From the sequence record PZ445527.1: a stretch of DNA of 64,000 nucleotides; one strand, 5' to 3'. The position numbers and the translations under genes are program-made. The stretch is from a phage. Under the pieces are notes generated by a model. The model was not told the origin of the DNA. It worked only from the letters and a program-made list of their open reading frames with translations, and did no database searches. Shown here piece by piece: positions 1 through 64,000 of the stretch; positions within the stretch are counted from its first letter, which is position 1, and each line of letters begins with the position of its first letter.

Positions 1-1235
1 TCTTTAATGTTAGCATTACGATCATCAAGCCAACGGGATAGCGCCAAATCGTGATTCGATTCAACAATGATTGTTTGAGAAAAATCGCGCTCCATCGATT
101 CCAGCACGCGACCGGTATCGATAAGATCATCCAGAATTTTATCACGTCCAGCGGCGTACTGTTTTGCTAGGAATACACCGCTGGCGCGATTGTGATGGTT
201 GCGTGATGTAAAATCATGCACGTCATGCACGAATTGATATTTTGGTTTAAGAATATCAAGCAAGCTATTTTCGCCAGCCCATGACGCTGCGGCGCAATCG
301 TCATCTAATTTTTCGGCGTGTATGTCACCATATTGCAAGCCTAAAACATGCCCCGACGTTTCATAGCATCCGGCGGGAGTGGCGCAAATATTCAAATCGT
401 AAAACACGCCGCTTTCATCCATCGTTTCAAGCTGGCGAACAAAAAATTCTCCGTCTTCGTCGAACTCGACAACAAGCGCGCCAAAGTTATGCAGCGCCTC
501 CGCTTTCTGTCCTGCTTTCTGCTGGATGTAATTTTTTAGCGTTGCCGTTCCGGTTGAATACATACGGCGCACTACTTCACCTTTTAAAGCTGGAACGCTT
601 TCGGCGGTGATTTTAGCCGCTCCAATTGCCAGACCTTCAAGATTAAGCGCGGTTGCAGTTTCAGCGAATCCAGAAAGCGGATAGTCTGCGGTAGGTAAAA
701 CGTTAATTTCAGCCATGAAAGCAAAGCGGCGGTTATTTAAAAATACATTCTTATTGCAGATATATTTGTCAAAAGCGGAATCATATTTGATTCCGTTGGC
801 GCCCTCGCCATTTTGAAAACCGTTTTTGTTATAAATAAACTTGCTAACCAGCAAATCAGCGCCGATAAATTGGGCATATTGCTCCAGTGAGGCCAAAAAG
901 TTTTTATGCGGGAACGTATTATTCTGAATCGATGTAATAATAAAGCGTTTTCCCTGCTTTACTTCCCATTGCTCGATCGTGCTAGAAATAACTCCAGCGG
1001 CTTCAGGGCGGTCATCGTTTTTTATGGCTTTTGCTACTTTCGCCGCTTTTGGTTTCGCTGGTTTATTTGCTTCCAGCCAGTCACAAATCGCAGTGGAATG
1101 TTTTGCAGTATCGTAAACCGCTTTTGATATATCGTCGCATACTTCCAGCTTAGTAGCGCGCAGACGTTTACCGTAGAAATTGAAATCAGCGGCAAGGTTG
1201 AGGATCTGGGTTTGTTTTTCTGCGGAAATAACCAT
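1..1235 (-). CDS. metallophosphoesterase-like protein, 3' end truncated by window edge (possible T5 A1-like pre-early protein)
   Basis: Uninterrupted minus-strand reading frame from ATG at 1235 to the window start (over 410 codons), GGAG upstream; phosphoesterase-like motifs GDIH, HDVHDF, ESNHD. Not in the ORF track because no stop lies in the window. Confidence 0.5.
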   Translation of the reverse strand, partial: MVISAEKQTQILNLAADFNFYGKRLRATKLEVCDDISKAVYDTAKHSTAICDWLEANKPAKPKAAKVAKAIKNDDRPEAAGVISSTIEQWEVKQGKRFIITSIQNNTFPHKNFLASLEQYAQFIGADLLVSKFIYNKNGFQNGEGANGIKYDSAFDKYICNKNVFLNNRRFAFMAEINVLPTADYPLSGFAETATALNLEGLAIGAAKITAESVPALKGEVVRRMYSTGTATLKNYIQQKAGQKAEALHNFGALVVEFDEDGEFFVRQLETMDESGVFYDLNICATPAGCYETSGHVLGLQYGDIHAEKLDDDCAAASWAGENSLLDILKPKYQFVHDVHDFTSRNHHNRASGVFLAKQYAAGRDKILDDLIDTGRVLESMERDFSQTIIVESNHDLALSRWLDDRNANIK

Positions 1236-1332
1236 AATAATAAAACTCCATTAAAGGGATTAAAAACGTTTGTTATTGGCAAATATTGCCAGATATAACG
1301 CCTCAAATAATAGGCGTTATAATTTGCAATAT

Positions 1333-1548
1333 TTAACTAATTGGCATTAGGCTAGAACTAACCCCACAAGCAATGGCGGCTATTAAACAAAGTAAGCCCA
1401 ACCGCTTTGCTAATTTAGCTTTACGCTTAAAATAATACGAATCCAGATCATTTTGGAAGTATGCAAATAATAATGAGGCCGCCATAATAAATAAGCCTAG
1501 AATGAGGGATTCAGTAGGGTAAAAGACCATTTTAATAACTCCAGTCAA
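1333..1548 (-). CDS. small membrane protein (71 aa)
   Basis: ORF track; two hydrophobic segments. Confidence 0.45.
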   Translation of the reverse strand: MTGVIKMVFYPTESLILGLFIMAASLLFAYFQNDLDSYYFKRKAKLAKRLGLLCLIAAIACGVSSSLMPIS

Positions 1549-1586
1549 AGGAAATTATAGCGGGGAATATTCCCCGCTAATTAAAT

Positions 1587-1994
1587 TTATTCGCCTGCGG
1601 CTTGTTTTACTTCATCGGCAACGCCTAACAGCTGCGCCACGGCGTCCAGCGTTTCTAATTTTGCGCTTTCCAGGGATGCCAGATCGTCAACGTCTTTGAT
1701 AATGCCGGAATCAATGGCATGTTTTGCAATAACGCGCACGTAATGCGCTTTGCGGATAGAACTACCGCCGCCAACTTTGCGCGGCTTATCGCTTTTCTGA
1801 TACGCTTTCGCGCTGGTCAATTTTGAGCGAACGGACACGGGAGAAGTCGCGCCAACTGCTTTTGCAATTTCTCTCAGGCCGTCGCTGTTGGCGAACTCCA
1901 AGCCGTTCTCATTGATTAGCTGTTGATACATGGTAACAGCCTGCTGGGTGTTTTCTTCATTCCAAGAGAATTTTGCGGTTTTAACGTTAGTCAT
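1587..1994 (-). CDS. hypothetical protein 135 aa (possible pre-early A2-like DNA-binding protein)
   Basis: ORF track; size and position next to the A1-like gene; no motif recognised. Confidence 0.45.
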   Translation of the reverse strand: MTNVKTAKFSWNEENTQQAVTMYQQLINENGLEFANSDGLREIAKAVGATSPVSVRSKLTSAKAYQKSDKPRKVGGGSSIRKAHYVRVIAKHAIDSGIIKDVDDLASLESAKLETLDAVAQLLGVADEVKQAAGE

Positions 1995-2090
1995 GATATA
2001 AACTCCAATTAATTTAATTTAAGGGATAAGATTAACACAATGTTAATCGTTATATACCCCGAACTGCTGGGGTATATAAAGTTAACACTA

Positions 2091-2342
2091 TTACGCTACA
2101 GCTTCCCATTTTTCGTTACGTTGAACAACCTTTACAACGTCGCCGGATTTAACGCGAACGTTATAAATAGTTTTCCCGTTGTTACTCCGTTCCGTTTCAG
2201 CGTAAACCGCATCAATTACATCAAACGGCATAAGCGACGCGCCTTTAATGCGTTCGGCTTTTCCGGTTAGTTCATCCGTTTTAGTAACGAAAGGAATGAA
2301 GACGGATTGACCAATTTTCGGCGCATTAGTAACGTTTTTCAT
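2091..2342 (-). CDS. hypothetical protein 83 aa
   Basis: ORF track; GGAG 8 nt upstream of ATG; inverted repeat attacctg/caggtaat at 2378-2404 upstream. Confidence 0.45.
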   Translation of the reverse strand: MKNVTNAPKIGQSVFIPFVTKTDELTGKAERIKGASLMPFDVIDAVYAETERSNNGKTIYNVRVKSGDVVKVVQRNEKWEAVA

Positions 2343-2569
2343 AGTATAAACTCCAGTTTATTTCGTGGATTGTTCCGCATTACCTGCTAAAAAGTAACAG
2401 GTAATAAGAAAAAATCCGCTCGCCAATATAATCAATTTAAAGAACTCCACTCAGGCCGCTATATCCCGTTAGGGGGCGGGGCACATTTTGGCAAGTACCG
2501 GCCGTCAAATTGTATCAAGTTATCGCTCTTATCGAACTGGGTACATCTTAAAGCCTATCGGCTAGGGTG

Positions 2570-2773
2570 TCAAACTATTTTTTGCAGTTTTTTATGATTT
2601 TCCTTCAGGTCGATCATAATATTTCGCCAGATCATTTCTAGACCTTGCTGGCGGCCTTTCTTGTACTGCTTAAATCGATATTTTACCGATCTTTGCGCTA
2701 TTGTCAATAGCTTTCTAGTATTGCCATCCAGTTTTTTGGCTGGTTTACCAGTGACTAATAAAGTTTGTTTCAT
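2570..2773 (-). CDS. hypothetical basic protein 67 aa
   Basis: ORF track only. Confidence 0.3.
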   Translation of the reverse strand: MKQTLLVTGKPAKKLDGNTRKLLTIAQRSVKYRFKQYKKGRQQGLEMIWRNIMIDLKENHKKLQKIV

Positions 2774-3446
2774 ATCTGCGATCCCTTATAATGTAATAAG
2801 TTTGCCGCCGATAGACTTTAAGATATACCCAATTTTTAAAGAGCGCGGCGGTAAACTTCCCGCCGTGTAGTTCGTCATTGCCGCCCTACGAGATAAATAA
2901 TAACAAATGCCAAAAATGGCGCAACCTTATTTTTGTAAAGAAACGTAAAGAAAGCAAATACTCGCACCGCGTCCGGCGATTGCCCAAGTTTAAAGGAAAC
3001 GGGCGCGCGGATACCATAAAATCCAGCAGATAGGCAAGTAATTTTTTCATTTATATTTGCCTTGCCCTACTTGATTTTTCTAGAATCCATCAGGTGACGA
3101 TAAACGGGCTATCCCTTTATGATGGGATACCTGAAAAATTTACCTCGTTGTAGGACGTTTTAGGCCGCTTATTTTCGAGTTAACAAATATTTAACAAAAG
3201 CAAAATTGAAAAATAGTTGTAAAAGGTATTGACTTTTAAAAATCAAGATTAAACGAGTTATTTTATAAAATTAATTAATTGACTTTTATTTGTTGTTGTG
3301 TACTAGAAAGATAGCAGACTAATAATTACTAGAATGATAATCATGCTGGTGGATTGTAACAGCCTGAACCATTAGCAGACTACTAATTCCGGAAAATCTC
3401 ATTAGCCAACTAACTATTTCCTGAGTTATAATATAAACATAAATTA

Positions 3447-3610
3447 ATGAGAAATAATAACTATAAAAATAATCACCATTATAATAATAACTATAAAAAT
3501 AATAACTATAAAAATAATCGCCATTATAATAATAATTATAAAAATAATCGCCATTATAATAATAACTATAAAAATAATCACCATTATAATAATAACTATA
3601 AGAAACTATC
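3447..3610. repeat. about 4.5 tandem copies of a 30-bp AT-rich unit (aataactataaaaataatcRccattataat)
   Basis: Direct reading of 3456-3590; copies differ at 1-2 positions, one half-copy inserted. Confidence 0.85.
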
Positions 3611-3639
3611 GGTCTAAGTGAGAATCACTATCATTTAAG

Positions 3640-3721
3640 TTATTCACAAAGTTATCCACAGCACAAAATGATTTGACACGATAGGCGGCGATATAAGGGC
3701 TTATCCACAGACTTATCCACA
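3640..3721 (+). promoter_or_regulatory. cluster of four DnaA-box matches (ttattcaca 3640-3648; ttatccaca 3652-3660, 3701-3709, 3713-3721)
   Basis: Matches to DnaA box consensus TTATNCACA, three perfect TTATCCACA. Confidence 0.6.
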
Positions 3722-3731
3722 GGTTTTCCTA

Positions 3732-3747
3732 CTGTATAAATATACAG
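3732..3747. promoter_or_regulatory. LexA (SOS) box-like palindrome CTGTATAAATATACAG
   Basis: CTGT-N8-ACAG with AT-rich spacer, flanked by ta...gg; immediately downstream of DnaA boxes. Confidence 0.55.
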
Positions 3748-3963
3748 GGTAAAAAGGTAGTGTTAACGACTGCAATCAATTTTAAGCGGCCTAAATCGCT
3801 TTCTAACGAGCTAAATGATGCGGGGTAATATTAAAGTAAAGCCTCCACCCGTTGCCCTGGGTGAAGGGTATTGATATTTCTACTTTTACCGTTAACAACG
3901 AAAACGAGTAATAATTAACCTAATGTAAAGTTTTGTAAAGGTCGCCATAATCGGTGGCTTTTT

Positions 3964-3972
3964 TGTTATAAT
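3964..3972 (+). promoter_or_regulatory. candidate extended -10 promoter (TGtTATAAT) for the small-gene cassette
   Basis: TATAAT at 3967-3972 with TG at -15/-14; weak -35. Confidence 0.3.
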
Positions 3973-4031
3973 GCCCCTACACCGTTTGAGGACGGTTGAA
4001 AATTTTCCCAAAAAAATTTTGGAGGCTTAAA

Positions 4032-4262
4032 ATGGTTGCGTATTCTTCTTCTGACGCTCTTTTCACTGGAAAAGGCTGGGTATCAAATCGCTGGATCATT
4101 CAAGAAATGGTGCGGGAGTTCGGCATTGCTAAAACTTACACTACCATTCAGGCGCTTTATGATAATGATCAAATCGATCAGCAAACGGCGGGCTTTTTGC
4201 TGGATACCCTGAAGGCGGAACATTGTACTAAAAAACAAGCCGCCAAAATTGCTTTAATGTAA
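4032..4262 (+). CDS. hypothetical protein (about 76 aa)
   Basis: ORF track frame 3996..4262; start moved to ATG 4032 preceded by GGAGG at 4021-4025. Confidence 0.5.
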   Translation: MVAYSSSDALFTGKGWVSNRWIIQEMVREFGIAKTYTTIQALYDNDQIDQQTAGFLLDTLKAEHCTKKQAAKIALM

Positions 4263-4270
4263 CTAATAAC

Positions 4271-4289
4271 GGGGCGTTATTTTCGCCCC
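4271..4289 (+). terminator. GC-rich stem-loop (ggggcg-ttatttt-cgcccc), possible terminator
   Basis: Perfect 6-bp GC stem right after stop at 4262; no clear U-tract. Confidence 0.35.
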
Positions 4290-4310
4290 ACTAACTAGGG
4301 GGGAATGAAA

Positions 4311-4457
4311 ATGGTTATTTTTCGATCAATTCTGGCGGGTATCTTGGGCGCTGTTTTATCACTTTTTGCCATAGCTTTCGGCGTTCACGCGGTTATTGTT
4401 GGCGCGGGTATCGCCGTTTTTTCTTATTTGCTGGGCTGCATGAGTAAAGGGGAATAA
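4311..4457 (+). CDS. small membrane peptide (48 aa)
   Basis: ATG at 4311 after gggggga; hydrophobic sequence MVIFRSILAGILGAVLSLFAIAFGVHAVIVGAGIAVFSYLLGC; below ORF track size cut-off. Confidence 0.45.
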   Translation: MVIFRSILAGILGAVLSLFAIAFGVHAVIVGAGIAVFSYLLGCMSKGE

Positions 4458-4459
4458 AA

Positions 4460-4672
4460 ATGATCCGCAACGTTTCTCTTGCTCGTTCGAAAGGCTTTAA
4501 GCTGGTGGACGTTAACACGTTCGAGCGGGAAGATTGTAAAATTGAATATATAGCACGGAATAAAAACGCCTTCCGTGTTACTGAAAAGAAATTCGATAAG
4601 CGCGGCAACGTGATCGCTGAAACGGTTAGACACTTTGCCACCTTTTACGCGGCCTTTCGTGGGGTACTATGA
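4460..4672 (+). CDS. hypothetical protein 70 aa
   Basis: ORF track; aagggga upstream; start overlaps previous stop. Confidence 0.5.
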   Translation: MIRNVSLARSKGFKLVDVNTFEREDCKIEYIARNKNAFRVTEKKFDKRGNVIAETVRHFATFYAAFRGVL

Positions 4673-4794
4673 AAAGCGTTGTTATTGTTATCCTTGCAAT
4701 GGTTGGCGGTTTTACCGCCACCTTATTTAAGAATGATCCCCTTTCATTGGGGATTTTTATGCTTTTATCTGGTTACCTGATTGGGAGGTTATAA
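4669..4794 (+). CDS. small membrane peptide (41 aa)
   Basis: ATG at 4669 overlapping previous stop (ctATGa); hydrophobic MKSVVIVILAMVGGFTATLF... Confidence 0.4.
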   Translation: MKSVVIVILAMVGGFTATLFKNDPLSLGIFMLLSGYLIGRL

Positions 4795-4795
4795 A

Positions 4796-5140
4796 ATGGT
4801 AATTTATGAAGGCAATCGCTTTGTTACTAATTGCCGCCCGGCATTGTTAGCAAACTACTTAAACCAGCTTTCTCCTGAATATAAGGGCGTTGTTAATATT
4901 TACGAGGGAAAAGCGCATTATAAGATTAATGCGGTCGTTGCCCGTGAACTAGCGTTTCAATTTTTGACCTTTGCATCTTGTGATATTCAGGTCATGGGGG
5001 AGGCGTTAATCGCAGAAAATGAAAATGATTTTATTAATATTTTTCGCAAAGTATGCACCGAGCGCCTGATAATGAAAGGCGCATATATTCAATCCACTGC
5101 GGATAGTATTGAAACAGCGTTTCGAAAGGTGGCACAATGA
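4796..5140 (+). CDS. hypothetical protein (114 aa)
   Basis: ORF track frame 4781..5140; ATG 4796 preceded by GGGAGG. Confidence 0.5.
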   Translation: MVIYEGNRFVTNCRPALLANYLNQLSPEYKGVVNIYEGKAHYKINAVVARELAFQFLTFASCDIQVMGEALIAENENDFINIFRKVCTERLIMKGAYIQSTADSIETAFRKVAQ

Positions 5141-5155
5141 AATTATATATTTTCG

Positions 5156-5434
5156 TTGGTAATAGTAAGGCAGCTAATGATTCCGCTGGGGGCGATAACG
5201 TTCGCCACTATTGGCAAAAATATATTTACTAGGGTTATTATGAGCAATAAAATTATTATAACTAAAACTACCACAATGGTAGACGTTTTTTACGTGCCCG
5301 ATACGCCGGAAAACCGGCAAGCGGTCGAGCGGGGTGATTATGGTAGCGTTATTTATGATGCCGATGGCTATTATCGGCATTTGGTCGATTCCTATGGGGA
5401 AGAGGAGAAGATCACGCATCGACTACCAGACTAA
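5156..5434 (+). CDS. hypothetical protein, start uncertain (possibly internal ATG near 5240)
   Basis: ORF track; acidic C-terminal half; followed by a GC hairpin at 5441-5470. Confidence 0.35.
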   Translation: MVIVRQLMIPLGAITFATIGKNIFTRVIMSNKIIITKTTTMVDVFYVPDTPENRQAVERGDYGSVIYDADGYYRHLVDSYGEEEKITHRLPD

Positions 5435-5469
5435 TAATAACGGGGCGCAACTATCAGGGAGTGCCCCCA

Positions 5470-5516
5470 ATTCTCAAATGAGAATCATTCTCAAATGAGA
5501 ATGATTCTCATTTGAC
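5470..5516. repeat. imperfect palindromic repeats built on tctcaaatgagaatCattctca
   Basis: Direct reading; same aatgagaat motif family recurs at 5840-6030. Confidence 0.7.
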
Positions 5517-5707
5517 CGCGCCCGCGATGGTTAGCCTGCTAATGATTAGGGTGTTACGTGTCGCCTTGTGTGATCGTTAGCTCGCTAACTAATTTTCAAG
5601 CCTCCTCCAATTTTGCCCTTGTTTTAGTATCCCCGCCAAAATTAAACGCGTTAGAATGCGATTCAGGACGTTTTAGCGGTATATTAGAATTATTCACTGC
5701 ATAGGAA

Positions 5708-5727
5708 TACTGTATAAATATACAGTA
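5708..5727. promoter_or_regulatory. LexA (SOS) box, 20-bp consensus-like tACTGTATAAATATACAGta
   Basis: CTGT-N8-ACAG with TA flanks; second copy of the 16-mer at 3732-3747. Confidence 0.6.
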
Positions 5728-5747
5728 GAATAACCTGGGGATAAGTC

Positions 5748-5817
5748 TGTGGATAACGCTTCAAAATGGCTAGGATTCTGTCAAGTCAAATCGTGCTGTT
5801 GATAAGTCTGTGGATAA
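5748..5817 (-). promoter_or_regulatory. two DnaA boxes in inverted orientation (tgtggataa at 5748-5756 and 5809-5817), each within gataagtctgtggataac
   Basis: Reverse complement of TTATCCACA; the 18-bp context is the inverse of cttatccacagacttatcc at 3700-3718. Confidence 0.6.
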
Positions 5818-5839
5818 CTTAAATAACAGTGTTTCTCAC

Positions 5840-6030
5840 TTCCGTTTTTAAATGCGAATCATTATCATTCGTATTCCACTATCTAACCGATAATCATTCC
5901 ACTTTTTAAATGAGAATCGTTTCACTTCTTGAATAGTTCTCATTCCCTTTCTTAAATGCGAATAATTATCATTCGCATTTCACTTTTTAAATGAGATTGA
6001 TTCTCATTATCATTCGCATTCAGGCGAGCA
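5840..6030. repeat. cluster of degenerate repeats (ttttaaatgMgaat / tcattatcattcg units)
   Basis: Direct reading: at least 4 copies of ttttaaatg[c/a]gaat and 3 of (t)cattatcattcg. Confidence 0.65.
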
Positions 6031-6050
6031 GGGCAATTGCCCTGCGCTTT

Positions 6051-6653
6051 TGTGCAAATCCGACATCTGCTCCAAGGGTTACGTGCTGGCGTGTATGTGC
6101 AAATCCGACAATTTTTGGTAGTGTGCAAATCCGACCCGAAAAATTTTTATAGTGTGCAAATCCGACGACGAATCTGTCTCCCAAAAACTCCAGCAATCAC
6201 GAACTGCGTTCGAATCCTGTGGGATATGTGCAAATCCGACATGGTTTTTCTAGGATTAAGATGTGCGAATCCGACAAGATTTTTGTGACTTCGATTGAAG
6301 GGTGTGTGATTGTGTGGGTTTGAGGAGAAGATGAGAGAGCGAGAGAAATTTTGGGACTAGAAGGATGTGGGCGCAGGATTGGTGCGGAGCACCTGATTTG
6401 CGGGGATTTTGGGGAAGATGTGGGATAATTTGGGAAGATTTGAGATAGGTGCAGAAAAAGTGAAATTTTATTAGCAAAATGGGGCAAAATAGCTTGACAA
6501 GTGAAAATTTCTGTGGCTCTAAAAACTCAGGCAATCATGGGCCTTCGGCCCGAAATAATGCTGCTATTTTCAGGAGAGTAGGAGTTCCTAAAAACTTAGG
6601 CGTTTGTGCAAATCCTACCATAAATTTCTAGAATATCAATGTGCAAATCCGAC
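6051..6653 (+). repeat. iteron-like array: 8 dispersed direct copies of TGTGCAAATCCGAC (6051, 6106, 6122, 6153, 6227, 6263 variant, 6605 variant, 6640)
   Basis: Six exact 14-mers plus two 1-mismatch variants, all same orientation, in non-coding DNA. Confidence 0.85.
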
Positions 6654-6689
6654 AGTAATTTCTGGAAATGTGTTTTCGAAAAATGTCTC

Positions 6690-6790
6690 CTAGAAATAAC
6701 CGCCCTCCCTATAACCGCCCTATATTAACCGCCTATTGCTAGAGTTTCTAGGAACAATGAAAACCGCCTGAGTTGACTAAAGTTTTCATA
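6690..6790 (+). repeat. four copies of a short aaccgcc(c/t) motif
   Basis: ataaccgccct, tataaccgccct, attaaccgcct, aaaaccgcct within 100 bp. Confidence 0.5.
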
Positions 6791-7189
6791 AAAACTTAGG
6801 AGTCTAGAAGAAAGTGTTGTGCCATCCTAGCAGATGAGCGGCAACAGGTGTATCATCTTGAATGTAAATTATATGGTCAAAAGTTTTACTTTTATTTTAA
6901 ATATAAGATCCCCCAGGGTTCTCATATAGAGCTTTGCCCCCGCCAGAAGGTCTCGTGATGTTTCTAGCAATTTATATTAAATTACTTATTAACTTGTCCT
7001 GTCGCTCCGTATCCTCCGCTACAAGTTAGTAATTTTAAATTACTGAACCACCACACCTTCTGTGTGGCAACTCTAAATGGTTAATTCTATTAACTCATAG
7101 AGTTATGATAACATACATTTAGCTATCTGTCAACGAAAGTTTGTATTTGAGTCTCGGTACAGGTATTGTGCACCGAGACATGCAGAGTA

Positions 7190-8074
7190 TTATAATAATT
7201 CTTGGTATGCTTTTTGATACGCCTCAGTATCTGTAGGTGTATCTTTTGCTAACGCAATTAGTTCATCTGTTATCTGAACATTCGTACTATAACGTTGGTG
7301 GAACTCTTCTGGGATTTCTAGGTATCTATTTATGAACGCTGCAGCAAGCGGTGTAACTAACCCAATTTCTAGGGATAACTTAACTTGTTTCTCATAAATT
7401 AAATATTGAGAGTCAGATGGGGTTGGTGGGGTTACATCAACTTTTTCTGGTTCTTTTTCTGGAAGCAATGGATTGTTATACAATGCTTCATCTGGAAGCA
7501 CAGATTTACGCTCTTTAAATATATAAGTTTCTAGATCCGATGCTTTAGATCCTGAGTAAACAGCGAAGATGCTAGCTTTACCTTGAGATGCCCTAACTGG
7601 TAAGTAACTAGTAGGATAGCTCCTTAATGCATCGTGGAATGGACTTCCTGAGTATTTGTACGTATCCCCATAGAGATCATCAATATTCATTCGTTCATCT
7701 TCAAAGATATGGAAAGAGCTAAATGATGGAATGGTGAAGTATTCCATCTGTAACCCATAAACTAAGAAACGATGTGCATATGCGCTAATCTTTAAGACTG
7801 TAAATGCTTTCTCACCTTCTTTATAAGAATTGCCCTTTGAAGTAACTTGATAACGCTTACAAAACATCTCTACTAGACGTTTCTCATTAATATTGAGTGA
7901 GGAATATAAACGTCCATTTAGCCCTAGAAGGGCATCAAACATAAATGCTAACTTATCTTTTTCTTCTTGGGACAGTTCTGGAAATGGTAATACTTTCGCA
8001 TTAGGAACATTATTGTTCTCTTTAGGTTTTGTTTTACCAGCATTTTGTCTTAGCTTATCTTTAAAGTTATACAT
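7190..8074 (-). CDS. hypothetical protein 294 aa
   Basis: ORF track; first gene of the long leftward block. Confidence 0.6.
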   Translation of the reverse strand: MYNFKDKLRQNAGKTKPKENNNVPNAKVLPFPELSQEEKDKLAFMFDALLGLNGRLYSSLNINEKRLVEMFCKRYQVTSKGNSYKEGEKAFTVLKISAYAHRFLVYGLQMEYFTIPSFSSFHIFEDERMNIDDLYGDTYKYSGSPFHDALRSYPTSYLPVRASQGKASIFAVYSGSKASDLETYIFKERKSVLPDEALYNNPLLPEKEPEKVDVTPPTPSDSQYLIYEKQVKLSLEIGLVTPLAAAFINRYLEIPEEFHQRYSTNVQITDELIALAKDTPTDTEAYQKAYQELL

Positions 8075-8153
8075 TATTATCTCCCGTTTTTAAGGTCTGG
8101 ATGACCTTCTTTTTATTTTAGAGCCTCCATAGAGGCTCGTGTATTAGGAATTA

Positions 8154-8765
8154 TTAATCCTTTTTACTTTCGTTAATAACAGCCCCTAATGCTTCCATAA
8201 TTGCATCTTCTAAACTTCCATGTTTATCAGGATTGCTTAAGTGAATAGTATAAACAGAATTCCTAGAAACTCCAGAGTCCGCTGGTGCTACGCTTTTCAT
8301 GTCAGATTCAAAAGCTTCTTGAGTATGTTTCAATTGTACAGAAGGTCCATAATCTTCACCAACTCGGTAGGACTGATTAGACGACAGTGTACCACCACAT
8401 GGAACATTGTGCAAATCCGACGTTATTTTAGGGCTGTTCCACATTGTAATTGGCCCTGACTGCCACGGATCTCGAATAGTCACAGGAGTACTAGGACGGT
8501 TAACCTCAGTCTTCACAAGTTTATAGCCAGCATCGATTAGTGTATTAATTAGATTATCAGCTGGGATGCGAGCTTTGCCAAAGATCTTACGAGCGTTGTT
8601 GAGCCTACCTTCAAAATCTTTACATGCTTTAATATTAGTGTGCGCAAAGGTTAGCTTCATAGATTTGAACTGTACAGTGGCAGTTAAATCTTTAAAAGCA
8701 TAATCCCACGTATTCAGTTCATGATCTGGTACTACTTGAATAGATTGCTGTGCATATAAAGTCAT
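8154..8765 (-). CDS. hypothetical protein 203 aa
   Basis: ORF track; contains one copy of TGTGCAAATCCGAC at 8408-8421. Confidence 0.6.
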   Translation of the reverse strand: MTLYAQQSIQVVPDHELNTWDYAFKDLTATVQFKSMKLTFAHTNIKACKDFEGRLNNARKIFGKARIPADNLINTLIDAGYKLVKTEVNRPSTPVTIRDPWQSGPITMWNSPKITSDLHNVPCGGTLSSNQSYRVGEDYGPSVQLKHTQEAFESDMKSVAPADSGVSRNSVYTIHLSNPDKHGSLEDAIMEALGAVINESKKD

Positions 8766-8950
8766 TATTTATTCTCCAGTTTGTCTAACATCTTATGAGC
8801 TGCTAGGTTATATTGTTTAAGTTCACGATTAAGGATTTGGTTCTCACACTTTAGTTCTAGGTTCTCCTTGTTAAGGAGATTGCAGATTAGTAGAAGTGCT
8901 AGTATAACTAGCAGAGAACCTACGAGCATTAAAAGAAAAAGAGTTTCCAT
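8765..8950 (-). CDS. small membrane protein 61 aa
   Basis: ORF track; N-terminal hydrophobic helix; overlapping stop/start. Confidence 0.5.
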   Translation of the reverse strand: METLFLLMLVGSLLVILALLLICNLLNKENLELKCENQILNRELKQYNLAAHKMLDKLENK

Positions 8951-9183
8951 TATTTAATTCCCATGTAACGTTTGAGATACATGATGAAGTCTTCTGTTGT
9001 ATGTTCTACGCTACCCTGAACCACAAACAACTTTAAAGCCTCACGCTGTAATTTAAGAGCAGCTAACTCACCGCGTAATTTTGTTATATCTTCCGCTAGT
9101 TCTCTAGCTCTGCGCATAATAGCAAATGATACAGATGTTACAATAAATAACATAACTGCTAAAATAATTACTATGAACTCCAT
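8950..9183 (-). CDS. small membrane protein 77 aa
   Basis: ORF track; N-terminal TM segment then charged helix. Confidence 0.5.
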   Translation of the reverse strand: MEFIVIILAVMLFIVTSVSFAIMRRARELAEDITKLRGELAALKLQREALKLFVVQGSVEHTTEDFIMYLKRYMGIK

Positions 9184-9461
9184 ATTAACATCCAGCTCTT
9201 ATCGTATATTTGGGCATGTTCTACTAATTCATTTATTGATATAGAATTATCGTAGATACTCTCTAGTAAACATTTTCTGTCAAATTTATCTACCAAATAC
9301 TCCGCGCCATTTATCACTACCCTATATAGCTCTGGAACTAAGGGGTGTTTGTTTGGTATTGGGCGACTGCCTAAGTCTATTTCATTATATCCCCACGTTG
9401 TTTTAAATAGTTTGTTACTAAGTGCTGCTAGTGGGTTTGACCATACAATATAGCTACTCAC
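9171..9461 (-). CDS. hypothetical protein 96 aa
   Basis: ORF track. Confidence 0.45.
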   Translation of the reverse strand: MSSYIVWSNPLAALSNKLFKTTWGYNEIDLGSRPIPNKHPLVPELYRVVINGAEYLVDKFDRKCLLESIYDNSISINELVEHAQIYDKSWMLIWSS

Positions 9462-10002
9462 TATTTATCTCCATTCTTAACTTTGAAAACTTATTATACC
9501 AAACTATGTAATTATCGTCAATTACAAATTTATGATAACATGCTGGTACGGTATAAGTTCCATAATCCGTGACACGCTGCACAACCTTGTGTGCGCACAG
9601 TCGACATCCATGCCCTTCTAAATGAGATCTAGCAGTTTGCCAGTAATAACCATCATGGTCTGGACAATAGATCTCGACTTGCTGTTGCATTGTCTTATAA
9701 TTTACACGCTCATACCCGAAGAAAGCCCCGTGAGCTGCAATAGCTTTCTTGATAAATATAAGGTTTAGCGCTTCTTGCTGGAAGTCGGGATGTAGCTGCT
9801 TAATTTTAGTTCTATTAATAGACCCATCCGATTTGATGAACCTATTTATTGGAAAGTTGTTAGCTTCCTCGATTAATAATTCATTTACTTTCTCTCTCAT
9901 ATTAGATACTCTCACAACTAAGGTGGAAACATTCGTAAGCATCCCCAGTAAACTCTTTATCTTGTAATAAACACTTAGCCTGGTCTTCCGGTACTCCAGC
10001 AT
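9454..10002 (-). CDS. hypothetical protein 182 aa (Cys/His-containing, HGCRLCAH)
   Basis: ORF track; start may be internal. Confidence 0.5.
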   Translation of the reverse strand: MLEYRKTRLSVYYKIKSLLGMLTNVSTLVVRVSNMREKVNELLIEEANNFPINRFIKSDGSINRTKIKQLHPDFQQEALNLIFIKKAIAAHGAFFGYERVNYKTMQQQVEIYCPDHDGYYWQTARSHLEGHGCRLCAHKVVQRVTDYGTYTVPACYHKFVIDDNYIVWYNKFSKLRMEINSE

Positions 10003-10105
10003 CTAATAATTGTTGTTTACTTGGCTTTTCAGCAAATACCTTTACAAAATACTCGCCATCCTGATTATACTCATTTATATCTCTAGTAAGGACATATACT
10101 TGCAT
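9902..10105 (-). CDS. hypothetical protein 67 aa
   Basis: ORF track; overlaps 5' end of previous ORF so one start is probably wrong. Confidence 0.35.
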   Translation of the reverse strand: MQVYVLTRDINEYNQDGEYFVKVFAEKPSKQQLLDAGVPEDQAKCLLQDKEFTGDAYECFHLSCESI

Positions 10106-10123
10106 TTAAAGTTCCTTGAAAAC

Positions 10124-10153
10124 ATAAAAGGCCAGAACAATTAAGTCCTGGCC
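10124..10153 (-). terminator. rho-independent terminator (ggccag...ctggcc stem, U-tract)
   Basis: 6-bp stem at 10130-10153 followed on minus strand by UUUU (plus aaaa 10126-10129). Confidence 0.55.
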
Positions 10154-10161
10154 TCCTAAAA

Positions 10162-10533
10162 TTAATGAAGTTGTTTACCACTTCTTAACATAGTGGCCGT
10201 TTCCATAAGACCTAGCGTAGCATCACGCTTATTGATCTGTTTACCAAGTTCATCAGTACGTTTACTGATGTAAGCATTAATAGCCATATTCATAGCTGTA
10301 GCGAGATCTTCTTTGGTTATCTCTTCATCGTCTAAAGCTAATTTAGCCAAAGAATCAAATGTGCTAGAGAGTCCTATAAGATCTGAGGTTTCTCCAGCCA
10401 AAATAGGATTAATATTATCTACTGTTACTTCTAGCATGGAGTTGACAATATCTTCACCGTCTATTAGACCAGTTTCAATATTACTCTCCCACTCCTTCAT
10501 CTGCTCCAATAATGGATTTTTCTTTTCTGTCAT
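10162..10533 (-). CDS. hypothetical acidic protein (about 123 aa)
   Basis: ORF track 10162..10599; start moved to internal ATG to avoid 119-nt overlap. Confidence 0.45.
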   Translation of the reverse strand: MTEKKNPLLEQMKEWESNIETGLIDGEDIVNSMLEVTVDNINPILAGETSDLIGLSSTFDSLAKLALDDEEITKEDLATAMNMAINAYISKRTDELGKQINKRDATLGLMETATMLRSGKQLH

Positions 10534-10942
10534 GGTAGAGGTTTCCTGTGTCAGTCGGTAAGAAGGATGATTGCGTTTTAGGTGGATGTTGCTTAGCAAT
10601 CCAGTTAAGAATCAGCACGCGACTAGGAACAATATCGGTGTTATACCAAAAATCGTGAACCCATTGACGAGCGTCTTCAAACTTACCAAATTTATATGCT
10701 TTCTTAAACAATTCAAATCCAAAACAATCTGGTGTAAAGTCTACTTCGCGATATTGAATTACTTTAGAACCAGTTAGGTCTTGGATCGCTGCATTAATTT
10801 CTGTATGTGAGAATTTTGTTTCATGAAACTTATTAAAGAATCGGTAGTTGAAGCGTCCGTTCGTTTCGACAAACAACTGGATGAAAAGATCGTTAAATTG
10901 GTTATCAAACCAGTAATTCTGTAGTTGTTGTAGTGCTGTCAT
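10481..10942 (-). CDS. hypothetical protein 153 aa
   Basis: ORF track. Confidence 0.5.
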   Translation of the reverse strand: MTALQQLQNYWFDNQFNDLFIQLFVETNGRFNYRFFNKFHETKFSHTEINAAIQDLTGSKVIQYREVDFTPDCFGFELFKKAYKFGKFEDARQWVHDFWYNTDIVPSRVLILNWIAKQHPPKTQSSFLPTDTGNLYHDRKEKSIIGADEGVGE

Positions 10943-11139
10943 TTACGAACCCCGTTAATCGCCATAATGATGCCTTCGTACATAAAAGGAAGTAGCCCAG
11001 AAGTATAGAATATACTTTCCGTTATTCCTAGATGTCGAAAAAGTACATTAAATAACGCTGTTAGAAATACAATCTGAGGCAATAATACAAAATACTCAGT
11101 TACAATCTTTGGTGCCTGATAAACAAGACGTTTTATCAT
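10939..11139 (-). CDS. small membrane protein 66 aa
   Basis: ORF track; hydrophobic. Confidence 0.45.
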   Translation of the reverse strand: MIKRLVYQAPKIVTEYFVLLPQIVFLTALFNVLFRHLGITESIFYTSGLLPFMYEGIIMAINGVRK

Positions 11140-11238
11140 TGTTTTTAAGTCTCCTTATTACTTTGGCCTGCTCCACAATAATGAAAACTGCGAGCACTAA
11201 TAGTGCTATTAGCCCCGCAGTAATTGGTACTAAATCAA

Positions 11239-11583
11239 TCATGGGAGACGCCATACGTAATTAGCTGTCTGTAGGACCATAGGAGTACCATTATGGTGCA
11301 TTACTACAGACGTTGGAGAGTAACTATTCGCCAGTTCTGTACGAACCATCTCACGTTCTTCTCCAGTTTCAATATTTTTAACAACCACCTTCATTTTGAG
11401 AGGTGTCAGTTCAGAGAGCGGTTTCCAAGAGTCCTCAATTTCAATTCCTACCTTTTTCTCAATTAACATGAGAACTTCTAGTGTATCATCTGGAATACTA
11501 ATATTATTATTTACAAACTGTAACAGCTCATGCAAAGTATTTAATTCGTTGAAATTAAGTTTCATCTTTAAGAATATCCTCAA
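11239..11583 (-). CDS. hypothetical protein 114 aa
   Basis: ORF track. Confidence 0.5.
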   Translation of the reverse strand: MRIFLKMKLNFNELNTLHELLQFVNNNISIPDDTLEVLMLIEKKVGIEIEDSWKPLSELTPLKMKVVVKNIETGEEREMVRTELANSYSPTSVVMHHNGTPMVLQTANYVWRLP

Positions 11584-11800
11584 TCATATCACAGGACTGT
11601 TGCAATTCGTCAGCAATGCGCTTAACATCGGTCTTCGTCACTTTACCGATTAACATCACTAGTAGCATAGAAAATATAACAAGGGGAACTGGAATAACAA
11701 ATAATGCTACCTTAACTACATTCTTTGGTGCCCATGTATGGTATTTAGTAACTAGAACTCCCACCACGATTAGATAAAATGCTAGAATAAACATCATCAT
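11555..11800 (-). CDS. small membrane protein 81 aa
   Basis: ORF track; two TM segments. Confidence 0.5.
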   Translation of the reverse strand: MMMFILAFYLIVVGVLVTKYHTWAPKNVVKVALFVIPVPLVIFSMLLVMLIGKVTKTDVKRIADELQQSCDMIEDILKDET

Positions 11801-12078
11801 TTTTTAATCTCCGTAATTATCTGTGCACGCATTACTTTATTAGGTAATTTTGTATTCCCAGCTATTGCTTCAATATTATTTAGTTTTTCTTTAAGAATAT
11901 CTGAGCGTCTTTGTGCTAATTCAATATCTTGCTCTTGCTCTAGTAACCGGTGGTGTAGCCCATCATTAGTAATGAGCATACTTTCCATGTTTTTTCGTGC
12001 GTTTACAATCCCAATAACTCCACCAATCGCTACTAGCGTAGTAAGAACCAGTAACCCAATAAGAATTTCAATCAACAT
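11797..12078 (-). CDS. membrane-anchored coiled-coil protein 93 aa
   Basis: ORF track. Confidence 0.5.
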   Translation of the reverse strand: MLIEILIGLLVLTTLVAIGGVIGIVNARKNMESMLITNDGLHHRLLEQEQDIELAQRRSDILKEKLNNIEAIAGNTKLPNKVMRAQIITEIKK

Positions 12079-12241
12079 TAAATGTCCTTACATTTTTCAT
12101 TGTTTGGAACTAGTTTACACATCTCCACATTTAACTCGTGGATAGAATTGTCTAGTTCTTCTAAACGTGTGTGAAGAAAAACTATACTATATATTAACAC
12201 TCCTAAAAGGAGTGACAGCATAAAAATGGATAGTCTTTCCA

Positions 12242-12538
12242 TTATTTCTTACCTTTCAGTTGTTTAACTTCACGCTCAAAGCTAGCTGCACGGCGTTCTG
12301 CCACTGCTTGATGCTCCTTAGCAAAGCGTGCCTCTTGTTTTGCTAAGTTAAAGGCCATAGCGTTCTTGTTAAGAGAATCATACATCTTCTTCATCGCCGG
12401 AATAGACATTTTCATCAGTTGCCCCTCAAATCCTTGCATGTCGAGGAGAATTGCTAATACATTGGCCATTTCAGTCTTGGTAAGGTTAGAGGCGTCGAAG
12501 TCTTTAGTCATGTTTTCCATTAGAATTTCCTCTCTCAT
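12242..12538 (-). CDS. hypothetical protein 98 aa
   Basis: ORF track; consensus promoter immediately upstream. Confidence 0.55.
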   Translation of the reverse strand: MREEILMENMTKDFDASNLTKTEMANVLAILLDMQGFEGQLMKMSIPAMKKMYDSLNKNAMAFNLAKQEARFAKEHQAVAERRAASFEREVKQLKGKK

Positions 12539-12553
12539 TAATTTATGAACTTA

Positions 12554-12582
12554 TTATACAGAATTTTGAGGTTTAAAGCAAC
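12554..12582 (-). promoter_or_regulatory. sigma70 promoter, T5 early type (TTGCTT-17-TATAAT)
   Basis: Minus strand reads TTGCTT, 17-bp spacer, TATAAT; AT-rich upstream; gene start about 20 nt downstream. Confidence 0.7.
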
Positions 12583-12598
12583 TGAATTTTTTAATTAC

Positions 12599-13030
12599 TT
12601 ACCAATCGTTAACAACACCAGAGAACTCAGAAGCAAAAACTTTCTCAAATTTTTCTGCAATTTCAGGATGATCCTTACAGATCAACTCAATACATGCTTC
12701 TGGAGTCATTCCTTCGTCTTCAGGATCACCATAATACTTGTCCCAAAGATCGTCAGGGATGATGTGCTCTGCCAAATCTTGGAAAGAGATTAGCTGATAA
12801 CGTTCTGCTTCCTCAGGGATAAGGATTTCACAAAGATCTTTATCTATATCACTACGGTAATCAGCAATTAGCAGGGCATTGCAAGCATGACACTCCCAAA
12901 CCATCAAGCGTTCAGAAATAGAATTAGACTTATCCTGAATGTAGGACTGAAACAGGGTTCGAAAAGTAGCTTTAACTTGTTCAAACTTATCTGCTGCTGC
13001 AAAAACTAGAGCTTTATCAACTTTGTTCAT
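12599..13030 (-). CDS. hypothetical acidic protein 143 aa
   Basis: ORF track. Confidence 0.55.
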   Translation of the reverse strand: MNKVDKALVFAAADKFEQVKATFRTLFQSYIQDKSNSISERLMVWECHACNALLIADYRSDIDKDLCEILIPEEAERYQLISFQDLAEHIIPDDLWDKYYGDPEDEGMTPEACIELICKDHPEIAEKFEKVFASEFSGVVNDW

Positions 13031-13060
13031 TTTGTTTCCTTCTCATCAATTTATAAAGTA

Positions 13061-13089
13061 ATTATACAGAAACTTAGGCATTTTAGCAA
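13061..13089 (-). promoter_or_regulatory. sigma70 promoter, T5 early type (TTGCTA-17-TATAAT)
   Basis: Minus strand TTGCTA(17)TATAAT then gagaagga SD and ATG at 13030. Confidence 0.75.
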
Positions 13090-13197
13090 ATAAAACTTTT
13101 AATTAAAATGCCTAATCCTGTACTAATAGCAATACAAATGATTATAAGTATTGCTACTGCTTGTATGACTCGTTTAATGATAACCTCAGCTATATAC

Positions 13198-13719
13198 TTA
13201 GACATTTAACATCCAGCTAGTTTTATCATGGGAAGTATACTTACCACTCATGATGTCTTCCAGGCGTACTGGTGATTTTGCATACTCTACACAAACGTTA
13301 ATATAACGAGGGTCTCCCATTAACTCAAAGTGAGTATGCCCATGTAAGTTCTTTTTACCCCTCAGCTCCTCTGGATGTACTGGAGCATGGGAAAGCCAAA
13401 AGTTTTTATACTTAACTAGGGATTGTACATTATCTACTACTCCTACTAAGTCTTTGAAAGATAACCCTTCTCGTTCTAAGTCGTGGTTCCCCAAAACTAA
13501 TATAGTTCTAACATTGCTAAAGAGTTTTTCGAACTTTTCCAAACCATTTCTAGATACAAATGCATCTCCTAAAATATAAAATACTGTACGCTTATCTTTC
13601 ATGGATGTAATAGTATCCATAATAAATTCATCATGCTCTTCCATAGTAGAGAAGATTGGTCTGAATTTAGTAATATTTGCATGTCCTAAATGGAGATCAC
13701 TCCAAAAGCAAACTTTCAT
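13198..13719 (-). CDS. metallophosphoesterase (calcineurin-like) 173 aa
   Basis: Motifs DLHLGH, GDAFVSRNG, GNHD, HGHTH. Confidence 0.7.
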   Translation of the reverse strand: MKVCFWSDLHLGHANITKFRPIFSTMEEHDEFIMDTITSMKDKRTVFYILGDAFVSRNGLEKFEKLFSNVRTILVLGNHDLEREGLSFKDLVGVVDNVQSLVKYKNFWLSHAPVHPEELRGKKNLHGHTHFELMGDPRYINVCVEYAKSPVRLEDIMSGKYTSHDKTSWMLNV

Positions 13720-14594
13720 TAAAGGATCCTCTGTACACCACAGCTATTATTTTTGTCAGTGGTAAATGCTGTGATTTTGCCAGTTTCATCATTAACCTGC
13801 GCAACCGTCAACTGCCCGTTGAAAACACCGCCAGTATCAAGATAAACACGGTTTTTATAAAGAAGTGGGTAAGGTACTCCAGTATGCCCGTGAAACACGA
13901 AATCTATCCCTTTAACTTCTGGCACTTCCACCATATATTCTTCTTTAAATCCTGCATAACGCTGGAAATAGGGGTGTTCCTCAACATTTTTAGACAAGTG
14001 GAAGCCTATTTCTTGGATTACATCTCGATCCCATAAATATGGTTCAACATGGTATCCAGGAGGGTCATGTGGGTCTTCCTTAGCTGCTTCTACTTGTGCA
14101 ATAAGGTTATCCCATACTGGGGTTTCAACTTCGTTACCACATTCTTTGTACATAAAAGGTACACCACCATGAACAACACCATATTTCTTGCCACGATGTT
14201 TAACAGTTAGGAATACTGGCATTTTTTCAGCCATGTCTTCGGCAATATTTTTAATGGTATCTGCATCTAGTTCATTCATAGCCCACATACCACCGTTATA
14301 CATCCAGTTAGCCCAATCTCCTACAATCATAAACTGGTCATGATTTCCACGAACGCTACAGAAACGTGGATTATACAGGAATTTGGCTAAAACTTGTAGG
14401 TTCTGCGTGCCTCGATCAATTAAATCTCCCACGCATACAACGCAATCTTTCTTGCCGTTATAGCCAGCTAATTGTAGTGCATCTTCTAGCAAATCGTTGC
14501 ATCCATGAATATCACCAACAAAGAATAAGTTAACATCATCAGGTACTACTAGTGTTTTATGTACATTAAATTCTTTTTTCATAATTATTCCCAA
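13719..14594 (-). CDS. serine/threonine protein phosphatase (calcineurin-like) 291 aa
   Basis: Motifs GDIHGC, GDLIDRG, GNHD, HGG; size typical of phage Ser/Thr phosphatases. Confidence 0.8.
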   Translation of the reverse strand: MGIIMKKEFNVHKTLVVPDDVNLFFVGDIHGCNDLLEDALQLAGYNGKKDCVVCVGDLIDRGTQNLQVLAKFLYNPRFCSVRGNHDQFMIVGDWANWMYNGGMWAMNELDADTIKNIAEDMAEKMPVFLTVKHRGKKYGVVHGGVPFMYKECGNEVETPVWDNLIAQVEAAKEDPHDPPGYHVEPYLWDRDVIQEIGFHLSKNVEEHPYFQRYAGFKEEYMVEVPEVKGIDFVFHGHTGVPYPLLYKNRVYLDTGGVFNGQLTVAQVNDETGKITAFTTDKNNSCGVQRIL

Positions 14595-14830
14595 ATAACA
14601 TTTAAAATAGTTGTACCATAGTTATTCGATAGTTTGAGAGTATAACCCTCTTTATTGAGGGCTTTTATAGCCTCATAACTAATTTCGTCACGATTAAGCT
14701 GTACAAAGGAACCTCCAATCTCGACAGAAGATACTATCCTCCGCTTAACCCATCTATACGTTTTCTTTCGGCTCTTAAGGAGTGCAGCTCTATTAACCCT
14801 AGCTAAATGTTTTGCTTGCTCTGCTAACAT
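14585..14830 (-). CDS. hypothetical protein 81 aa
   Basis: ORF track; promoter upstream. Confidence 0.5.
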   Translation of the reverse strand: MLAEQAKHLARVNRAALLKSRKKTYRWVKRRIVSSVEIGGSFVQLNRDEISYEAIKALNKEGYTLKLSNNYGTTILNVIWE

Positions 14831-14857
14831 TTAATCCTCCTATCAATCTATATAAAT

Positions 14858-14886
14858 ATTATACCAAAATTTTTAGCAAAAAGCAA
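14858..14886 (-). promoter_or_regulatory. sigma70 promoter (TTGCTT-17-TATAAT)
   Basis: Minus strand TTGCTT(17)TATAAT then ggagg SD. Confidence 0.7.
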
Positions 14887-14927
14887 GTAAAATAAAAGCC
14901 TGATCCGCTAAGATCAGGCTTGGTTTA

Positions 14928-15224
14928 TTAATCCTCTGGATTATCATCCAGGAAATTTTTAATAGCTTCGTGCATAGTTTCCTTACGAAGCTGACGTCCA
15001 ATCAAAATATGGTTAGCTTCTACTCGACCATTAGGTAAGCGATCTGCCAGAACTACTACAGGTACTTGACGTACACCAAATTTCTGCATTAATTCTGTAT
15101 TATCAGTCTCTTTATGGACTTCCAAGTTATAGTCATTGACTACTTTATCAAATACTGGCTCGAAAAGAGCACAAGGACGACACGTGGAACCTTTTAATAA
15201 ATAAATAATTTTGCTCATATACAC
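14928..15224 (-). CDS. thioredoxin/glutaredoxin-like redox protein 98 aa
   Basis: CxxC motif (STCRPC) near N-terminus, size of NrdH/Trx-like proteins. Confidence 0.55.
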   Translation of the reverse strand: MYMSKIIYLLKGSTCRPCALFEPVFDKVVNDYNLEVHKETDNTELMQKFGVRQVPVVVLADRLPNGRVEANHILIGRQLRKETMHEAIKNFLDDNPED

Positions 15225-15231
15225 TCCTATT

Positions 15232-15771
15232 TTACTTGTTAAGCTCTTCTAAATCTGGTATATATCCAAGAAACTCCTCAATTAAAGCGTACTCCCCAGC
15301 AATCTCCTGTCTAGACTTATTCGCTAAGTCTACTGCCAGAGCTAAGTCTTCATAATTGAAGGTTCCTTTCATACGTTTTCGGCCTGTTTCATCCGTAATT
15401 TGAACTCTCCATTTCTGCCTATCTTTAGCCCACATAACATTTGCATATCCAGATTTGGACTTTCTATGCTTCTTATTACGACAATTTTGTGGTTTAGATG
15501 CAGAACGTAAGTTTTTCCATCGGTTATTTTGTGGATTTCTATCTATGTGATCCACAAATTCAGGTATATATCCTTCCATATATAGGAAGGCCCATCTATG
15601 GGCTCCCTGCCTCTCCCCTTCCACCATTATCATTATGTAATCATTGTTATATAGAGTTCCAGCTTCCATTCCCCTCTTTACATACTGATTATTACCATCT
15701 ATCTTCCAGGTAAATATCCCGGTTTCTGGATTATATTCTAGTAATTCTTTTAGTCTTTCTTGAGTGATCAC
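15232..15771 (-). CDS. HNH homing endonuclease (AP2-like N-terminal domain) 179 aa
   Basis: N-terminus MITQERLKELLEYNPETGIFTWK, HNH-type His/Asn core; paralog of 39016..39558. Confidence 0.7.
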   Translation of the reverse strand: MITQERLKELLEYNPETGIFTWKIDGNNQYVKRGMEAGTLYNNDYIMIMVEGERQGAHRWAFLYMEGYIPEFVDHIDRNPQNNRWKNLRSASKPQNCRNKKHRKSKSGYANVMWAKDRQKWRVQITDETGRKRMKGTFNYEDLALAVDLANKSRQEIAGEYALIEEFLGYIPDLEELNK

Positions 15772-16172
15772 AATTTATTAATGGCCTCTAAGAAGTTTTT
15801 CATGCACTTAACAGTTGCGGTGCTGAGGTCTAGAGTAGTTCCTAAACATTCTGTTAATGCTGCCTGGTAAGGCGCTTTTAAACGCCCTTCAGGGACTTCT
15901 ACCTTTTTGTAGGTTTTATTCTTTACTTTATCTAGCATAGCTTCAAGAACATTGAGAGGCAACTTCGCACCCTCAATATTCACACCAAGCATTTCGGTCA
16001 GCATGTTATTAAGATCAATACGAGTAAGTTTCTTGCCTTTAGACATAGTAGTTCCTGCCTTCTTCTCAAGTTTTTTACGCTCTGGTGAATCGAGGTCACG
16101 TAATGCGATGTTCAACTCATATGGAGCCATGTTATAATGTTCCGCCATTTGAGTGTAGAAACGATCAGACAT
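15768..16172 (-). CDS. hypothetical protein 134 aa
   Basis: ORF track. Confidence 0.55.
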   Translation of the reverse strand: MSDRFYTQMAEHYNMAPYELNIALRDLDSPERKKLEKKAGTTMSKGKKLTRIDLNNMLTEMLGVNIEGAKLPLNVLEAMLDKVKNKTYKKVEVPEGRLKAPYQAALTECLGTTLDLSTATVKCMKNFLEAINKL

Positions 16173-16247
16173 AGTATATACCTCTCTTAACTAATTTATG
16201 TATATATTATATAATAACTAGGGCTAAAAGTCAACTACTTTTTTATC

Positions 16248-16664
16248 TTAATCTACTGCATGTATAAATCTTTTCCTAACTAGATACATAGTTATTGGGT
16301 AAATTGAGTACATAAGTATAGGGGAGAAAAGGGTGAAATACGCTGTAACTCCCCCAGCTAACATCAAAGGTATTAATGCTAGAGTAAGGGCCATAAGAAT
16401 CATACCGAATGAAACAGCCAAAGCTATGGATATAGGATTCTCTAGTTCCATCCATAACCAACAATATTTCGTATCTCTGTGGCAATTGCATTTACAAACG
16501 CCGAATAAACCCATAATTATATACTCTAGTCCGTGAATAACCTTTATTAATAAGCTATTTCGGGTAGTTAATGCAATGATAGTAAAGACTATCATTAAAA
16601 CGAATACTACTAGACTTATTTTCCAAATACCTAGCAGCATCATAGTGAATAGTTCTGCAAACAT
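16248..16664 (-). CDS. multi-pass membrane protein (lysis-associated, holin candidate) 138 aa
   Basis: Several hydrophobic helices; immediately downstream of endolysin. Confidence 0.5.
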   Translation of the reverse strand: MFAELFTMMLLGIWKISLVVFVLMIVFTIIALTTRNSLLIKVIHGLEYIIMGLFGVCKCNCHRDTKYCWLWMELENPISIALAVSFGMILMALTLALIPLMLAGGVTAYFTLFSPILMYSIYPITMYLVRKRFIHAVD

Positions 16665-16705
16665 GGCTTTCTCCTATCTTCAAAAGTTATTAAAGCCCCC
16701 TTTGC

Positions 16706-16730
16706 CTAAAAAGGCGGGAGTATTCCCGCC
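16706..16730 (-). terminator. rho-independent terminator (ggcggga-gtat-tcccgcc + U-tract)
   Basis: 7-bp GC stem at 16713-16730, UUUUU on minus strand. Confidence 0.65.
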
Positions 16731-16739
16731 GTATCTTAC

Positions 16740-17153
16740 TTAAATCAATTCTATATGTGGGCCATCAAAAGTACCACGTTGGATTTCATCCTTATAACTT
16801 CCGTTCTGGTTCCAATCACCACCCCATCTAATCTTTACCCCTAGCTCTTCTGCTGCCTTAAAGAAGGCATCTGCCACTAATTTGAATGATTCTAAATCAT
16901 TCCAATCAATCTTCCCATTTTTAAGAGGAGCAAAGTCAACGGCCAGCCCTTGTACGTGTTTTGACTTGCTCGGGTCTTTTAAAAACGAGGTTCCATTCTT
17001 AATATTTTGGGCGCTTTGTTCTAAGGAACGTAATCCTTCTGTAATTGTAAAATCATATGGGCTTAATTCTAAAGCTCTATGAGTTACTCTTACTAAATCT
17101 GGATGAACACCCTTTAATCTATCTAAACTTCTTTTACTAAATTTAAAACTCAT
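16740..17153 (-). CDS. lys: endolysin, L-alanyl-D-glutamate peptidase (peptidase M15 type), T5 endolysin-like
   Basis: 137 aa, same length as T5 endolysin; conserved blocks LELSPYDFTI, NGTSFLKDPSKSKH, DFAP, GKIDWNDLE. Confidence 0.85.
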   Translation of the reverse strand: MSFKFSKRSLDRLKGVHPDLVRVTHRALELSPYDFTITEGLRSLEQSAQNIKNGTSFLKDPSKSKHVQGLAVDFAPLKNGKIDWNDLESFKLVADAFFKAAEELGVKIRWGGDWNQNGSYKDEIQRGTFDGPHIELI

Positions 17154-17860
17154 ATTGACCTACCTAAAGACCTCTGTTGTGGGGAACAGAGCTTTGCTAA
17201 ATATTCCTTGAACTGTTCAGAATCAGCTGTATCTACCGGATTATCTTTCCAAGCAATACCAATGTACCCAGCATAGATATTTTTTAGATTGAAGTATGGA
17301 CAAGTGTATATGTAATTAAAAGTAATGTTTTTAAACGCAGGTATATTTAACCCCATATATTTATTTACTCTTACACTTAAATCCGATGCGTAGTTAAAGC
17401 CCTCTAAATGACGTCTGTATAATTCAGACGTTTTATTTACCGCTTTATCGGCCAAGTCAGCCCTATCTAATTGCGCATTACTTTCCCATGCAATAATATT
17501 GGAATAATCATTGATAGCATCTGGTTTATACTTGACTACAAAAACAGCATCTGCACCCGTCTGAGAGAAGAGAACCATGCTCTTTTCCCTCGCCACATTA
17601 GGGAAGTTATCTATCCTCTGGGTTTGTAAATCCTGTAAAACTGCAGACGTGGAAAAAGTCTTTAAGAATGACATCACTTCACTAGTATTACTAACGAATA
17701 AGAAAATAATGACAGCAACTAAGATAGTTAGCAGACGTTTAAGAAGCGATGCTGGGTCTTTCGCTTCTTGGAGCAGTACTGTTAATAATTGTAAGAACTT
17801 TTCCAATTTGTAACCTCCTCTAACCAGTACCATTATACTAATTTTGGAGGAAAATTTCAA
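17150..17860 (-). CDS. membrane-anchored protein 236 aa (possible holin/lysis regulator)
   Basis: N-terminal TM helix (LLTILVAVIIFLFV); directly upstream of and overlapping endolysin. Confidence 0.5.
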   Translation of the reverse strand: MKFSSKISIMVLVRGGYKLEKFLQLLTVLLQEAKDPASLLKRLLTILVAVIIFLFVSNTSEVMSFLKTFSTSAVLQDLQTQRIDNFPNVAREKSMVLFSQTGADAVFVVKYKPDAINDYSNIIAWESNAQLDRADLADKAVNKTSELYRRHLEGFNYASDLSVRVNKYMGLNIPAFKNITFNYIYTCPYFNLKNIYAGYIGIAWKDNPVDTADSEQFKEYLAKLCSPQQRSLGRSI

Positions 17861-17962
17861 TGGGTTTTTAAATGTTATACTTGGAGCACAAAATTATGTC
17901 GTTGTCAAGAAGAATTTTAGATAAAAGAAAAGCCAGGGTACTTAACCCTGGCTTAAAATTAC

Positions 17963-18562
17963 TTACTCTTCGTTGCGCTCCTCGGATTGAGGTAACTGCG
18001 CTTTATTATATTGCTCAGATCGATATTTTGCCAAGATTTCAATACGTTTATGGATTTCCTTGCTATCTAGATAGATATTTTTGTTGTCTTTTACCATCTC
18101 GTCGATTTCATCTATTGAGAAGAACGGATAGTAGACATCTAGCATCATATCTTCTACGAACTTGTTGTAAGATTCATAGGCTTTCTTGATTTCTTGACCT
18201 TTCTCACAGAACCCGCCAGAGAACGTGTGTCCCATTAGCGTAGCATGTGGATGTACTACCCATCCATGACAAGATAGGAAAATTGTGCAGTAAGCAGAAG
18301 CACTAGGACCAATCAGGTGTCCTATAACTGTTCCACGGCAATTAGCAATTAAGTTAGATAACTGTGCAGCGGTATCAACATAGCCACCAGGGCCATTAAT
18401 CATCAGATTAATTTCATCGTCCTCATTTGCCTGCATAAGTACCATTGATAAATCACGGTATTCATCCGGCGGACCAAGTTCTTCATCAAAGAAAAAGGTA
18501 TACTCGTTAGATTGGCGAATAGAGTGGAACAGGTTAGTCTTTTCTTCTTTTTTATTAGTCAT
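17963..18562 (-). CDS. ClpP-like serine protease 199 aa
   Basis: ClpP-type blocks (INGPGGYV, GHLIGPSASAYCTIFL). Confidence 0.65.
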   Translation of the reverse strand: MTNKKEEKTNLFHSIRQSNEYTFFFDEELGPPDEYRDLSMVLMQANEDDEINLMINGPGGYVDTAAQLSNLIANCRGTVIGHLIGPSASAYCTIFLSCHGWVVHPHATLMGHTFSGGFCEKGQEIKKAYESYNKFVEDMMLDVYYPFFSIDEIDEMVKDNKNIYLDSKEIHKRIEILAKYRSEQYNKAQLPQSEERNEE

Positions 18563-18574
18563 AGCGATCCTTGA

Positions 18575-19327
18575 TTATCCAACTAGTGGTTCTAGCTCTA
18601 AGTCACAGAAGTTATACACTTCTAGTTTAAGGTTATTGATACCATCGAATTTATTAACTAATTCATGAGTAATATATTTTGCAGGAATACCACTTTCAGA
18701 TGGATGATCTGATTTAATAGTGAACTTCTGCTCAGCGGGCACTACATTTACTAGTAAAGAATCCATATCTAAATGGTTTGTTTCTCTGAGTAACTCTCCT
18801 TCATTGGGGAATCTCACATCTGTTATTACGGCGACATCTGGGTCGTCTTTAGCGATGGATTGCTCCAGAATTATGAGCCAAATGCGTTCATGTACTAGCT
18901 GCCTTCCTAGCTCTGTTCCTACGAGCTGTAACATTTTTCTCGGAGAAATAAATAAACTATAAAGTCCATCTTCTTTATTCTCTGAGATAAGTTGTTGAGG
19001 ATTAAGATATTTTTCCTCAAAAATAGGCCAAACGTACGAGAAGTCCTCAAACTTATCGATACCATATTTAAACCATACGTCTCTAGCTCGCTCCAATTGA
19101 TATTGTGTGACCGTAAACCATTGGTCAATCTCTTTCCCCCTGCGCTCTCCTAGAAACTCTGGAGTTACCCCGAGGATTACGGATGCAAGCTCATAAACTG
19201 GTTTAGCAAAACTGTAACGACGTGGTAAACACGTTGGATACGTGTCATTACACCAATCGATAATTAATTTTGCAACGGTATCTTTTCCTGCACCTGCCTC
19301 GCCATGTAAACCTACTAATACTGACAT
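18575..19327 (-). CDS. deoxynucleoside monophosphate kinase 250 aa
   Basis: P-loop GEAGAGKDT at N-terminus, size similar to T4 gp1-type dNMP kinase. Confidence 0.7.
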   Translation of the reverse strand: MSVLVGLHGEAGAGKDTVAKLIIDWCNDTYPTCLPRRYSFAKPVYELASVILGVTPEFLGERRGKEIDQWFTVTQYQLERARDVWFKYGIDKFEDFSYVWPIFEEKYLNPQQLISENKEDGLYSLFISPRKMLQLVGTELGRQLVHERIWLIILEQSIAKDDPDVAVITDVRFPNEGELLRETNHLDMDSLLVNVVPAEQKFTIKSDHPSESGIPAKYITHELVNKFDGINNLKLEVYNFCDLELEPLVG

Positions 19328-19680
19328 TAATCTTTCCTATTGTTAATGGGTGGATAGTAAATTAAGCAACGTTTTTCTTGTAAATCTTGGCGATAGAAGC
19401 AAACCATACTAGTCAATCGTGAGATATATGAATATTCTGCCTCCCGACATTTTGCTAACATATTCCAATCTTTATATGGTACAACAACTACTACACCATC
19501 TTCGCCATTTGTAGCTAATTTCTTTTCGAATTTGAAATCAAAGCTACAAGGCTGAAGTCCTTTAGGCCAATCTACATGAGCTGTTGGTAGCTCATGTGTA
19601 GGTTCTGGCTTTACTTCTTGTGCACAGCCTGTGATTGTGATTGCGGCTGTGAGCAGTATTCCACACTTCCAGTTAAACAT
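19327..19680 (-). CDS. putative lipoprotein 117 aa
   Basis: Signal peptide with lipobox-like ITGC. Confidence 0.5.
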   Translation of the reverse strand: MFNWKCGILLTAAITITGCAQEVKPEPTHELPTAHVDWPKGLQPCSFDFKFEKKLATNGEDGVVVVVPYKDWNMLAKCREAEYSYISRLTSMVCFYRQDLQEKRCLIYYPPINNRKD

Positions 19681-20054
19681 GCTAATCTTTCCTCGAACTC
19701 CTTACTCTGCTTTTTAGCAATTAATGTAACCAATCCAGGCTTTGCAGCTATAATATCTTGACGACTAAGTGCTTTATCAAGCTGGGAGATCTTCTTATCA
19801 AGATCTTGTTGGGAAATATTATGGAAAGTGAAATATTGATTCATACGTGTTTCACGTTGTTCACTTTCAACTTTAATCTTGTTTAAGGAAGTTTCTAGAG
19901 TAGAGATCTTTTTAGTAGCTACTGCAAGATCACCTGATAGAGTCTCAACCTTATTAACTAAGTGATAAGCACCGAATCCGATGCCTATCGCTAGACCTGC
20001 TCCCAGGATATACCATTTACCTTGCCATAGAGAACTAATAAAGTTTTTTATCAT
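19611..20054 (-). CDS. membrane-anchored coiled-coil protein 147 aa
   Basis: ORF track; TM helix then coiled-coil-like region. Confidence 0.45.
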   Translation of the reverse strand: MIKNFISSLWQGKWYILGAGLAIGIGFGAYHLVNKVETLSGDLAVATKKISTLETSLNKIKVESEQRETRMNQYFTFHNISQQDLDKKISQLDKALSRQDIIAAKPGLVTLIAKKQSKEFEERLACLTGSVEYCSQPQSQSQAVHKK

Positions 20055-20731
20055 CTTTTCATATTCCTGAATGACGTAACCGTATCAAATCCATGTGCTG
20101 CTAGGCGGTCTTTATCAGAAGTGGTAATAATATCTGGTTCTCCTGTTCCAAGTACACCCCAAATATACTGCTCGATTCTTTGGTGCAGCCGATATAGGTT
20201 AGGTTCCACACTCTGCCACGGAATACCTGATAGGTGTAGACGCGGATTAGTTATAACCTTGAAGTATTTATTGTTATCTTTATCATTTGGAACTAATGAA
20301 TCTAGAACTGCTAACGGTACTCTTAACTCAGTTAAGGCTTCTTCAGCTTTGGGGGTAACTTCTTCTTGCCATGCTAAGATAGACTCTTTTGGCTTCCCCC
20401 TATTTATGTCTAGCAAAGAAAACCCTGTTGACCATCCCTTCTCCTCCAAAATTTCTAACGCCTCGTCCAAACTGAAGGTTTTTACTTGGGTATCCAGTAC
20501 ATCAATGTGGTATAACCAGTAAATCTCCCCAGCTAGGAAGAAAGGCAAAATTTTAAAGTAGCCAATCTTTCCCTCAATACGAGCAATCCTACGTTCTTGC
20601 ATGATCATATAGTTGTCATCATCTGGGGCTTTTATTGTTAGCTCTTCAGTTTTACGTTCCCAAACGCGATCGGGGTCGAACAAACTGTTCTGCAAATCAT
20701 ACACATCTACGAATTTAGAGATGATTCTCAT
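20051..20731 (-). CDS. hypothetical protein 226 aa
   Basis: ORF track; promoter upstream. Confidence 0.6.
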   Translation of the reverse strand: MRIISKFVDVYDLQNSLFDPDRVWERKTEELTIKAPDDDNYMIMQERRIARIEGKIGYFKILPFFLAGEIYWLYHIDVLDTQVKTFSLDEALEILEEKGWSTGFSLLDINRGKPKESILAWQEEVTPKAEEALTELRVPLAVLDSLVPNDKDNNKYFKVITNPRLHLSGIPWQSVEPNLYRLHQRIEQYIWGVLGTGEPDIITTSDKDRLAAHGFDTVTSFRNMKR

Positions 20732-20762
20732 ATTTAATCCTCTTGCCTCAATCTATGAATAT

Positions 20763-20791
20763 ATTATACAAAAGTTTGGGCATCTATGCAA
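20763..20791 (-). promoter_or_regulatory. sigma70 promoter (TTGCAT-17-TATAAT)
   Basis: Minus strand TTGCAT(17)TATAAT. Confidence 0.65.
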
Positions 20792-20804
20792 CTAAAATTT
20801 TATT

Positions 20805-20840
20805 ACAAAAATAGCCCAGTCGCAAAAGTGCAGGCTGGGC
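20805..20840 (-). terminator. rho-independent terminator
   Basis: Stem gcccag/ctgggc with U-tract on minus strand. Confidence 0.5.
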
Positions 20841-20885
20841 TTTGTCATTATTTGCTTTTGCTAGTAAGTTGACTTAGTGTCAATC

Positions 20886-21266
20886 TTATGTAATATTAGT
20901 TTCTCTAGCTTTGCGTAGTACCCCTGCATTTCTCCATAACTTAATATCGTCTACTGTTTCTTTATAAGGAGCTATGGTAAAACCTAGTGGGCCAGCACTA
21001 AATAATCCTAAGAATCCTATTGCACGCATATAGAATAAACATTCTTCGCCTGTCATTTCTTCAACTGCTTTTCTTTGTTTTTCGTTTTCAAACTCGTGAT
21101 CCTTGTTGTCTATACGAAGGTGTTTAATGAACCATTCAGCAGAATATTCATCTAAGTGTCTAAGTATGGCTACTGCATACCCAGCACCAATTAAAAACCA
21201 AGTGGTAACAAGAATTAATACTATAGTCATATCATCTCCAGTTAAGGTCAGCGACCAACTCACCAC
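20886..21266 (-). CDS. membrane protein 126 aa
   Basis: ORF track; two TM helices. Confidence 0.5.
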   Translation of the reverse strand: MVSWSLTLTGDDMTIVLILVTTWFLIGAGYAVAILRHLDEYSAEWFIKHLRIDNKDHEFENEKQRKAVEEMTGEECLFYMRAIGFLGLFSAGPLGFTIAPYKETVDDIKLWRNAGVLRKARETNIT

Positions 21267-21340
21267 TTACCGCACTAAGGGGCACGACTCCCTTATCCGT
21301 AACAGTTGCAGGTGACGCAACTCGGTCCTACGCGAGTTCT

Positions 21341-21625
21341 TTAAGTATTCTGCATTTCTGCTTTAAATTTTCTCATATTACGGGTTTTTCGGTAATAGAA
21401 AAATACAGATGTTGGGCCTAAAAGAATGTCTATAATAAATATTGCAGATCTAGCACACCTGAGCAACGTTTTATCATCAAGAGGTGCTAGGTCTGATGGA
21501 CGTGTTTTATGTACAACATATAAGATCACATCTTTATTCTTGGAGATGAATAAATCATCTATTAGACTATAAATAGCAACCACAGAGCCGATGACGAACC
21601 AAAGAGCAAATGGAGAAACAATCAT
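21341..21625 (-). CDS. small membrane protein 94 aa
   Basis: ORF track. Confidence 0.45.
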   Translation of the reverse strand: MIVSPFALWFVIGSVVAIYSLIDDLFISKNKDVILYVVHKTRPSDLAPLDDKTLLRCARSAIFIIDILLGPTSVFFYYRKTRNMRKFKAEMQNT

Positions 21626-21918
21626 TTCAGATCCTTTTCATTAATTAAAATATTTGTAAATAATGGAGTATTTCCTAAACTCATAGTAGGTCCAAATGTT
21701 TTCATAGCTACCCATAACTGCATAGTAATCATGCCATCTTTAATTTCTGGATCTTTATACTCCTCGATACGTTTTTTAGCAAAGGCAACTACATCTGGAG
21801 TGCTGCCATTCTTTATAACATGATCATGCCAAAATTGTGCATCCTCACTACGCAGGAATGTTAAGATGTCCTTAGTTGCTGGAATCTGCACTGTGCTATT
21901 GATGTTTAGCTTTTTCAC
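21622..21918 (-). CDS. hypothetical protein 98 aa
   Basis: ORF track. Confidence 0.5.
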   Translation of the reverse strand: MKKLNINSTVQIPATKDILTFLRSEDAQFWHDHVIKNGSTPDVVAFAKKRIEEYKDPEIKDGMITMQLWVAMKTFGPTMSLGNTPLFTNILINEKDLK

Positions 21919-22315
21919 GTTCTTCTCTCCGACGTTTGCATTCTTTCATCATATGAGCTGCTACTACTTCATGGTAGTAGTCATTAATGTTATCTTCTGG
22001 CAAGAAATGCTTAATAGTCTCTAGCTGACAAATAACTCGATGAAGATGATTATTTGGTAGACACAATTTCATACCTGCAACAAATCCAGAGAAGCCTGGA
22101 ACACTGAACATGGGTTGGGCTTCTACTCTACCTTCAGAGTTGATATTAAGCTCAATTGAGATACCCATTTTCATGCTATAAAGCTGGCAGTATTCCCCAT
22201 TACCAGATCTTGACCAAATAGTGAAGTCTTCATCAATTTGATCTTGGATTTCTGTAATTGCAAATTTAATTCTAGGATCTAAATTATTCATCTTCACCTT
22301 CAAAGTCGCAATCAT
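21896..22315 (-). CDS. hypothetical protein 139 aa
   Basis: ORF track. Confidence 0.5.
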   Translation of the reverse strand: MIATLKVKMNNLDPRIKFAITEIQDQIDEDFTIWSRSGNGEYCQLYSMKMGISIELNINSEGRVEAQPMFSVPGFSGFVAGMKLCLPNNHLHRVICQLETIKHFLPEDNINDYYHEVVAAHMMKECKRRREEREKAKHQ

Positions 22316-22584
22316 AACGACAAGTAAAAGAACTAGAGCTATTAGTACGTTGAGTAGTTATCTCACCGCGTTTGCTAATGGTAATAGCTGGTGTAGAGAA
22401 ATTTTTGTTAGTGTATACCTCTACTTTACCATTACGTTCCCTAACATCACGAACTTTACCATACTCGGTAATAATACCATTCTGTTGTACCCTAACATTC
22501 CCATTTTTCATAAAAACTTTGGTAGATGCTAGAGAACCGAAACTAACTGCTGAAACCATCAGTGCAATAATAAACTTATTCATC
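22284..22584 (-). CDS. secreted protein (about 100 aa)
   Basis: ORF track 22284..22694; start moved to ATG with GAGGAAG SD giving signal peptide MMNKFIIALMVSAVSFGSLAST. Confidence 0.45.
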
Positions 22585-22857
22585 ATGGTCTTCCTCATTG
22601 CAGTCACGGCATACATCATAATCATTGAAGGAATGTTCGTGGGCTTCACACCACCAAGAACAAGAATCACAGAGGAATATTTCGGTTTTCTCAAGTGCTT
22701 GGCCTAAAAGATCATCAGCTTCCTCAGCAGTAATCTTCAATCCACATACATCTGCCACACGTTCTTTAATTAAGCGACCTGCCTCATGGTAAGACATACA
22801 GGTTCCAACAACACTATGCTCGACAACGTGAATAGCACAGTCTAGACGAGTTTTCAT
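22576..22857 (-). CDS. Cys-rich hypothetical protein 93 aa
   Basis: ORF track; CxxC pairs near C-terminus. Confidence 0.5.
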   Translation of the reverse strand: MKTRLDCAIHVVEHSVVGTCMSYHEAGRLIKERVADVCGLKITAEEADDLLGQALEKTEIFLCDSCSWWCEAHEHSFNDYDVCRDCNEEDHDE

Positions 22858-22887
22858 TTCAAACCTCTCTCATCAATTTATAAATAT

Positions 22888-22916
22888 ATTATAACAAGAA
22901 AAGAGAGGTTTAGCAA
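22888..22916 (-). promoter_or_regulatory. sigma70 promoter (TTGCTA-17-TATAAT)
   Basis: Minus strand consensus. Confidence 0.7.
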
Positions 22917-22933
22917 ATGAATTATTTCAGAAA

Positions 22934-23281
22934 TTAGTCGTAGCACCACCATAACCCACGCTTACGCATGTCATGATCGCGATTATAGTCGTAATTTTCT
23001 GGATCTTTCATCACGCGGTGGAGTTCTTGACGATTCCCTTGACGAACCATTTTATTAGAATGCCACTTAACATTCTTACTAATGGAATTCCAGTTATAAC
23101 CATCCTTTTTCTCATTACGAATGGTTGCTTCCTTCATTTCTTTTTTGATGTCGTCCCAGGATTTAGCATAAGTAACACGAATCCAGTAGCCATTTTCTTT
23201 TAGGAAAGAATATTCTTGAGAGAATTGTTCTTTAGACTTCCACCACTGATCACCAGATTGTTTACGATAAGTACGGCTCAT
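22934..23281 (-). CDS. hypothetical basic protein 115 aa
   Basis: ORF track. Confidence 0.5.
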   Translation of the reverse strand: MSRTYRKQSGDQWWKSKEQFSQEYSFLKENGYWIRVTYAKSWDDIKKEMKEATIRNEKKDGYNWNSISKNVKWHSNKMVRQGNRQELHRVMKDPENYDYNRDHDMRKRGLWWCYD

Positions 23282-23402
23282 ATTACCTCCATTAAGTCTT
23301 TTAAACTAACCTAATGTGGATGAATTTTGTTATACATATATTATGTACCTTTATACAGAAAAACCCCAGACTACTTATTCAATAGCTGGGGTTTGTTATT
23401 AA

Positions 23403-23714
23403 TCACAGATCGGGGCGCTTATCTTCTAAACAGTCCGAGCTAATATCTTCTCCGAATCCTACGAAGCCATCAAATTCATTTGAAATATCCGTAATCATTG
23501 CTTCCATTTTCCTAATCTCCGAGGTTTTCATCCCTGCTTTACTATTCTTAAAGTGTTTGCGAGGATTCCCGCACATCCAACAAGAACAGATACAAGGAGT
23601 AGTAGTGATAATACCTAACCGTTTAGGGCTTTCTTCATGCGGGAAGACTGTCCAATATTTCTTGCGGTTGTTCTTCACACGTTGCCGGTGATGACGTCTT
23701 AATGCTCGATCCAC
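23403..23714 (-). CDS. Cys-rich hypothetical protein 103 aa
   Basis: ORF track; CICSCWMCGNP cluster. Confidence 0.5.
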   Translation of the reverse strand: MDRALRRHHRQRVKNNRKKYWTVFPHEESPKRLGIITTTPCICSCWMCGNPRKHFKNSKAGMKTSEIRKMEAMITDISNEFDGFVGFGEDISSDCLEDKRPDL

Positions 23715-23795
23715 ACATTTCTCCTAAAACTTGGGAGATAAATGGAGTTTGCTCGACTACCTTACGTAGTTCGTAGAAACCGTATCCAAGCCCCA

Positions 23796-24164
23796 TTACA
23801 TCGCCTGAGTAAATGTACGACTAATAACGTCGTTCTGCTGTTCACGCGTCAGTGCGTTAAAACGCACAGCATAACCAGAAACACGAATGGTTAGCTGAGG
23901 ATATTTTTCAGGATGTTTCTGAGCATCCAAAAGCTGGTCACGACTTAACACATTGACATTTAGGTGTTGACCCCCTTCAATTTGAGGGGCGACTTCCACC
24001 TTGACTTCACGAAAGGATTCGGGGTCAAAGTGAGGTGTGATACCTTCTAGATCCTCAACTAGAACTTTTTGTTTAAGTTCACCATCTTTAGAGTATAATT
24101 GAATAATCTGATTATTATGAACAATATTAATTACGCCAGATTTAAGATTTTGATATGCTTTCAT
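23796..24164 (-). CDS. grcA: autonomous glycyl radical cofactor (GrcA/YfiD-like)
   Basis: C-terminal half closely matches remembered E. coli GrcA blocks ([30 protein letters not shown]). Confidence 0.8.
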
Positions 24165-24529
24165 TAGATCTCCCTGATGTTAGAATTTGGCTCAGCTTTT
24201 TGTTAACCCAGAAGCAAGATAAAAACTGGAAGGCAGGCTTGCTTTTCTCTTAACCACTAGGCTACTTTTGGGTGCTAGCATTCCGGTGAGATTGATGGTC
24301 TCGGTTAAGAAGAAAAACACGGGACTTCTGTTTTAACGTCGTGCTCCCGGATTGATGCGACTACGTGATTGCTCGCGCTAAGACAATGGCTATCTAAAGT
24401 CTTAGCTTCTACATTTATACTCCTGGATAGCATGGAGTTGCAGTCTACTTCCTGCTGTCACGCCCGGTCATTTATAGAATGTGGACTCTCTTCTCAGCAA
24501 GTTCTGGCACTATGGCCTGATCTTCTGTT

Positions 24530-24603
24530 TGGTAGTTAGTAGTGGAATCGAACCAGGTTCCACGGTTTACAAGACCGTTGCATCGCCAGCAATGCTTTAA
24601 GAG
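24530..24603 (-). ncRNA. tRNA-like remnant: anticodon arm with UGU (Thr-like) plus imperfect T-arm, no matching 5' acceptor strand
   Basis: acggt-cttgtaa-accgt arm with U33/A37, then GGTTCGATTCC-like loop and CCA; acceptor pairing not found. Confidence 0.3.
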
Positions 24604-24996
24604 CTATCGTTGTCTTGTTGAAACTCTATTTCTGGCCCTATGCGTAGAGGTCATAGAGTGGCAGTTAGGGCAGAGAATCTTTAGATTTTCTGGAGAACAG
24701 TTAGTTGCATCTCCATCTATATGATCTACCTCAGTTAAAACTGCTCCGTCAATTGGATGTTTCCCATCCCAACCACATACTTCACAAGCAGTACCACGAG
24801 TATCCCACAGCCACTTCCTAACAAAAGGTTTTAATTGTGCAGCTTTACCAGTATAACCAGGTTCTTCACCTGCCAGCCACTTTAATACTTTTTGCTTTGT
24901 CTGGTACTCCTGCTGACAAGCAGGACCACAATACTTACCTGCGGAACCTCTACTTTTAGGTTTTGTGATTCCGCAATTTAAACAAGTAAACTCCAT
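24604..24996 (-). CDS. HNH endonuclease 130 aa
   Basis: HNH core (HIDGD...N...NL..LCPNCH) with zinc-finger cysteines. Confidence 0.75.
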   Translation of the reverse strand: MEFTCLNCGITKPKSRGSAGKYCGPACQQEYQTKQKVLKWLAGEEPGYTGKAAQLKPFVRKWLWDTRGTACEVCGWDGKHPIDGAVLTEVDHIDGDATNCSPENLKILCPNCHSMTSTHRARNRVSTRQR

Positions 24997-25160
24997 GTTG
25001 CTTCCTATTTCAACGGGATTTCTTTTTCAATAACAAGGGCTTATCAGTCATAACTGTCATTGCCATTTGTTGTAGAAATTCAAAGGTGAAGGCTACACGT
25101 TCTTCACCAATCTCTACTTCTACACGTTTCTTTTGTTTGTCAACCTTTAATTTTAGGCTA

Positions 25161-25382
25161 TCAGCCATCTTCGGATTCTCGTTGCTCGGCTACTGCTAGC
25201 CAGTCTGGTAAAAGAAACTTAGTACGAAACTCTTCATACGTTTCTTCTGGATAAAAGCTAAAACCCCCTTTCTCATCATTCAAGATAACAGAGCCGTCAG
25301 TTTGTTCATATGCTCGATATGTTTCTCCAATAATGATAACTCGCTTATCAGTACTTTTATTACGAAACTCAAAAACGTGCAT
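25161..25382 (-). CDS. hypothetical protein 73 aa
   Basis: ORF track. Confidence 0.45.
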   Translation of the reverse strand: MHVFEFRNKSTDKRVIIIGETYRAYEQTDGSVILNDEKGGFSFYPEETYEEFRTKFLLPDWLAVAEQRESEDG

Positions 25383-25398
25383 AACGTTTCCTTAAAGT

Positions 25399-25474
25399 TG
25401 GAGCGGCTAGAGGGAATCGAACCCTACTCAGCGAGGCTTGGAAGGCCTGCGACACAACCCGTGTGCTTAACCGC
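25399..25474 (-). tRNA. tRNA-Gly (anticodon UCC)
   Basis: Hand fold: 7-bp acceptor (one G-U), T-loop GGTTCGATTCC, anticodon loop CTTCCAA, encoded CCA. Confidence 0.55.
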
Positions 25475-25482
25475 TTATTGTT

Positions 25483-25560
25483 TGGCAGGGGATATTGGAT
25501 TTGAACCAATGATCTCGACTTCAAAGGCCGTTGTGCTAACCGTTACACTACTCTCCAATT
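25483..25560 (-). ncRNA. tRNA-like 3' fragment (canonical T-arm + acceptor 3' strand + CCA) without a pairing 5' acceptor strand
   Basis: ATTGG-TTCAAAT-CCAAT T-arm followed by atcccct-g-CCA; no complementary 5' strand within 100 nt. Confidence 0.3.
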
Positions 25561-25648
25561 GTTTGGCTGGAGTGCCTGATTCAATCCCAGGCACCTTCGG
25601 AGTCAGAGGCCGACGACTTGACAATTGATCTACACCTCAAGAATACTA

Positions 25649-25885
25649 TTAACTAGATGCTGGTTCTGCTGGCTGAGATACAGCAGGCTGTTCTAATGTA
25701 TCTGGTGCTGATACAGAGAAAAGAGCTTGTAATGCTGCAATATCACGCTCGTAAGTTTCAATACGAGTAGTAAGAGTATCTACCATCTGTTTATGATAGG
25801 CTAAGTTATTCTGAGATTCATCTCGAAGGGTTTGCAGTTCTGCAAGACGTGTTAACATAATTTCACTAATTAAAGCATTACTCAT
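25649..25885 (-). CDS. hypothetical coiled-coil protein 78 aa
   Basis: ORF track. Confidence 0.5.
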   Translation of the reverse strand: MSNALISEIMLTRLAELQTLRDESQNNLAYHKQMVDTLTTRIETYERDIAALQALFSVSAPDTLEQPAVSQPAEPASS

Positions 25886-26075
25886 TTGTTTCTCCTAAAT
25901 TTTCCGGTTCTTCTAAACGTTTGCCTTCATGATCTACTCGAATAACTCCGCATCCTTCGCAAATCACAACTGCACCATAACCTTCTTTGACTTCAGCTTC
26001 TGTAATCAAACCAGAAAGATCACCAGTATCTCTGCCCCACATATCAATGGAGCATTGTTTGCAGAAATCAGCCAT
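25878..26075 (-). CDS. small Cys-containing protein 65 aa
   Basis: ORF track; CKQC...CEGC. Confidence 0.45.
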   Translation of the reverse strand: MADFCKQCSIDMWGRDTGDLSGLITEAEVKEGYGAVVICEGCGVIRVDHEGKRLEEPENLGETNE

Positions 26076-26100
26076 ATTTTATTTCCTATTTAAGTTAATT

Positions 26101-26177
26101 TGGGGTGGCTAGTGGAACTCGAATCCACATAGGCCTGATTCACAATCAGGATCATTAACCAATTATGATATAGCCAC
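26101..26177 (-). tRNA. tRNA-His (anticodon GUG)
   Basis: Perfect 7-bp acceptor, D-stem TCAT/ATGA, anticodon stem CCTGA/TCAGG with loop TTGTGAA, T-arm GTGGA-TTCGAGT-TCCAC, encoded CCA. Confidence 0.75.
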
Positions 26178-26543
26178 AATTGAAAACTCGCAGGGTTAGC
26201 GAAACCATCCTCAATTAGCATGTTCTAGAATACTAATCAAGTTATCTCCTATTGCACGCAGCTCAAGACGAGTACGAATTTTCAATTGTGGCGGCTCTCA
26301 GAAACTCTTCTATTCTAGCCTCAGAAGCTTACCCCCGAACGCATGTCGGGAAAGTCTTTCCAAGCGCATCAAATAGCACCGTTACACTTTGAGCCATTGA
26401 TGTATCAAGGAATAGAAGGACTTGAACCTTCATGAGTTAGACCATTTAACTCAACCGCTTTTTAGGGTATATTTCTAGGAGTGGATGTTCCTAGTAAACC
26501 TATTCGGCAGTCCCGTCTACCAATTCCGGCATATTCCAAGATT

Positions 26544-26638
26544 TGGAGGTAGGTAAGGGGATCGAACCATTACACCGTATCACTACGGTCAACCGATTTC
26601 AAGTCGGAGTCCATCGCCAGCCGTTGGATTGACCTACC
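26544..26638 (-). tRNA. tRNA-Ser (anticodon UGA), type II
   Basis: 7-bp perfect acceptor, anticodon loop CTTGAAA, long variable arm (ACCGTA/TACGGT), T-loop TTCGATC, CCA. Confidence 0.7.
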
Positions 26639-26650
26639 TTATAAATTGTT

Positions 26651-26735
26651 TGGTGGGTTAGGAGAGACTCGAACTCTCACGCACTTAAGCAAGGGCTTCT
26701 AAGACCCTCGTGGCTACCAATTACACCACTAACCC
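26651..26735 (-). tRNA. tRNA-Leu (anticodon UAG), type II
   Basis: 7-bp perfect acceptor, anticodon loop CTTAGAA, long variable arm, T-arm GAGAG-TTCGAGT-CTCTC, CCA. Confidence 0.7.
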
Positions 26736-26741
26736 CTAATT

Positions 26742-26816
26742 TGGTGGACAGTAGGAGAGTCGAACTCCTCACTCCTGAGTGCAAGTCAGGTATTTTCCCA
26801 GATAAACTAACCGCCC
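26742..26816 (-). tRNA. tRNA-Ala (anticodon UGC)
   Basis: Acceptor GGGCGGT with G3:U70 wobble (Ala identity element), anticodon stem CCTGA/TCAGG loop CTTGCAC, T-arm AGGAG-TTCGACT-CTCCT, CCA. Confidence 0.7.
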
Positions 26817-27055
26817 AAATTCTTTAATTTACTAAGGCTATTAGCTCGGCGTAACTACAGCACCTTCGCTTCAAGCGGAAGGAACCGCGTCATCTCGCAA
26901 ACCCAATACACTATTCAGTTGCCGCTGAATCTAGTGGACTAATCTAGAACTTCTCCCGAGTCGTAGGGATCGTGCTTTTTGGCAGCCAGTCCTAGGTCGA
27001 GCTAATACCTTAGTGAATTATGATGAGGATTTCTCCCATATCAATTTATATAAAT

Positions 27056-27084
27056 ATTATAACAAGAAATTAATCATCAAGCAA
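27056..27084 (-). promoter_or_regulatory. sigma70 promoter (TTGCTT-17-TATAAT) driving the tRNA block 26101-26816
   Basis: Minus strand consensus upstream of untranslated spacer and tRNAs. Confidence 0.65.
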
Positions 27085-27158
27085 TTGAGTTTTTCTTGAA
27101 ATTGGTAGCGGGTTCCAGTACTGCCCTGGACTTACTTAGCTTATGAGACTAAGAAGAA
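27083..27158 (-). ncRNA. tRNA-like sequence with CAU anticodon, 1:72 mismatch and non-canonical T-loop
   Basis: Acceptor 6/7 bp with CCA, anticodon loop CTCATAA; T-loop GGCAGTA lacks the T-psi-C pattern. Confidence 0.3.
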
Positions 27159-27165
27159 CTCTATG

Positions 27166-27260
27166 CCTTCCACCCGCAATTGTTTGGTTATTCTAGACAG
27201 GATTCGAACCTGTTATCACTTGTGCGGACTTACGAGAACCATTCTTTCACTCGAATCGAA
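27166..27260 (-). ncRNA. region with two T-loop-like motifs (GGTTCGAATCC and CGTTCGATTCG) that does not fold into a canonical tRNA
   Basis: Hand folding failed to find anticodon arm/acceptor pairing. Confidence 0.25.
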
Positions 27261-27431
27261 CGAGCTTCTGCCCTAGCCAAGCTGGTTTCCCCATCAACCA
27301 CGCTAGAATGTTTGATTGTTTTCAGTGCAAGAGTCCGAGTCTTGGACACGACCGTTTCGCAAGTACATAGGCAGCTTATCATGAGTCAGCACTTCCGAAT
27401 TGCTAGCCCCGTGTTCTGCACTGAAATTTTA

Positions 27432-27779
27432 TTAGTTTAACCGTAAAGTATTATCTAATTCACCATTAATTGTTCGGCATTCCTCTGGAATTGCTGGTGT
27501 GGCCTTGTATTCCCACCACTCAGCACCATCATATTCCCCACGTTCTAGCCAAGTTCCGTCGGCAAACCATACATTACCATAAAGTAATTGTCCACCGTAT
27601 CCAGAATCATACTCAAAGTCTAGGTTATCAAGAAAATCCTCAATATCTTCTTCTGTATAGCCTAAAGGTAATACCCAAACTTTTTTATCCCCATAATACC
27701 CGAATTCTATTTTAATACACTTAATTTTAGAATTGGTATTTTTTAAGGCAAGTAACAACTCTTCTTTAGCATTACGCAT
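27432..27779 (-). CDS. hypothetical protein 115 aa
   Basis: ORF track. Confidence 0.55.
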   Translation of the reverse strand: MRNAKEELLLALKNTNSKIKCIKIEFGYYGDKKVWVLPLGYTEEDIEDFLDNLDFEYDSGYGGQLLYGNVWFADGTWLERGEYDGAEWWEYKATPAIPEECRTINGELDNTLRLN

Positions 27780-27804
27780 AGTATATTCTCATACTGAATT
27801 AATT

Positions 27805-27881
27805 TGGCGCGACTGATGGGATTTGAACCCACATTCCCTCCCGTGATAGGGGAGTACCATTACCAAGCCAGCCACGGTCGC
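27805..27881 (-). tRNA. tRNA with unusual anticodon loop CTATCAC (anticodon AUC if folded conventionally)
   Basis: Acceptor 6/7 bp + CCA, T-arm GTGGG-TTCAAAT-CCCAT, anticodon stem CTCCC/GGGAG; A34 is atypical. Confidence 0.5.
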
Positions 27882-27890
27882 ATAATTTAT

Positions 27891-28076
27891 TTACTCAGCT
27901 TTGAGTTTTTCAATAGCTGCATTAAGTTCTTTAAGAAACTCTTTTCGTACATTAAGACGATTGAGACTTACTAGTATATCATGTTTAAGTTCTTCGATGT
28001 ATTTCTTCTCAACTTCAATATTGTTGATAGTGCTATCACGATGAACTTCTAGCTGCGCAATCACATTCTTGGACAT
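27891..28076 (-). CDS. hypothetical coiled-coil protein 61 aa
   Basis: ORF track. Confidence 0.4.
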   Translation of the reverse strand: MSKNVIAQLEVHRDSTINNIEVEKKYIEELKHDILVSLNRLNVRKEFLKELNAAIEKLKAE

Positions 28077-28178
28077 GCTTGTTTCCTCAGTTATTAATGA
28101 AAATGGTATCTGTGGCTGAATTAGATGTCAGCAATGATAGCTGGTTGGCTACCGGTTTACTTAACTCTACACAGAATT

Positions 28179-28260
28179 TGGCGGGCCGTGTAGGATTCGA
28201 ACCTACGTTGTCTTTCGACACGGATTAACAATCCGCCGCCAAACCGCTTGGCTAACGACC
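28179..28260 (-). tRNA. type II (long variable arm) tRNA with anticodon GUU
   Basis: 7-bp acceptor (one G-U), D-stem GCCA/TGGC, anticodon arm GCGGA-TTGTTAA-TCCGT, extra arm GTC-GAAA-GAC, T-arm GTAGG-TTCGAAT-CCTAC, CCA. Confidence 0.55.
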
Positions 28261-28416
28261 CTAAAAAATTTATATTGCTGACTAGGGTTTTCACCTAGAC
28301 GGAGTTAGCACCGTAGCGTGTAGCGGCATACCTCTCCAAACCGTGCCTCATCTTTCAATTACGGAGACAGTGTTCCTACGCGTGCCTGAATTGATTTAAC
28401 AATTCTTTCAGCAAAT

Positions 28417-28492
28417 TGGACGACCGCATGAGGATTGAACTCACATAAAAAGGATTTGCAATCCTTCGCCTAAGCCATTCAGCCAACGGTCG
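28417..28492 (-). tRNA. tRNA-Cys (anticodon GCA)
   Basis: 7-bp acceptor, anticodon stem AAGGA/TCCTT loop TTGCAAA, T-loop TTCAATC, CCA; 5' end overlaps stop of ORF 28479..28670. Confidence 0.65.
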
Positions 28493-28670
28493 ATTTATCT
28501 TGTTTTTCGAGATCTTCAAACTCTAAATCATTGAAGTTCCCTAGAGTACGGGTATAGAACCCATCCCCTGCGTCATAGCCTGATTTACCACAATCACACA
28601 TTTTAAATTCGCGCAGGTGTGTGAAAACATGTTCAGAACCACAACACTTAAATCTAACTAATCGTTTCAT
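28479..28670 (-). CDS. small zinc-finger-like protein 63 aa
   Basis: ORF track; CC...CDCGKSG. Confidence 0.4.
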   Translation of the reverse strand: MKRLVRFKCCGSEHVFTHLREFKMCDCGKSGYDAGDGFYTRTLGNFNDLEFEDLEKQDKSTVG

Positions 28671-28698
28671 TAGCTTCTCCAGTTCAATTTATGTAATT

Positions 28699-28727
28699 AT
28701 TATATAGAACTTTTGGGAACTAAGCAA
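28699..28727 (-). promoter_or_regulatory. sigma70 promoter (TTGCTT-17-TATAAT)
   Basis: Minus strand consensus. Confidence 0.65.
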
Positions 28728-29009
28728 CTACATTTTTTAAGAATTTGATGCCTTTCTTTTTCTTCTTATATTTCCACGTTAATGGATTCTGTCGATTATG
28801 AACGCTTGAGATCTTTGTCTCGTCAAAGTTCTTCAATATCATGTAATCACAAGATAATTGTTCTAGTGGAATGTGATCACCGTCAAAAGCGTATACATAA
28901 GGCTGTTGACTAGCACGATAATGATAGACTTTGTTAATTCTACGTTTCAGCGACTTATCCGCGCAGTAAATAAAGAAGTTTTAAGGGTGCATCAGCATCT
29001 CCTTCAATT

Positions 29010-29093
29010 TGGTGCATCGTGCTGGATTTGAACCACCAACCCCGAAGGGCACGGATTTACAGACCGCTGCAATAGCCATTCTGCCAACGATGC
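29010..29093 (-). tRNA. tRNA-Tyr (anticodon GUA), type II
   Basis: Perfect 7-bp acceptor, anticodon loop CTGTAAA, long variable arm (CCC-TTCG-GGG), T-loop TTCAAAT, CCA. Confidence 0.7.
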
Positions 29094-29221
29094 ACATTTA
29101 AAAGTATTCAAATACTAGTTTAAACACTTTTAAATATGTTTCCAAATTAGATAACTATTATACCAAGTTTTAAGGCACTGAGCAAGTCAGATTTTGAAGA
29201 ACTTGCTCAGTGCTGTATTAG

Positions 29222-29506
29222 TTAGTCGAACTTAGGAGTGACAGATAAGGAGAACGGAAGTTCAAAAACTTCTTCACCCTCATTACTAACGGTAACTACA
29301 CGACCTTTAAGTTCAGACATTAAAATATCAATATCAGCTTTTGCATCTGGAGCCATGCCAGCTTCAATACATTTAGCTTTAACTTCCGGTAAAAGCTCTA
29401 CGTTATAGAGATAGAGCCACTCAATCTCACCTTCCCAGTCTTCCCAGTCTTCCCAGGATTTGCAGATTGCACTTTCAATACCAGTTGCTACAACACGATT
29501 TTGCAT
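29222..29506 (-). CDS. hypothetical acidic protein 94 aa
   Basis: ORF track. Confidence 0.5.
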   Translation of the reverse strand: MQNRVVATGIESAICKSWEDWEDWEGEIEWLYLYNVELLPEVKAKCIEAGMAPDAKADIDILMSELKGRVVTVSNEGEEVFELPFSLSVTPKFD

Positions 29507-29596
29507 TCGTTAACTCCTTCATCAATTTATATAACTATTATACCAGAAATTTAAAGCAAAAGGCAAGTACATTTTTAAAAATTCTGTTTGGAGGAG

Positions 29597-29803
29597 CTAA
29601 ACTCCAGATTCTTCTGCCAAGTCTAGACTAATAAGAGTTATAGCCATAATTGCTGCACCGTGTTCTTTTTCTCCGGTGTTTTTAGCAGAGTCTATAATAT
29701 CCTTAATCTGTTCGTAATAACTTTTTACTTCTTGTTCAATGCCTGCCTCGGCTATCATGCCTTTAGTCATGAGTCGTTGCATGGTAATTTCAGTATTAGC
29801 CAT
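29597..29803 (-). CDS. hypothetical protein 68 aa
   Basis: ORF track; GGAG SD. Confidence 0.5.
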   Translation of the reverse strand: MANTEITMQRLMTKGMIAEAGIEQEVKSYYEQIKDIIDSAKNTGEKEHGAAIMAITLISLDLAEESGV

Positions 29804-29963
29804 GTTGTTTCTCCAGTTTCATTTTTAATAGTTTACAAATGAAATCAACGTCTTCATCCGTGCCTAGATCTCTATCTTCAAGGGTTGCCTTGAAATTTTT
29901 TGTTAGTTCCATAAGAATAACTTCCCTGGAACGACGTGTTGGCGGGGGTGGATGTCTATACAT
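29796..29963 (-). CDS. small proline-rich protein (55 aa)
   Basis: ATG with AAGGA SD, MYRHPPPPTRR...; below ORF track cut-off; overlaps next start by 8 nt. Confidence 0.4.
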   Translation of the reverse strand: MYRHPPPPTRRSREVILMELTKNFKATLEDRDLGTDEDVDFICKLLKMKLEKQHG

Positions 29964-29978
29964 CTTATTTCCTTAATT

Positions 29979-30053
29979 TGGTGGGTCGGAGGAGAATCTA
30001 ACTCCTACTCGTTAGCTTATGAGGCCACCGCTTTAACTTTAAGCTACCGACCC
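29979..30053 (-). tRNA. tRNA with CAU anticodon (Met or Ile-lysidine type) and atypical T-loop TTAGATT
   Basis: Perfect 7-bp acceptor GGGTCGG/CCGACCC, CCA, anticodon loop CTCATAA, T-stem AGGAG/CTCCT. Confidence 0.55.
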
Positions 30054-30059
30054 TATGTT

Positions 30060-30148
30060 TGGCGGAAGAAGTGGGAATCGAACCCACAAGGCTATATTTC
30101 AAACCGACAGATTAGCAATCTGCTGCAATACCGTTATGCTATTCTTCC
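30060..30148 (-). tRNA. tRNA-Ser (anticodon GCU), type II
   Basis: Perfect acceptor GGAAGAA/TTCTTCC, anticodon arm GCAGA-TTGCTAA-TCTGT, long variable arm, T-arm GTGGG-TTCGATT-CCCAC, CCA. Confidence 0.7.
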
Positions 30149-30162
30149 GAATTTATAAATAT

Positions 30163-30191
30163 ATTATATTAGAAATTTAGCTTCATAGCAA
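30163..30191 (-). promoter_or_regulatory. sigma70 promoter (TTGCTA-17-TATAAT) overlapping the 3' end of the upstream gene
   Basis: Minus strand consensus; would drive tRNAs 30148-29979. Confidence 0.6.
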
Positions 30192-30687
30192 GAAAATTTT
30201 TCAAGTTTTCGGTAGACATCTCATCCACATCTACAGGAGAAACAAATCCATTTAATTGTCTAGCAAATTTTTTACCAGCAGGATCATTATCCCCAACAGC
30301 TACCAATTTAAAAGGTAGTAATTTCAATTGCTTTAATAGCGCTTTTCCTGGAGAAGAACCCAACATTGCCAAGGCTGGATAACCAGCGTTATGTAACGCA
30401 ACTGCCTTAAATACAGATTCAGCAATCAATACCACTTTTTCATCTCCATTGAGAGTTTCTAGTCCCCATACACACTGTGTAGTAGAATAAGTAAAATATC
30501 TAGCTTCAAAGGGGCACTTACCATGACCTTTTGGAGCAGAAGGATTATAAGTCTGATAGCCTCTCAACATCCCAGAGAAGTCATACAATGGGACTGTTAG
30601 CCATCCTTCCGGGCTTAACCAGCAATGATATTTATCTGTATCAAACCCTCTAGATAAGAGATGTTCTGTTAGTTCATCAACAGTCAT
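30169..30687 (-). CDS. Toprim-domain protein 172 aa
   Basis: Conserved Glu (LIAESVF) and DxD (VGDNDPAGKK) spaced as in Toprim folds. Confidence 0.5.
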   Translation of the reverse strand: MTVDELTEHLLSRGFDTDKYHCWLSPEGWLTVPLYDFSGMLRGYQTYNPSAPKGHGKCPFEARYFTYSTTQCVWGLETLNGDEKVVLIAESVFKAVALHNAGYPALAMLGSSPGKALLKQLKLLPFKLVAVGDNDPAGKKFARQLNGFVSPVDVDEMSTENLKNFLAMKLNF

Positions 30688-30724
30688 ATTTGATCCCCTA
30701 GTTAGTTGTATAAATACATTATAC

Positions 30725-30758
30725 AGAAAAGCCCTGCGCTCTCCAGTGAACGCAGGGC
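30725..30758 (-). terminator. rho-independent terminator (gccctgcg...cgcagggc + U-tract)
   Basis: 8-bp GC stem followed by UUUU on minus strand, downstream of 30784..31731. Confidence 0.65.
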
Positions 30759-30783
30759 TTACTTCGAATATTACGTGTGGGTA

Positions 30784-31731
30784 TTACTTGTTACGCATAT
30801 CCATAATCATTTGGCCATCGTAACCAGTGCCAACCACAGTCTGCGGTACACCACCTTGATACTTCTGAGCACGAATCATTTCAACTTCTAGTTGCTTCCA
30901 GCGAATCATCTCAGGAGTAATGGTACGTTGCAGAGCGGCGTTAGCTTCAGCTTCTTTCTTAGCTGCGTACAGTTTAGCATCTGCATCACGTTCGTTTGCA
31001 ATAGCTTGGTTGTTACGAGCTTCACGATCTGCTTCTGCTTGTTTAACCTTCTGCTGTGCTTCTTGTTCAACACGAGCCAACTCAGCTTTCGCAGCATTAA
31101 CTTGTTCTTCACGAACTTTGGTATTCTGTACCTGTTCCATGATTACAGGCGGCAAAGTAATATCCTGAAGGAACACTTGCTTAACTGTGTAACCATAAGG
31201 GCGTGCATACTCTTCAACTTCCTGTTGAATTGCAGTTTGCAATTGAGCCTGAATTTTAGCATCAAACAAATCTTGTGCTTTAGGTACAGACTTACCAAAC
31301 TCACGAATAGTAGACAGTAATTTTTCAGTTACATACTTGTCTAGTGCCTGATCCTGAGTACCTGCATTAATACGGTTAATCGGTGCCTTAGAACCATCAA
31401 ACTGCAACATAACAGTCAGGTCAACAGTGGATTTAAACTTATCCTGACTAGGAACCTGAAGTTTATCTAATTTTACAGCAATATCTTTTGTACTGAAAGT
31501 ATCGAAAGATGCAAACGGGTTTACAATATGGAAACCAGGTAATACTGGATTAGGGTCTACTTTACCAAGAAATGTTTGGGTTTTAACCGTACCATCAGAA
31601 ACAATAGTATATGAATTAAAAGCTAGGATTAAACCTGCTAAACCAACTACAGCACCAATACCCCAACGTTTAATAGTACGGATTACTTTCTGCTCAGAAG
31701 TCAGTTCTTTCATATTTTTAGTAGCAAACAT
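30784..31731 (-). CDS. SPFH/band-7 (prohibitin/HflK-like) membrane protein 315 aa
   Basis: N-terminal TM helix, SPFH-like core, long Ala/Glu/Gln-rich coiled-coil C-terminus. Confidence 0.6.
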   Translation of the reverse strand: MFATKNMKELTSEQKVIRTIKRWGIGAVVGLAGLILAFNSYTIVSDGTVKTQTFLGKVDPNPVLPGFHIVNPFASFDTFSTKDIAVKLDKLQVPSQDKFKSTVDLTVMLQFDGSKAPINRINAGTQDQALDKYVTEKLLSTIREFGKSVPKAQDLFDAKIQAQLQTAIQQEVEEYARPYGYTVKQVFLQDITLPPVIMEQVQNTKVREEQVNAAKAELARVEQEAQQKVKQAEADREARNNQAIANERDADAKLYAAKKEAEANAALQRTITPEMIRWKQLEVEMIRAQKYQGGVPQTVVGTGYDGQMIMDMRNK

Positions 31732-31765
31732 ATATTTCCTTTGTTTTAGTTACAGTTAATAAAAT

Positions 31766-31839
31766 TGGCCGAGGTGACAGGATTCGAACCTGCATAAAGG
31801 AATTTAGAAGACTCCTGCCTCTCCCTTAGACTACACCCC
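31766..31839 (-). tRNA. tRNA-Arg (anticodon UCU)
   Basis: Acceptor 7 bp (one G-U), anticodon loop CTTCTAA, T-loop TTCGAAT, CCA. Confidence 0.6.
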
Positions 31840-32343
31840 GTTTAAGTATTTTTAAGAACTCTCGTAAAAACTCTTAAAAATACAGACGATACCGGGAGAG
31901 TCATAAGTCTCACTCATTAAGTATTTCAAGACAAAATACAGTAACGTCTATTATTTTCCAGTTTAAGTCAGGGTGACTTAGTGGTTATGTCCTGCGGTAT
32001 ATTGAGGACTCGGTTAGGCTTGGGGTCATGACTTCCCGCCTTTTGCTGCTACTCAACAGGAGTTATCGCGAATTACCTGTGCTATTGTGCACCATTAGTG
32101 ACATCTCTCATGCCAGCATTTCCCACTTTGTGGATAGCTTGAAAAACTACTCCGATACGGAGAAAGAACTTCACTATCCTAGAATACCTTCTAAAGTTCT
32201 TCTTTAGCCTGGACATAGTTAAATCGTAATAAAACTATTCAGCAGACCGGTTGGTTAGTCTGGAACCAACTACCGCGTGGTTTAGGCAGTGCGCAACTAA
32301 CCTCGGAAGCTTTTACGTTAAAAGCACCAGTTATCCAGTTCTT

Positions 32344-32416
32344 ACCGACCGTAGGATTCGAACCTACATCTTCCACCAGTTACGGCTTGATAATACCAAT
32401 TATACTAGGACGGCAG
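32344..32416 (-). ncRNA. tRNA-like sequence (canonical T-arm GTAGG-TTCGAAT-CCTAC, no CCA, anticodon arm not resolved)
   Basis: Hand fold incomplete. Confidence 0.35.
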
Positions 32417-32490
32417 TGTTACTACATAAGTGATTTCCACACCCCACTATTTATAAATTAGAAAAGAATTACTCTCTAATTTATGAATAT

Positions 32491-32519
32491 ATTATACAGA
32501 ATTTATAAGCATTTAGCAA
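32491..32519 (-). promoter_or_regulatory. sigma70 promoter (TTGCTA-17-TATAAT)
   Basis: Minus strand consensus; transcribes leftward into 32416-31766. Confidence 0.7.
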
Positions 32520-32527
32520 ATGAATTT

Positions 32528-32962
32528 TTAGAAAAACTCGCTAGCAATCAAGGCGGCTGTTTTACCATCATAACGCCCTGTAAACTCTGCCTTAATAGTT
32601 TTCATTAAGAGAGCTTTGGTAATACCTGGGTTTAGCTTAACCAATTCTGCAAAGTATTTACGAATTTCAGTTTCAGTTAACTGTTGCAGTGCATAATCAT
32701 GCTCTAAACGCGCTAAAAGATCTAAGTATTCAGCATCAGGGGTATAGTCAACATTCGATTTTTCAGCAGCAATCCGTGTATTCTCAATTGCTTTGAATTG
32801 TGATTTCAACCAGTTAGTAAACTCCAGCTCAGTTACGCAATCTTTATCAATACGTTGCAGGTCTCCTAGAACCGTACTTAGATGCTTAACTGATACAGCG
32901 TCACCACTTTTGCGAGCAGCTTCAATCAACTCTCGCAGTACATAAAGCATATTCATGCCCAT
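32528..32962 (-). CDS. hypothetical protein 144 aa
   Basis: ORF track. Confidence 0.55.
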   Translation of the reverse strand: MGMNMLYVLRELIEAARKSGDAVSVKHLSTVLGDLQRIDKDCVTELEFTNWLKSQFKAIENTRIAAEKSNVDYTPDAEYLDLLARLEHDYALQQLTETEIRKYFAELVKLNPGITKALLMKTIKAEFTGRYDGKTAALIASEFF

Positions 32963-33132
32963 TATTTCATCCCCAATGCTTGGTTGAAAGATTGTTCCGT
33001 CATAACTGCTGAGACTTTGGCGAAATCAAACTTTTTAGGGTTAGTAGTGATCTCAGCAACGTTGGAAGTTTTAACAGTTTTCGTAGTACGAATACCGCGA
33101 GTGTTAACACCAATGACGATCAAGTTTTTCAT
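32962..33132 (-). CDS. small protein (56 aa)
   Basis: ATG at 33132 with GAGAGGAAG SD; stop overlaps next start (TAATG); below ORF track cut-off. Confidence 0.5.
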   Translation of the reverse strand: MKNLIVIGVNTRGIRTTKTVKTSNVAEITTNPKKFDFAKVSAVMTEQSFNQALGMK

Positions 33133-33163
33133 ATTTCGCTTCCTCTCATTAATTTATGAAAGT

Positions 33164-33192
33164 ATTATACAGAAGTTTAAGTATTTAAGCAA
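33164..33192 (-). promoter_or_regulatory. sigma70 promoter (TTGCTT-17-TATAAT)
   Basis: Minus strand consensus. Confidence 0.7.
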
Positions 33193-33200
33193 ATAAATTT

Positions 33201-33650
33201 TTAAGTTTTAGTGACAACAGGCTTATAAAATGTATGTCCCTTAATCTTAGTTGTTTTCTTAAACTTCTTTGTCCAGTACGGTTTATCTTTACCACTATGG
33301 AAGTATAAAGCTCCATGTGTAGGATCTTGTGGTAAATCAACGTAGTATATCACTCTAGCTAAATTCTTGGCGGTTTTCCAAGCCTCATCGGTTTTATCAA
33401 CTTTTGGTCTCTTAGATACCCAAGAGAACTGGTTAGACTGATATACTACTTTACAGTAGGAATCTGGGAATTTACCGGAGTTTACACGGTTTTTAGTAAC
33501 ATGTGCAATCGCCGTCATTCCCTTTATGCCCTCACCACGACTTTCGAAATAGATATTTTTAGCAATGCAATCTATTTCTTTTGCATCGTGCGATGCCTGA
33601 CTACTAAAGCTGAAGGTAAGGGCAGCTACTAAAAGCAAAGCTGCCTTCAT
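33201..33650 (-). CDS. SleB-like cell wall hydrolase with signal peptide 149 aa
   Basis: Signal peptide MKAALLLVAALTFSFSSQA; hydrolase_2/SleB signature NIYFESRGE...AHVTKNRV...FP.SYC.VV.Q.NQFSW. Confidence 0.7.
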   Translation of the reverse strand: MKAALLLVAALTFSFSSQASHDAKEIDCIAKNIYFESRGEGIKGMTAIAHVTKNRVNSGKFPDSYCKVVYQSNQFSWVSKRPKVDKTDEAWKTAKNLARVIYYVDLPQDPTHGALYFHSGKDKPYWTKKFKKTTKIKGHTFYKPVVTKT

Positions 33651-33662
33651 TCTTTTTACTCC

Positions 33663-34484
33663 TTAAAATAGATCATATTCTAATCTATTGGGATTTTCTC
33701 GGTATCCATAAGACGTAAGAGTACCCCTCATATACTCTGCGTCAACAGGATTAGATGTTACTAGAACCACTTTTAGTGGTCTTTGACCTAAAAATAGTAT
33801 ATGATCTAATAAGTCTTTTCCTTGTACCTCTGGATCTCCTAAATCTGAGTCCATAAATAAATAGGATCCTGTGAAACTAAATATATCTGATAGTTCCAGC
33901 GCACCTATAACTGTACGACAAATAATGGACATTTCAGGTAGATCTCTAACATCGTCTATTAGAATATTGGTCTGCTTCCCAATTTCTGCATTACATAAAC
34001 CATTTACTAGTTTTTCTCTTTCCCCTTTAGCTTGTTCGAAAGTGGTGAAGCCAGGAGATACGAAAAACTTTCCACCTAATGTAATGCTATACACAAAACC
34101 CTCTGGGAGTAGTTCTACACCTACGGTTTTATTAGTATTAATCCTATTTAACTTAAAATTTGTCTCTCTTAGATTAATAATTCTGTTATCCCACGGTATA
34201 GTATTTATATGGTCGATCATATAAGGCGGCTCTTCACCATAATGGAGCAACCACGCTATTCGGTGTCCATAAATAATTGTGGGTTTATTATCTAAGAGCA
34301 AACTAACTCTGATGTACCCATCAGAGTTCTTACTACATATTTCTCTCCCAGCATATAGGGTGTGCCAAGTTTTATTCTTGTATTTATTAGGCTTATAAAA
34401 TAATTTACCGGTATAAGGATTATACTCTATAATTTCTCGAATATAATCTATATATGGTAGTATTTGTTTTTGTAATTTACCCAT
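33663..34484 (-). CDS. HNH endonuclease domain protein 273 aa
   Basis: N-terminal AP2-like segment and HNH motif (GHRIAWLLHYG...IDHINTIPWDNRIINLR). Confidence 0.6.
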   Translation of the reverse strand: MGKLQKQILPYIDYIREIIEYNPYTGKLFYKPNKYKNKTWHTLYAGREICSKNSDGYIRVSLLLDNKPTIIYGHRIAWLLHYGEEPPYMIDHINTIPWDNRIINLRETNFKLNRINTNKTVGVELLPEGFVYSITLGGKFFVSPGFTTFEQAKGEREKLVNGLCNAEIGKQTNILIDDVRDLPEMSIICRTVIGALELSDIFSFTGSYLFMDSDLGDPEVQGKDLLDHILFLGQRPLKVVLVTSNPVDAEYMRGTLTSYGYRENPNRLEYDLF

Positions 34485-34514
34485 AATAGCCTCGTTTCAT
34501 CAATTTAAAAATAT

Positions 34515-34543
34515 ATTATACAGATAACTTAGTAAATTAGCAA
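34515..34543 (-). promoter_or_regulatory. sigma70 promoter (TTGCTA-17-TATAAT)
   Basis: Minus strand consensus. Confidence 0.7.
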
Positions 34544-34926
34544 ATACATTTTTAAATTGTGAAACTAGTAAACCGATAAACAGCCTAGAGGCGCCACAGG
34601 CCATATCTTACGAGCCATGTACCTTTGATCTAGGGTTTGAATCATCAACGAATACTTTGCATCTTTTAGCTTTAGAAGTTTAGAAGTTTGAGTTCTTTAA
34701 ACTTTTCAGCTTTCATACTTAAATGTTGATCTTTGAAGTTGTGTCGGTAATATCAACGACGCTTTGTTTTTACGTGTCAGATTAAGTGTCTGATGTAATA
34801 AACATAATCTCCAATAGATTATACTTTATAGTATGGTCAGCGGTCTTATTTAACCTCGTATTTCAACCGCTGCTGCGAGGTAAGATGCTTGGGCTTTCGT
34901 CTACCGATTTACTAGCTTTTAAATTA

Positions 34927-35565
34927 TTACTCTACTTCAATGAAGGTAGAGGCGTTAGACTCGGACAGAACAAAGTCAACATTTGTTGCAAAGTCCTGAT
35001 ATTCCTCGTCATGCTGTTTAATCAGCTTCTCCAGCTCCAGCGGATCAATCAAGAATGGAGTATTCTTGAGTTCCAACAGGTTGAGCTGCATTTTAACTTC
35101 ATCTTCGGAAGTTTTCTTATCGCGGGTAGCCATGCTATCCTGCAAACGCTCATATTTAGCATCAAACTGTGCTTTCTGCGTATTAAACTTAACTGTAGCG
35201 GCATGGAACTGCTTACGCATGTTAGCCAGCAGCTGAGCTTTAAGCTCCATAGAACGCTTAGCTTCAATTGCTTCCGCAACAGTCATCTTACGAGAGCCAA
35301 TCTCAACGATTGTTTCCGCATTGCTTTTAATCAGAGCAGCTTTGATACGATCACGCTGGGACATCATATCCAGCAGAGACTGGAAATCAGTCTTAATACG
35401 GGTAGACAGATCAGCTACTTCGATTGCAGCGCCAACTACAACCTGGTTTTTATCCTTACCTTCACCAACAGCGATCAGAAGCTGTTGTTCAGTAGCTTTA
35501 CGGATTTTAGCTTCCAGAGATTTGATGGTTGCCAGAGCACGAGTTTTAGAAATACGAGTAGTCAT
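34927..35565 (-). CDS. hypothetical coiled-coil protein 212 aa
   Basis: ORF track; chosen over antisense plus ORF 34786..35598 on context. Confidence 0.55.
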   Translation of the reverse strand: MTTRISKTRALATIKSLEAKIRKATEQQLLIAVGEGKDKNQVVVGAAIEVADLSTRIKTDFQSLLDMMSQRDRIKAALIKSNAETIVEIGSRKMTVAEAIEAKRSMELKAQLLANMRKQFHAATVKFNTQKAQFDAKYERLQDSMATRDKKTSEDEVKMQLNLLELKNTPFLIDPLELEKLIKQHDEEYQDFATNVDFVLSESNASTFIEVE

Positions 35566-35618
35566 TATTTGCTTCCTTATATGAAGTTTGAGATTTGAAT
35601 TTGTTTAAAGTTGGTCTA

Positions 35619-35801
35619 TTACAGACCAATTGCCAGCAGAGTGCGTAGAACAGTATCGTTACTGTTATCAATTTTAGGATTAGCACGATTTAGCAGATCA
35701 AAGATCTTCTGGACACCTGATTGACGTTCAGCCATACGACGGCTACCCAGATTACGAGTAGCTTTCTTACCATTTTTACGAACATTTTTAGATACTGGCA
35801 T
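35619..35801 (-). CDS. small basic protein 60 aa
   Basis: ORF track. Confidence 0.45.
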   Translation of the reverse strand: MPVSKNVRKNGKKATRNLGSRRMAERQSGVQKIFDLLNRANPKIDNSNDTVLRTLLAIGL

Positions 35802-35872
35802 ATTTGTTTTCCTTTTATTGTTCTCTCAAATTTATGAATATATTATACAGAATTTTGGGGGCCGGAAGCAAA

Positions 35873-36574
35873 TCAAATTTTCATTTTTTCGATCATAGCT
35901 GCAACACAATAGCTCTCAACTAAGGCATCGAATGCTGGGTCATGTTTAACTGGGTAGATCCCATAACGAATGGTGTCCATCTTCTCCATTTTAGCTTTTG
36001 CCCAGCTAATCCCCTCTGCTTCTAGGTCTTTGTAGTTATAACCAGCCTGCATCCAGAGATTGCGGAGAGATCGAACATTACCCAAGTTCCAGAATTTCCA
36101 CGGAACTATTTCTTCATTGGTTCCAGCATGGAAAGTGTTTGCAGAGTAGATAGTCATATCAAACTCTGGGCCGTTGCCATAATACAAAGCATTCTCTCCT
36201 AGAGCCAACTCCATAATATTTTGAGCCATAGAGTAAGCAGCATAGTTAGAGCCGAGTTTATTAGTACAATGATGTTTACCGTTTTGGAATGCAATCAGCT
36301 TTGGATTACGTTCGTTCATAGCTTCCATAATGTGGAGAGCAGACGGACTATTTTTAGCTTGATCCATCCAGAATGCTAGAGTAGATGCTGTAACTTTAGC
36401 ACCAGAATTAAACTGATCTTGCACATCCAAAGTAACAAATACTAGATCAGGATCTTTATCAATTCCGTGCATAGCCACAAAAGCGAAAGAAGGCATTGCG
36501 ATATGAGTAGTACCACAATCTCCTGGAGTTCCTAGAGATTCAATATCTAGCATACCAAATGGTTTTACTTTCAT
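35873..36574 (-). CDS. DEDD-type 3'-5' exonuclease (T4 DexA-like) 233 aa
   Basis: N-terminal D-x-E motif (MLDIESLG), C-terminal H...D (HDPAFDAL). Confidence 0.55.
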   Translation of the reverse strand: MKVKPFGMLDIESLGTPGDCGTTHIAMPSFAFVAMHGIDKDPDLVFVTLDVQDQFNSGAKVTASTLAFWMDQAKNSPSALHIMEAMNERNPKLIAFQNGKHHCTNKLGSNYAAYSMAQNIMELALGENALYYGNGPEFDMTIYSANTFHAGTNEEIVPWKFWNLGNVRSLRNLWMQAGYNYKDLEAEGISWAKAKMEKMDTIRYGIYPVKHDPAFDALVESYCVAAMIEKMKI

Positions 36575-36602
36575 AACTTATCCTTTATTGTGTAGAAAAC
36601 TA

Positions 36603-36824
36603 TTAAAGAGCTGTCTCTTTAATAGACTCCCACTTCTTGGGGTCTTTAAAACCAGGAAGCATACCCTCACTGACATCCCAGTTCTCCTCCACATAGAGGT
36701 CCTCTAAGTCTAACTCATCTACTGCTAGATCCATTACCTCATGACTAGAAAGTCGTGTATAATCCCTAGCTGACTTATGGGTACTAGCACGGTTAAAATC
36801 ATTCTTTGCTACAAAATTACGCAT
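36603..36824 (-). CDS. hypothetical protein 73 aa
   Basis: ORF track. Confidence 0.45.
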   Translation of the reverse strand: MRNFVAKNDFNRASTHKSARDYTRLSSHEVMDLAVDELDLEDLYVEENWDVSEGMLPGFKDPKKWESIKETAL

Positions 36825-36834
36825 AGTTTCTCCA

Positions 36835-36857
36835 AATAAGAGGGGCTTTCGCCCCCT
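36835..36857 (-). terminator. stem-loop aggggc-tttc-gcccct, possible terminator
   Basis: 6-bp GC stem downstream of 36866..37081. Confidence 0.4.
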
Positions 36858-36865
36858 GATTTAAA

Positions 36866-37081
36866 TCACTTGCCCAGCAGTTTAAGGATATTTTCCATAA
36901 TAGTTTGGGCAGATTTTTCACTCTTGTTGGTTTCAGCCAACTTTAAAGCGAGTTCTTCCTGCTGTTTCTGAATATCCGCAGCAATTTTTTGATCAGCCTC
37001 AATACGAGCTTGAAGCTCATCAGTGATAGTGGTAAAGGAAGCAACGATTTCAGTAACAGAACGTGGTTTCTTAGAGAACAT
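36866..37081 (-). CDS. hypothetical coiled-coil protein 71 aa
   Basis: ORF track. Confidence 0.45.
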   Translation of the reverse strand: MFSKKPRSVTEIVASFTTITDELQARIEADQKIAADIQKQQEELALKLAETNKSEKSAQTIMENILKLLGK

Positions 37082-37144
37082 AAAAATATCCTTGATTAGT
37101 TAGAGAATTAGTAGATTCTAGGGGCAGAAGCCCCTATTTATCTA

Positions 37145-37660
37145 TTACTTCGCTTTACGTTTACGAGCTGGTTTAGCAGATTTACGAGCAGAATCACCCG
37201 TGAACTTAATGCCTACACCGTAACACAGAGCACGAACATTATCTTTACTATACTCTACGCCAAAGATATTTGGCTTAACAGAACCAAACTGTCCACGAGT
37301 ATCACGCAATACATCTGCCGTTGGTTTGCGTTTCTGGTTAACTGCTTTCTCGTAATCTTTCATGGCCATGCCATTACGAGGGAACAATTCTGCTCCAGCA
37401 TTGAAACTCAGTGCTACGGGAACAGATTTGTGACCGTAACCCTGTACATAGGTCACAAGGCGGGTTACAGAACGAGTAGCATTCTTAGCCTTCGGCTTTT
37501 GACGAATCGGAGCCGGACGATTCAGTGCCTGTGCAGCTTGAGCATCAGTAGGGTGCTTGCGCAGGTGGCGTTCCAGACGAGCTTTGCGGTTAGCCTCAGT
37601 CTGAGGGAAAGTTTTAACTGTAGTAGCTGCTTGAGTTTTTGCGTTTTTCTGCTTAGCCAT
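37145..37660 (-). CDS. basic hypothetical protein 171 aa (Lys/Arg-rich termini)
   Basis: ORF track; possibly nucleic-acid binding. Confidence 0.55.
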   Translation of the reverse strand: MAKQKNAKTQAATTVKTFPQTEANRKARLERHLRKHPTDAQAAQALNRPAPIRQKPKAKNATRSVTRLVTYVQGYGHKSVPVALSFNAGAELFPRNGMAMKDYEKAVNQKRKPTADVLRDTRGQFGSVKPNIFGVEYSKDNVRALCYGVGIKFTGDSARKSAKPARKRKAK

Positions 37661-37698
37661 TATTTGTTTTCCTTTTTGTTTATCAATTTATGAAGTAT

Positions 37699-37727
37699 AT
37701 TATACGGTAATTTGAAGCGTTTAGCAA
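37699..37727 (-). promoter_or_regulatory. sigma70 promoter (TTGCTA-17-TATAAT)
   Basis: Minus strand consensus. Confidence 0.7.
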
Positions 37728-37735
37728 ATGAATTT

Positions 37736-38185
37736 TTAATTTATTAACTGTAAGCTTCTTTTAATTTCAGACCTTACCTGCATCAAAAGAACTCCTAAAG
37801 TATTGTCCCCGATGCCTCGGCAAACACCCCAATATGTATCTCCCCAGGTATTTCCTTCGATCAAAGTTGCATTTTTTGTTGCTAACAGTTTGTCCCTCAA
37901 ATCAGGGATTGCAAACTTTAACCGTAAAAGCTCTAGCATTACGTCATCTTTTACCTTATCCCAGTCAGAGCGCAGAGTTAATTTACGTCCCCTACGTTTG
38001 GCAACTCCTGCATTTAGGGAGCGCAGTACATGAGCTACATCATCTTTTTGGTCGGATTTCATAGCCTGAAAAGCATGTTCTACAGTATCAGCATGCCATA
38101 TCTCATTTAGATATTCGAAAGTAATTGGTGATAAATAAAAGTTAGATAAAAAACTATAAGTACCTTTAAATTCAGTAATCTTCAT
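37736..38185 (-). CDS. NADAR (YbiA-like, DUF1768) domain protein 149 aa
   Basis: NADAR pattern: FLSNFY, EHAFQA.K, KRRGRK, RSDWDKVK, GNTWGDTYWG, LG..LM.VR. Confidence 0.7.
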   Translation of the reverse strand: MKITEFKGTYSFLSNFYLSPITFEYLNEIWHADTVEHAFQAMKSDQKDDVAHVLRSLNAGVAKRRGRKLTLRSDWDKVKDDVMLELLRLKFAIPDLRDKLLATKNATLIEGNTWGDTYWGVCRGIGDNTLGVLLMQVRSEIKRSLQLIN

Positions 38186-38466
38186 TTTTTACGCCCCGCA
38201 TCTTTAGCCTCCTCGGCTGTATAGATATACTGATAAGCCCCTTTGGAGTAGGCTGGAGCAGTACACATTTTCTTACGCTCAATCTCTTCTTGAGCTTTTC
38301 TTTCGCGTTCAGCTAATTCTTCATCCAGATAAACTAAACGTTGTTCTGGAGGAGGTGGAAGACGTGTTTCTGGCTCACCAATATTAGCCTTTCTTATTTG
38401 ACGAGGTGATTGTGCACGTTTTCTCAACGGTTTAAATCCTAATGAATTTGAGTTATAAATTCGCAT
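38182..38466 (-). CDS. hypothetical protein 94 aa
   Basis: ORF track. Confidence 0.5.
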   Translation of the reverse strand: MRIYNSNSLGFKPLRKRAQSPRQIRKANIGEPETRLPPPPEQRLVYLDEELAERERKAQEEIERKKMCTAPAYSKGAYQYIYTAEEAKDAGRKK

Positions 38467-38542
38467 AAAGCCCTCCTCACTTTCAATACGAATATTATAC
38501 TAAATTAGAGGGCTTTAAGCAAGAAGATTTTTAATTTATTTA

Positions 38543-39019
38543 TCACATCTCGGCAAGTTCTTGCTCAGTAATAACAGTATTACATAATGCGTCAACTTCT
38601 TCATTACCTCTAATACCTGAGTGCCCTTTAACCTTAATAAAGGTAGGGTTAGTATTATGAAAATTAATATACTGTTGGGTTAGTTTAAATGCTTCTTGCC
38701 ATAGTTCTAAATTGAGAGGAGCTTCACCATCTCCCTTCTTCCAGCCTTTCTTCTGCCAAGACCACATCCAGCTTTCCATACCATTTTTACAGTATGCAGA
38801 ATCAGTGTAGATTATAACTGGACGTTTATCATTCTTAGTAGCCCAGCGCAGAACTTCAACAATAGCTGTAAGTTCCATTTCATTGTTTGTGGTTTTTGGA
38901 CTGAAACCCGACTTAGAACCCAAACGTTCGTCATTAGGATCATAAACTACGAAACCCCAAGCACCTAAACCAGGATTACCTTTACAAGCCCCATCTGTAT
39001 ATATATGAAATGTACTCAT
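38543..39019 (-). CDS. rnhA: ribonuclease H (RNase HI type) 158 aa
   Basis: N-terminal FHIYTDGACKGNPG...WGF and conserved acidic residues. Confidence 0.8.
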   Translation of the reverse strand: MSTFHIYTDGACKGNPGLGAWGFVVYDPNDERLGSKSGFSPKTTNNEMELTAIVEVLRWATKNDKRPVIIYTDSAYCKNGMESWMWSWQKKGWKKGDGEAPLNLELWQEAFKLTQQYINFHNTNPTFIKVKGHSGIRGNEEVDALCNTVITEQELAEM

Positions 39020-39558
39020 TTATTAAGTTCCTCTAAAATAGGGGGTGGTTTTGTGGAATCAAAAGTTTCTATAACAGCGTTTTTACCGTGTAACTGTAGA
39101 CGAAGTTCATTGGCACATTGAATGGCGGATTCTAGGTCTTTGTACTCAAAATAACCACCATATACTGACTTTTTATCGGAGTCTCTAACATGTACTTGCC
39201 ATTTCTGATTTTGCCTATTCCAGCTAATTCCTAGATAACCAGATTTACTTCTAGTGGTTTTATTTCTCTGATTCTCTTGGTAATTAGATTTCCTGAGATT
39301 AATCCATCTATTATCATCTCGTATGCGGTTTATGTGGTCTACCATTTCCGGTAGATAGCCTTCCATATAGAGAAATGCTAGCTGATGCGCATAATATGGA
39401 TTTTTATCCACGGATATAGTTATATATCCGTCTTTTCTTAGATGACCAGCAATACTTCCTATTTTTCCGTTTCTACCCCTGACTCCCGTCCTTCTAGTAA
39501 ATATTCCGGTATCGGGGTTATAATCGAATAGTTCTTTTAATCTTTCTTGTGTGATCAT
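39016..39558 (-). CDS. HNH homing endonuclease (AP2-like N-terminal domain) 180 aa
   Basis: Paralog of 15232..15771 (same MITQERLKEL...YNP.TGIFT start). Confidence 0.7.
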   Translation of the reverse strand: MITQERLKELFDYNPDTGIFTRRTGVRGRNGKIGSIAGHLRKDGYITISVDKNPYYAHQLAFLYMEGYLPEMVDHINRIRDDNRWINLRKSNYQENQRNKTTRSKSGYLGISWNRQNQKWQVHVRDSDKKSVYGGYFEYKDLESAIQCANELRLQLHGKNAVIETFDSTKPPPILEELNK

Positions 39559-39938
39559 TCATCTAACCATCCTATGTCTATACTAAGTAATGCTTTTATT
39601 CCTGTAATACCTGTACCATAGGTATTATATCGAATAGCACTTCTGCTCTTTACTTCAAGTATATTTTCATACTCTGTATTTTCTAGAATTTCTGTAGATA
39701 TACCTAAATATCCTGATTGATCTTCCTCGTCCCAACCCATATCTTCTAGAAGATTTAGACGTAATTCTACCTTCTCATCTCCATTGCCTACAGAGTAGTA
39801 GTCTTCTAAAGTCCTGAATTTAGAAGTGATAGAGTCTAGTATTAATAATATCTGTTCCTTAGTAATAGTTTCTTTATCACCCTGTAAGTAATTGGAGTAA
39901 TTCAGAAGGGCTTGTTCTAATTCAATTTCTTTACTCAT
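39555..39938 (-). CDS. hypothetical acidic protein 127 aa
   Basis: ORF track. Confidence 0.5.
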   Translation of the reverse strand: MSKEIELEQALLNYSNYLQGDKETITKEQILLILDSITSKFRTLEDYYSVGNGDEKVELRLNLLEDMGWDEEDQSGYLGISTEILENTEYENILEVKSRSAIRYNTYGTGITGIKALLSIDIGWLDE

Positions 39939-40038
39939 TTTATTATCCTTTTGTACTTATTGAGTATATTATATTTAAAATTATACCTAATAAGCAGGTA
40001 CAATTTCAAATATAATAGCCCCGAAAGGGCTATTTGAG

Positions 40039-40878
40039 TTAAGAAGACATCTTAGCTTTAAGAGCTGGGTGAGGATCATACCCCTCCAAATGGAATGACC
40101 AAGCTGCCGTATTATTTTCTAGTAAGTCGTAAAGATCTACAAATTCTGGCATTACTAGAGTCGGTAAAGGACGAGGTTTACGTTTTACCTGTTCTTCTAC
40201 CTGTTCCATGTGGTCATTATAGATATGAGTATCGCCGCCACTAAAGATAAGGTAGCGAGGTTTTAATCCTGTCAGTTTTGCTAATATATGCGTTAATAAA
40301 GCATAACTAGCAATGTTGAAAGGTAAACCGAGGAAACAATCCACAGAACGTTGTGTCCATTTAAGATCTAGGTATCCATCGTTACTTACATAGCACTGGA
40401 AGCCGTAGTGACAGGGTGGTAATGCCATTTTATCAAGTTCAGCTACGTTCCATGCAGATACTAGGTGTCTGCGACCATGTGGGTTATTTTTGAGTCCCTC
40501 AATAAGTTCTATAATCTGATCTCGTCCACCAAAGTTGCGCCATTGTTTACCATATACTGGCCCTAGATTACCTTTGTCATAACCCATACTTATGGCTTGG
40601 TCTTCGTAGTTTGGAGTCCATATAGTCCATTGCCCCTCATCACACCCAAAAGTGAATACACGTAGATCATGAAGATTTGTGGAACCAGACAAGAACCATA
40701 AAAGTTCTCCTACTACTGATTTCCAGGCCAGGCGTTTAGTAGTTACAGCCGGGAACCCTTCACGTAGATCGAACTTAGCATAGGAATCAAAAATTGAAAC
40801 TGTGCCTGTTCCTGTACGGTCATTACGGGGTTCACCTAGTAAAATTACATCTGTCAAAATTTTTAAGTATTGTTGCAT
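40039..40878 (-). CDS. thyA: thymidylate synthase (ThyA type) 279 aa
   Basis: Conserved ThyA blocks (GxxxxDRTGTGT, catalytic-Cys region LPPCH, GLPFNIASYALLTHI). Confidence 0.9.
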   Translation of the reverse strand: MQQYLKILTDVILLGEPRNDRTGTGTVSIFDSYAKFDLREGFPAVTTKRLAWKSVVGELLWFLSGSTNLHDLRVFTFGCDEGQWTIWTPNYEDQAISMGYDKGNLGPVYGKQWRNFGGRDQIIELIEGLKNNPHGRRHLVSAWNVAELDKMALPPCHYGFQCYVSNDGYLDLKWTQRSVDCFLGLPFNIASYALLTHILAKLTGLKPRYLIFSGGDTHIYNDHMEQVEEQVKRKPRPLPTLVMPEFVDLYDLLENNTAAWSFHLEGYDPHPALKAKMSS

Positions 40879-41411
40879 TAATAAGTAACCAATTCCTGTA
40901 CAAATCGCAGGCTGTTATCACTGTTTGCGCCAACTGCATAGACTAATCGAGTGGATTCATAGTTATAATCCAGTATCATACTATCTAGGTGTGTATCTGC
41001 CTCTAGCTTCTGTTCGCTAAAGATTGTAGATACAAAAGCACTTTCAATATGCCCATGTTGGTACATTTCTAGAAGAAGACTAGCTCCACCTAGAACTACT
41101 GTTTGCTGATCTTTTAGAAAGGTAGGTAATGTATCACCTATCATTGATATGGGAGTGTAAATATCGTGTGTAATATCGTCTGGCAGTGGACGATCAGCAC
41201 GAATAAATAGGTCAGAAGCTCCAATCATACGTTCCCTAACGGTATATGGAAGAGCTAAATAAGTACCCGCACCAATGATGATATTATCGGGATTCAACAC
41301 GTCCAGTTGGGAATAGAAAGCATTCAGCTCTTCCTTGAAGGAGCCCCAAGGAAGCTTACCCCGGAGGCCGAACTCCCCATTCGGCCCAACTGCATACATT
41401 GCTGTAATCAT
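40878..41411 (-). CDS. frd: dihydrofolate reductase 177 aa
   Basis: DHFR-like N-terminus (IGxxGxLPW), size, position between thyA and nrdB. Confidence 0.75.
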   Translation of the reverse strand: MITAMYAVGPNGEFGLRGKLPWGSFKEELNAFYSQLDVLNPDNIIIGAGTYLALPYTVRERMIGASDLFIRADRPLPDDITHDIYTPISMIGDTLPTFLKDQQTVVLGGASLLLEMYQHGHIESAFVSTIFSEQKLEADTHLDSMILDYNYESTRLVYAVGANSDNSLRFVQELVTY

Positions 41412-42553
41412 AGGAAATCTCCAAATTCATTACCCAAATCTTTCAGGGTATCCATAGACGTTTCTGTGACTTGACCTACACGGTAGGCTGCACCAATCTG
41501 GATTTCTTGTGGAGCAGGCTGTAGAGAGGTAGTATCCAACCAGTTCATGATCCACGGAATAGGGTTTTTGGTGATTACTGGTAAGTGACTAGGCCATTCT
41601 ACACCAATGTGCATAAATGCATTACGCCCCACAAAGTACAGATATTCTTCTAGAAGTTCTGCATTCAAACCAATCAGACTACGACCTTTGAAGATGAAAT
41701 GACCCCATTCAATTTCAGTTTTCAGAGTTTTCAGGAGCTGTGCTGGTGCTTTAGCCACTGCTTCATCTACCAGATCTTTGTCAAACTGCTGGAACATAAT
41801 CTGGATGATTGTTTTAGACATCTGCGTGTGAAGGGCCTCATCCTTAGCAATCAACTGCAGATTTTTAGCAATACCTTGCAGAATATCGTTCTCTGCTAAC
41901 GCAAAGGTACATGCAAAGGATGCGTAGAACTGCATTGCTTCCAGACCGTAGATTGCAAAATAAGCATCTAACAGTTTAGCCTGAGTTTCACGCTTAACTT
42001 CAGGGAACTCAGTTTCTGGGTATGTATTGTCACCACGATGATCACGTACTGCGATGAAATACTGACCTAACTGGTACAGTTCATCAAATAGTTCAACAGA
42101 ATCTGCGATACGTGCAAATGCTTCTTGGTTTTTAGTTACAGAATCAATAAATTCTGCCGGATCAGTCAACACATTACGAATAATATTGCTATAGGCACGA
42201 CTATGCAGGTCTTCAAAGTAGCTCCACTGTTTTAGCATTCCTTCCAGTTCAGGGCGGCTTACAAGCGGCATAATAGCTGCTTCAGGTGCGCGACTAATGA
42301 AAGAATCTGTTTGGGTCTGCCATGCTAAGTTCAGGAGTGTAATTTCCTGAATTTCACGAGGGAGGTTAGGCCATTGTTTCTTATCAGCCTCTAAACTGAT
42401 TTCTGTCTCAGTCCAAAATTGAGAGCGTTGCAGAAGTGCCAGACGCTCTAATTCTGGATGTGCTACGCGTACATAATCTGCGATACCTAGAGAATCGCCC
42501 AGGAAAAGATCAGCGTTAGTATGATCCCAATTCAGGTTTAGTAAAGTAGTCAT
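41408..42553 (-). CDS. nrdB: ribonucleotide reductase class Ia small subunit (NrdB) 381 aa
   Basis: Di-iron/tyrosyl-radical R2 blocks, size, adjacency to nrdA. Confidence 0.85.
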   Translation of the reverse strand: MTTLLNLNWDHTNADLFLGDSLGIADYVRVAHPELERLALLQRSQFWTETEISLEADKKQWPNLPREIQEITLLNLAWQTQTDSFISRAPEAAIMPLVSRPELEGMLKQWSYFEDLHSRAYSNIIRNVLTDPAEFIDSVTKNQEAFARIADSVELFDELYQLGQYFIAVRDHRGDNTYPETEFPEVKRETQAKLLDAYFAIYGLEAMQFYASFACTFALAENDILQGIAKNLQLIAKDEALHTQMSKTIIQIMFQQFDKDLVDEAVAKAPAQLLKTLKTEIEWGHFIFKGRSLIGLNAELLEEYLYFVGRNAFMHIGVEWPSHLPVITKNPIPWIMNWLDTTSLQPAPQEIQIGAAYRVGQVTETSMDTLKDLGNEFGDFL

Positions 42554-42619
42554 TGATTTTCCTCTTTCTCACTATTTCAGGAATATTATAGCAAATCAGA
42601 TAGCGATTAGCAAGTAAAA

Positions 42620-43126
42620 TTATAAACTATCAAGCTCCAATAGTTTAGCATCACGCCATTCTATAGCATCCTCTAATTCTTTAAATGTTTTTGTATATTT
42701 TACGCCTTTACGAGCTATCTGGACTTGATATGATCCACTAGCTTTTTGATGAATATTTTTAATACCTAGCTTATTGTCTTTATGCGCCCCGACATTCTTT
42801 CCGTTACTGAATCTATCAGAAGCTACTAGGTTAATAGCTCTATTATCATGTCGTATTCTATTATCGTGGTCTACTTCAGGTGGCAGATACCCATGAATTT
42901 TAGCAAAGATTACCCTATGGGCTAAGTAGGGGTATCCTTTAATATTTAATACTATATATCCTGTAGATTTATCTAAGGAGCCTGCTGGTTTTCCGGCATA
43001 TTTGGTATTAAATGTTTTATTATCTCTAGGTCTATGAGTCAATATTCCAGTATATGGATCATAATCAAATAATTTAGCTACCTCTAGATGATCTTCTAAT
43101 GTTTTTGACATAATTATAATTTCCAA
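42620..43126 (-). CDS. HNH homing endonuclease 168 aa, free-standing between nrdA and nrdB
   Basis: AP2-like N-terminus (FDYDPYTGILTHR) and His/Asn core (EVDHDNRIRHDNRAINL). Confidence 0.7.
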   Translation of the reverse strand: MEIIIMSKTLEDHLEVAKLFDYDPYTGILTHRPRDNKTFNTKYAGKPAGSLDKSTGYIVLNIKGYPYLAHRVIFAKIHGYLPPEVDHDNRIRHDNRAINLVASDRFSNGKNVGAHKDNKLGIKNIHQKASGSYQVQIARKGVKYTKTFKELEDAIEWRDAKLLELDSL

Positions 43127-43175
43127 CCAATTAGTATAAAAATAAGAGGGTTATAATTAACCCTCTTTACTAGTT

Positions 43176-46100
43176 TTATAAGGTGCAGCCACCTGAAGAA
43201 CATCCTGTAGTTTCTCCAGCTCCTCCACCATTCGCAGTGTTAAAGTTAGCATAATACCAGGTTTTTATACCATACTTAACCGCAGTCATAAAGTCACGAA
43301 CTACTACTGGGCCAGGGATGATTTCATTCTCGAATTTAGAGTAATCATAATACATCTGGAAACTTGATGACTGACTCAAGAATTTTTGGTAAACGGCGTT
43401 CCACTTGATCCACTCAATACGATCTACATCATAGGCCAGTTTATAGCTCATGAGAGTATCCCAATCAGTTGCACCTGGGGCAATTGCAATTACTTTATTC
43501 ACTGCACTACCCTTGATAGATACAATCTTACGAGGTGGTTCAATAGAGTTAGTAACGCCTAACAGAACAGAGGAACTTTCTCCCGGCATCTGCGCAGTCA
43601 GAACAGAGTTACGCATACCGTATTTCAGAATGTCTGCACGCAGAGATTCCCAATCCATTTCTAGACCTACGGATACCAGCTCATCAACAGTTTTCTTATA
43701 CGTGTCGATTACCAGAATTCCTTTGGATGGTTTAGTACGATTAAACCATTCACATGCACCTTGTTCTTTAGCCAGACGTACAGAGGCTTTATGTAGGAAG
43801 TAAGACAGTTTTTCAGCTTCACGATGAATCCAGTTACGTGCTTCAACGCCTTCATAAGCCAAACCTTCCGCCGCCATTGCACCTGCTGCGTTCATCAGAC
43901 CAATACCAACATTACGACGTTTCTTAGCCGTATATTCCATAGTTGGGAACGGATAATCCTGAATTTCAATGATGGTATCAACGAATTTCAGGAGGATGTA
44001 GCAAGTTTTCTCCCACTCAGCCAGAGATTCCATGCGTCCTAGTACAACACCACCTAAGTTACACAGAGATACTTCACCAATATCCTCTGGCTTCATTTGA
44101 TCAAGCTGCTCTTTTGTCTTATACAGCTCTGTGATATGATGGAACGGGCGTGTAGGCTGAGTAATTTCTACACAGTTACCCGCTAAAATGCCATTAAATA
44201 CACCTAAGTTTAATTTAGGTTCTGTAAAGCAATAAGTATCACTAATACGACCAGTAAACTCAACGTTAGTTACAGTTACAAAACGGGTTGCGTCTCTATT
44301 GGGGCGTGTTAGGTTTAAGAGTTTCTCTTTATCCAAAGAGAGTCCTAAATCTTTAAGTTTCCAGAAGCCACTACTCCCCACAATAAGCCTACTAGTCTCC
44401 TTGCAGTGGTATAGTTTACTAGTACCAGTACCATCTGGTAACTCGTGGTCACCTTCTTTGCGTCCTAAAATAATCTTGCTAGTAACCCCCAATTCTAGTA
44501 ACAAATCCTTCACTTTACTTAGAAAATCAGGCTCTGCCGAAGCAACCACAATACTAGGAGTTGTGCCATTTTTCTGTATGCAGCCATCTGCATCTAAATA
44601 TCCCTCTAACCATTTGATACGGCTATCAATAGTATACTCTGGGCCAGGTACAAAATACTTCGGCATTAAATCAGACTTAACAATATAGCTCAGTCTACCT
44701 GTGCTGTCCAGTAATCCACTTCCCTGAATTTCTGCGTCAATTTTATCCACTAATGGTAGTTTGCCACCTTTTTCATAGAAGTACAGCTTAGGTTCTCCAT
44801 GTCTTCCATAAGTTCCATCTCCAGTGAAGAAACCGTTAGTATAAGGAGATTTTAGTACCATATTTCCATGATCTACAATAGGATTACTAAATTTAGGCAT
44901 TTTCATACCTACTTGCAAGTCTACTGCTCGTACCTCTTCTAGCCCCTGTTTGAAAGAGGTACGACGATCCTCTCTGACATATTTGGGCTGGTGGTAGAAC
45001 TTATGATAAAGAGTAGATTCAATAGTAGATCCATCAGAGAATGTGATTTTTATCAACTCCTGAGCTTCCCCAGTTTTAGTAGGGATAACTGTTGACCATT
45101 CTTGTCCGTTCCAAATCTCTACTTCTTTACCAACTAAATCAATAATCTCTATGTTACCATTTTTGGTTAAAATTTTTGTTTCTGGAGCTACACAAAGGTT
45201 TGTCATACGGATTGGATCAAGGAAGTTACCGTGACGATTAGATTCCCCGATGTGGTGCGCATACATACGTCCTGTTTCCATTCGGATACGTAGCCAAGTA
45301 TCTAGGATTTCTTTTGCAGAGACTTTAGGAGCTGCTGGAACTGTTTTTCCTTCGTGGTCGATCTTTGTAAGAGATGCCACACGTTTCTCCGCTGCCACGT
45401 AGATTTCTTCAAATTTAGCCTCGTCATCACTATAAAACGCTTCATGAACTTCTGGAGCATAGAAGTATGACATTAGCGTAATATCTTCATTTTTCAGATA
45501 ACGTTTTAACAAAAGATTGTTGAAGCTCAGAGAATAATCCATCTTATCAATTTTATTCTCGTCTGTAGCACGTTGTTGCTTAACCTGCATCAACTGAATG
45601 ATTTCAGGGTCAAAGTATGGATAAGACACTGTAGCAGAACCACCACGAGTTTGCTGAGTATTGGCCTTTACTGAGCGATCAATGTGTCGATAATATGGCA
45701 GTTTTCCGGAATGCGGGAATGCCCCATTTCGCACCGGATCAGCAATTGATCTGCTTTCAAGATGATACCCGATTCCCGCTCTGGCTGCAACCATTTTGAA
45801 GACGATGTGCTCGGCGGTGTCGATTGAATCCAACGTGTCAGTGGAATCCACGAGGCAGCAACTAGCAAATCCACGGTCACTAGAGCGCAGACCAACCAGT
45901 GGCGGCGTAGGAACGTTGATTTTGTGGAGCGACATTGCGTTGTAGAGGTCGATTGCATCTAGAATTGTCCAGTTAGGTTGAGATAACATCGCCATTGCCA
46001 TACCCATGTAGGCAAACTGCGGAGTTTCATAAATTTCACCAGTGGCTATGTTGCGGCGGGAATACTTATCAAAGAACTGCTTCAGTCCACCACTAGTAAA

Positions 46101-46523
46101 AAGACGGTCACGATCATGGTCGATAACCTGATTCAGAGCTTCAAATTGCTCATCGGTAATCCATGCACTCATGTCTTCCCATGCACCTACGCTAACCATG
46201 TGGTCATGGAAGAAGCGCAGAGAAGGTGGTTCGAAGGAATCATAAAGGCGTTTACGCATTTGCGCAAGACGTAATTCCTTTGCTGGCACATCGTATGCTG
46301 GGTTATCTTTGATAAGGCTTTCAGCAGCCTTAATTAATGCGTCCATCAGAGTGTCGGAATCTACAACCCCTTTAGGCAGAGTTTTTTGAGCAGCCATAGT
46401 AATGGCTGACCAACTTACATCAACTGTTTTGCAACCATACTCTGCCCAACCATTGAGTTTTTCAGGAGCAAAGTCTTCTACAGTACCGTCACGTTTAATT
46501 ACTTTTTCAATGCGATGGCTCAT
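43176..46523 (-). CDS. nrdA: ribonucleotide reductase class Ia large subunit (NrdA) containing a 340-aa intein
   Basis: ATP-cone start MSHRIEKVIKRDG (ORF track start trimmed to ATG 46523 behind a consensus promoter and SD), catalytic-site motif TNLC...VEI interrupted by intein; extein about 776 aa. Confidence 0.9.
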   Translation of the reverse strand: MSHRIEKVIKRDGTVEDFAPEKLNGWAEYGCKTVDVSWSAITMAAQKTLPKGVVDSDTLMDALIKAAESLIKDNPAYDVPAKELRLAQMRKRLYDSFEPPSLRFFHDHMVSVGAWEDMSAWITDEQFEALNQVIDHDRDRLFTSGGLKQFFDKYSRRNIATGEIYETPQFAYMGMAMAMLSQPNWTILDAIDLYNAMSLHKINVPTPPLVGLRSSDRGFASCCLVDSTDTLDSIDTAEHIVFKMVAARAGIGYHLESRSIADPVRNGAFPHSGKLPYYRHIDRSVKANTQQTRGGSATVSYPYFDPEIIQLMQVKQQRATDENKIDKMDYSLSFNNLLLKRYLKNEDITLMSYFYAPEVHEAFYSDDEAKFEEIYVAAEKRVASLTKIDHEGKTVPAAPKVSAKEILDTWLRIRMETGRMYAHHIGESNRHGNFLDPIRMTNLCVAPETKILTKNGNIEIIDLVGKEVEIWNGQEWSTVIPTKTGEAQELIKITFSDGSTIESTLYHKFYHQPKYVREDRRTSFKQGLEEVRAVDLQVGMKMPKFSNPIVDHGNMVLKSPYTNGFFTGDGTYGRHGEPKLYFYEKGGKLPLVDKIDAEIQGSGLLDSTGRLSYIVKSDLMPKYFVPGPEYTIDSRIKWLEGYLDADGCIQKNGTTPSIVVASAEPDFLSKVKDLLLELGVTSKIILGRKEGDHELPDGTGTSKLYHCKETSRLIVGSSGFWKLKDLGLSLDKEKLLNLTRPNRDATRFVTVTNVEFTGRISDTYCFTEPKLNLGVFNGILAGNCVEITQPTRPFHHITELYKTKEQLDQMKPEDIGEVSLCNLGGVVLGRMESLAEWEKTCYILLKFVDTIIEIQDYPFPTMEYTAKKRRNVGIGLMNAAGAMAAEGLAYEGVEARNWIHREAEKLSYFLHKASVRLAKEQGACEWFNRTKPSKGILVIDTYKKTVDELVSVGLEMDWESLRADILKYGMRNSVLTAQMPGESSSVLLGVTNSIEPPRKIVSIKGSAVNKVIAIAPGATDWDTLMSYKLAYDVDRIEWIKWNAVYQKFLSQSSSFQMYYDYSKFENEIIPGPVVVRDFMTAVKYGIKTWYYANFNTANGGGAGETTGCSSGGCTL
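44175..45194 (-). mobile_element. intein (340 aa) with LAGLIDADG homing-endonuclease domain, inserted at the NrdA catalytic Cys
   Basis: Starts with Cys (CVAPETKIL) right after TNL, ends ...ILAGN followed by +1 Cys (CVEITQP), restoring NLCVEI; LAGLIDADG-like blocks FFTGDG and LEGYLDADG. Confidence 0.8.
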
Positions 46524-46561
46524 TTGGTTTTCCTTTTTATAGTTATCAGGATTTAAGGAAT

Positions 46562-46590
46562 ATTCTACATTATTATTGGTCATTAGGCAA
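46562..46590 (-). promoter_or_regulatory. sigma70 promoter for nrdA (TTGCCT-17-TAGAAT)
   Basis: Minus strand; followed by AAAAGGAAAA SD and ATG at 46523. Confidence 0.6.
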
Positions 46591-46667
46591 ATAAAATTTT
46601 CTGATAGAAAAGGCCCGAGTATTTTCATACCCAGGCCCTCTGTGTTGTCAGTCTAGTTTTTGGCCAC

Positions 46668-46865
46668 TTAAGTTCTCAGCAGAATATCTATCGAGGTACT
46701 TAGTTCACTATAATTGAAGGGCCGATTTGGATTTGAGGTTACAATTTTCCACGCTAGGGTAGTCTTAGGACTTTCTTCCCCTTCCTTACGTGTAATCATA
46801 TTAGCAGCGCTCAGTGAAGTACGATGTATTTTAGTTTTTCGGTGTAGATGTACAACGTCTCCCAT
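46668..46865 (-). CDS. hypothetical protein (about 65 aa)
   Basis: ORF track 46668..46934 trimmed to ATG 46865 with GGGAAGG SD to remove overlap with phoH. Confidence 0.35.
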   Translation of the reverse strand: MGDVVHLHRKTKIHRTSLSAANMITRKEGEESPKTTLAWKIVTSNPNRPFNYSELSTSIDILLRT

Positions 46866-46866
46866 A

Positions 46867-47628
46867 TTACACCTTCCCCATGTCTTTAAAAATATCGTAG
46901 AATGCTTTAGACTCAGCAGAACGAACGTTATCAATTAATTCGATCATTGAGAATGGAGCATTTTCATATTTCTCATAAACTTCCATAAGAAGTGCTAGAC
47001 CTGAGTCACCTTTAATGTCTTTCTGAGCTATATCCCCGCAGATAATCAAACGGCAGTCTTGTCCTACACGAGTTAGGAGACAAACCATTGCCTCAACGGA
47101 AATATTCTGAGCTTCATCGACAATTACATAGGAGTTGTTGAAAGTTCTGCCACGAGCATGTTCTATAGCCAAAAATTTAATTTTCTGACGTTCGACATAT
47201 CCCTTATAGGCATGATCACCGATGGCCCATTTCATACCATCAGCTATTGGCTCCAACCAAGGCTCTAGCTTTTCGGCTAGATCACCAGGAAGCATACCAA
47301 GAGACTTACCTAGAGGTTCATTAGGACGTACGAGAATCACTTGCTCAATATCTGAGTGAATGTCTACGAGTTCCTGAGCTGCAAGAACGGACGGAATAAA
47401 GGTTTTACCAGTACCTGGCTCACCGATACCCACAGTCACTGTGTTGTTCTTGATCATATTGATATATGATTTTTGCTCGCGGTTTTTACCTACTAGGGAT
47501 TTAGCAACTGGGTTAGCGTAATCATTAGAAAAATCAGCCTGAATTACGTTATTCTCATATTTGTTGCCACGCTTTCTTGAACCATTGCGGTTCTCTCTTT
47601 TTTGACGTGCTTTTCCCATAAATAACAC
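46867..47628 (-). CDS. phoH: PhoH-like ATPase 253 aa
   Basis: Walker A GEPGTGKT and PhoH-family blocks. Confidence 0.85.
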   Translation of the reverse strand: MLFMGKARQKRENRNGSRKRGNKYENNVIQADFSNDYANPVAKSLVGKNREQKSYINMIKNNTVTVGIGEPGTGKTFIPSVLAAQELVDIHSDIEQVILVRPNEPLGKSLGMLPGDLAEKLEPWLEPIADGMKWAIGDHAYKGYVERQKIKFLAIEHARGRTFNNSYVIVDEAQNISVEAMVCLLTRVGQDCRLIICGDIAQKDIKGDSGLALLMEVYEKYENAPFSMIELIDNVRSAESKAFYDIFKDMGKV

Positions 47629-47694
47629 TCCTATAGTGTACTTCGCTTCTAACAGAGGATCAACAAAAGATCTTGTTTATCAACTTACAAATAT

Positions 47695-47723
47695 ATTATA
47701 CCAGTATATACAGTAAAAAGCAA
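47695..47723 (-). promoter_or_regulatory. sigma70 promoter (TTGCTT-17-TATAAT) for phoH
   Basis: Minus strand consensus. Confidence 0.7.
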
Positions 47724-47895
47724 CTACAATTTTAAATAAGCCTATGATATTGCATTTAAATAAAAAATTTGCTTGCTTATAGAGGTAGAAATATGATACT
47801 AGATAATCATTTATTTATATGTAAAAATACTATGCTGTATAGCATCAATAAAAATTGATAAAAATCAAAAGTCAAATAGTATTAGAAAAATGTAG

Positions 47896-47924
47896 TTGAC
47901 GTATGGGGTGGAATTATGTATAAT
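47896..47924 (+). promoter_or_regulatory. sigma70 promoter (TTGACG-17-TATAAT), first rightward promoter
   Basis: Near-consensus, AAGGAG SD and ATG 47946 downstream. Confidence 0.7.
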
Positions 47925-47945
47925 ATGTGAATTAAGGAGAATTTA

Positions 47946-48611
47946 ATGGTAAGAAAGAAAATAACTACAGAAGATGTGAACTTAGCACTTGCTCCCAGAG
48001 GAATAATTATGCTAAGCACGTATATATCAGCTAAATCCAATGCTATATTTAAGTGCTCTAATGGGCATAGTTGGGAGGCTAGAGTAGATAATGTAAAAGG
48101 TGGGAGAGGTTGCCCTTATTGTGCTAGTCGTACTTTAGATCTTAAAGAGGTAAATGAATCCTTAGCTGCTCGTGGAATAAAGATGGAAGGTAAATACATC
48201 AATTCTAAGAGTAAAATTATGTTCAGCTGTGAGAATGATCATAGGTGGGAGTCTACCCTTGATAGTGTTAGAAATCATAATTCTGGTTGTCCTATATGTT
48301 TATTAGAGAAGGATAATTATCCTACTAACGTATATATTTTAGTAAGTAGTATGGGAACCAAAATAGGGATGTCTAGCAGAACTAAAGATAGACTCAGAGA
48401 TATTAAAACTTCTTCTAACATACATGATTTAAAAATATTTAAGGAATATAGCTTTTCAGATAGATCAAAAGCTGTGCGTATTGAAAGAGAAGCCCATTTA
48501 CAGTTTAAGGAATATAATTGTCAGTACAAAGATTTTGATGGTGCTACAGAATTTTTTAGTATTGAGCCAGAAGTAGTAGCAAGGTTTATTGAGGAAATAA
48601 TTAATGAATAA
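47946..48611 (+). CDS. zinc-ribbon repeat + T5orf172 (GIY-YIG-related) domain protein 221 aa
   Basis: Two C..GH.W....G.GCP.C repeats (CSNGHSWEARVDNVKGGRGCPYC; CENDHRWESTLDSVRNHNSGCPIC) and a KIGMSSRTKDRLRDIKT segment. Confidence 0.6.
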   Translation: MVRKKITTEDVNLALAPRGIIMLSTYISAKSNAIFKCSNGHSWEARVDNVKGGRGCPYCASRTLDLKEVNESLAARGIKMEGKYINSKSKIMFSCENDHRWESTLDSVRNHNSGCPICLLEKDNYPTNVYILVSSMGTKIGMSSRTKDRLRDIKTSSNIHDLKIFKEYSFSDRSKAVRIEREAHLQFKEYNCQYKDFDGATEFFSIEPEVVARFIEEIINE

Positions 48612-50451
48612 AGATGAATTGATTAGAAACTGCAAAGAAATTATTGAGGGTTCTGCTGATGAAGAGCTTCTCTTTAATAATGCGAATAAACCCTCTGAGC
48701 GTTTCCCTACACAAAGGGATATGCTTGCAGGGGAATTGAGTAAATATCTGATTCTAGAAGAAATGCCAATTCAGATTCGAAATGCTCATATGATTGGAGA
48801 TATTCATTTCCATGATGCTGACTATGCTGCATTAGGCATGACTAACTGTTGCCTAGTAGCCCTGGAAGATATGTTGAAAAATGGTATGAAAGTTGGTAAT
48901 GCTGAAATTAGTACACCAAATTCTATTACTACTGCGGCGGCTATTACTGCTCAGATTATCACTCAGGTTAGCTCCCATCAGTATGGTGGTACTTCTGTAG
49001 ATCGCCTTGATGAAGTATTAGCCCCTTATGTTCGTAAGTCCTATGATAAAAATCATGCGTTTGCAAAACGTTGGACTAAGGATGAAGCTAAAGCATCTGT
49101 AATGGCTACGGAGATGACTGAAAAAGAAGTCTATGACGCTTGCCAGGGTTTAGAATATGAAATCAATACCATGTTCAACTCTAACGGTCAGAGTCCATTT
49201 ATTACCTTTGGTTTTGGTCTAGGAACTTCTTGGGAAGCACGTCTAGTACAGAAAGCAATACTGAAAGTACGCATGGATGGTTTAGGTATCAATAAACGTA
49301 CAGCTATCTTCCCGAAACTGGTATTTGTACTTCGTGATGGCGTAAATATGAAACCAGGGGATGTTAATTATGACATCAAGAAGTTAGCTATGAAATGTAC
49401 TGCTGAACGTATGTATCCAGATTATATCAGCTATGATAAGGTTGTGGAAGTTACTGGAGACTATAAAGTTTCTATGGGCTGCCGTTCATTCCTAGCTGCT
49501 GCAGAAGATGGTGAAACTGCCGGTCGTAATAACTTAGGTGTTGTTTCTGTAAACTTGCCTAGAATTGCTATCGAAGCTGAAGGAAATATTGACCTATTCT
49601 TTGATTTGCTTGAGCTACGTGTAGATACAGCATTAAAAGCGTTGGAGTGGAGAGTTGATCGCTTAAAATACATTCAAGCTAAAGCTGCACCCATCCTCTA
49701 TATGTCAGGAGCCTTTGGATTACGCTTAGGGCCTGATGAATATGTATTCGATCATTTCTATAACCGTGCTTCTGTATCTCTAGGGTATATTGGTTGCCAT
49801 GAAATGCTACAGTTCATGTTTGGCAAAGATGTAGACACAATGTCCGAGACCTGCATCAAGTTTGTTCAGCGTGTATTGCAGTACATGCGGGATAGAGTCG
49901 ATCAGAAGAAGGAAGAAACTAAGTTAGGTTATAGCCTGTATGCTACACCATCAGAGTCCCTATGTGATCGCTTTTGTCGTCTAGACCGTGAATATTTCCC
50001 GGAGCATGAAGATATTCTGTCCAAAGGATACTACACTAACTCTCACCACCTTGATGTGGAACGTAAAGTTGCCCCTAACGTGAAATTTGATTATGAATCT
50101 AACTTTACTCCGATTGCTTCTGGTGGGTGTATCTCTTATGTAGAACTACCAGATATGAAACGATTCCCGGATGCACTGGAATGGGTTATTAATTATGCTG
50201 CTAGTAAGGTTCATTACTTCGGTATTAATACTCCAGTGGATTCCTGTGGTAAATGTGGATTCTTAGGTGAAACAGTAGCATCCGAAGATGGATTCAAGTG
50301 CCCTATCTGTGGTAATCATGACCCTGAAACTCTTGAAGTAACTCGTCGAGTTTGTGGGTATCTTGGAAATCCAGGTGCTCGTCCGTTTAACCCAGGAAAA
50401 CAACATGAGGTTATGGGCAGGGTGAAACATCAGGATATTCGAGCTAAATAA
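48604..50451 (+). CDS. nrdD: anaerobic ribonucleoside-triphosphate reductase (NrdD) 615 aa
   Basis: C-terminal glycyl-radical motif RVCGYLG and Zn site CPICGN; size. Confidence 0.9.
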   Translation: MNKDELIRNCKEIIEGSADEELLFNNANKPSERFPTQRDMLAGELSKYLILEEMPIQIRNAHMIGDIHFHDADYAALGMTNCCLVALEDMLKNGMKVGNAEISTPNSITTAAAITAQIITQVSSHQYGGTSVDRLDEVLAPYVRKSYDKNHAFAKRWTKDEAKASVMATEMTEKEVYDACQGLEYEINTMFNSNGQSPFITFGFGLGTSWEARLVQKAILKVRMDGLGINKRTAIFPKLVFVLRDGVNMKPGDVNYDIKKLAMKCTAERMYPDYISYDKVVEVTGDYKVSMGCRSFLAAAEDGETAGRNNLGVVSVNLPRIAIEAEGNIDLFFDLLELRVDTALKALEWRVDRLKYIQAKAAPILYMSGAFGLRLGPDEYVFDHFYNRASVSLGYIGCHEMLQFMFGKDVDTMSETCIKFVQRVLQYMRDRVDQKKEETKLGYSLYATPSESLCDRFCRLDREYFPEHEDILSKGYYTNSHHLDVERKVAPNVKFDYESNFTPIASGGCISYVELPDMKRFPDALEWVINYAASKVHYFGINTPVDSCGKCGFLGETVASEDGFKCPICGNHDPETLEVTRRVCGYLGNPGARPFNPGKQHEVMGRVKHQDIRAK

Positions 50452-50459
50452 GCTAATCA

Positions 50460-50490
50460 GCCAGGTTGCTAGTCGACCTGGCTTTTATTT
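50460..50490 (+). terminator. rho-independent terminator after nrdD
   Basis: Stem gccaggt/acctggc followed by TTTT. Confidence 0.7.
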
Positions 50491-50493
50491 TAT

Positions 50494-50522
50494 TTGCTTT
50501 CAGCTAAAAATATATGTATAAT
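50494..50522 (+). promoter_or_regulatory. sigma70 promoter, T5 early type (TTGCTT-17-TATAAT)
   Basis: tatttgctttcag...gtataatagatttataaatttgagagg closely resembles T5 PN25 as remembered. Confidence 0.75.
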
Positions 50523-50550
50523 AGATTTATAAATTTGAGAGGAGAAGACT

Positions 50551-50931
50551 ATGAAAGTAAAACCCTATATAGTTGAGTCTACGTGCGGGAGTTTCCATCT
50601 AGGAGTGGATGATATTGCAGAAGCTATCTTTGCTGCTACAGGTGATTACTCCCATATAGGGGGTGCTGCATACCCCACCGTTATTGGTGATTGGGCGGAA
50701 ACAAATCTAGATGTATCACCATATAGCTCACATTGCTTGTTTGATGAAGACAGAGATGAGGTAAAATGTAATCTTGAATTTGTATACAATAGAGTACTAA
50801 AAGTCTATCAACACAGTGTTGAGGGATATGAAGATATTACTGGAAGTATTAAACAATATCTTAAAGATGTATACTCTAATTTTTCTGATGAAGACCTGGA
50901 AACAGTTGCAGTGGAGTTTAATAATGACTAA
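50551..50931 (+). CDS. hypothetical acidic protein 126 aa
   Basis: ORF track; SD gagaggaga. Confidence 0.6.
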   Translation: MKVKPYIVESTCGSFHLGVDDIAEAIFAATGDYSHIGGAAYPTVIGDWAETNLDVSPYSSHCLFDEDRDEVKCNLEFVYNRVLKVYQHSVEGYEDITGSIKQYLKDVYSNFSDEDLETVAVEFNND

Positions 50932-51157
50932 GAATGTGAAACACCTTAAATATCGCTTAATCTATAACGGACGTATGGAAACTGAAGAGCTAGCTCAATT
51001 AGCTATTAACTCTAGTGAGGTTATGGTGCGTGCGCTAGCAATTGAAAAGTTGCGTGCTTCTTATGAAAGCCGTATTATGCAACTGGAGGAAACCCTTTAT
51101 GGGCTTCTTGAATCAGAAGCTAAAAGCAACCCAGAGGATAGACCTACTAAGCAATAA
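50926..51157 (+). CDS. hypothetical protein (about 77 aa)
   Basis: ORF track 50816..51157 trimmed to ATG 50926 overlapping previous stop. Confidence 0.45.
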
Positions 51158-51211
51158 AAGGTATGCATATTATGGAATAATTTTACCCCAAAACATTATC
51201 GAAGGATTTAA

Positions 51212-52051
51212 GTGAGGAACTGTACAGTGCGTAGATTAATTATTATTAGCGGTGCAGGTTTGAGCGTTGAAAGTGGTGTACGAGCCTTCCGTACTGATAC
51301 TGCTAGTGGTAAAGCATTGTGGGATGATTATGACTTAGAAGAGGTATGTAATATTCATGCCTTTCGTGGTAATTTTTATCATAAAACCCATATGTTTTAC
51401 AACAAGCGTCGTGAAGAGCTAAAAACTATTGAACCCAATCTTGCGCATCTTCGTATTGGTGAGTGGTATAAACAATACCCAGGTCAAGTAGTAAACTTGA
51501 CTACTAACGTCGATGACCTTATTGAGCGTGCTGGCGTTCCGCATAGTGACATTCTACATATTCATGGGTATTTAAAAGAGGTTGTTGTAGCTGACAGCTA
51601 CAATAGCAGTAATAAACGAGTTATTGATGTTGGGTATAGCTCTATTGACCCAGATGATTATAAATGGGTTAAACCTAATGTAATCTTCTTTGGTGAGCAT
51701 GCTCCAGCGTACGCAGAAATGTACAATATTTTTGATGGTATTACCAGTCAAGATATGATCGTTGTAGTTGGTTGCTCTAACCAAGTAATTAACTTCTACT
51801 GGGAATTATTCCCTGTTCTTAATTTGACTGCTGCCAAATTAATGGTAGTTAACTACTATGATAGTGCCCTAGCGACAGAGCCAGGCTATCAAGGTATGAC
51901 TCGTAGTGAGATGTACCAGCTGGAAGAACGCGGTATCCCTTACTGGAGTAAAGGGGCTGTAGATGCCTTCAGTGACCCTGATTTTATTACTCGTGTAGAA
52001 GCTCATCTAGAGGGTAGACCTTATATGCCGGGGAAACAAATATGTCCATAA
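51212..52051 (+). CDS. Sir2-family (sirtuin-like) NAD-dependent protein 279 aa, no zinc-ribbon cysteines
   Basis: GAGLSVESGVRAFR, TNVDDL and HIHG blocks; GTG start with GAAGGA SD; no CxxC pairs. Confidence 0.75.
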   Translation: MRNCTVRRLIIISGAGLSVESGVRAFRTDTASGKALWDDYDLEEVCNIHAFRGNFYHKTHMFYNKRREELKTIEPNLAHLRIGEWYKQYPGQVVNLTTNVDDLIERAGVPHSDILHIHGYLKEVVVADSYNSSNKRVIDVGYSSIDPDDYKWVKPNVIFFGEHAPAYAEMYNIFDGITSQDMIVVVGCSNQVINFYWELFPVLNLTAAKLMVVNYYDSALATEPGYQGMTRSEMYQLEERGIPYWSKGAVDAFSDPDFITRVEAHLEGRPYMPGKQICP

Positions 52052-52224
52052 TTAAATCTGTGTATACACACCCTGATGATATATTTGTATGGGCGGATGG
52101 TAGTTGGTGCTATCGCTGTGAGCTGTGGGAAATGGACTATAAATCCGATGACTATGGTGTCATATATGTTGATACGGTTGAGTATGATACGTTCTTAGAA
52201 AGGGACAAAAGTGGAAATAAGTAA
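52042..52224 (+). CDS. hypothetical protein 60 aa
   Basis: ORF track. Confidence 0.4.
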   Translation: MSIIKSVYTHPDDIFVWADGSWCYRCELWEMDYKSDDYGVIYVDTVEYDTFLERDKSGNK

Positions 52225-52719
52225 TACTCCGATTATTTTTCTAGACATTGATGGGGTGCTCAATTCGAGCATCTCCCACCATCATGCACCTGATGATGAA
52301 AAGATTTTCTTTGGAAGTGACTGGGTTTTCAAACCGCTTCTCAAGGCTTTTCAGGACTTTATTCGTCCTTCTCCGATAATGATTGTTGGAGTATCCTCAT
52401 GGTTCTCTGTCAGGAATGAGGTGGAGAACGTTCACATTATGACCGGATTAGGTCTTATCGATCGTTTTCTAGGTACAACGGATTTTACAGGGGGGTGGAT
52501 TATCTAGGGGTAATTCTGTTCTTCGTTTCGTTGAAAAGCATAAGCTCAAACATTGGTGTGTGCTGGATGATGCTGGTGCTATGATGTATCAGTATCCAAC
52601 AGTTATAGTCAATGGTAGGACTGGGATAAATCTTCAAGATTTAAAAGCTGTTAGCTATATGCTAGAATTTAGCCCAGATCTTGAAATGTGTAAATCCTTA
52701 CAACAATTTAAGGTGTAAA
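52211..52719 (+). pseudogene. HAD-like hydrolase gene split into two frames at a G6 tract (52490-52495)
   Basis: N-terminal ORF 52211..52507 carries HAD motif I (FLDIDGVLN); downstream frame to stop 52717-52719 continues with a WCVLDDAG-type motif; one fewer G would fuse them. Confidence 0.5.
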
Positions 52720-52720
52720 T

Positions 52721-53149
52721 ATGTTCAATAATGTATTCTCTAAAGAAGCTAACCCAATTTTGGTTAACTTTTGGCGTACTCTTCCAGCCAACCTATACAA
52801 TGAGGCTATTAATGCTCTGAAAATATGGTGTGAGAATAATGAAATCTCCTTTGCTTTTAAAGGTGAGATTGAAGAGGCTCCGTGTATTGGTTTAATTGTG
52901 CAGGTGGAGGATGGTCTTGAAGAGATTGTCGGCTGGAAAGAGTTAGATGAAATGGGCTTGGTTTTTGCATTAAACTATAAGCTGTTTATGCCTAATAAAC
53001 ACCGTATTGTTGTTAATTATAAAACCAGTGAATCTCCTGGTTTTCAAGTTAATGAACGGTATGGTTGGTCTTACTCACCAGAAGAGGTAAATGATGGTAT
53101 CCAAAAACTTCGCCGTTTTGGTTATCAAATTCCGGGTTTAACTGCCTAA
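52721..53149 (+). CDS. hypothetical protein 142 aa (paralog of next gene)
   Basis: ORF track; shared blocks PCIG...MGL..ALN..LF...PGL with 53159..53545. Confidence 0.6.
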   Translation: MFNNVFSKEANPILVNFWRTLPANLYNEAINALKIWCENNEISFAFKGEIEEAPCIGLIVQVEDGLEEIVGWKELDEMGLVFALNYKLFMPNKHRIVVNYKTSESPGFQVNERYGWSYSPEEVNDGIQKLRRFGYQIPGLTA

Positions 53150-53158
53150 GGAGGCACA

Positions 53159-53545
53159 ATGGAACAAGTATATTGGCGTCAGATTGATCCTAGTTTAGTG
53201 AAGCGTGCAGAGAAGCTGCTACAACGTTGGTTGGGGGTAAGACAAGCCTCCTTCACTTTTCCGGAGCAGCAAACGGATGATCCCTGTATTGGTGTTTTCC
53301 TATCAGGCTACGCTAGGGAATTGGATTGGAATGAGTTGTCTGCTATGGGTTTAATTGTTGCACTAAATTTCTTTTTGTTCCATCCACGTGGTTTGGCCAT
53401 ATGTCGTGTGCCTGATGACGGTTGTTCGCCCCATCTTTTACAGGTGAAAGATGATACTTGGGAGTACACTCCAGATATTCTCAAAGAAGCCAAAGAACAA
53501 TTGAATCGTGTTGGAATCTATGTTCCAGGCCTGAATGATGAATGA
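53159..53545 (+). CDS. hypothetical protein 128 aa (paralog of previous gene)
   Basis: ORF track; AGGAGG SD. Confidence 0.6.
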   Translation: MEQVYWRQIDPSLVKRAEKLLQRWLGVRQASFTFPEQQTDDPCIGVFLSGYARELDWNELSAMGLIVALNFFLFHPRGLAICRVPDDGCSPHLLQVKDDTWEYTPDILKEAKEQLNRVGIYVPGLNDE

Positions 53546-53568
53546 TTTTTATTAGCTGAACTCTAATT

Positions 53569-53593
53569 GCCGAGTCATTTTGGCTCGGTTTTC
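53569..53593 (+). terminator. rho-independent terminator
   Basis: Stem ccgag/ctcgg with TTTT. Confidence 0.55.
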
Positions 53594-53636
53594 TCTATGC
53601 TCAAAGACACTGGTAGCAGCCCCTGGAAAAATCTAC

Positions 53637-53665
53637 TTGCATGATGCTCAAAATCTTGATATAAT
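53637..53665 (+). promoter_or_regulatory. sigma70 promoter (TTGCAT-17-TATAAT)
   Basis: Consensus spacing; followed by a 590-nt untranslated leader. Confidence 0.7.
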
Positions 53666-54259
53666 ATTTATATTGAATTGAGAGACATTAGTAAAAATTG
53701 ATTTTGCTAATTTTTCTTAGTGAAGCTGACAAGGGATTTACGGCGAGAGGAATCGATGACCCGTAAATAGCTGCATAAGGTACGTTGCTAGAGCTTTACG
53801 AAAAAGTTTTTTCTTGTTTACAATCCGCGATACGGAACAGTTAGGCTGCCCCATTAAGGGTTGTTTTAACTATTACTAGTGTTTATATTGCATTAGTTAA
53901 TCTTCAATTAAGTGATCTGTGTACCCTGAATTCGGAAAGGTAAATCCAAACCGTGCATATTTAGCTCGTTATATAGGCAGAGTTTTATATGGGGGTGCGA
54001 ACGAAAAGAGCAGCGAATGGCGGCACGTACAGTAGTCACCTACCAATAGGATAGTGAGGACAAATAGAATCGGCTTAGCGGCCAATGACCTAGGTTCTAT
54101 TCTGTATATGAGCGAAGAGAGCACAGCACTGAGATATGATAACTTATTCATATTGTTTGATGATAATTGATGTTTACGTAAATAGTAGTAATAGTTGTTC
54201 TATTCTTTCTGAATAGTCCTAAAGAAAAGATTTCGATTAACCAACACAGGAGTATTATT

Positions 54260-57049
54260 GTGTTTTCTATCCTCCAAGGTCACGCCGGGTTTTCTCGTGA
54301 TTTAGCAACAGGTATTTGGCGAGAAATCAAAGCGGAAGATTATACCTTTGCCAAGCGATTCTCGAAAGAGCATCCAGAAGGTAAACCAGCTTCTATGCCC
54401 TTCAAATTTGATGTAATAGAAGAGCACGACCCACAAAGCCTTGCAGAAATGTTACCACTTATGAGACGTTTAACGTCTGACCCTCATATCGTTGCGGTAC
54501 GAGGTCGATGTCTTGCACCTAAAAATAATGTGCGACGTAAGAAAGATAACTTTAATGTATCTAATCCTAGTAATATTATTGCTATGGACGTGGATGGTAT
54601 CCTAGATACCGGTGGGTACGACAAATTTAACCTTGTTGGTATGGCCCGCCACATTATTAAGATGTTGAATAGTATTAGTGAGGATATGTTTCCTCTTGAT
54701 GCAGGCTTTATAGCTCATGCATCGTCTTCGGCTGGGCTAAAACCAGGTATCCGAATGCACTTAATGCTAGAATCTAACGTCAAGGTAACTCAGGGTCAGC
54801 TAAAGTTCTTATTTACATCTATCAATGATAGTAGTAAGCAAAAATTTGGTTTTGATATTGCCGACCTAGCTTATTATTCATCTGTCCAGCTCCACTATTT
54901 TGCCAACCCCTTATTTAGCGATGGTATTGTTGATCCGTTTAAAGCGGAGAGTAAGCCACGTCTGGTGTATGTTAAAGGTTCGAAAGTAAATTTGCCCAAT
55001 AATCTGGTTGACTATGAAACAACTAGAGGGGAGTTTAAAGAGGAATTCTACTCTTTACTCGATCAAATTAAAGGCAAAAAGATTGCTTCCGATAAAGTAG
55101 AAGAAACCATTAGCGAGTTAGAAGAGGCTGATGATGGAGTGTACTTGCGTATTATCCCCAAACTATACCATAGAGCATTAGAGGATGGTGTTGATTTTGA
55201 ATGGCTAGAACGTGAGATTAAACCAGCTTTATCTGAATATATTGCAACTAAAGATAACAGCCGTAATATTCAAGATTACTTTAATAACGGTCGTAAGCAG
55301 GCTCTCAAAGCGTTTGTTAATAATTCTAAACGTGAGATTCCATTAAATCTGAAAGGTGTTCCACTTAAGAAATTAGAAGTGGATTCTCCACCAGAAGTTC
55401 CATACCTGAAGATTAACATTGTGCCCCCAAAAGGCCATATAACATTTGTTAAGGCAAGTCTTGGTACTGGTAAAACTACGGCAGTAACTAAATGGCTGGA
55501 CGCAGGTGTTCTTCCGGGCAACTTTTTAGCAGTTACAAATACTAGAGCACTGGTATCTTCAAATGCTAAGAAATTTAGTGCAGGACAATATGATAAGTCT
55601 GTAGATATGCTTAATTTTAAACGTGGAGCTATTGATCGTATGTCCACAACTATTCACTCTTTACATAAGTTCAAAAGTTTTATTGGGCAAATAGACACCA
55701 TTTTTATTGATGAATGTGACGCTGTAATGAATGACCTATTATTCGCCCCAGTTGTTAAGCAACGTCGCGAGTGTATTCAAGTTCTACGTGACATCCTCAT
55801 GACAGCTAAGACTGTAATCTTATCCGATGGTGATATTAGTGCGGAAACAATTGAAGCATATGGTTCTTTGATTGAGTTCGATAAACCAGTTGCATTCTAT
55901 AATCATCACCGTAAGATGCTGTCAAAAGCTCATGCTTATGAGTTCCCTGATGAATCTAGTATTTGGGTTGCACTTCAGACCTCTCTAGAGATGGGTGAGA
56001 AATCTATTCTGGTATCTGATTGTGGGCCGGATGAACTGAATGAGAAGGGCATGGCGTTGCGTCGTAATACGGGTGCGTTAGTTAAGGAAATCCACTCAAA
56101 CTCTACGTCTGATGTAGATATTCGACGTATTCTGGATTACACAACTAATGAGTTAATTGACCAACAAATTGATTGCTTATTATGTAGTCCATCCGTAACG
56201 AGTGGTGTTGACTTCAACTATTTTGATAACGTATTCGTTATTACTAGAACCTCAAACCAAGCGCCAAACATGCGTTTTCAAGCAATCAGGCGCGACCGTG
56301 GTGCTCAGAATATCTATTATTTTATTGATAAATCCACTAGTGGGTTCTCTGCAGGTTCTGAACAATATAATATTGATGAAGGTTGGCTGGAGTTAGCACA
56401 GCAATTATACGCACGTCGCAGAGAGCTGGAATCTAGGAACTATACTAGTACTTTACGTTATTATTTGCTTGATCAGGGTGCAACTATTGATATTTTCAGC
56501 GAAAGCTGGGGAACTATTGAAGGTGCTGGTAAAGAGTACACAGAAGAGCGAATCAAAGCTATTCTGCACTCAACTCCTGATTATTGTGCTCCACGTCATG
56601 CGGATGCGTATGAAGCTAAACTACTTCTTGTCCGCTATTATCATCTTGAGTCTATTAAAGATGTAACAGTTGAGCATGTTGAACAATATATCAAAGATAA
56701 GCCGAATGATCGAGCTGCATTCTTCCATAAGATGCACGAGATGTTCTGGGAAGATATTAAGAAGTGTTCAAATGTGACCATTAAACCATTCATAGAAGCT
56801 CTGAAGGGTAAGAAGAAGGACTTCTTCCTTAAAACAGGTCAGAGTGCTAACCCAAAATATGCTAGAATGTATCTTGGTATGATGGGTATTGGTAAGGATA
56901 TGAACACTGAAAATATTGTAGACTGGTACAGAACCTATTGTAAAATCGAGTGTATGCCAATTCCTTTCAAATTCATGACAGAGGAAGAGAAGGCTATGGC
57001 AGAAGAAGTAATGTCAGAGCTAGGTGCTAGAAATGACAGTGAAGAATAA
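54260..57049 (+). CDS. Walker A/B NTPase, helicase-like; possible replication origin-binding protein 929 aa
   Basis: Walker A (VKASLGTGKTTAV), Walker B (IFIDECDAV); GTG start with ACAGGAG SD. Confidence 0.65.
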   Translation: MFSILQGHAGFSRDLATGIWREIKAEDYTFAKRFSKEHPEGKPASMPFKFDVIEEHDPQSLAEMLPLMRRLTSDPHIVAVRGRCLAPKNNVRRKKDNFNVSNPSNIIAMDVDGILDTGGYDKFNLVGMARHIIKMLNSISEDMFPLDAGFIAHASSSAGLKPGIRMHLMLESNVKVTQGQLKFLFTSINDSSKQKFGFDIADLAYYSSVQLHYFANPLFSDGIVDPFKAESKPRLVYVKGSKVNLPNNLVDYETTRGEFKEEFYSLLDQIKGKKIASDKVEETISELEEADDGVYLRIIPKLYHRALEDGVDFEWLEREIKPALSEYIATKDNSRNIQDYFNNGRKQALKAFVNNSKREIPLNLKGVPLKKLEVDSPPEVPYLKINIVPPKGHITFVKASLGTGKTTAVTKWLDAGVLPGNFLAVTNTRALVSSNAKKFSAGQYDKSVDMLNFKRGAIDRMSTTIHSLHKFKSFIGQIDTIFIDECDAVMNDLLFAPVVKQRRECIQVLRDILMTAKTVILSDGDISAETIEAYGSLIEFDKPVAFYNHHRKMLSKAHAYEFPDESSIWVALQTSLEMGEKSILVSDCGPDELNEKGMALRRNTGALVKEIHSNSTSDVDIRRILDYTTNELIDQQIDCLLCSPSVTSGVDFNYFDNVFVITRTSNQAPNMRFQAIRRDRGAQNIYYFIDKSTSGFSAGSEQYNIDEGWLELAQQLYARRRELESRNYTSTLRYYLLDQGATIDIFSESWGTIEGAGKEYTEERIKAILHSTPDYCAPRHADAYEAKLLLVRYYHLESIKDVTVEHVEQYIKDKPNDRAAFFHKMHEMFWEDIKKCSNVTIKPFIEALKGKKKDFFLKTGQSANPKYARMYLGMMGIGKDMNTENIVDWYRTYCKIECMPIPFKFMTEEEKAMAEEVMSELGARNDSEE

Positions 57050-57266
57050 AAAATGGGAAACAAGGAAGCTTCCAGTAAAAGAACGTAAAGTTCCTGTTTA
57101 TGATACTTCGGAAAAGCTATGTAGGGTGGTTCCTGCTAGACTAGCTGGCATCCCTAACATATCCGAGTGGTTACTTAAACAACGGAGGACTAACGTATCT
57201 CTTCGCATAGGGTTTGAGTTAGATAAAGTATATGCTGAACTTTCTTCTTTGCTCAAGGAACAATAA
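57033..57266 (+). CDS. small hypothetical protein (start uncertain)
   Basis: ORF track 57024..57266; overlaps end of helicase gene. Confidence 0.3.
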   Translation: MTVKNKKWETRKLPVKERKVPVYDTSEKLCRVVPARLAGIPNISEWLLKQRRTNVSLRIGFELDKVYAELSSLLKEQ

Positions 57267-57838
57267 TGTTTATAAGAATTCCTAAATTTCCTGACTATGC
57301 AGTGAATGAAAATGGAGAGGTGTATTCTTTTCTCTCCTACAAGTTTCTTACTCCAGGTCAAAATACTGCTGGGTACTTACAAGTTAATTTAATGAAGGAC
57401 GGTCCCCCTATAAATATGAGGGTGCATAGGTTAGTAGCCTATTGTTTTGGACTACTTCCTGGGTTAGAATCAGAATTGGTAGTAGACCATATAAATGATG
57501 ATAAGTTAGATCCTAGACTATCTAACTTGCAGGTATTAACCTACAGAGCTAATGCAATAAAATTTCATAATAAAAATTGGAGAGAACATCCAGATTTCCT
57601 AGTAGAAATTAAGAAATTAGAAAGTATGGGCATAACTAAAGCAGCTGCATCCTATAGGCGCAAGGCTATGCTTAAATACATTGTGGCTGTTCCCTCTAGT
57701 GATACTCTAACCTTAGAATTAATAGAATCTACATATCAGAAAACCAATTCTTGGAGAAAAACTGCTAGAGTGCTTGGATTTAAAAGCGCCCCAGCTATTC
57801 TTTATAGATATAACAAGCTGAAAGCAGCTTCTTTATAA
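57266..57838 (+). CDS. HNH homing endonuclease 190 aa
   Basis: NUMOD4-like N-terminus (IPKFPDYAVNENGEVYS) and HNH core (VVDHINDDKLDPRLSNLQVL). Confidence 0.7.
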   Translation: MFIRIPKFPDYAVNENGEVYSFLSYKFLTPGQNTAGYLQVNLMKDGPPINMRVHRLVAYCFGLLPGLESELVVDHINDDKLDPRLSNLQVLTYRANAIKFHNKNWREHPDFLVEIKKLESMGITKAAASYRRKAMLKYIVAVPSSDTLTLELIESTYQKTNSWRKTARVLGFKSAPAILYRYNKLKAASL

Positions 57839-57844
57839 ATTTAT

Positions 57845-57873
57845 TTGCATAGTTCAAAAAATTTCTGTATAAT
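57845..57873 (+). promoter_or_regulatory. sigma70 promoter nearly identical to T5 PN25 (TTGCAT-17-TATAAT)
   Basis: tttctgtataatagattcataaatttgagagaggagtt matches the T5 PN25 promoter/leader as remembered. Confidence 0.8.
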
Positions 57874-57904
57874 AGATTCATAAATTTGAGAGAGGAGTTT
57901 AAAT

Positions 57905-58609
57905 ATGGCCGGTTCTCGCAGAAAGAAACATATCCATGAAATCCCGGATGAAGTCTTTAAAAAAGTTATAGAGCATCTGGAGAACGGTGGTACTAAGAAA
58001 GCAGCATGTGAAATGCTCGGCGTATCATCCAATCCGACTATGGAAAGGATGATAGAAGAGTGGCAAGATCGCCAAATTCAAGTTGCCGAGATGAAGAAAA
58101 AGAAACGTGGTACACTCATTGAAGGTATTGAGTTGGCCAACGTTATTGAACAGTATCTATCTGGTGATTCTTTTGAAGAGATTGCCGATCGTAATTACCG
58201 CTCTGTAGCAATGGTTAAATCCGTTCTGGAACGCTATGGTGCTCTGCTTCGTTTGAACGATATTGTAGATCCATTGAATCCACCAATTATTCCTGATGAT
58301 GCTGTAGCAGAAGAATTTGAGGTAGGTGAGCTTGTTTGGGTTCCTGGATACCAGTGTATCGGTGAAATCAAAAAAGCAATGGATAACCCTGTTGGTTGTT
58401 ACCGTGTATGGCTTCTATCAGAAGGCAAACAACAGAACGTTCATTATATGAATTATGAATTAGCTTCTGTAAAGCATTTGGAAAAGCTAGGGGTAGACGT
58501 AAAATCTCTGGGGTATAAATGGTCCCGGGAAGAAGTTATCACACTGATTAACGAAGCTGTTAAGGCCGCCTTGAAACTTGATAAAGAAAAAGGAAAACGC
58601 CGTGAGTAG
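57905..58609 (+). CDS. hypothetical protein 234 aa with N-terminal HTH-like segment
   Basis: ORF track; downstream of PN25-like promoter with strong SD. Confidence 0.65.
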   Translation: MAGSRRKKHIHEIPDEVFKKVIEHLENGGTKKAACEMLGVSSNPTMERMIEEWQDRQIQVAEMKKKKRGTLIEGIELANVIEQYLSGDSFEEIADRNYRSVAMVKSVLERYGALLRLNDIVDPLNPPIIPDDAVAEEFEVGELVWVPGYQCIGEIKKAMDNPVGCYRVWLLSEGKQQNVHYMNYELASVKHLEKLGVDVKSLGYKWSREEVITLINEAVKAALKLDKEKGKRRE

Positions 58610-58838
58610 ACTAACTGATTTACTTAAAGATGGAGATGTAAAATATCTCCAACGGGATAGCTGGGAAAATAATAAAGAGTATACTGTACTATTGAAGTTT
58701 GACGTAGACAGTAATACTGTACGCCAATACGTGTGGATGCCTTCAGACACTACTCTGCTGCCTAGTGATGAAGAGGTTGAATTAACACTAGATGAAGCTC
58801 TAGCGGATGATTGGGAGATTGTTGAGCTAGATGTGTAG
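58602..58838 (+). CDS. hypothetical acidic protein (about 78 aa, GTG start)
   Basis: ORF track 58578..58838; GTG 58602 with AAGGA SD. Confidence 0.45.
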   Translation: MSRLTDLLKDGDVKYLQRDSWENNKEYTVLLKFDVDSNTVRQYVWMPSDTTLLPSDEEVELTLDEALADDWEIVELDV

Positions 58839-58858
58839 CAATTACCGAAAAATTTCAG

Positions 58859-58887
58859 TTGCTTAATCCTACAATTCTTGATATAAT
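58859..58887 (+). promoter_or_regulatory. sigma70 promoter (TTGCTT-17-TATAAT)
   Basis: Consensus. Confidence 0.7.
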
Positions 58888-58944
58888 ATTCTCATAGTTT
58901 GAAAGAACTATTCTGTTTAATTCTTAATTAAGGAAATATAAAAT

Positions 58945-59355
58945 ATGACTACTCCAACTCAGTGGACTGATGAACTGTTCGAAAAAATGTCTTCCGAATA
59001 TGTTGCTCGTATGGAGCAATTCCCAGAGGATGAACGTCCGAGTGTTAGCATGGAAATTGTTAGCGAAATTGCCCAGGAAAATGGTGTAACTCCGAACGGT
59101 TTTCGTATGAAGCTGACTAAAGCAGGTTTGTATATCAAGAAAGCTGCTGGTTCTACTTCTAAATCTAGCGCATCTACTGGAGAAAAAGCTTCCGGTGGTT
59201 CTCGTACCTCCAAAGCCCAGGCCCATGCCGACCTTCGTTCAGCATTCTCTGACGCTGGCTTAGCACCAGATTTTCTGGATGACGCAATTATCGACAAACT
59301 GACCGGTAAAGCGGCCGCTCATCTGGCAGAAGCAATCCGAGCTATCACTAAGTAA
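58945..59355 (+). CDS. hypothetical protein 136 aa
   Basis: ORF track; strong SD AAGGAAAT; codon usage like the D5-like gene. Confidence 0.6.
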   Translation: MTTPTQWTDELFEKMSSEYVARMEQFPEDERPSVSMEIVSEIAQENGVTPNGFRMKLTKAGLYIKKAAGSTSKSSASTGEKASGGSRTSKAQAHADLRSAFSDAGLAPDFLDDAIIDKLTGKAAAHLAEAIRAITK

Positions 59356-59369
59356 TAGGGAGATTATAC

Positions 59370-59657
59370 ATGAACAAACAAGAAATTATCTCCGCATGTG
59401 AAGCCTATAATGAATTCTATCTCCATTATGAGAAACTACGCCAAAAAGGTACTACGTATCTTCAGGGTACTATGGATTTTTCTGATAAGTACCTAAGTAA
59501 ACGTTTTGCCCAGGAGCGTATCCGTCAACCAAAAGATGACGAAATTCTAGTGTTTAGTCGCACTAATGACAGCTTCCGTTTTATTCCTGTAGCGAAAGTT
59601 CGTCGTGTGACTAGCCTCCAATCAGAGTTAGATCGTGCTTCTCCAGTAGGCCGATAA
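59370..59657 (+). CDS. hypothetical protein 95 aa
   Basis: ORF track. Confidence 0.55.
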   Translation: MNKQEIISACEAYNEFYLHYEKLRQKGTTYLQGTMDFSDKYLSKRFAQERIRQPKDDEILVFSRTNDSFRFIPVAKVRRVTSLQSELDRASPVGR

Positions 59658-59667
59658 GAAAACAATT

Positions 59668-59690
59668 AGCCCCTATATGGGGCTTTTTGT
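59668..59690 (+). terminator. rho-independent terminator (agcccc-tatat-ggggct-TTTTT)
   Basis: Perfect 6-bp stem and T5 tract. Confidence 0.7.
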
Positions 59691-59707
59691 GTATTTGGGA
59701 TATGTAA

Positions 59708-60016
59708 ATGAGCGAACAGGTAAATCAAAACTATGAGGGACACGTTGATGACCAGTCCATCATACTTTGGGAGAAGGAGGGGGAACAAGTAAGATTAACA
59801 GTATCTGAATTTCGTGGGAATCTATACATGGGTATTCGTTACTGGCTTCTTGATATTAATGATGAGTGGTTTCCAACGAAATCTGGCTTCTCTTTTCCTT
59901 ACACCCTAGAAACAACATCACAGCTTTTCTATGCGTTTACACAGATTCTTAGCGAATCTGAGGTTTTACATGAAGTACAGAAACGAGCTGAAGAACTCAA
60001 AGCCAAGAATGCCTAG
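59708..60016 (+). CDS. hypothetical protein 102 aa
   Basis: ORF track. Confidence 0.55.
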   Translation: MSEQVNQNYEGHVDDQSIILWEKEGEQVRLTVSEFRGNLYMGIRYWLLDINDEWFPTKSGFSFPYTLETTSQLFYAFTQILSESEVLHEVQKRAEELKAKNA

Positions 60017-60030
60017 TTCTTGGCTTTTTC
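60002..60030 (+). terminator. rho-independent terminator (gccaagaa...ttcttggc-TTTTT)
   Basis: 8-bp stem overlapping stop codon, then T5 tract. Confidence 0.65.
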
Positions 60031-60043
60031 TTTATAAATGTAT

Positions 60044-60072
60044 TTGCTTTCAACTCAGTTTTGTTATATAAT
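60044..60072 (+). promoter_or_regulatory. sigma70 promoter (TTGCTT-17-TATAAT) for ligase
   Basis: Consensus. Confidence 0.7.
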
Positions 60073-60103
60073 ATTTATATAAATTAATGAGAGATATAAA
60101 TAA

Positions 60104-61075
60104 ATGACTAATGTAAAAGAATTTATTAAACGCTGTCAAGAAGCATATTATCAAGGCATGTCTTTAATCTCTGATGAAGAATATGATCGTCTGGTAAAAC
60201 GCTTCCCGTTAGAGGAAGAGATCGGGCCTAAGGGTGATATTCCACACCTATATCGTATGTATTCTTTACAGAAAGTTTATTATAATCGTGGGGATAAACC
60301 ACCATTCAATCCTTTAGGTCAGGTGGAAACCGATAAGTTAGATGGTTGTGCAATTTCTCTGCTATATATTAACGGTGAATTTGTTCAAGCATTAACCCGT
60401 GGTAACGGTATTCTGGGGAATGATGTCACAAGCAACGTAAGATTGCTGAACATCCCTAAAAAGATTTCCCAAAAAGTACCTACCCAAATCACTGGTGAAG
60501 TTCTAATTACAAAGGAAGTAGAAAATAAACGTAACTTTGCCTCTGGTGCTATTAACCTCAAAGATAGCAATGATTTTGTACAACGCATTGGAGAAGGCGG
60601 TTTAATTTTTGTTGCTTATGGTATCCAATGTTCTGCTGAATCTGTAGGTATTACAGAAGCATACTTAAAAGATATGCTTTGGCTAGAGAATGAGAACTTC
60701 TTAACAGTTGTTAATGTACGTTCCTTCTTTAAATGGATTCCAACCGACGGTAAAGTTGTTCGTATTAATGATAATAATAAATTCTTCCGCGAAGGGTGGA
60801 CTAATAAATTCCCTCGTGGAGCATTCGCTATTAAAGAGGATGAAGAAGGCGAGATTACAACTCTTACTAAAGTTGAATGGGCGACAGGAGCGTCTGGTAA
60901 AGTAACTCCAGTTGGTTATTTCGAACCGGTAATTATTGATGATGCAGTTATTACAAAAGCCACCCTTAATAATGTAGATTATATTAAATCACTAGATTTA
61001 GAGATCGGATGTCAGATTAGAGTAGTACGTGCAGGCGGTGTGATACCAAAGATTGTGGAAAGAGTTTATGAATAG
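60104..61075 (+). CDS. NAD-dependent DNA ligase, N-terminal part (adenylation + OB-fold) 323 aa
   Basis: Adenylation motif KLDG (ETDKLDGCAISL) and LigA-like blocks; ends before the Zn-finger/HhH/BRCT region. Confidence 0.8.
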   Translation: MTNVKEFIKRCQEAYYQGMSLISDEEYDRLVKRFPLEEEIGPKGDIPHLYRMYSLQKVYYNRGDKPPFNPLGQVETDKLDGCAISLLYINGEFVQALTRGNGILGNDVTSNVRLLNIPKKISQKVPTQITGEVLITKEVENKRNFASGAINLKDSNDFVQRIGEGGLIFVAYGIQCSAESVGITEAYLKDMLWLENENFLTVVNVRSFFKWIPTDGKVVRINDNNKFFREGWTNKFPRGAFAIKEDEEGEITTLTKVEWATGASGKVTPVGYFEPVIIDDAVITKATLNNVDYIKSLDLEIGCQIRVVRAGGVIPKIVERVYE

Positions 61076-61709
61076 CGGAGTTTATCCACTGATAGTAAAA
61101 GGATATAAATATGTTGGCTATTCCAGAAATATTGATAGAAGGTTTAAGGAGCATACATATACTTATGTTACTAATCTAGGTCATATAGACTCCCATATCC
61201 CGAGAAACTTACTAGGTGTACAGGTACAGAAGTCAGATATAAGCATAGAAATTCTAGAGTATATTTCTCCGGAAGAGAGTACTGATGTATTTTTAAGGGC
61301 AGAAGATTTGTGGATACAGAGGATTTGTCCAGAGCTAAATACAAACGTTCCTTTATCTAACTTAGTCGAAGCAGTAGAATATTGTATTTCAAACCCATCT
61401 GAAACGTATAAATCAGCGGCCTCAAAGTTCAACATTACACCTAAAATGTTAGAGCATGTTGCCTCTGGAGGATATAACTCCTTAGGATGCATTTTATCAA
61501 GAAGTACTTTAGAACTATTTCGTAGTAAGAAATATAAAGAACTAATATTAGTACACGAAAATGGGGCTAGGTTTGTAGCGACGTCTTACCTTGAATTACA
61601 TAGATTATCTGGGCTAGATAGGCATAGAATATCTGACCTACATAAAGGCAAGTACCCCACCTTTAAAGGGTGGACCCTTTTAACCCCATCTACCATATCG
61701 GAATTATAA
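61068..61709 (+). CDS. GIY-YIG homing endonuclease inserted between the two ligase ORFs
   Basis: GIY-YIG motif near N-terminus (GVYPLIVKGYKYVGYSRNIDRRFKEH); ATG 61068 overlaps ligase stop. Confidence 0.7.
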   Translation: MNSGVYPLIVKGYKYVGYSRNIDRRFKEHTYTYVTNLGHIDSHIPRNLLGVQVQKSDISIEILEYISPEESTDVFLRAEDLWIQRICPELNTNVPLSNLVEAVEYCISNPSETYKSAASKFNITPKMLEHVASGGYNSLGCILSRSTLELFRSKKYKELILVHENGARFVATSYLELHRLSGLDRHRISDLHKGKYPTFKGWTLLTPSTISEL

Positions 61710-61810
61710 AGTGGTTATTGACATTTTCGCCGCTTAGGTATATACTATTATCATTCAGTTGAGGGATAGAAAGTTATGGCGAGGGTAAGCAAAGTTAATT
61801 AAAATTGTAG

Positions 61811-61839
61811 TTGCTAAATGCTTAAATACTTGCTATAAT
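61811..61839 (+). promoter_or_regulatory. sigma70 promoter (TTGCTA-17-TATAAT)
   Basis: Consensus upstream of second ligase ORF. Confidence 0.65.
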
Positions 61840-61869
61840 ATTTATATAAATTGATAAGGAAGAAATTTG

Positions 61870-62637
61870 ATGAAAATCGAAATTCCAACACAATGTCCCT
61901 CTTGTGGTTCTAAGCTAGATCTTGTCAACGGACAATTATTCTGTCGTAATAAGTCCAACTGTCCAGCGCAATCAAGTAAGTTAATTGAGAACTTCTGTAC
62001 AAAAATGAAGTTAAAGGGCTTTGGCCCAAAAACTATTGAGAAGCTGGAGCTGACGAAGATTTCAGAACTATTTTACCTAACCGAAGAAGATTTGGTTAGA
62101 GCCGTGGGTAGCAAGGTTGCCGCTAAGTTAATTAGCGAATTAAATACTAAAGTTCGCGGAGACATTGACTTTGGTTCAGTTCTCGGTTCTTTAGGAATCC
62201 CTCTGATTGGAGAGGTTGCAGCAAAGAAATTATCCCAAAATTGCACTAGCTTCCACGATGTGAAGGCTGACGGCAAGGCTGGAGAAAACTATAAAGCCTG
62301 GCTAAATTCCCCACAAGGCAAGGATGTAATCGAATTACCGTGGAAATTCTCAAAGGGTGTTAAAGCTGACATCATTACTGATGGTCTAGTAGCTCAACCA
62401 AATGGAATCGCGGTATGTATTACCGGATCTTTGCAAGATTTTGCAAATAGAACGGATGCAACAAACTATTTAGAAAGTCTAGGGTATACGGTTAAGAAAT
62501 CCGTTACTAAAGACGTCAAATACCTAATCTGTGAGGATGAATCAAAACGTTCTTCCTCATCTTATAAGAAAGCCGAAACGAATGGGATAGAAATCCTGTC
62601 GATTAAAGAACTATTGGAGAAAAATAATAATGTCTAA
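61870..62637 (+). CDS. NAD-dependent DNA ligase, C-terminal part (Zn-finger, HhH, BRCT-like) 255 aa
   Basis: Cys4 zinc finger (CPSCGSKL...CRNKSNCPAQ) then HhH- and BRCT-like segments. Confidence 0.8.
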   Translation: MKIEIPTQCPSCGSKLDLVNGQLFCRNKSNCPAQSSKLIENFCTKMKLKGFGPKTIEKLELTKISELFYLTEEDLVRAVGSKVAAKLISELNTKVRGDIDFGSVLGSLGIPLIGEVAAKKLSQNCTSFHDVKADGKAGENYKAWLNSPQGKDVIELPWKFSKGVKADIITDGLVAQPNGIAVCITGSLQDFANRTDATNYLESLGYTVKKSVTKDVKYLICEDESKRSSSSYKKAETNGIEILSIKELLEKNNNV

Positions 62638-63397
62638 ACTGAACTGGAACGTAGAAGGTGTAACCGAGTCTCTGAAAGCAAAAGCCACTGCTCTGGGTGT
62701 TGCTGTAATCTCTCAAGAACAAGTAGCTGCTATCGCTGCTGAACTGGCCGCTGAAACTGGTAAAGATGTTACCGCTCGCTCTGTTGGCTCTAAACTGCGT
62801 AAAGAAGGTTTTGAAGTACAAAAAGCTAACGAAGTACAGAAATCCCCGTGGACTCCTGAGCAGGAAGCTGAACTGGTTGATTTCCTGAACGCTCATGCTG
62901 GTCAGTATACCTATGCTGAAATCGCTGCTGCTGTAGCTGGTGGTCAGTTCGGTGCTAAGCAGGTACAGGGTAAGATTCTGAGTCTGGAAATGACCGCTTC
63001 TGTTAAACCAACCGAAAAAGCTGCTGCTGTTCGTTCCTTCACTCCGGATGAAGAAACTGATTTTGTTAATCAGGTTGTTGCTGGTGCTACTATTGAAGCT
63101 ATCGCTGCTCACTTCGGTCGTAATATCAAGCAGATCCGTGGTAAAGCTCTGAGCCTGCTTCGTGAAGGTCGTATCGCTGCTATGCCGGTACAGGAAACCT
63201 CAAGTGCTAAAACTCGTGAAGATCTGTTAGAAGGTCTGGATCTGGTTAACATGACTGTTGCTGAGATCGCTGAGAAAACTGGTAAGTCTGAGCGTGGTGT
63301 TAAATCTATGCTGTCTCGTCGTGGTCTGGTTGCTAAGGACTATGATGGTGCCGCTAAGCGTGCTAAACTGGATGCAAAAGCTGCGGCTGCTGAATAA
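62630..63397 (+). CDS. abundant DNA-binding-like protein with four internal repeats (possible T5 D5 analogue) 255 aa
   Basis: Four repeats of a motif ([KR]..G.....L.[KR].G), biased high-expression codons; size matches the 29-kDa T5 D5 protein as remembered. Confidence 0.5.
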   Translation: MSKLNWNVEGVTESLKAKATALGVAVISQEQVAAIAAELAAETGKDVTARSVGSKLRKEGFEVQKANEVQKSPWTPEQEAELVDFLNAHAGQYTYAEIAAAVAGGQFGAKQVQGKILSLEMTASVKPTEKAAAVRSFTPDEETDFVNQVVAGATIEAIAAHFGRNIKQIRGKALSLLREGRIAAMPVQETSSAKTREDLLEGLDLVNMTVAEIAEKTGKSERGVKSMLSRRGLVAKDYDGAAKRAKLDAKAAAAE

Positions 63398-63414
63398 TCT
63401 GGTAAATTAAACCT

Positions 63415-63446
63415 AAGGGGTGGGGGCTATGCCTCTACCCCTTTTT
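63415..63446 (+). terminator. rho-independent terminator (aggggt...acccct-TTTT)
   Basis: Stem-loop plus T-tract right after stop. Confidence 0.65.
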
Positions 63447-63480
63447 GCATTTAGAAGGCACGAAAGCGTGCAAAGGAGAA

Positions 63481-64000
63481 TGACCTTGTTTAACGTGCAA
63501 GCTGTAGTGTTGAAGATGCTTCTAGCTTCCGAACAGAAGCAAATAGCATTGGAAACATTCTCAAAACTGCATAAAGATCATTTTAATGACGCTTTCTCCT
63601 CAATTTACCAAGCCGTCCAGAATTATTATAAAAAATATAACGCAATGCCGTCCATTGACGCACTTATGCTTGAGGCCAATAGGAACGCCCGCCTTTCTCA
63701 AGCTCTAGTCGTCTTAGCTAACACTCAAATTCCAGAAGTTAGCATGGAACAGGCACTTGAAGTCCTAGAGGCCGAGTATACACAGGATTTATTCCTGAAG
63801 CTTCTAGAAACAGACGTGCTTCAAGATTTAACAATGCTGGATCAGGGAGAAATTCTTAACCGAGTTGCCTCCCTTCACTTAAAATTAGAAGAGAAAGTAA
63901 CGAATACTGGAAAAGTATTCAACGCAGATAACATGCGTATTTTCCAGAGAGAAGAAGATACCAAACTGAACTTAATCGCTCTTGGTATTTGTAATGAGTT
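63481..64000 (+). CDS. hypothetical protein, 3' end truncated by window edge
   Basis: ATG 63481 behind AAAGGAGA SD; open to window end. Confidence 0.5.

Follow-up and report, generated by a model that had tools for sequence, protein, structure and literature searches.

A predicted GIY-YIG homing endonuclease gene between the two DNA ligase genes of a T5-like phage

The ligase locus and its expression signals

The window, which is the whole stretch of 64,000 nucleotides analysed here (sequence record PZ445527.1), belongs to a T5-like phage of the Demerecviridae. Its DNA is about 96% identical to that of T5, and the gene order, the flanking genes, the tandem promoters and the domain split of the DNA ligase also match. 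The features of the ligase locus are compiled in Table 1. A preliminary description of this DNA had reported an NAD-dependent DNA ligase in two reading frames, which are separated by a GIY-YIG endonuclease gene and a promoter. Both ligase frames were recovered in the list of open reading frames and by their Pfam domains.

Table 1 Features of the ligA-ligB region, in positions of the window
Feature	Position	Strand	Description
Terminator-like hairpin	59999..60027	+	12-pair stem then TTCTTTATAA; T-run; ends the upstream gene just before the ligA promoter
ligA promoter region	60024..60098	+	Equivalent to the promoter annotated in T5 (feature L001 1625-1699)
ligA	60104..61075	+	N-terminal ligase subunit, 323 aa; putative short domain Ia, adenylation/NTase domain and OB fold
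Recoded ligA 3' tail	61040..61075	+	Last 11 codons and stop; holds SD-like GGAAAGAG and the endonuclease ATG
GIY-YIG gene	61068..61709	+	213 aa; predicted N-terminal GIY-YIG catalytic domain and C-terminal NUMOD/I-HmuI-like DNA-binding region
ligB promoter 1	61718..61746	+	TTGACA-17-TATACT, 11/12; corresponds to T5 P-K 28b
ligB promoter 2	61811..61839	+	TTGCTA-17-TATAAT, 10/12, extended -10 TG; corresponds to T5 P-K 28a
ligB Shine-Dalgarno sequence	61856..61862	+	AAGGAAG, read directly from the sequence; 7 nt before ATG 61870; conserved in relatives
ligB	61870..62637	+	C-terminal ligase subunit, 255 aa from ATG; four-cysteine zinc finger, HhH and BRCT

The ligA promoter region is 100% identical between the window and T5, and a simple promoter scan did not call it because the -35 hexamer is weak. 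The tandem promoter pair upstream of ligB is conserved in phages ranging from T5 to those of Vibrio and Aeromonas, across genera of the Demerecviridae, and in 12 diverse loci the downstream promoter keeps the elements TTGC and T.TATA.T without change. Only this downstream promoter had been recognised in the preliminary description; it was found again by the scan and matches the annotated P-K 28a of T5, but the second and better match 93 nt upstream had been overlooked. In the whole region, the scan returned four sites, which is fewer than the mean of 8.3 in shuffled sequences. Thus, the promoters are assigned by the T5 annotation and by their conservation throughout the family and not by the scan statistic. 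An Rfam match to a miRNA upstream of ligA was rejected as spurious, as it is the terminator-like hairpin itself.

A two-gene ligase that is fixed in the Demerecviridae

In Pfam, the ligA frame matched DNA_ligase_aden (1.3e-23) and DNA_ligase_OB (1.9e-21) and the ligB frame matched BRCT (5.7e-8) as well as HhH (HhH_2). The four zinc-finger cysteines of LigB are visible in the sequence (CPSC...FCRNKSNC). The zinc-finger, HhH and BRCT modules are present, but on a second polypeptide, whose frame begins at 61867/61870 in the list of open reading frames, with the ATG at 61870. LigA belongs to PHROG 3359 (2e-173) and LigB to PHROG 3498 (2e-135). The enzyme can be assigned to the NAD+-dependent DNA ligases (LigA family) by the KxDG lysine of the NTase domain, which is K78, and by motifs III-V, which are followed by the OB fold. 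Across 52 homologues, with identities as low as 47%, the residues K78, D80, G81, R99, E132, K244 and K266 do not vary. In NAD+-dependent ligases, domain Ia is the part that specifies NAD+. An AF2 model of LigA (pLDDT 88) matches the fold of LigA structures, with a TM score of 0.85 to 9hu3_A, and places helices at residues 2-16 and 24-33, N-terminal of the NTase domain. Y15 is fully conserved and E25, E26, Y27 and D28 almost so, and these residues resemble the Tyr/Asp set of domain Ia. The segment preceding the NTase domain seems to fall short of its E. coli counterpart by about 35 aa.

The two genes are separated at a domain boundary. LigA ends at about residue 393 of E. coli LigA and LigB starts at about residue 400, with LigB residues 3-122 aligning to E. 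coli LigA 402-529. Only about six linker residues are left over between them. In the full-length profile of PHROG 3869, LigA accounts for positions 9-381 and LigB for 388-654. The dN/dS ratios are 0.03-0.06 for ligA and 0.05-0.12 for ligB and stay low even at dS values of up to about 1, which points to strong purifying selection on both halves.

The same two ligase genes are found in T5 and in about 1000 Demerecviridae records, in which the gap between them is usually about 200 bp long and contains the same tandem promoters; in T5, the gap is empty and measures 202 bp. For sorting split from one-piece ligases, a fused LigA+LigB query was used in tblastn searches. All matches with at least 48% identity were in two pieces and came from Demerecviridae, whereas the ligase was in one piece in every match with at most 28% identity. 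The best 120 protein clusters for LigA, which range from 96% down to 46% identity, all contain proteins of 307-337 aa. Moreover, a query spanning the junction gave only half-length matches among the best 120 clusters of a database of 5.8 billion proteins, and no fused close relative was found. The preliminary description had envisaged that relatives might carry an uninterrupted gene and that the gene of this phage is simply disrupted, but no uninterrupted close relative came to light. By these comparisons, the split is fixed across the Demerecviridae and does not depend on the endonuclease.

The PDB entries 9HU3 and 9I5I are entitled 'PR1 phage heterodimeric DNA ligase in complex with 21-mer nicked DNA'. 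LigA of the window matches 9hu3_A with E=1e-103 and LigB matches 9hu3_B, 'DNA ligase subunit B', with 1e-82. T5 LigA/LigB and the PR1 ligase share the same two-gene split in the linker between the OB fold and the zinc finger, and each half matches its own chain; LigB of the window is 4 aa shorter than that of T5. By analogy with these two PDB entries only, we infer that LigA and LigB of this phage associate and seal nicks jointly, which leans on homologues of roughly 52% identity, a figure that applies to LigA only. A literature search on the structure of the heterodimeric ligase retrieved no relevant paper. The split of the T5 ligase has been credited to the T5 genome paper of 2005, and the truncation LigN-deltaC of a related enzyme revealed that a fragment consisting of domain Ia, NTase domain and OB fold can adenylate itself (PMC1684257).

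The GIY-YIG gene at the ligA stop codon

The reading frame in the gap spans 61053..61709 on the + strand, and all homologues begin at the ATG at 61068 (MNSG...). This start codon sits in the sequence TAT GAA TAG at the end of ligA, whose stop codon occupies 61073-61075. The overlap between the endonuclease start and the ligA stop that had been described before is therefore real and amounts to 8 nt. Because its ATG is embedded in the end of ligA, the endonuclease is probably translationally coupled to ligA.

The protein of the window scores 22.6 bits in Pfam, which is exactly the gathering cut-off, and its relatives score 31-52 bits. A profile of the family matched the catalytic domain of I-TevI (1mk0) at 1e-18, and positions 127-198 of the profile matched residues 97-168 of I-HmuI (1u3e) with E=1.8e-4. 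The residues G4, Y6, Y15, G17, R25, H29 and E79 are invariant in the family and N91 is invariant within subfamily I. In the relatives, the C-terminal region has matches to NUMOD1 and I-HmuI_NUMOD-like modules and a conserved GK....KGW motif; the C-terminal region of the window protein alone had no Pfam match. The gene is thus predicted to encode a free-standing homing endonuclease of the Seg/I-TevI-like type. Compared with the copy of phage SP3, the dN/dS ratio is 0.13. At position 7, the window protein has a proline (GVYPLIV) and its relatives have a leucine. Given this substitution and the score at the Pfam cut-off, the copy of the window could be impaired.

Homologues of the endonuclease are scarce, with only eight matches among 1.84 billion representatives. 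A word-indexed protein search and a scan of IMG/VR retrieved the SP3 copy only, PHROGs contains no family for the protein, and a single-sequence search of the PDB with phmmer gave no match even at E<=10. A single-sequence AlphaFold model was unusable (pLDDT 43). Nothing relevant was found in a literature search on an endonuclease between T5-like ligA and ligB. Judged by its sequence relatives, the unannotated or mis-annotated gene in the gap represents a distinct and very rare family of GIY-YIG homing endonucleases that is specific to the ligA-ligB junction. The idea that the GIY-YIG protein makes the genomic nicks of T5 was rejected because T5 itself lacks the gene.

Sporadic distribution and a recoded ligA tail

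Only four phages have the endonuclease gene among the roughly 1000 records in which the ligase is split. The gene is found at the same junction in five divergent lineages, namely the group of the window, RUS_R2 and SP3, as well as L011, L012, AmPh_EK80 and Kamaji. The closest homologues all lie at the ligA stop codon, and the ligases of the lineages have diverged to 62-72% identity. AmPh_EK80 has the gene and RCIP0070 does not, and yet their LigA proteins are 99% and their LigB proteins 100% identical. Moreover, a single genus-level lineage has two different subfamilies of the endonuclease at this site (L011 versus AmPh_EK80).

Within a lineage, carriers and non-carriers differ by recoding of about the last 11-12 codons of ligA. 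Between the window and T5, 14 of the 36 nt in the tail differ, as compared with 62 of 936 elsewhere in ligA (Fisher p=9e-8), and between AmPh_EK80 and RCIP0070 the values are 12 of 33 and 30 of 930 (p=2e-9). Despite the recoding, the encoded peptide is nearly unchanged (PKIVERVYE in the window, PCIVERVYD in T5). The window and AmPh_EK80 share 28 of 33 nt in the tail but are only 67% identical upstream, whereas the window and T5 share 20 of 33 nt in the tail and are 87% identical upstream. In these alignments, the ligA tail thus groups by endonuclease status and not by lineage. The T5-type naive junction, which includes GGTGTAATCCCGTGCATAGTAGAGCGAGTATACGATTAATACATAACCC, is conserved in 214 records, and a recoded junction lacking the endonuclease was found in Spc35 only. 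Sporadic presence at a fixed site together with an altered flank, as is expected of a homing endonuclease, was therefore observed, and the recoding of the ligA tail in carriers fits intronless homing. However, the recoding could in part be due to the need of any overlapping downstream gene for a ribosome-binding site and an ATG. Indeed, the NADAR gene of phage Stubb and a small ORF of phage smaug show the same TATGA(A/G)TA(A/G) arrangement at the end of ligA.

The content of the gap varies between phages: some have nothing there, and others have a NADAR gene or small ORFs of unrelated kinds. Throughout the family, the gap serves as a slot for accessory genes, one of them a NADAR gene in a Proteus phage. 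The last ~36 nt of the endonuclease ORF are also present in the T5 spacer; this shared 3' end could be the footprint of a deletion, and equally the ORF could simply run into flanking DNA.

Discussion

The locus is very probably best explained by a ligase of two separately translated subunits, which involves no splicing and has a GIY-YIG homing endonuclease gene between its halves. ligA would be transcribed from the promoter upstream of 60104, and ligB from its two sigma-70 promoters and translated from its own ribosome-binding site and ATG. As the endonuclease gene lies upstream of the ligB promoters, the expression of ligB should be undisturbed. By homology with the solved structure, LigA and LigB would assemble non-covalently around nicked DNA, and neither RNA splicing nor protein splicing would play a part. 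The preliminary description had left open whether the ligase works as two polypeptides or whether a group I intron restores one frame in the mRNA. The former option is supported, as the split is fixed in the family, purifying selection acts on the two halves, ligB is equipped with conserved tandem promoters, a ribosome-binding site and an ATG of its own, and the solved homologue is a heterodimer bound to nicked DNA; the latter found no support. It was also misleading to imply that the GIY-YIG gene divides the ligase of this phage, since the gene is an optional and rare occupant of a pre-existing gap.

A group I intron that contains the GIY-YIG ORF and, by splicing itself out, restores a single ligase frame might be suspected because GIY-YIG endonucleases such as I-TevI are often intron-encoded and because the ligase halves abut, with only about six linker residues unaccounted for. 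However, the search for an intron core in the gap that had been suggested with this option came back empty: Rfam/Infernal detected no intron family (Intron_gpI or other) at E<=10 in 59900-62800 and none at E<=1 in eight related loci. Moreover, endonuclease-free relatives are still split and keep the ligA stop and the ligB ATG about 200 bp apart, mostly with two promoters, the gap content switches freely from one phage to the next, and the homologous enzyme was solved as two chains. The intron was therefore rejected; it can be regarded as effectively refuted already and retains hardly any probability. It is just as improbable that the ligase gene has been disrupted and that the phage relies on LigA of its host. 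A stop codon and 794 nt between the halves would be in line with a pseudogene, but this reading was rejected on the low dN/dS ratios of both halves (0.03-0.12, even at high dS) and on the invariance of the catalytic residues across the 52 homologues. The arrangement is also retained in about 1000 phage genomes, and the homologue is a DNA-bound heterodimer. Split inteins are known from phage replication genes, and one might join the halves by protein trans-splicing; given that LigA ends at the OB fold and LigB begins at the zinc finger without spare sequence, that Pfam detected no Hint/intein domain and that the PDB homologue consists of two separate chains, this explanation was rejected and is the least probable of all.

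As part of the favoured reading, the endonuclease gene may spread by homing. In mixed infections, the endonuclease would cleave genomes that lack its gene, within or close to the conserved 3' end of ligA, and repair from the genome of the carrier would bring in the gene along with a recoded ligA tail of about 33 nt. The recoded tail would carry the start signals of the endonuclease and probably render its own genome resistant to cutting. However, the family is very rare though target-like sequence is abundant, which is unlike an efficient homing element. This rarity despite many naive sites would suit a domesticated or accessory nuclease that is vertically inherited and no longer mobile, acting for example against competing phages or in regulation. 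The purifying selection relative to the SP3 copy points in the same direction, and within subfamily I the divergence of the endonuclease ranks with that of the ligase: the identities of LigA, LigB and endonuclease to those of the window are 71, 72 and 53% for L011 and 68, 69 and 35% for L012. We nevertheless consider domestication unlikely, since near-identical genomes differ in the presence of the gene (AmPh_EK80 and RCIP0070), two subfamilies share the site within one genus-level lineage, and the ligA tail travels with the endonuclease across genera. Moreover, exclusion of competitors and homing are not mutually exclusive. A further, rather doubtful idea is that the family survives as a descendant of the element which first divided the ancestral ligase gene of the Demerecviridae, moving with a recoded ligA-tail cassette whose copy of about 11 ligA codons would supply translation signals and self-immunity. 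T5 and most of its relatives would then have lost the endonuclease and kept the split.

Similar 'genes in pieces' that arose through free-standing homing endonucleases occur in other phages. Reportedly, Aeromonas phage Aeh1 carries mobE between nrdA-a and nrdA-b. In T4, the topoisomerase genes 39 and 60 are associated with mobA, and both mobE and mobA encode HNH enzymes. As in the window, two genes divided where two domains meet encode an essential replication enzyme, the pieces flank a free-standing endonuclease gene, and the products reassemble non-covalently, which for the window is predicted by homology. In contrast to these cases, the endonuclease of the window is of the GIY-YIG type, and an entire virus family has the split as a fixed trait, with >99% of its members lacking the endonuclease. 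Thus, the causal link between endonuclease and split is only circumstantial. The enzymes of the I-TevI/Seg type of T4-like phages share with the window protein the N-terminal GIY-YIG domain with its Y/Y/R/H/E/N residue set, the C-terminal NUMOD-like DNA-binding module and the sporadic distribution. Enzymes of the I-TevI type cut about 25 bp from the insertion site, and the flank in the window changes within a few tens of nt on the side where such enzymes cut. However, sequence similarity to them is very low, and the window gene is free-standing rather than intron-borne and appears translationally coupled to the upstream host gene. In fungal mitochondria, mobile GIY-YIG ORFs such as that in Allomyces atp6 bring a replacement 3' end of the host gene. 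In both settings, a recoded end piece of the neighbouring host gene belongs to the mobile unit, so that the host protein would remain intact after invasion. Unlike the fungal ORFs, which are fused in frame and leave the displaced old terminus downstream, the endonuclease gene of the window overlaps ligA out of frame by 8 nt, and no displaced ligA terminus was seen.

As the two-piece ligase of T5 is textbook knowledge and the structure of a heterodimer has been solved, the split of the ligase in itself adds nothing new. What is added here is a rare, junction-specific GIY-YIG family, an apparent mobile unit that includes a recoded tail of the host gene, and the gap as an accessory slot: where T5 has an empty spacer, this phage carries a GIY-YIG gene of 213 aa, inserted at the ligA stop codon, and its ligA tail is recoded. 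The observations provide circumstantial support for homing endonucleases as makers of split genes. If active, the endonuclease would add a new site-specific enzyme to the GIY-YIG group, and its target would be predictable, namely the conserved 3' end of ligA of the T5 type. T5-like phages are widely used in phage therapy and biocontrol, and an active enzyme would offer a tractable system for intronless homing and marker exclusion in these phages.

The ligase genes and their surroundings

As the preliminary description stated, the NAD-dependent DNA ligase is encoded by separate ORFs with a GIY-YIG gene between them, which is borne out by the ORF list, the raw sequence and Pfam. All three genes are co-directional. 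The first ORF, ligA, encodes the adenylation and OB domains, and the third, ligB, the HhH and BRCT domains (Pfam) as well as four zinc-finger cysteines that are visible by direct reading. The GIY-YIG Pfam score of the middle ORF equals the gathering cut-off exactly. ATG 61068 was chosen as its start because all homologues begin with MNSG; this codon is embedded in the final ligA codons (TAT GAA TAG), resulting in an overlap of 8 nt. A promoter scan recovered the previously described promoter and revealed a further, stronger one, both downstream of the GIY-YIG gene. LigB is shorter in the window than in T5 (259 aa); the two proteins differ in length by 4 aa within a variable stretch that is presumably the linker preceding the BRCT domain and in which identity to relatives falls to 82-90%.

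Features of the ligase locus in the window and in related phages
Source	Feature	Coordinates	Strand	Remark
Window	ligA	60104-61075	+	323 aa
Window	GIY-YIG endonuclease gene	61068-61709	+	
Window	ligB	61870-62637	+	255 aa counted from ATG 61870
Window	Promoter (stronger)	61718-61746		
Window	Promoter	61811-61839		
Window	Spacer	61700-61870		
Window	ligA 5' end	60120-60180		
Window	Endonuclease codon 7	61086-61088		Pro (GVYPLIV)
Window	ACCCTTT stretch	61673-61709		endonuclease 3' end
Window	Variable LigB stretch	~62330-62390		
T5 (L001)	ACCCTTT stretch	~2687-2720		spacer
Metagenomic locus L011	ACCCTTT motif	~5622-5640		
RUS_R2 (L002)	62-66-aa ORF	1700-1900		overlaps ligA start
Spc35 (L004)	62-66-aa ORF	1703-1891		overlaps ligA start
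Sepoy (L010)	62-66-aa ORF	2308-2508		overlaps ligA start
SP3 (L003, MG387042)	Annotation error	1884-3489		
Kamaji (L021)	Endonuclease gene	1498-2214		start annotated ~100 nt too late
PG07 (L006)	ligB start	4261		annotated too far downstream
Stubb (L005)	NADAR-domain gene	3492-4109		
smaug (L019)	64-aa ORF	1268-1462		
Dax (L007)	186-187-aa ORF	4127-4687		
VPT02 (L020)	186-187-aa ORF	1473-2036		

The ligase as two polypeptides

A megablast search of phage genomes matched the window to 444 records, T5-like without exception, with Salmonella phage RUS_R2 at the top (96% identity) and T5 at 95.8%. The T5 reference record annotates the same two genes as ligA and ligB; their 202-bp gap carries the promoters P-K 28b and P-K 28a and no endonuclease gene. 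Both promoters, the ligB ribosome-binding site and the ATG are identical in the window and T5. Thus, the ligase is split irrespective of the endonuclease gene. Later T5 papers name the gene products ligase subunits A and B (PMC3632103).

The split is fixed within the Demerecviridae. A fused LigA+LigB query (tblastn) matched about 1020 phage records across most of its length. Among the matches listed, all those with at least 48% identity were in two pieces and from Demerecviridae (hosts Escherichia, Salmonella, Klebsiella, Serratia, Proteus, Vibrio and Aeromonas), and all those with at most 28% were in one piece (Clostridium phage c-st, jumbo phages). In a collection of 5.8 billion proteins, the 120 top-ranking LigA clusters, with identities from 96 to 46%, all measured 307-337 aa, and a junction-spanning 220-aa query gave half-length matches and no fused protein among its best 120 clusters. 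The preliminary description had also considered a simply disrupted gene that relatives keep uninterrupted; none of these three sets contains a close relative with an uninterrupted gene.

The break falls on a domain boundary: LigA 214-320 corresponds to residues 284-390 of E. coli LigA and LigB 3-122 to residues 402-529, and on PHROG 3869, a full-length profile of phage ligases, the halves span positions 9-381 and 388-654. Intein fragments were rejected because the alignments of both halves leave no room for them. The dN/dS values (0.03-0.06 for ligA, 0.05-0.12 for ligB) point to strong purifying selection on both genes, and the catalytic residues are invariant across 52 homologues. Moreover, a homologue has been solved as a complex (PDB 9HU3/9I5I, released in January and February 2026), with chains A and B that correspond to LigA (E=1e-103) and LigB (1e-82), respectively. 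The AlphaFold model of LigA (pLDDT 88) superimposes on 9hu3_A with a TM score of 0.85. Family-wide fixation, the break at a domain boundary, purifying selection and the solved complex together argue that the split ligase is functional, in agreement with the two-polypeptide alternative of the preliminary description. This arrangement is already established for the Demerecviridae and hence not new here.

An alignment of the 190 nt 5' of ligB from 12 diverse loci revealed a tandem promoter pair, TTGAC(A)-17-TATACT and TTGCT...TG.TATAAT, kept in phages ranging from T5 to those of Vibrio and Aeromonas. Both cores are also recognisable in Proteus and Serratia Demerecviridae. The window spacer is 100% identical to that of Sepoy, whereas the adjoining coding DNA (ligA) reaches just 77-95%; the tandem-promoter spacer is better conserved than the coding DNA on its flanks. 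The conserved promoters and the identity of the spacer mark ligB as an old gene with its own transcription.

An accessory-gene slot between the ligase genes

The other proposal, a group I intron that hosts the endonuclease and restores one frame, proved wrong. Infernal searches of 59900-62800 against all Rfam families (E<=10) gave no intron and only four sub-threshold, irrelevant matches, and eight related loci had no intron-like matches. Moreover, the content of the gap changes freely: it is empty (~180-200 bp) in T5, Spc35, Sepoy, RCIP0070 and AhSzw-1, and it holds a NADAR-domain gene in Proteus phage Stubb, one to three unrelated small ORFs in the Vibrio phages PG07, Dax and VPT02, and a 64-aa ORF in Salmonella phage smaug. 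Thus, the gap is an intergenic slot for accessory genes rather than an intron.

The Stubb gene (Pfam 1.6e-31) starts within the ligA codons TAT-GAG-TAA, again with an overlap of 8 nt; as an NAD/ADP-ribose-related gene that separates the two parts of an NAD-dependent ligase, it may be anti-defence cargo. The smaug ORF, which has no Pfam match, shares the overlapped ATG of the endonuclease and opens with MNSS where the latter reads MNSG; it could have been left over from the endonuclease cassette or have taken its place. The ORFs of Dax and VPT02 show a weak DprA-like match (DNA_processg_A, Pfam, E ~0.008), and in Stubb an annotated DprA-like gene lies directly 5' of ligA.

A rare GIY-YIG endonuclease family

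The endonuclease is rare: tblastn against 50,697 phage records found it only in RUS_R2 and SP3, it belongs to no PHROG family, and exhaustive phmmer of 1.84 billion representatives gave just 8 matches. The genes for the closest two, P0002 (53% identity) and P0003 (~35%), lie on Demerecviridae-like contigs from metagenomes, exactly in the gap that separates ligA (320/321 aa) from ligB (249/251 aa) and abutting the ligA stop codon; the others are ordinary endonucleases of the GIY-YIG plus NUMOD-like type. By searching for unusually long ligA-ligB gaps, a second subfamily was uncovered at the same junction in Klebsiella phage AmPh_EK80 (219 aa; Pfam GIY-YIG 1.4e-5) and in Serratia phage Kamaji, whose protein is 58% identical to that of AmPh_EK80. 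Over its full length, the AmPh_EK80 protein can be aligned with the first subfamily (hhalign; 193 columns, probability 93%), and G4, Y6, Y15, G17, R25, H29 and E79 are invariant in the joint alignment. A profile of the family finds the catalytic domain of I-TevI (1e-18) and the DNA-binding region of I-HmuI (2e-4). The ordinary endonucleases among the matches, the invariant residues and the profile matches support a genuine endonuclease.

The window gene is intact, and its dN/dS of 0.13 (dS 0.42) against SP3 indicates purifying selection. Position 7 belongs to beta-strand 1 of the GIY motif and is Leu in RUS_R2, SP3 and P0002; with Pro7, the window copy might be less active. GenBank labels the gene hypothetical or, wrongly in SP3, "ligase subunit A".

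Proposed mobility and the origin of the split

AmPh_EK80 carries the endonuclease gene and RCIP0070 does not, although the two share 99% identity in LigA and 100% in LigB; locus L011, with 90% LigA identity to both, carries the other subfamily. The two phages are near-identical until ~33 nt 5' of the ligA stop codon, where AmPh_EK80 encodes PKIVERVYE* in different, mostly synonymous codons, followed by the endonuclease gene; identity returns directly 3' of it. Differences are concentrated in this tail, both between the window and T5 (14/36 nt versus 62/936 elsewhere; Fisher p=9e-8) and between AmPh_EK80 and RCIP0070 (12/33 versus 30/930; p=2e-9). In the last 33 nt of ligA, the window shares 28 positions with AmPh_EK80 (preceding 300 nt, 67%) and 20 with T5 (87%), and AmPh_EK80 shares 21 with RCIP0070 (97%). 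Judged by these comparisons, the tail sorts with endonuclease status and not with phage lineage. At an identity of at least 95%, 214 records contain the naive 66-mer of the T5-type junction, and the recoded junction lacks the endonuclease gene in Spc35 only. Among the carriers listed, 6 of 7 end ligA with TAT GA(A/G) TA(A/G), enclosing the ATG; in the exception, metagenomic locus L012, ligA ends GTA GAA TAA and the endonuclease starts with GTG just past the stop. Of the five empty alleles listed, all but Spc35 (TAT GAT TAA) lack an ATG, their ligA ending in TAC GAx TAA.

The mobile unit would thus comprise the recoded tail and the endonuclease gene. The enzyme would cut naive genomes a few tens of bp 5' of the insertion point, the known geometry of I-TevI, and repair would copy the tail and the gene as one. 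The tail pattern could also be imposed in part by the ribosome-binding site and ATG that any overlapping downstream gene needs; the Stubb NADAR gene and the smaug ORF use the same overlapped start.

ACCCTTT follows the subfamily-I endonuclease stop in L011 and opens a stretch common to the window endonuclease 3' end and the T5 spacer; it is missing in RCIP0070 and AmPh_EK80. There is weak evidence that it may be a 3' cassette footprint in endonuclease-free T5-type phages. At the opposite end of ligA (window 60104-60180), an extra annotated 62-66-aa ORF overlaps the start by 8 nt in RUS_R2, Spc35 and Sepoy, SP3 has matching DNA, and the window and T5 are without it. There, at 60120-60180, identity between the window and RUS_R2 falls to 77%, which resembles a second recoding of the cassette type.

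One possibility is that the endonuclease caused the split. Precedents are known in Aeh1 (nrdA and mobE) and T4 (genes 39/60 and mobA), and the same endonuclease family is present at the ligA-ligB junction of five lineages, between which ligase identity has dropped to 62-72%. However, the Vibrio and Aeromonas members examined are without it, two subfamilies within one genus-level lineage indicate horizontal movement, and an intergenic gap is a safe landing site anyway. We regard a causal role as possible, though less likely than not. The GIY-YIG gene itself represents a previously uncharacterised family of putative free-standing homing endonucleases that is specific to the ligA-ligB junction and appears to have a cassette structure.
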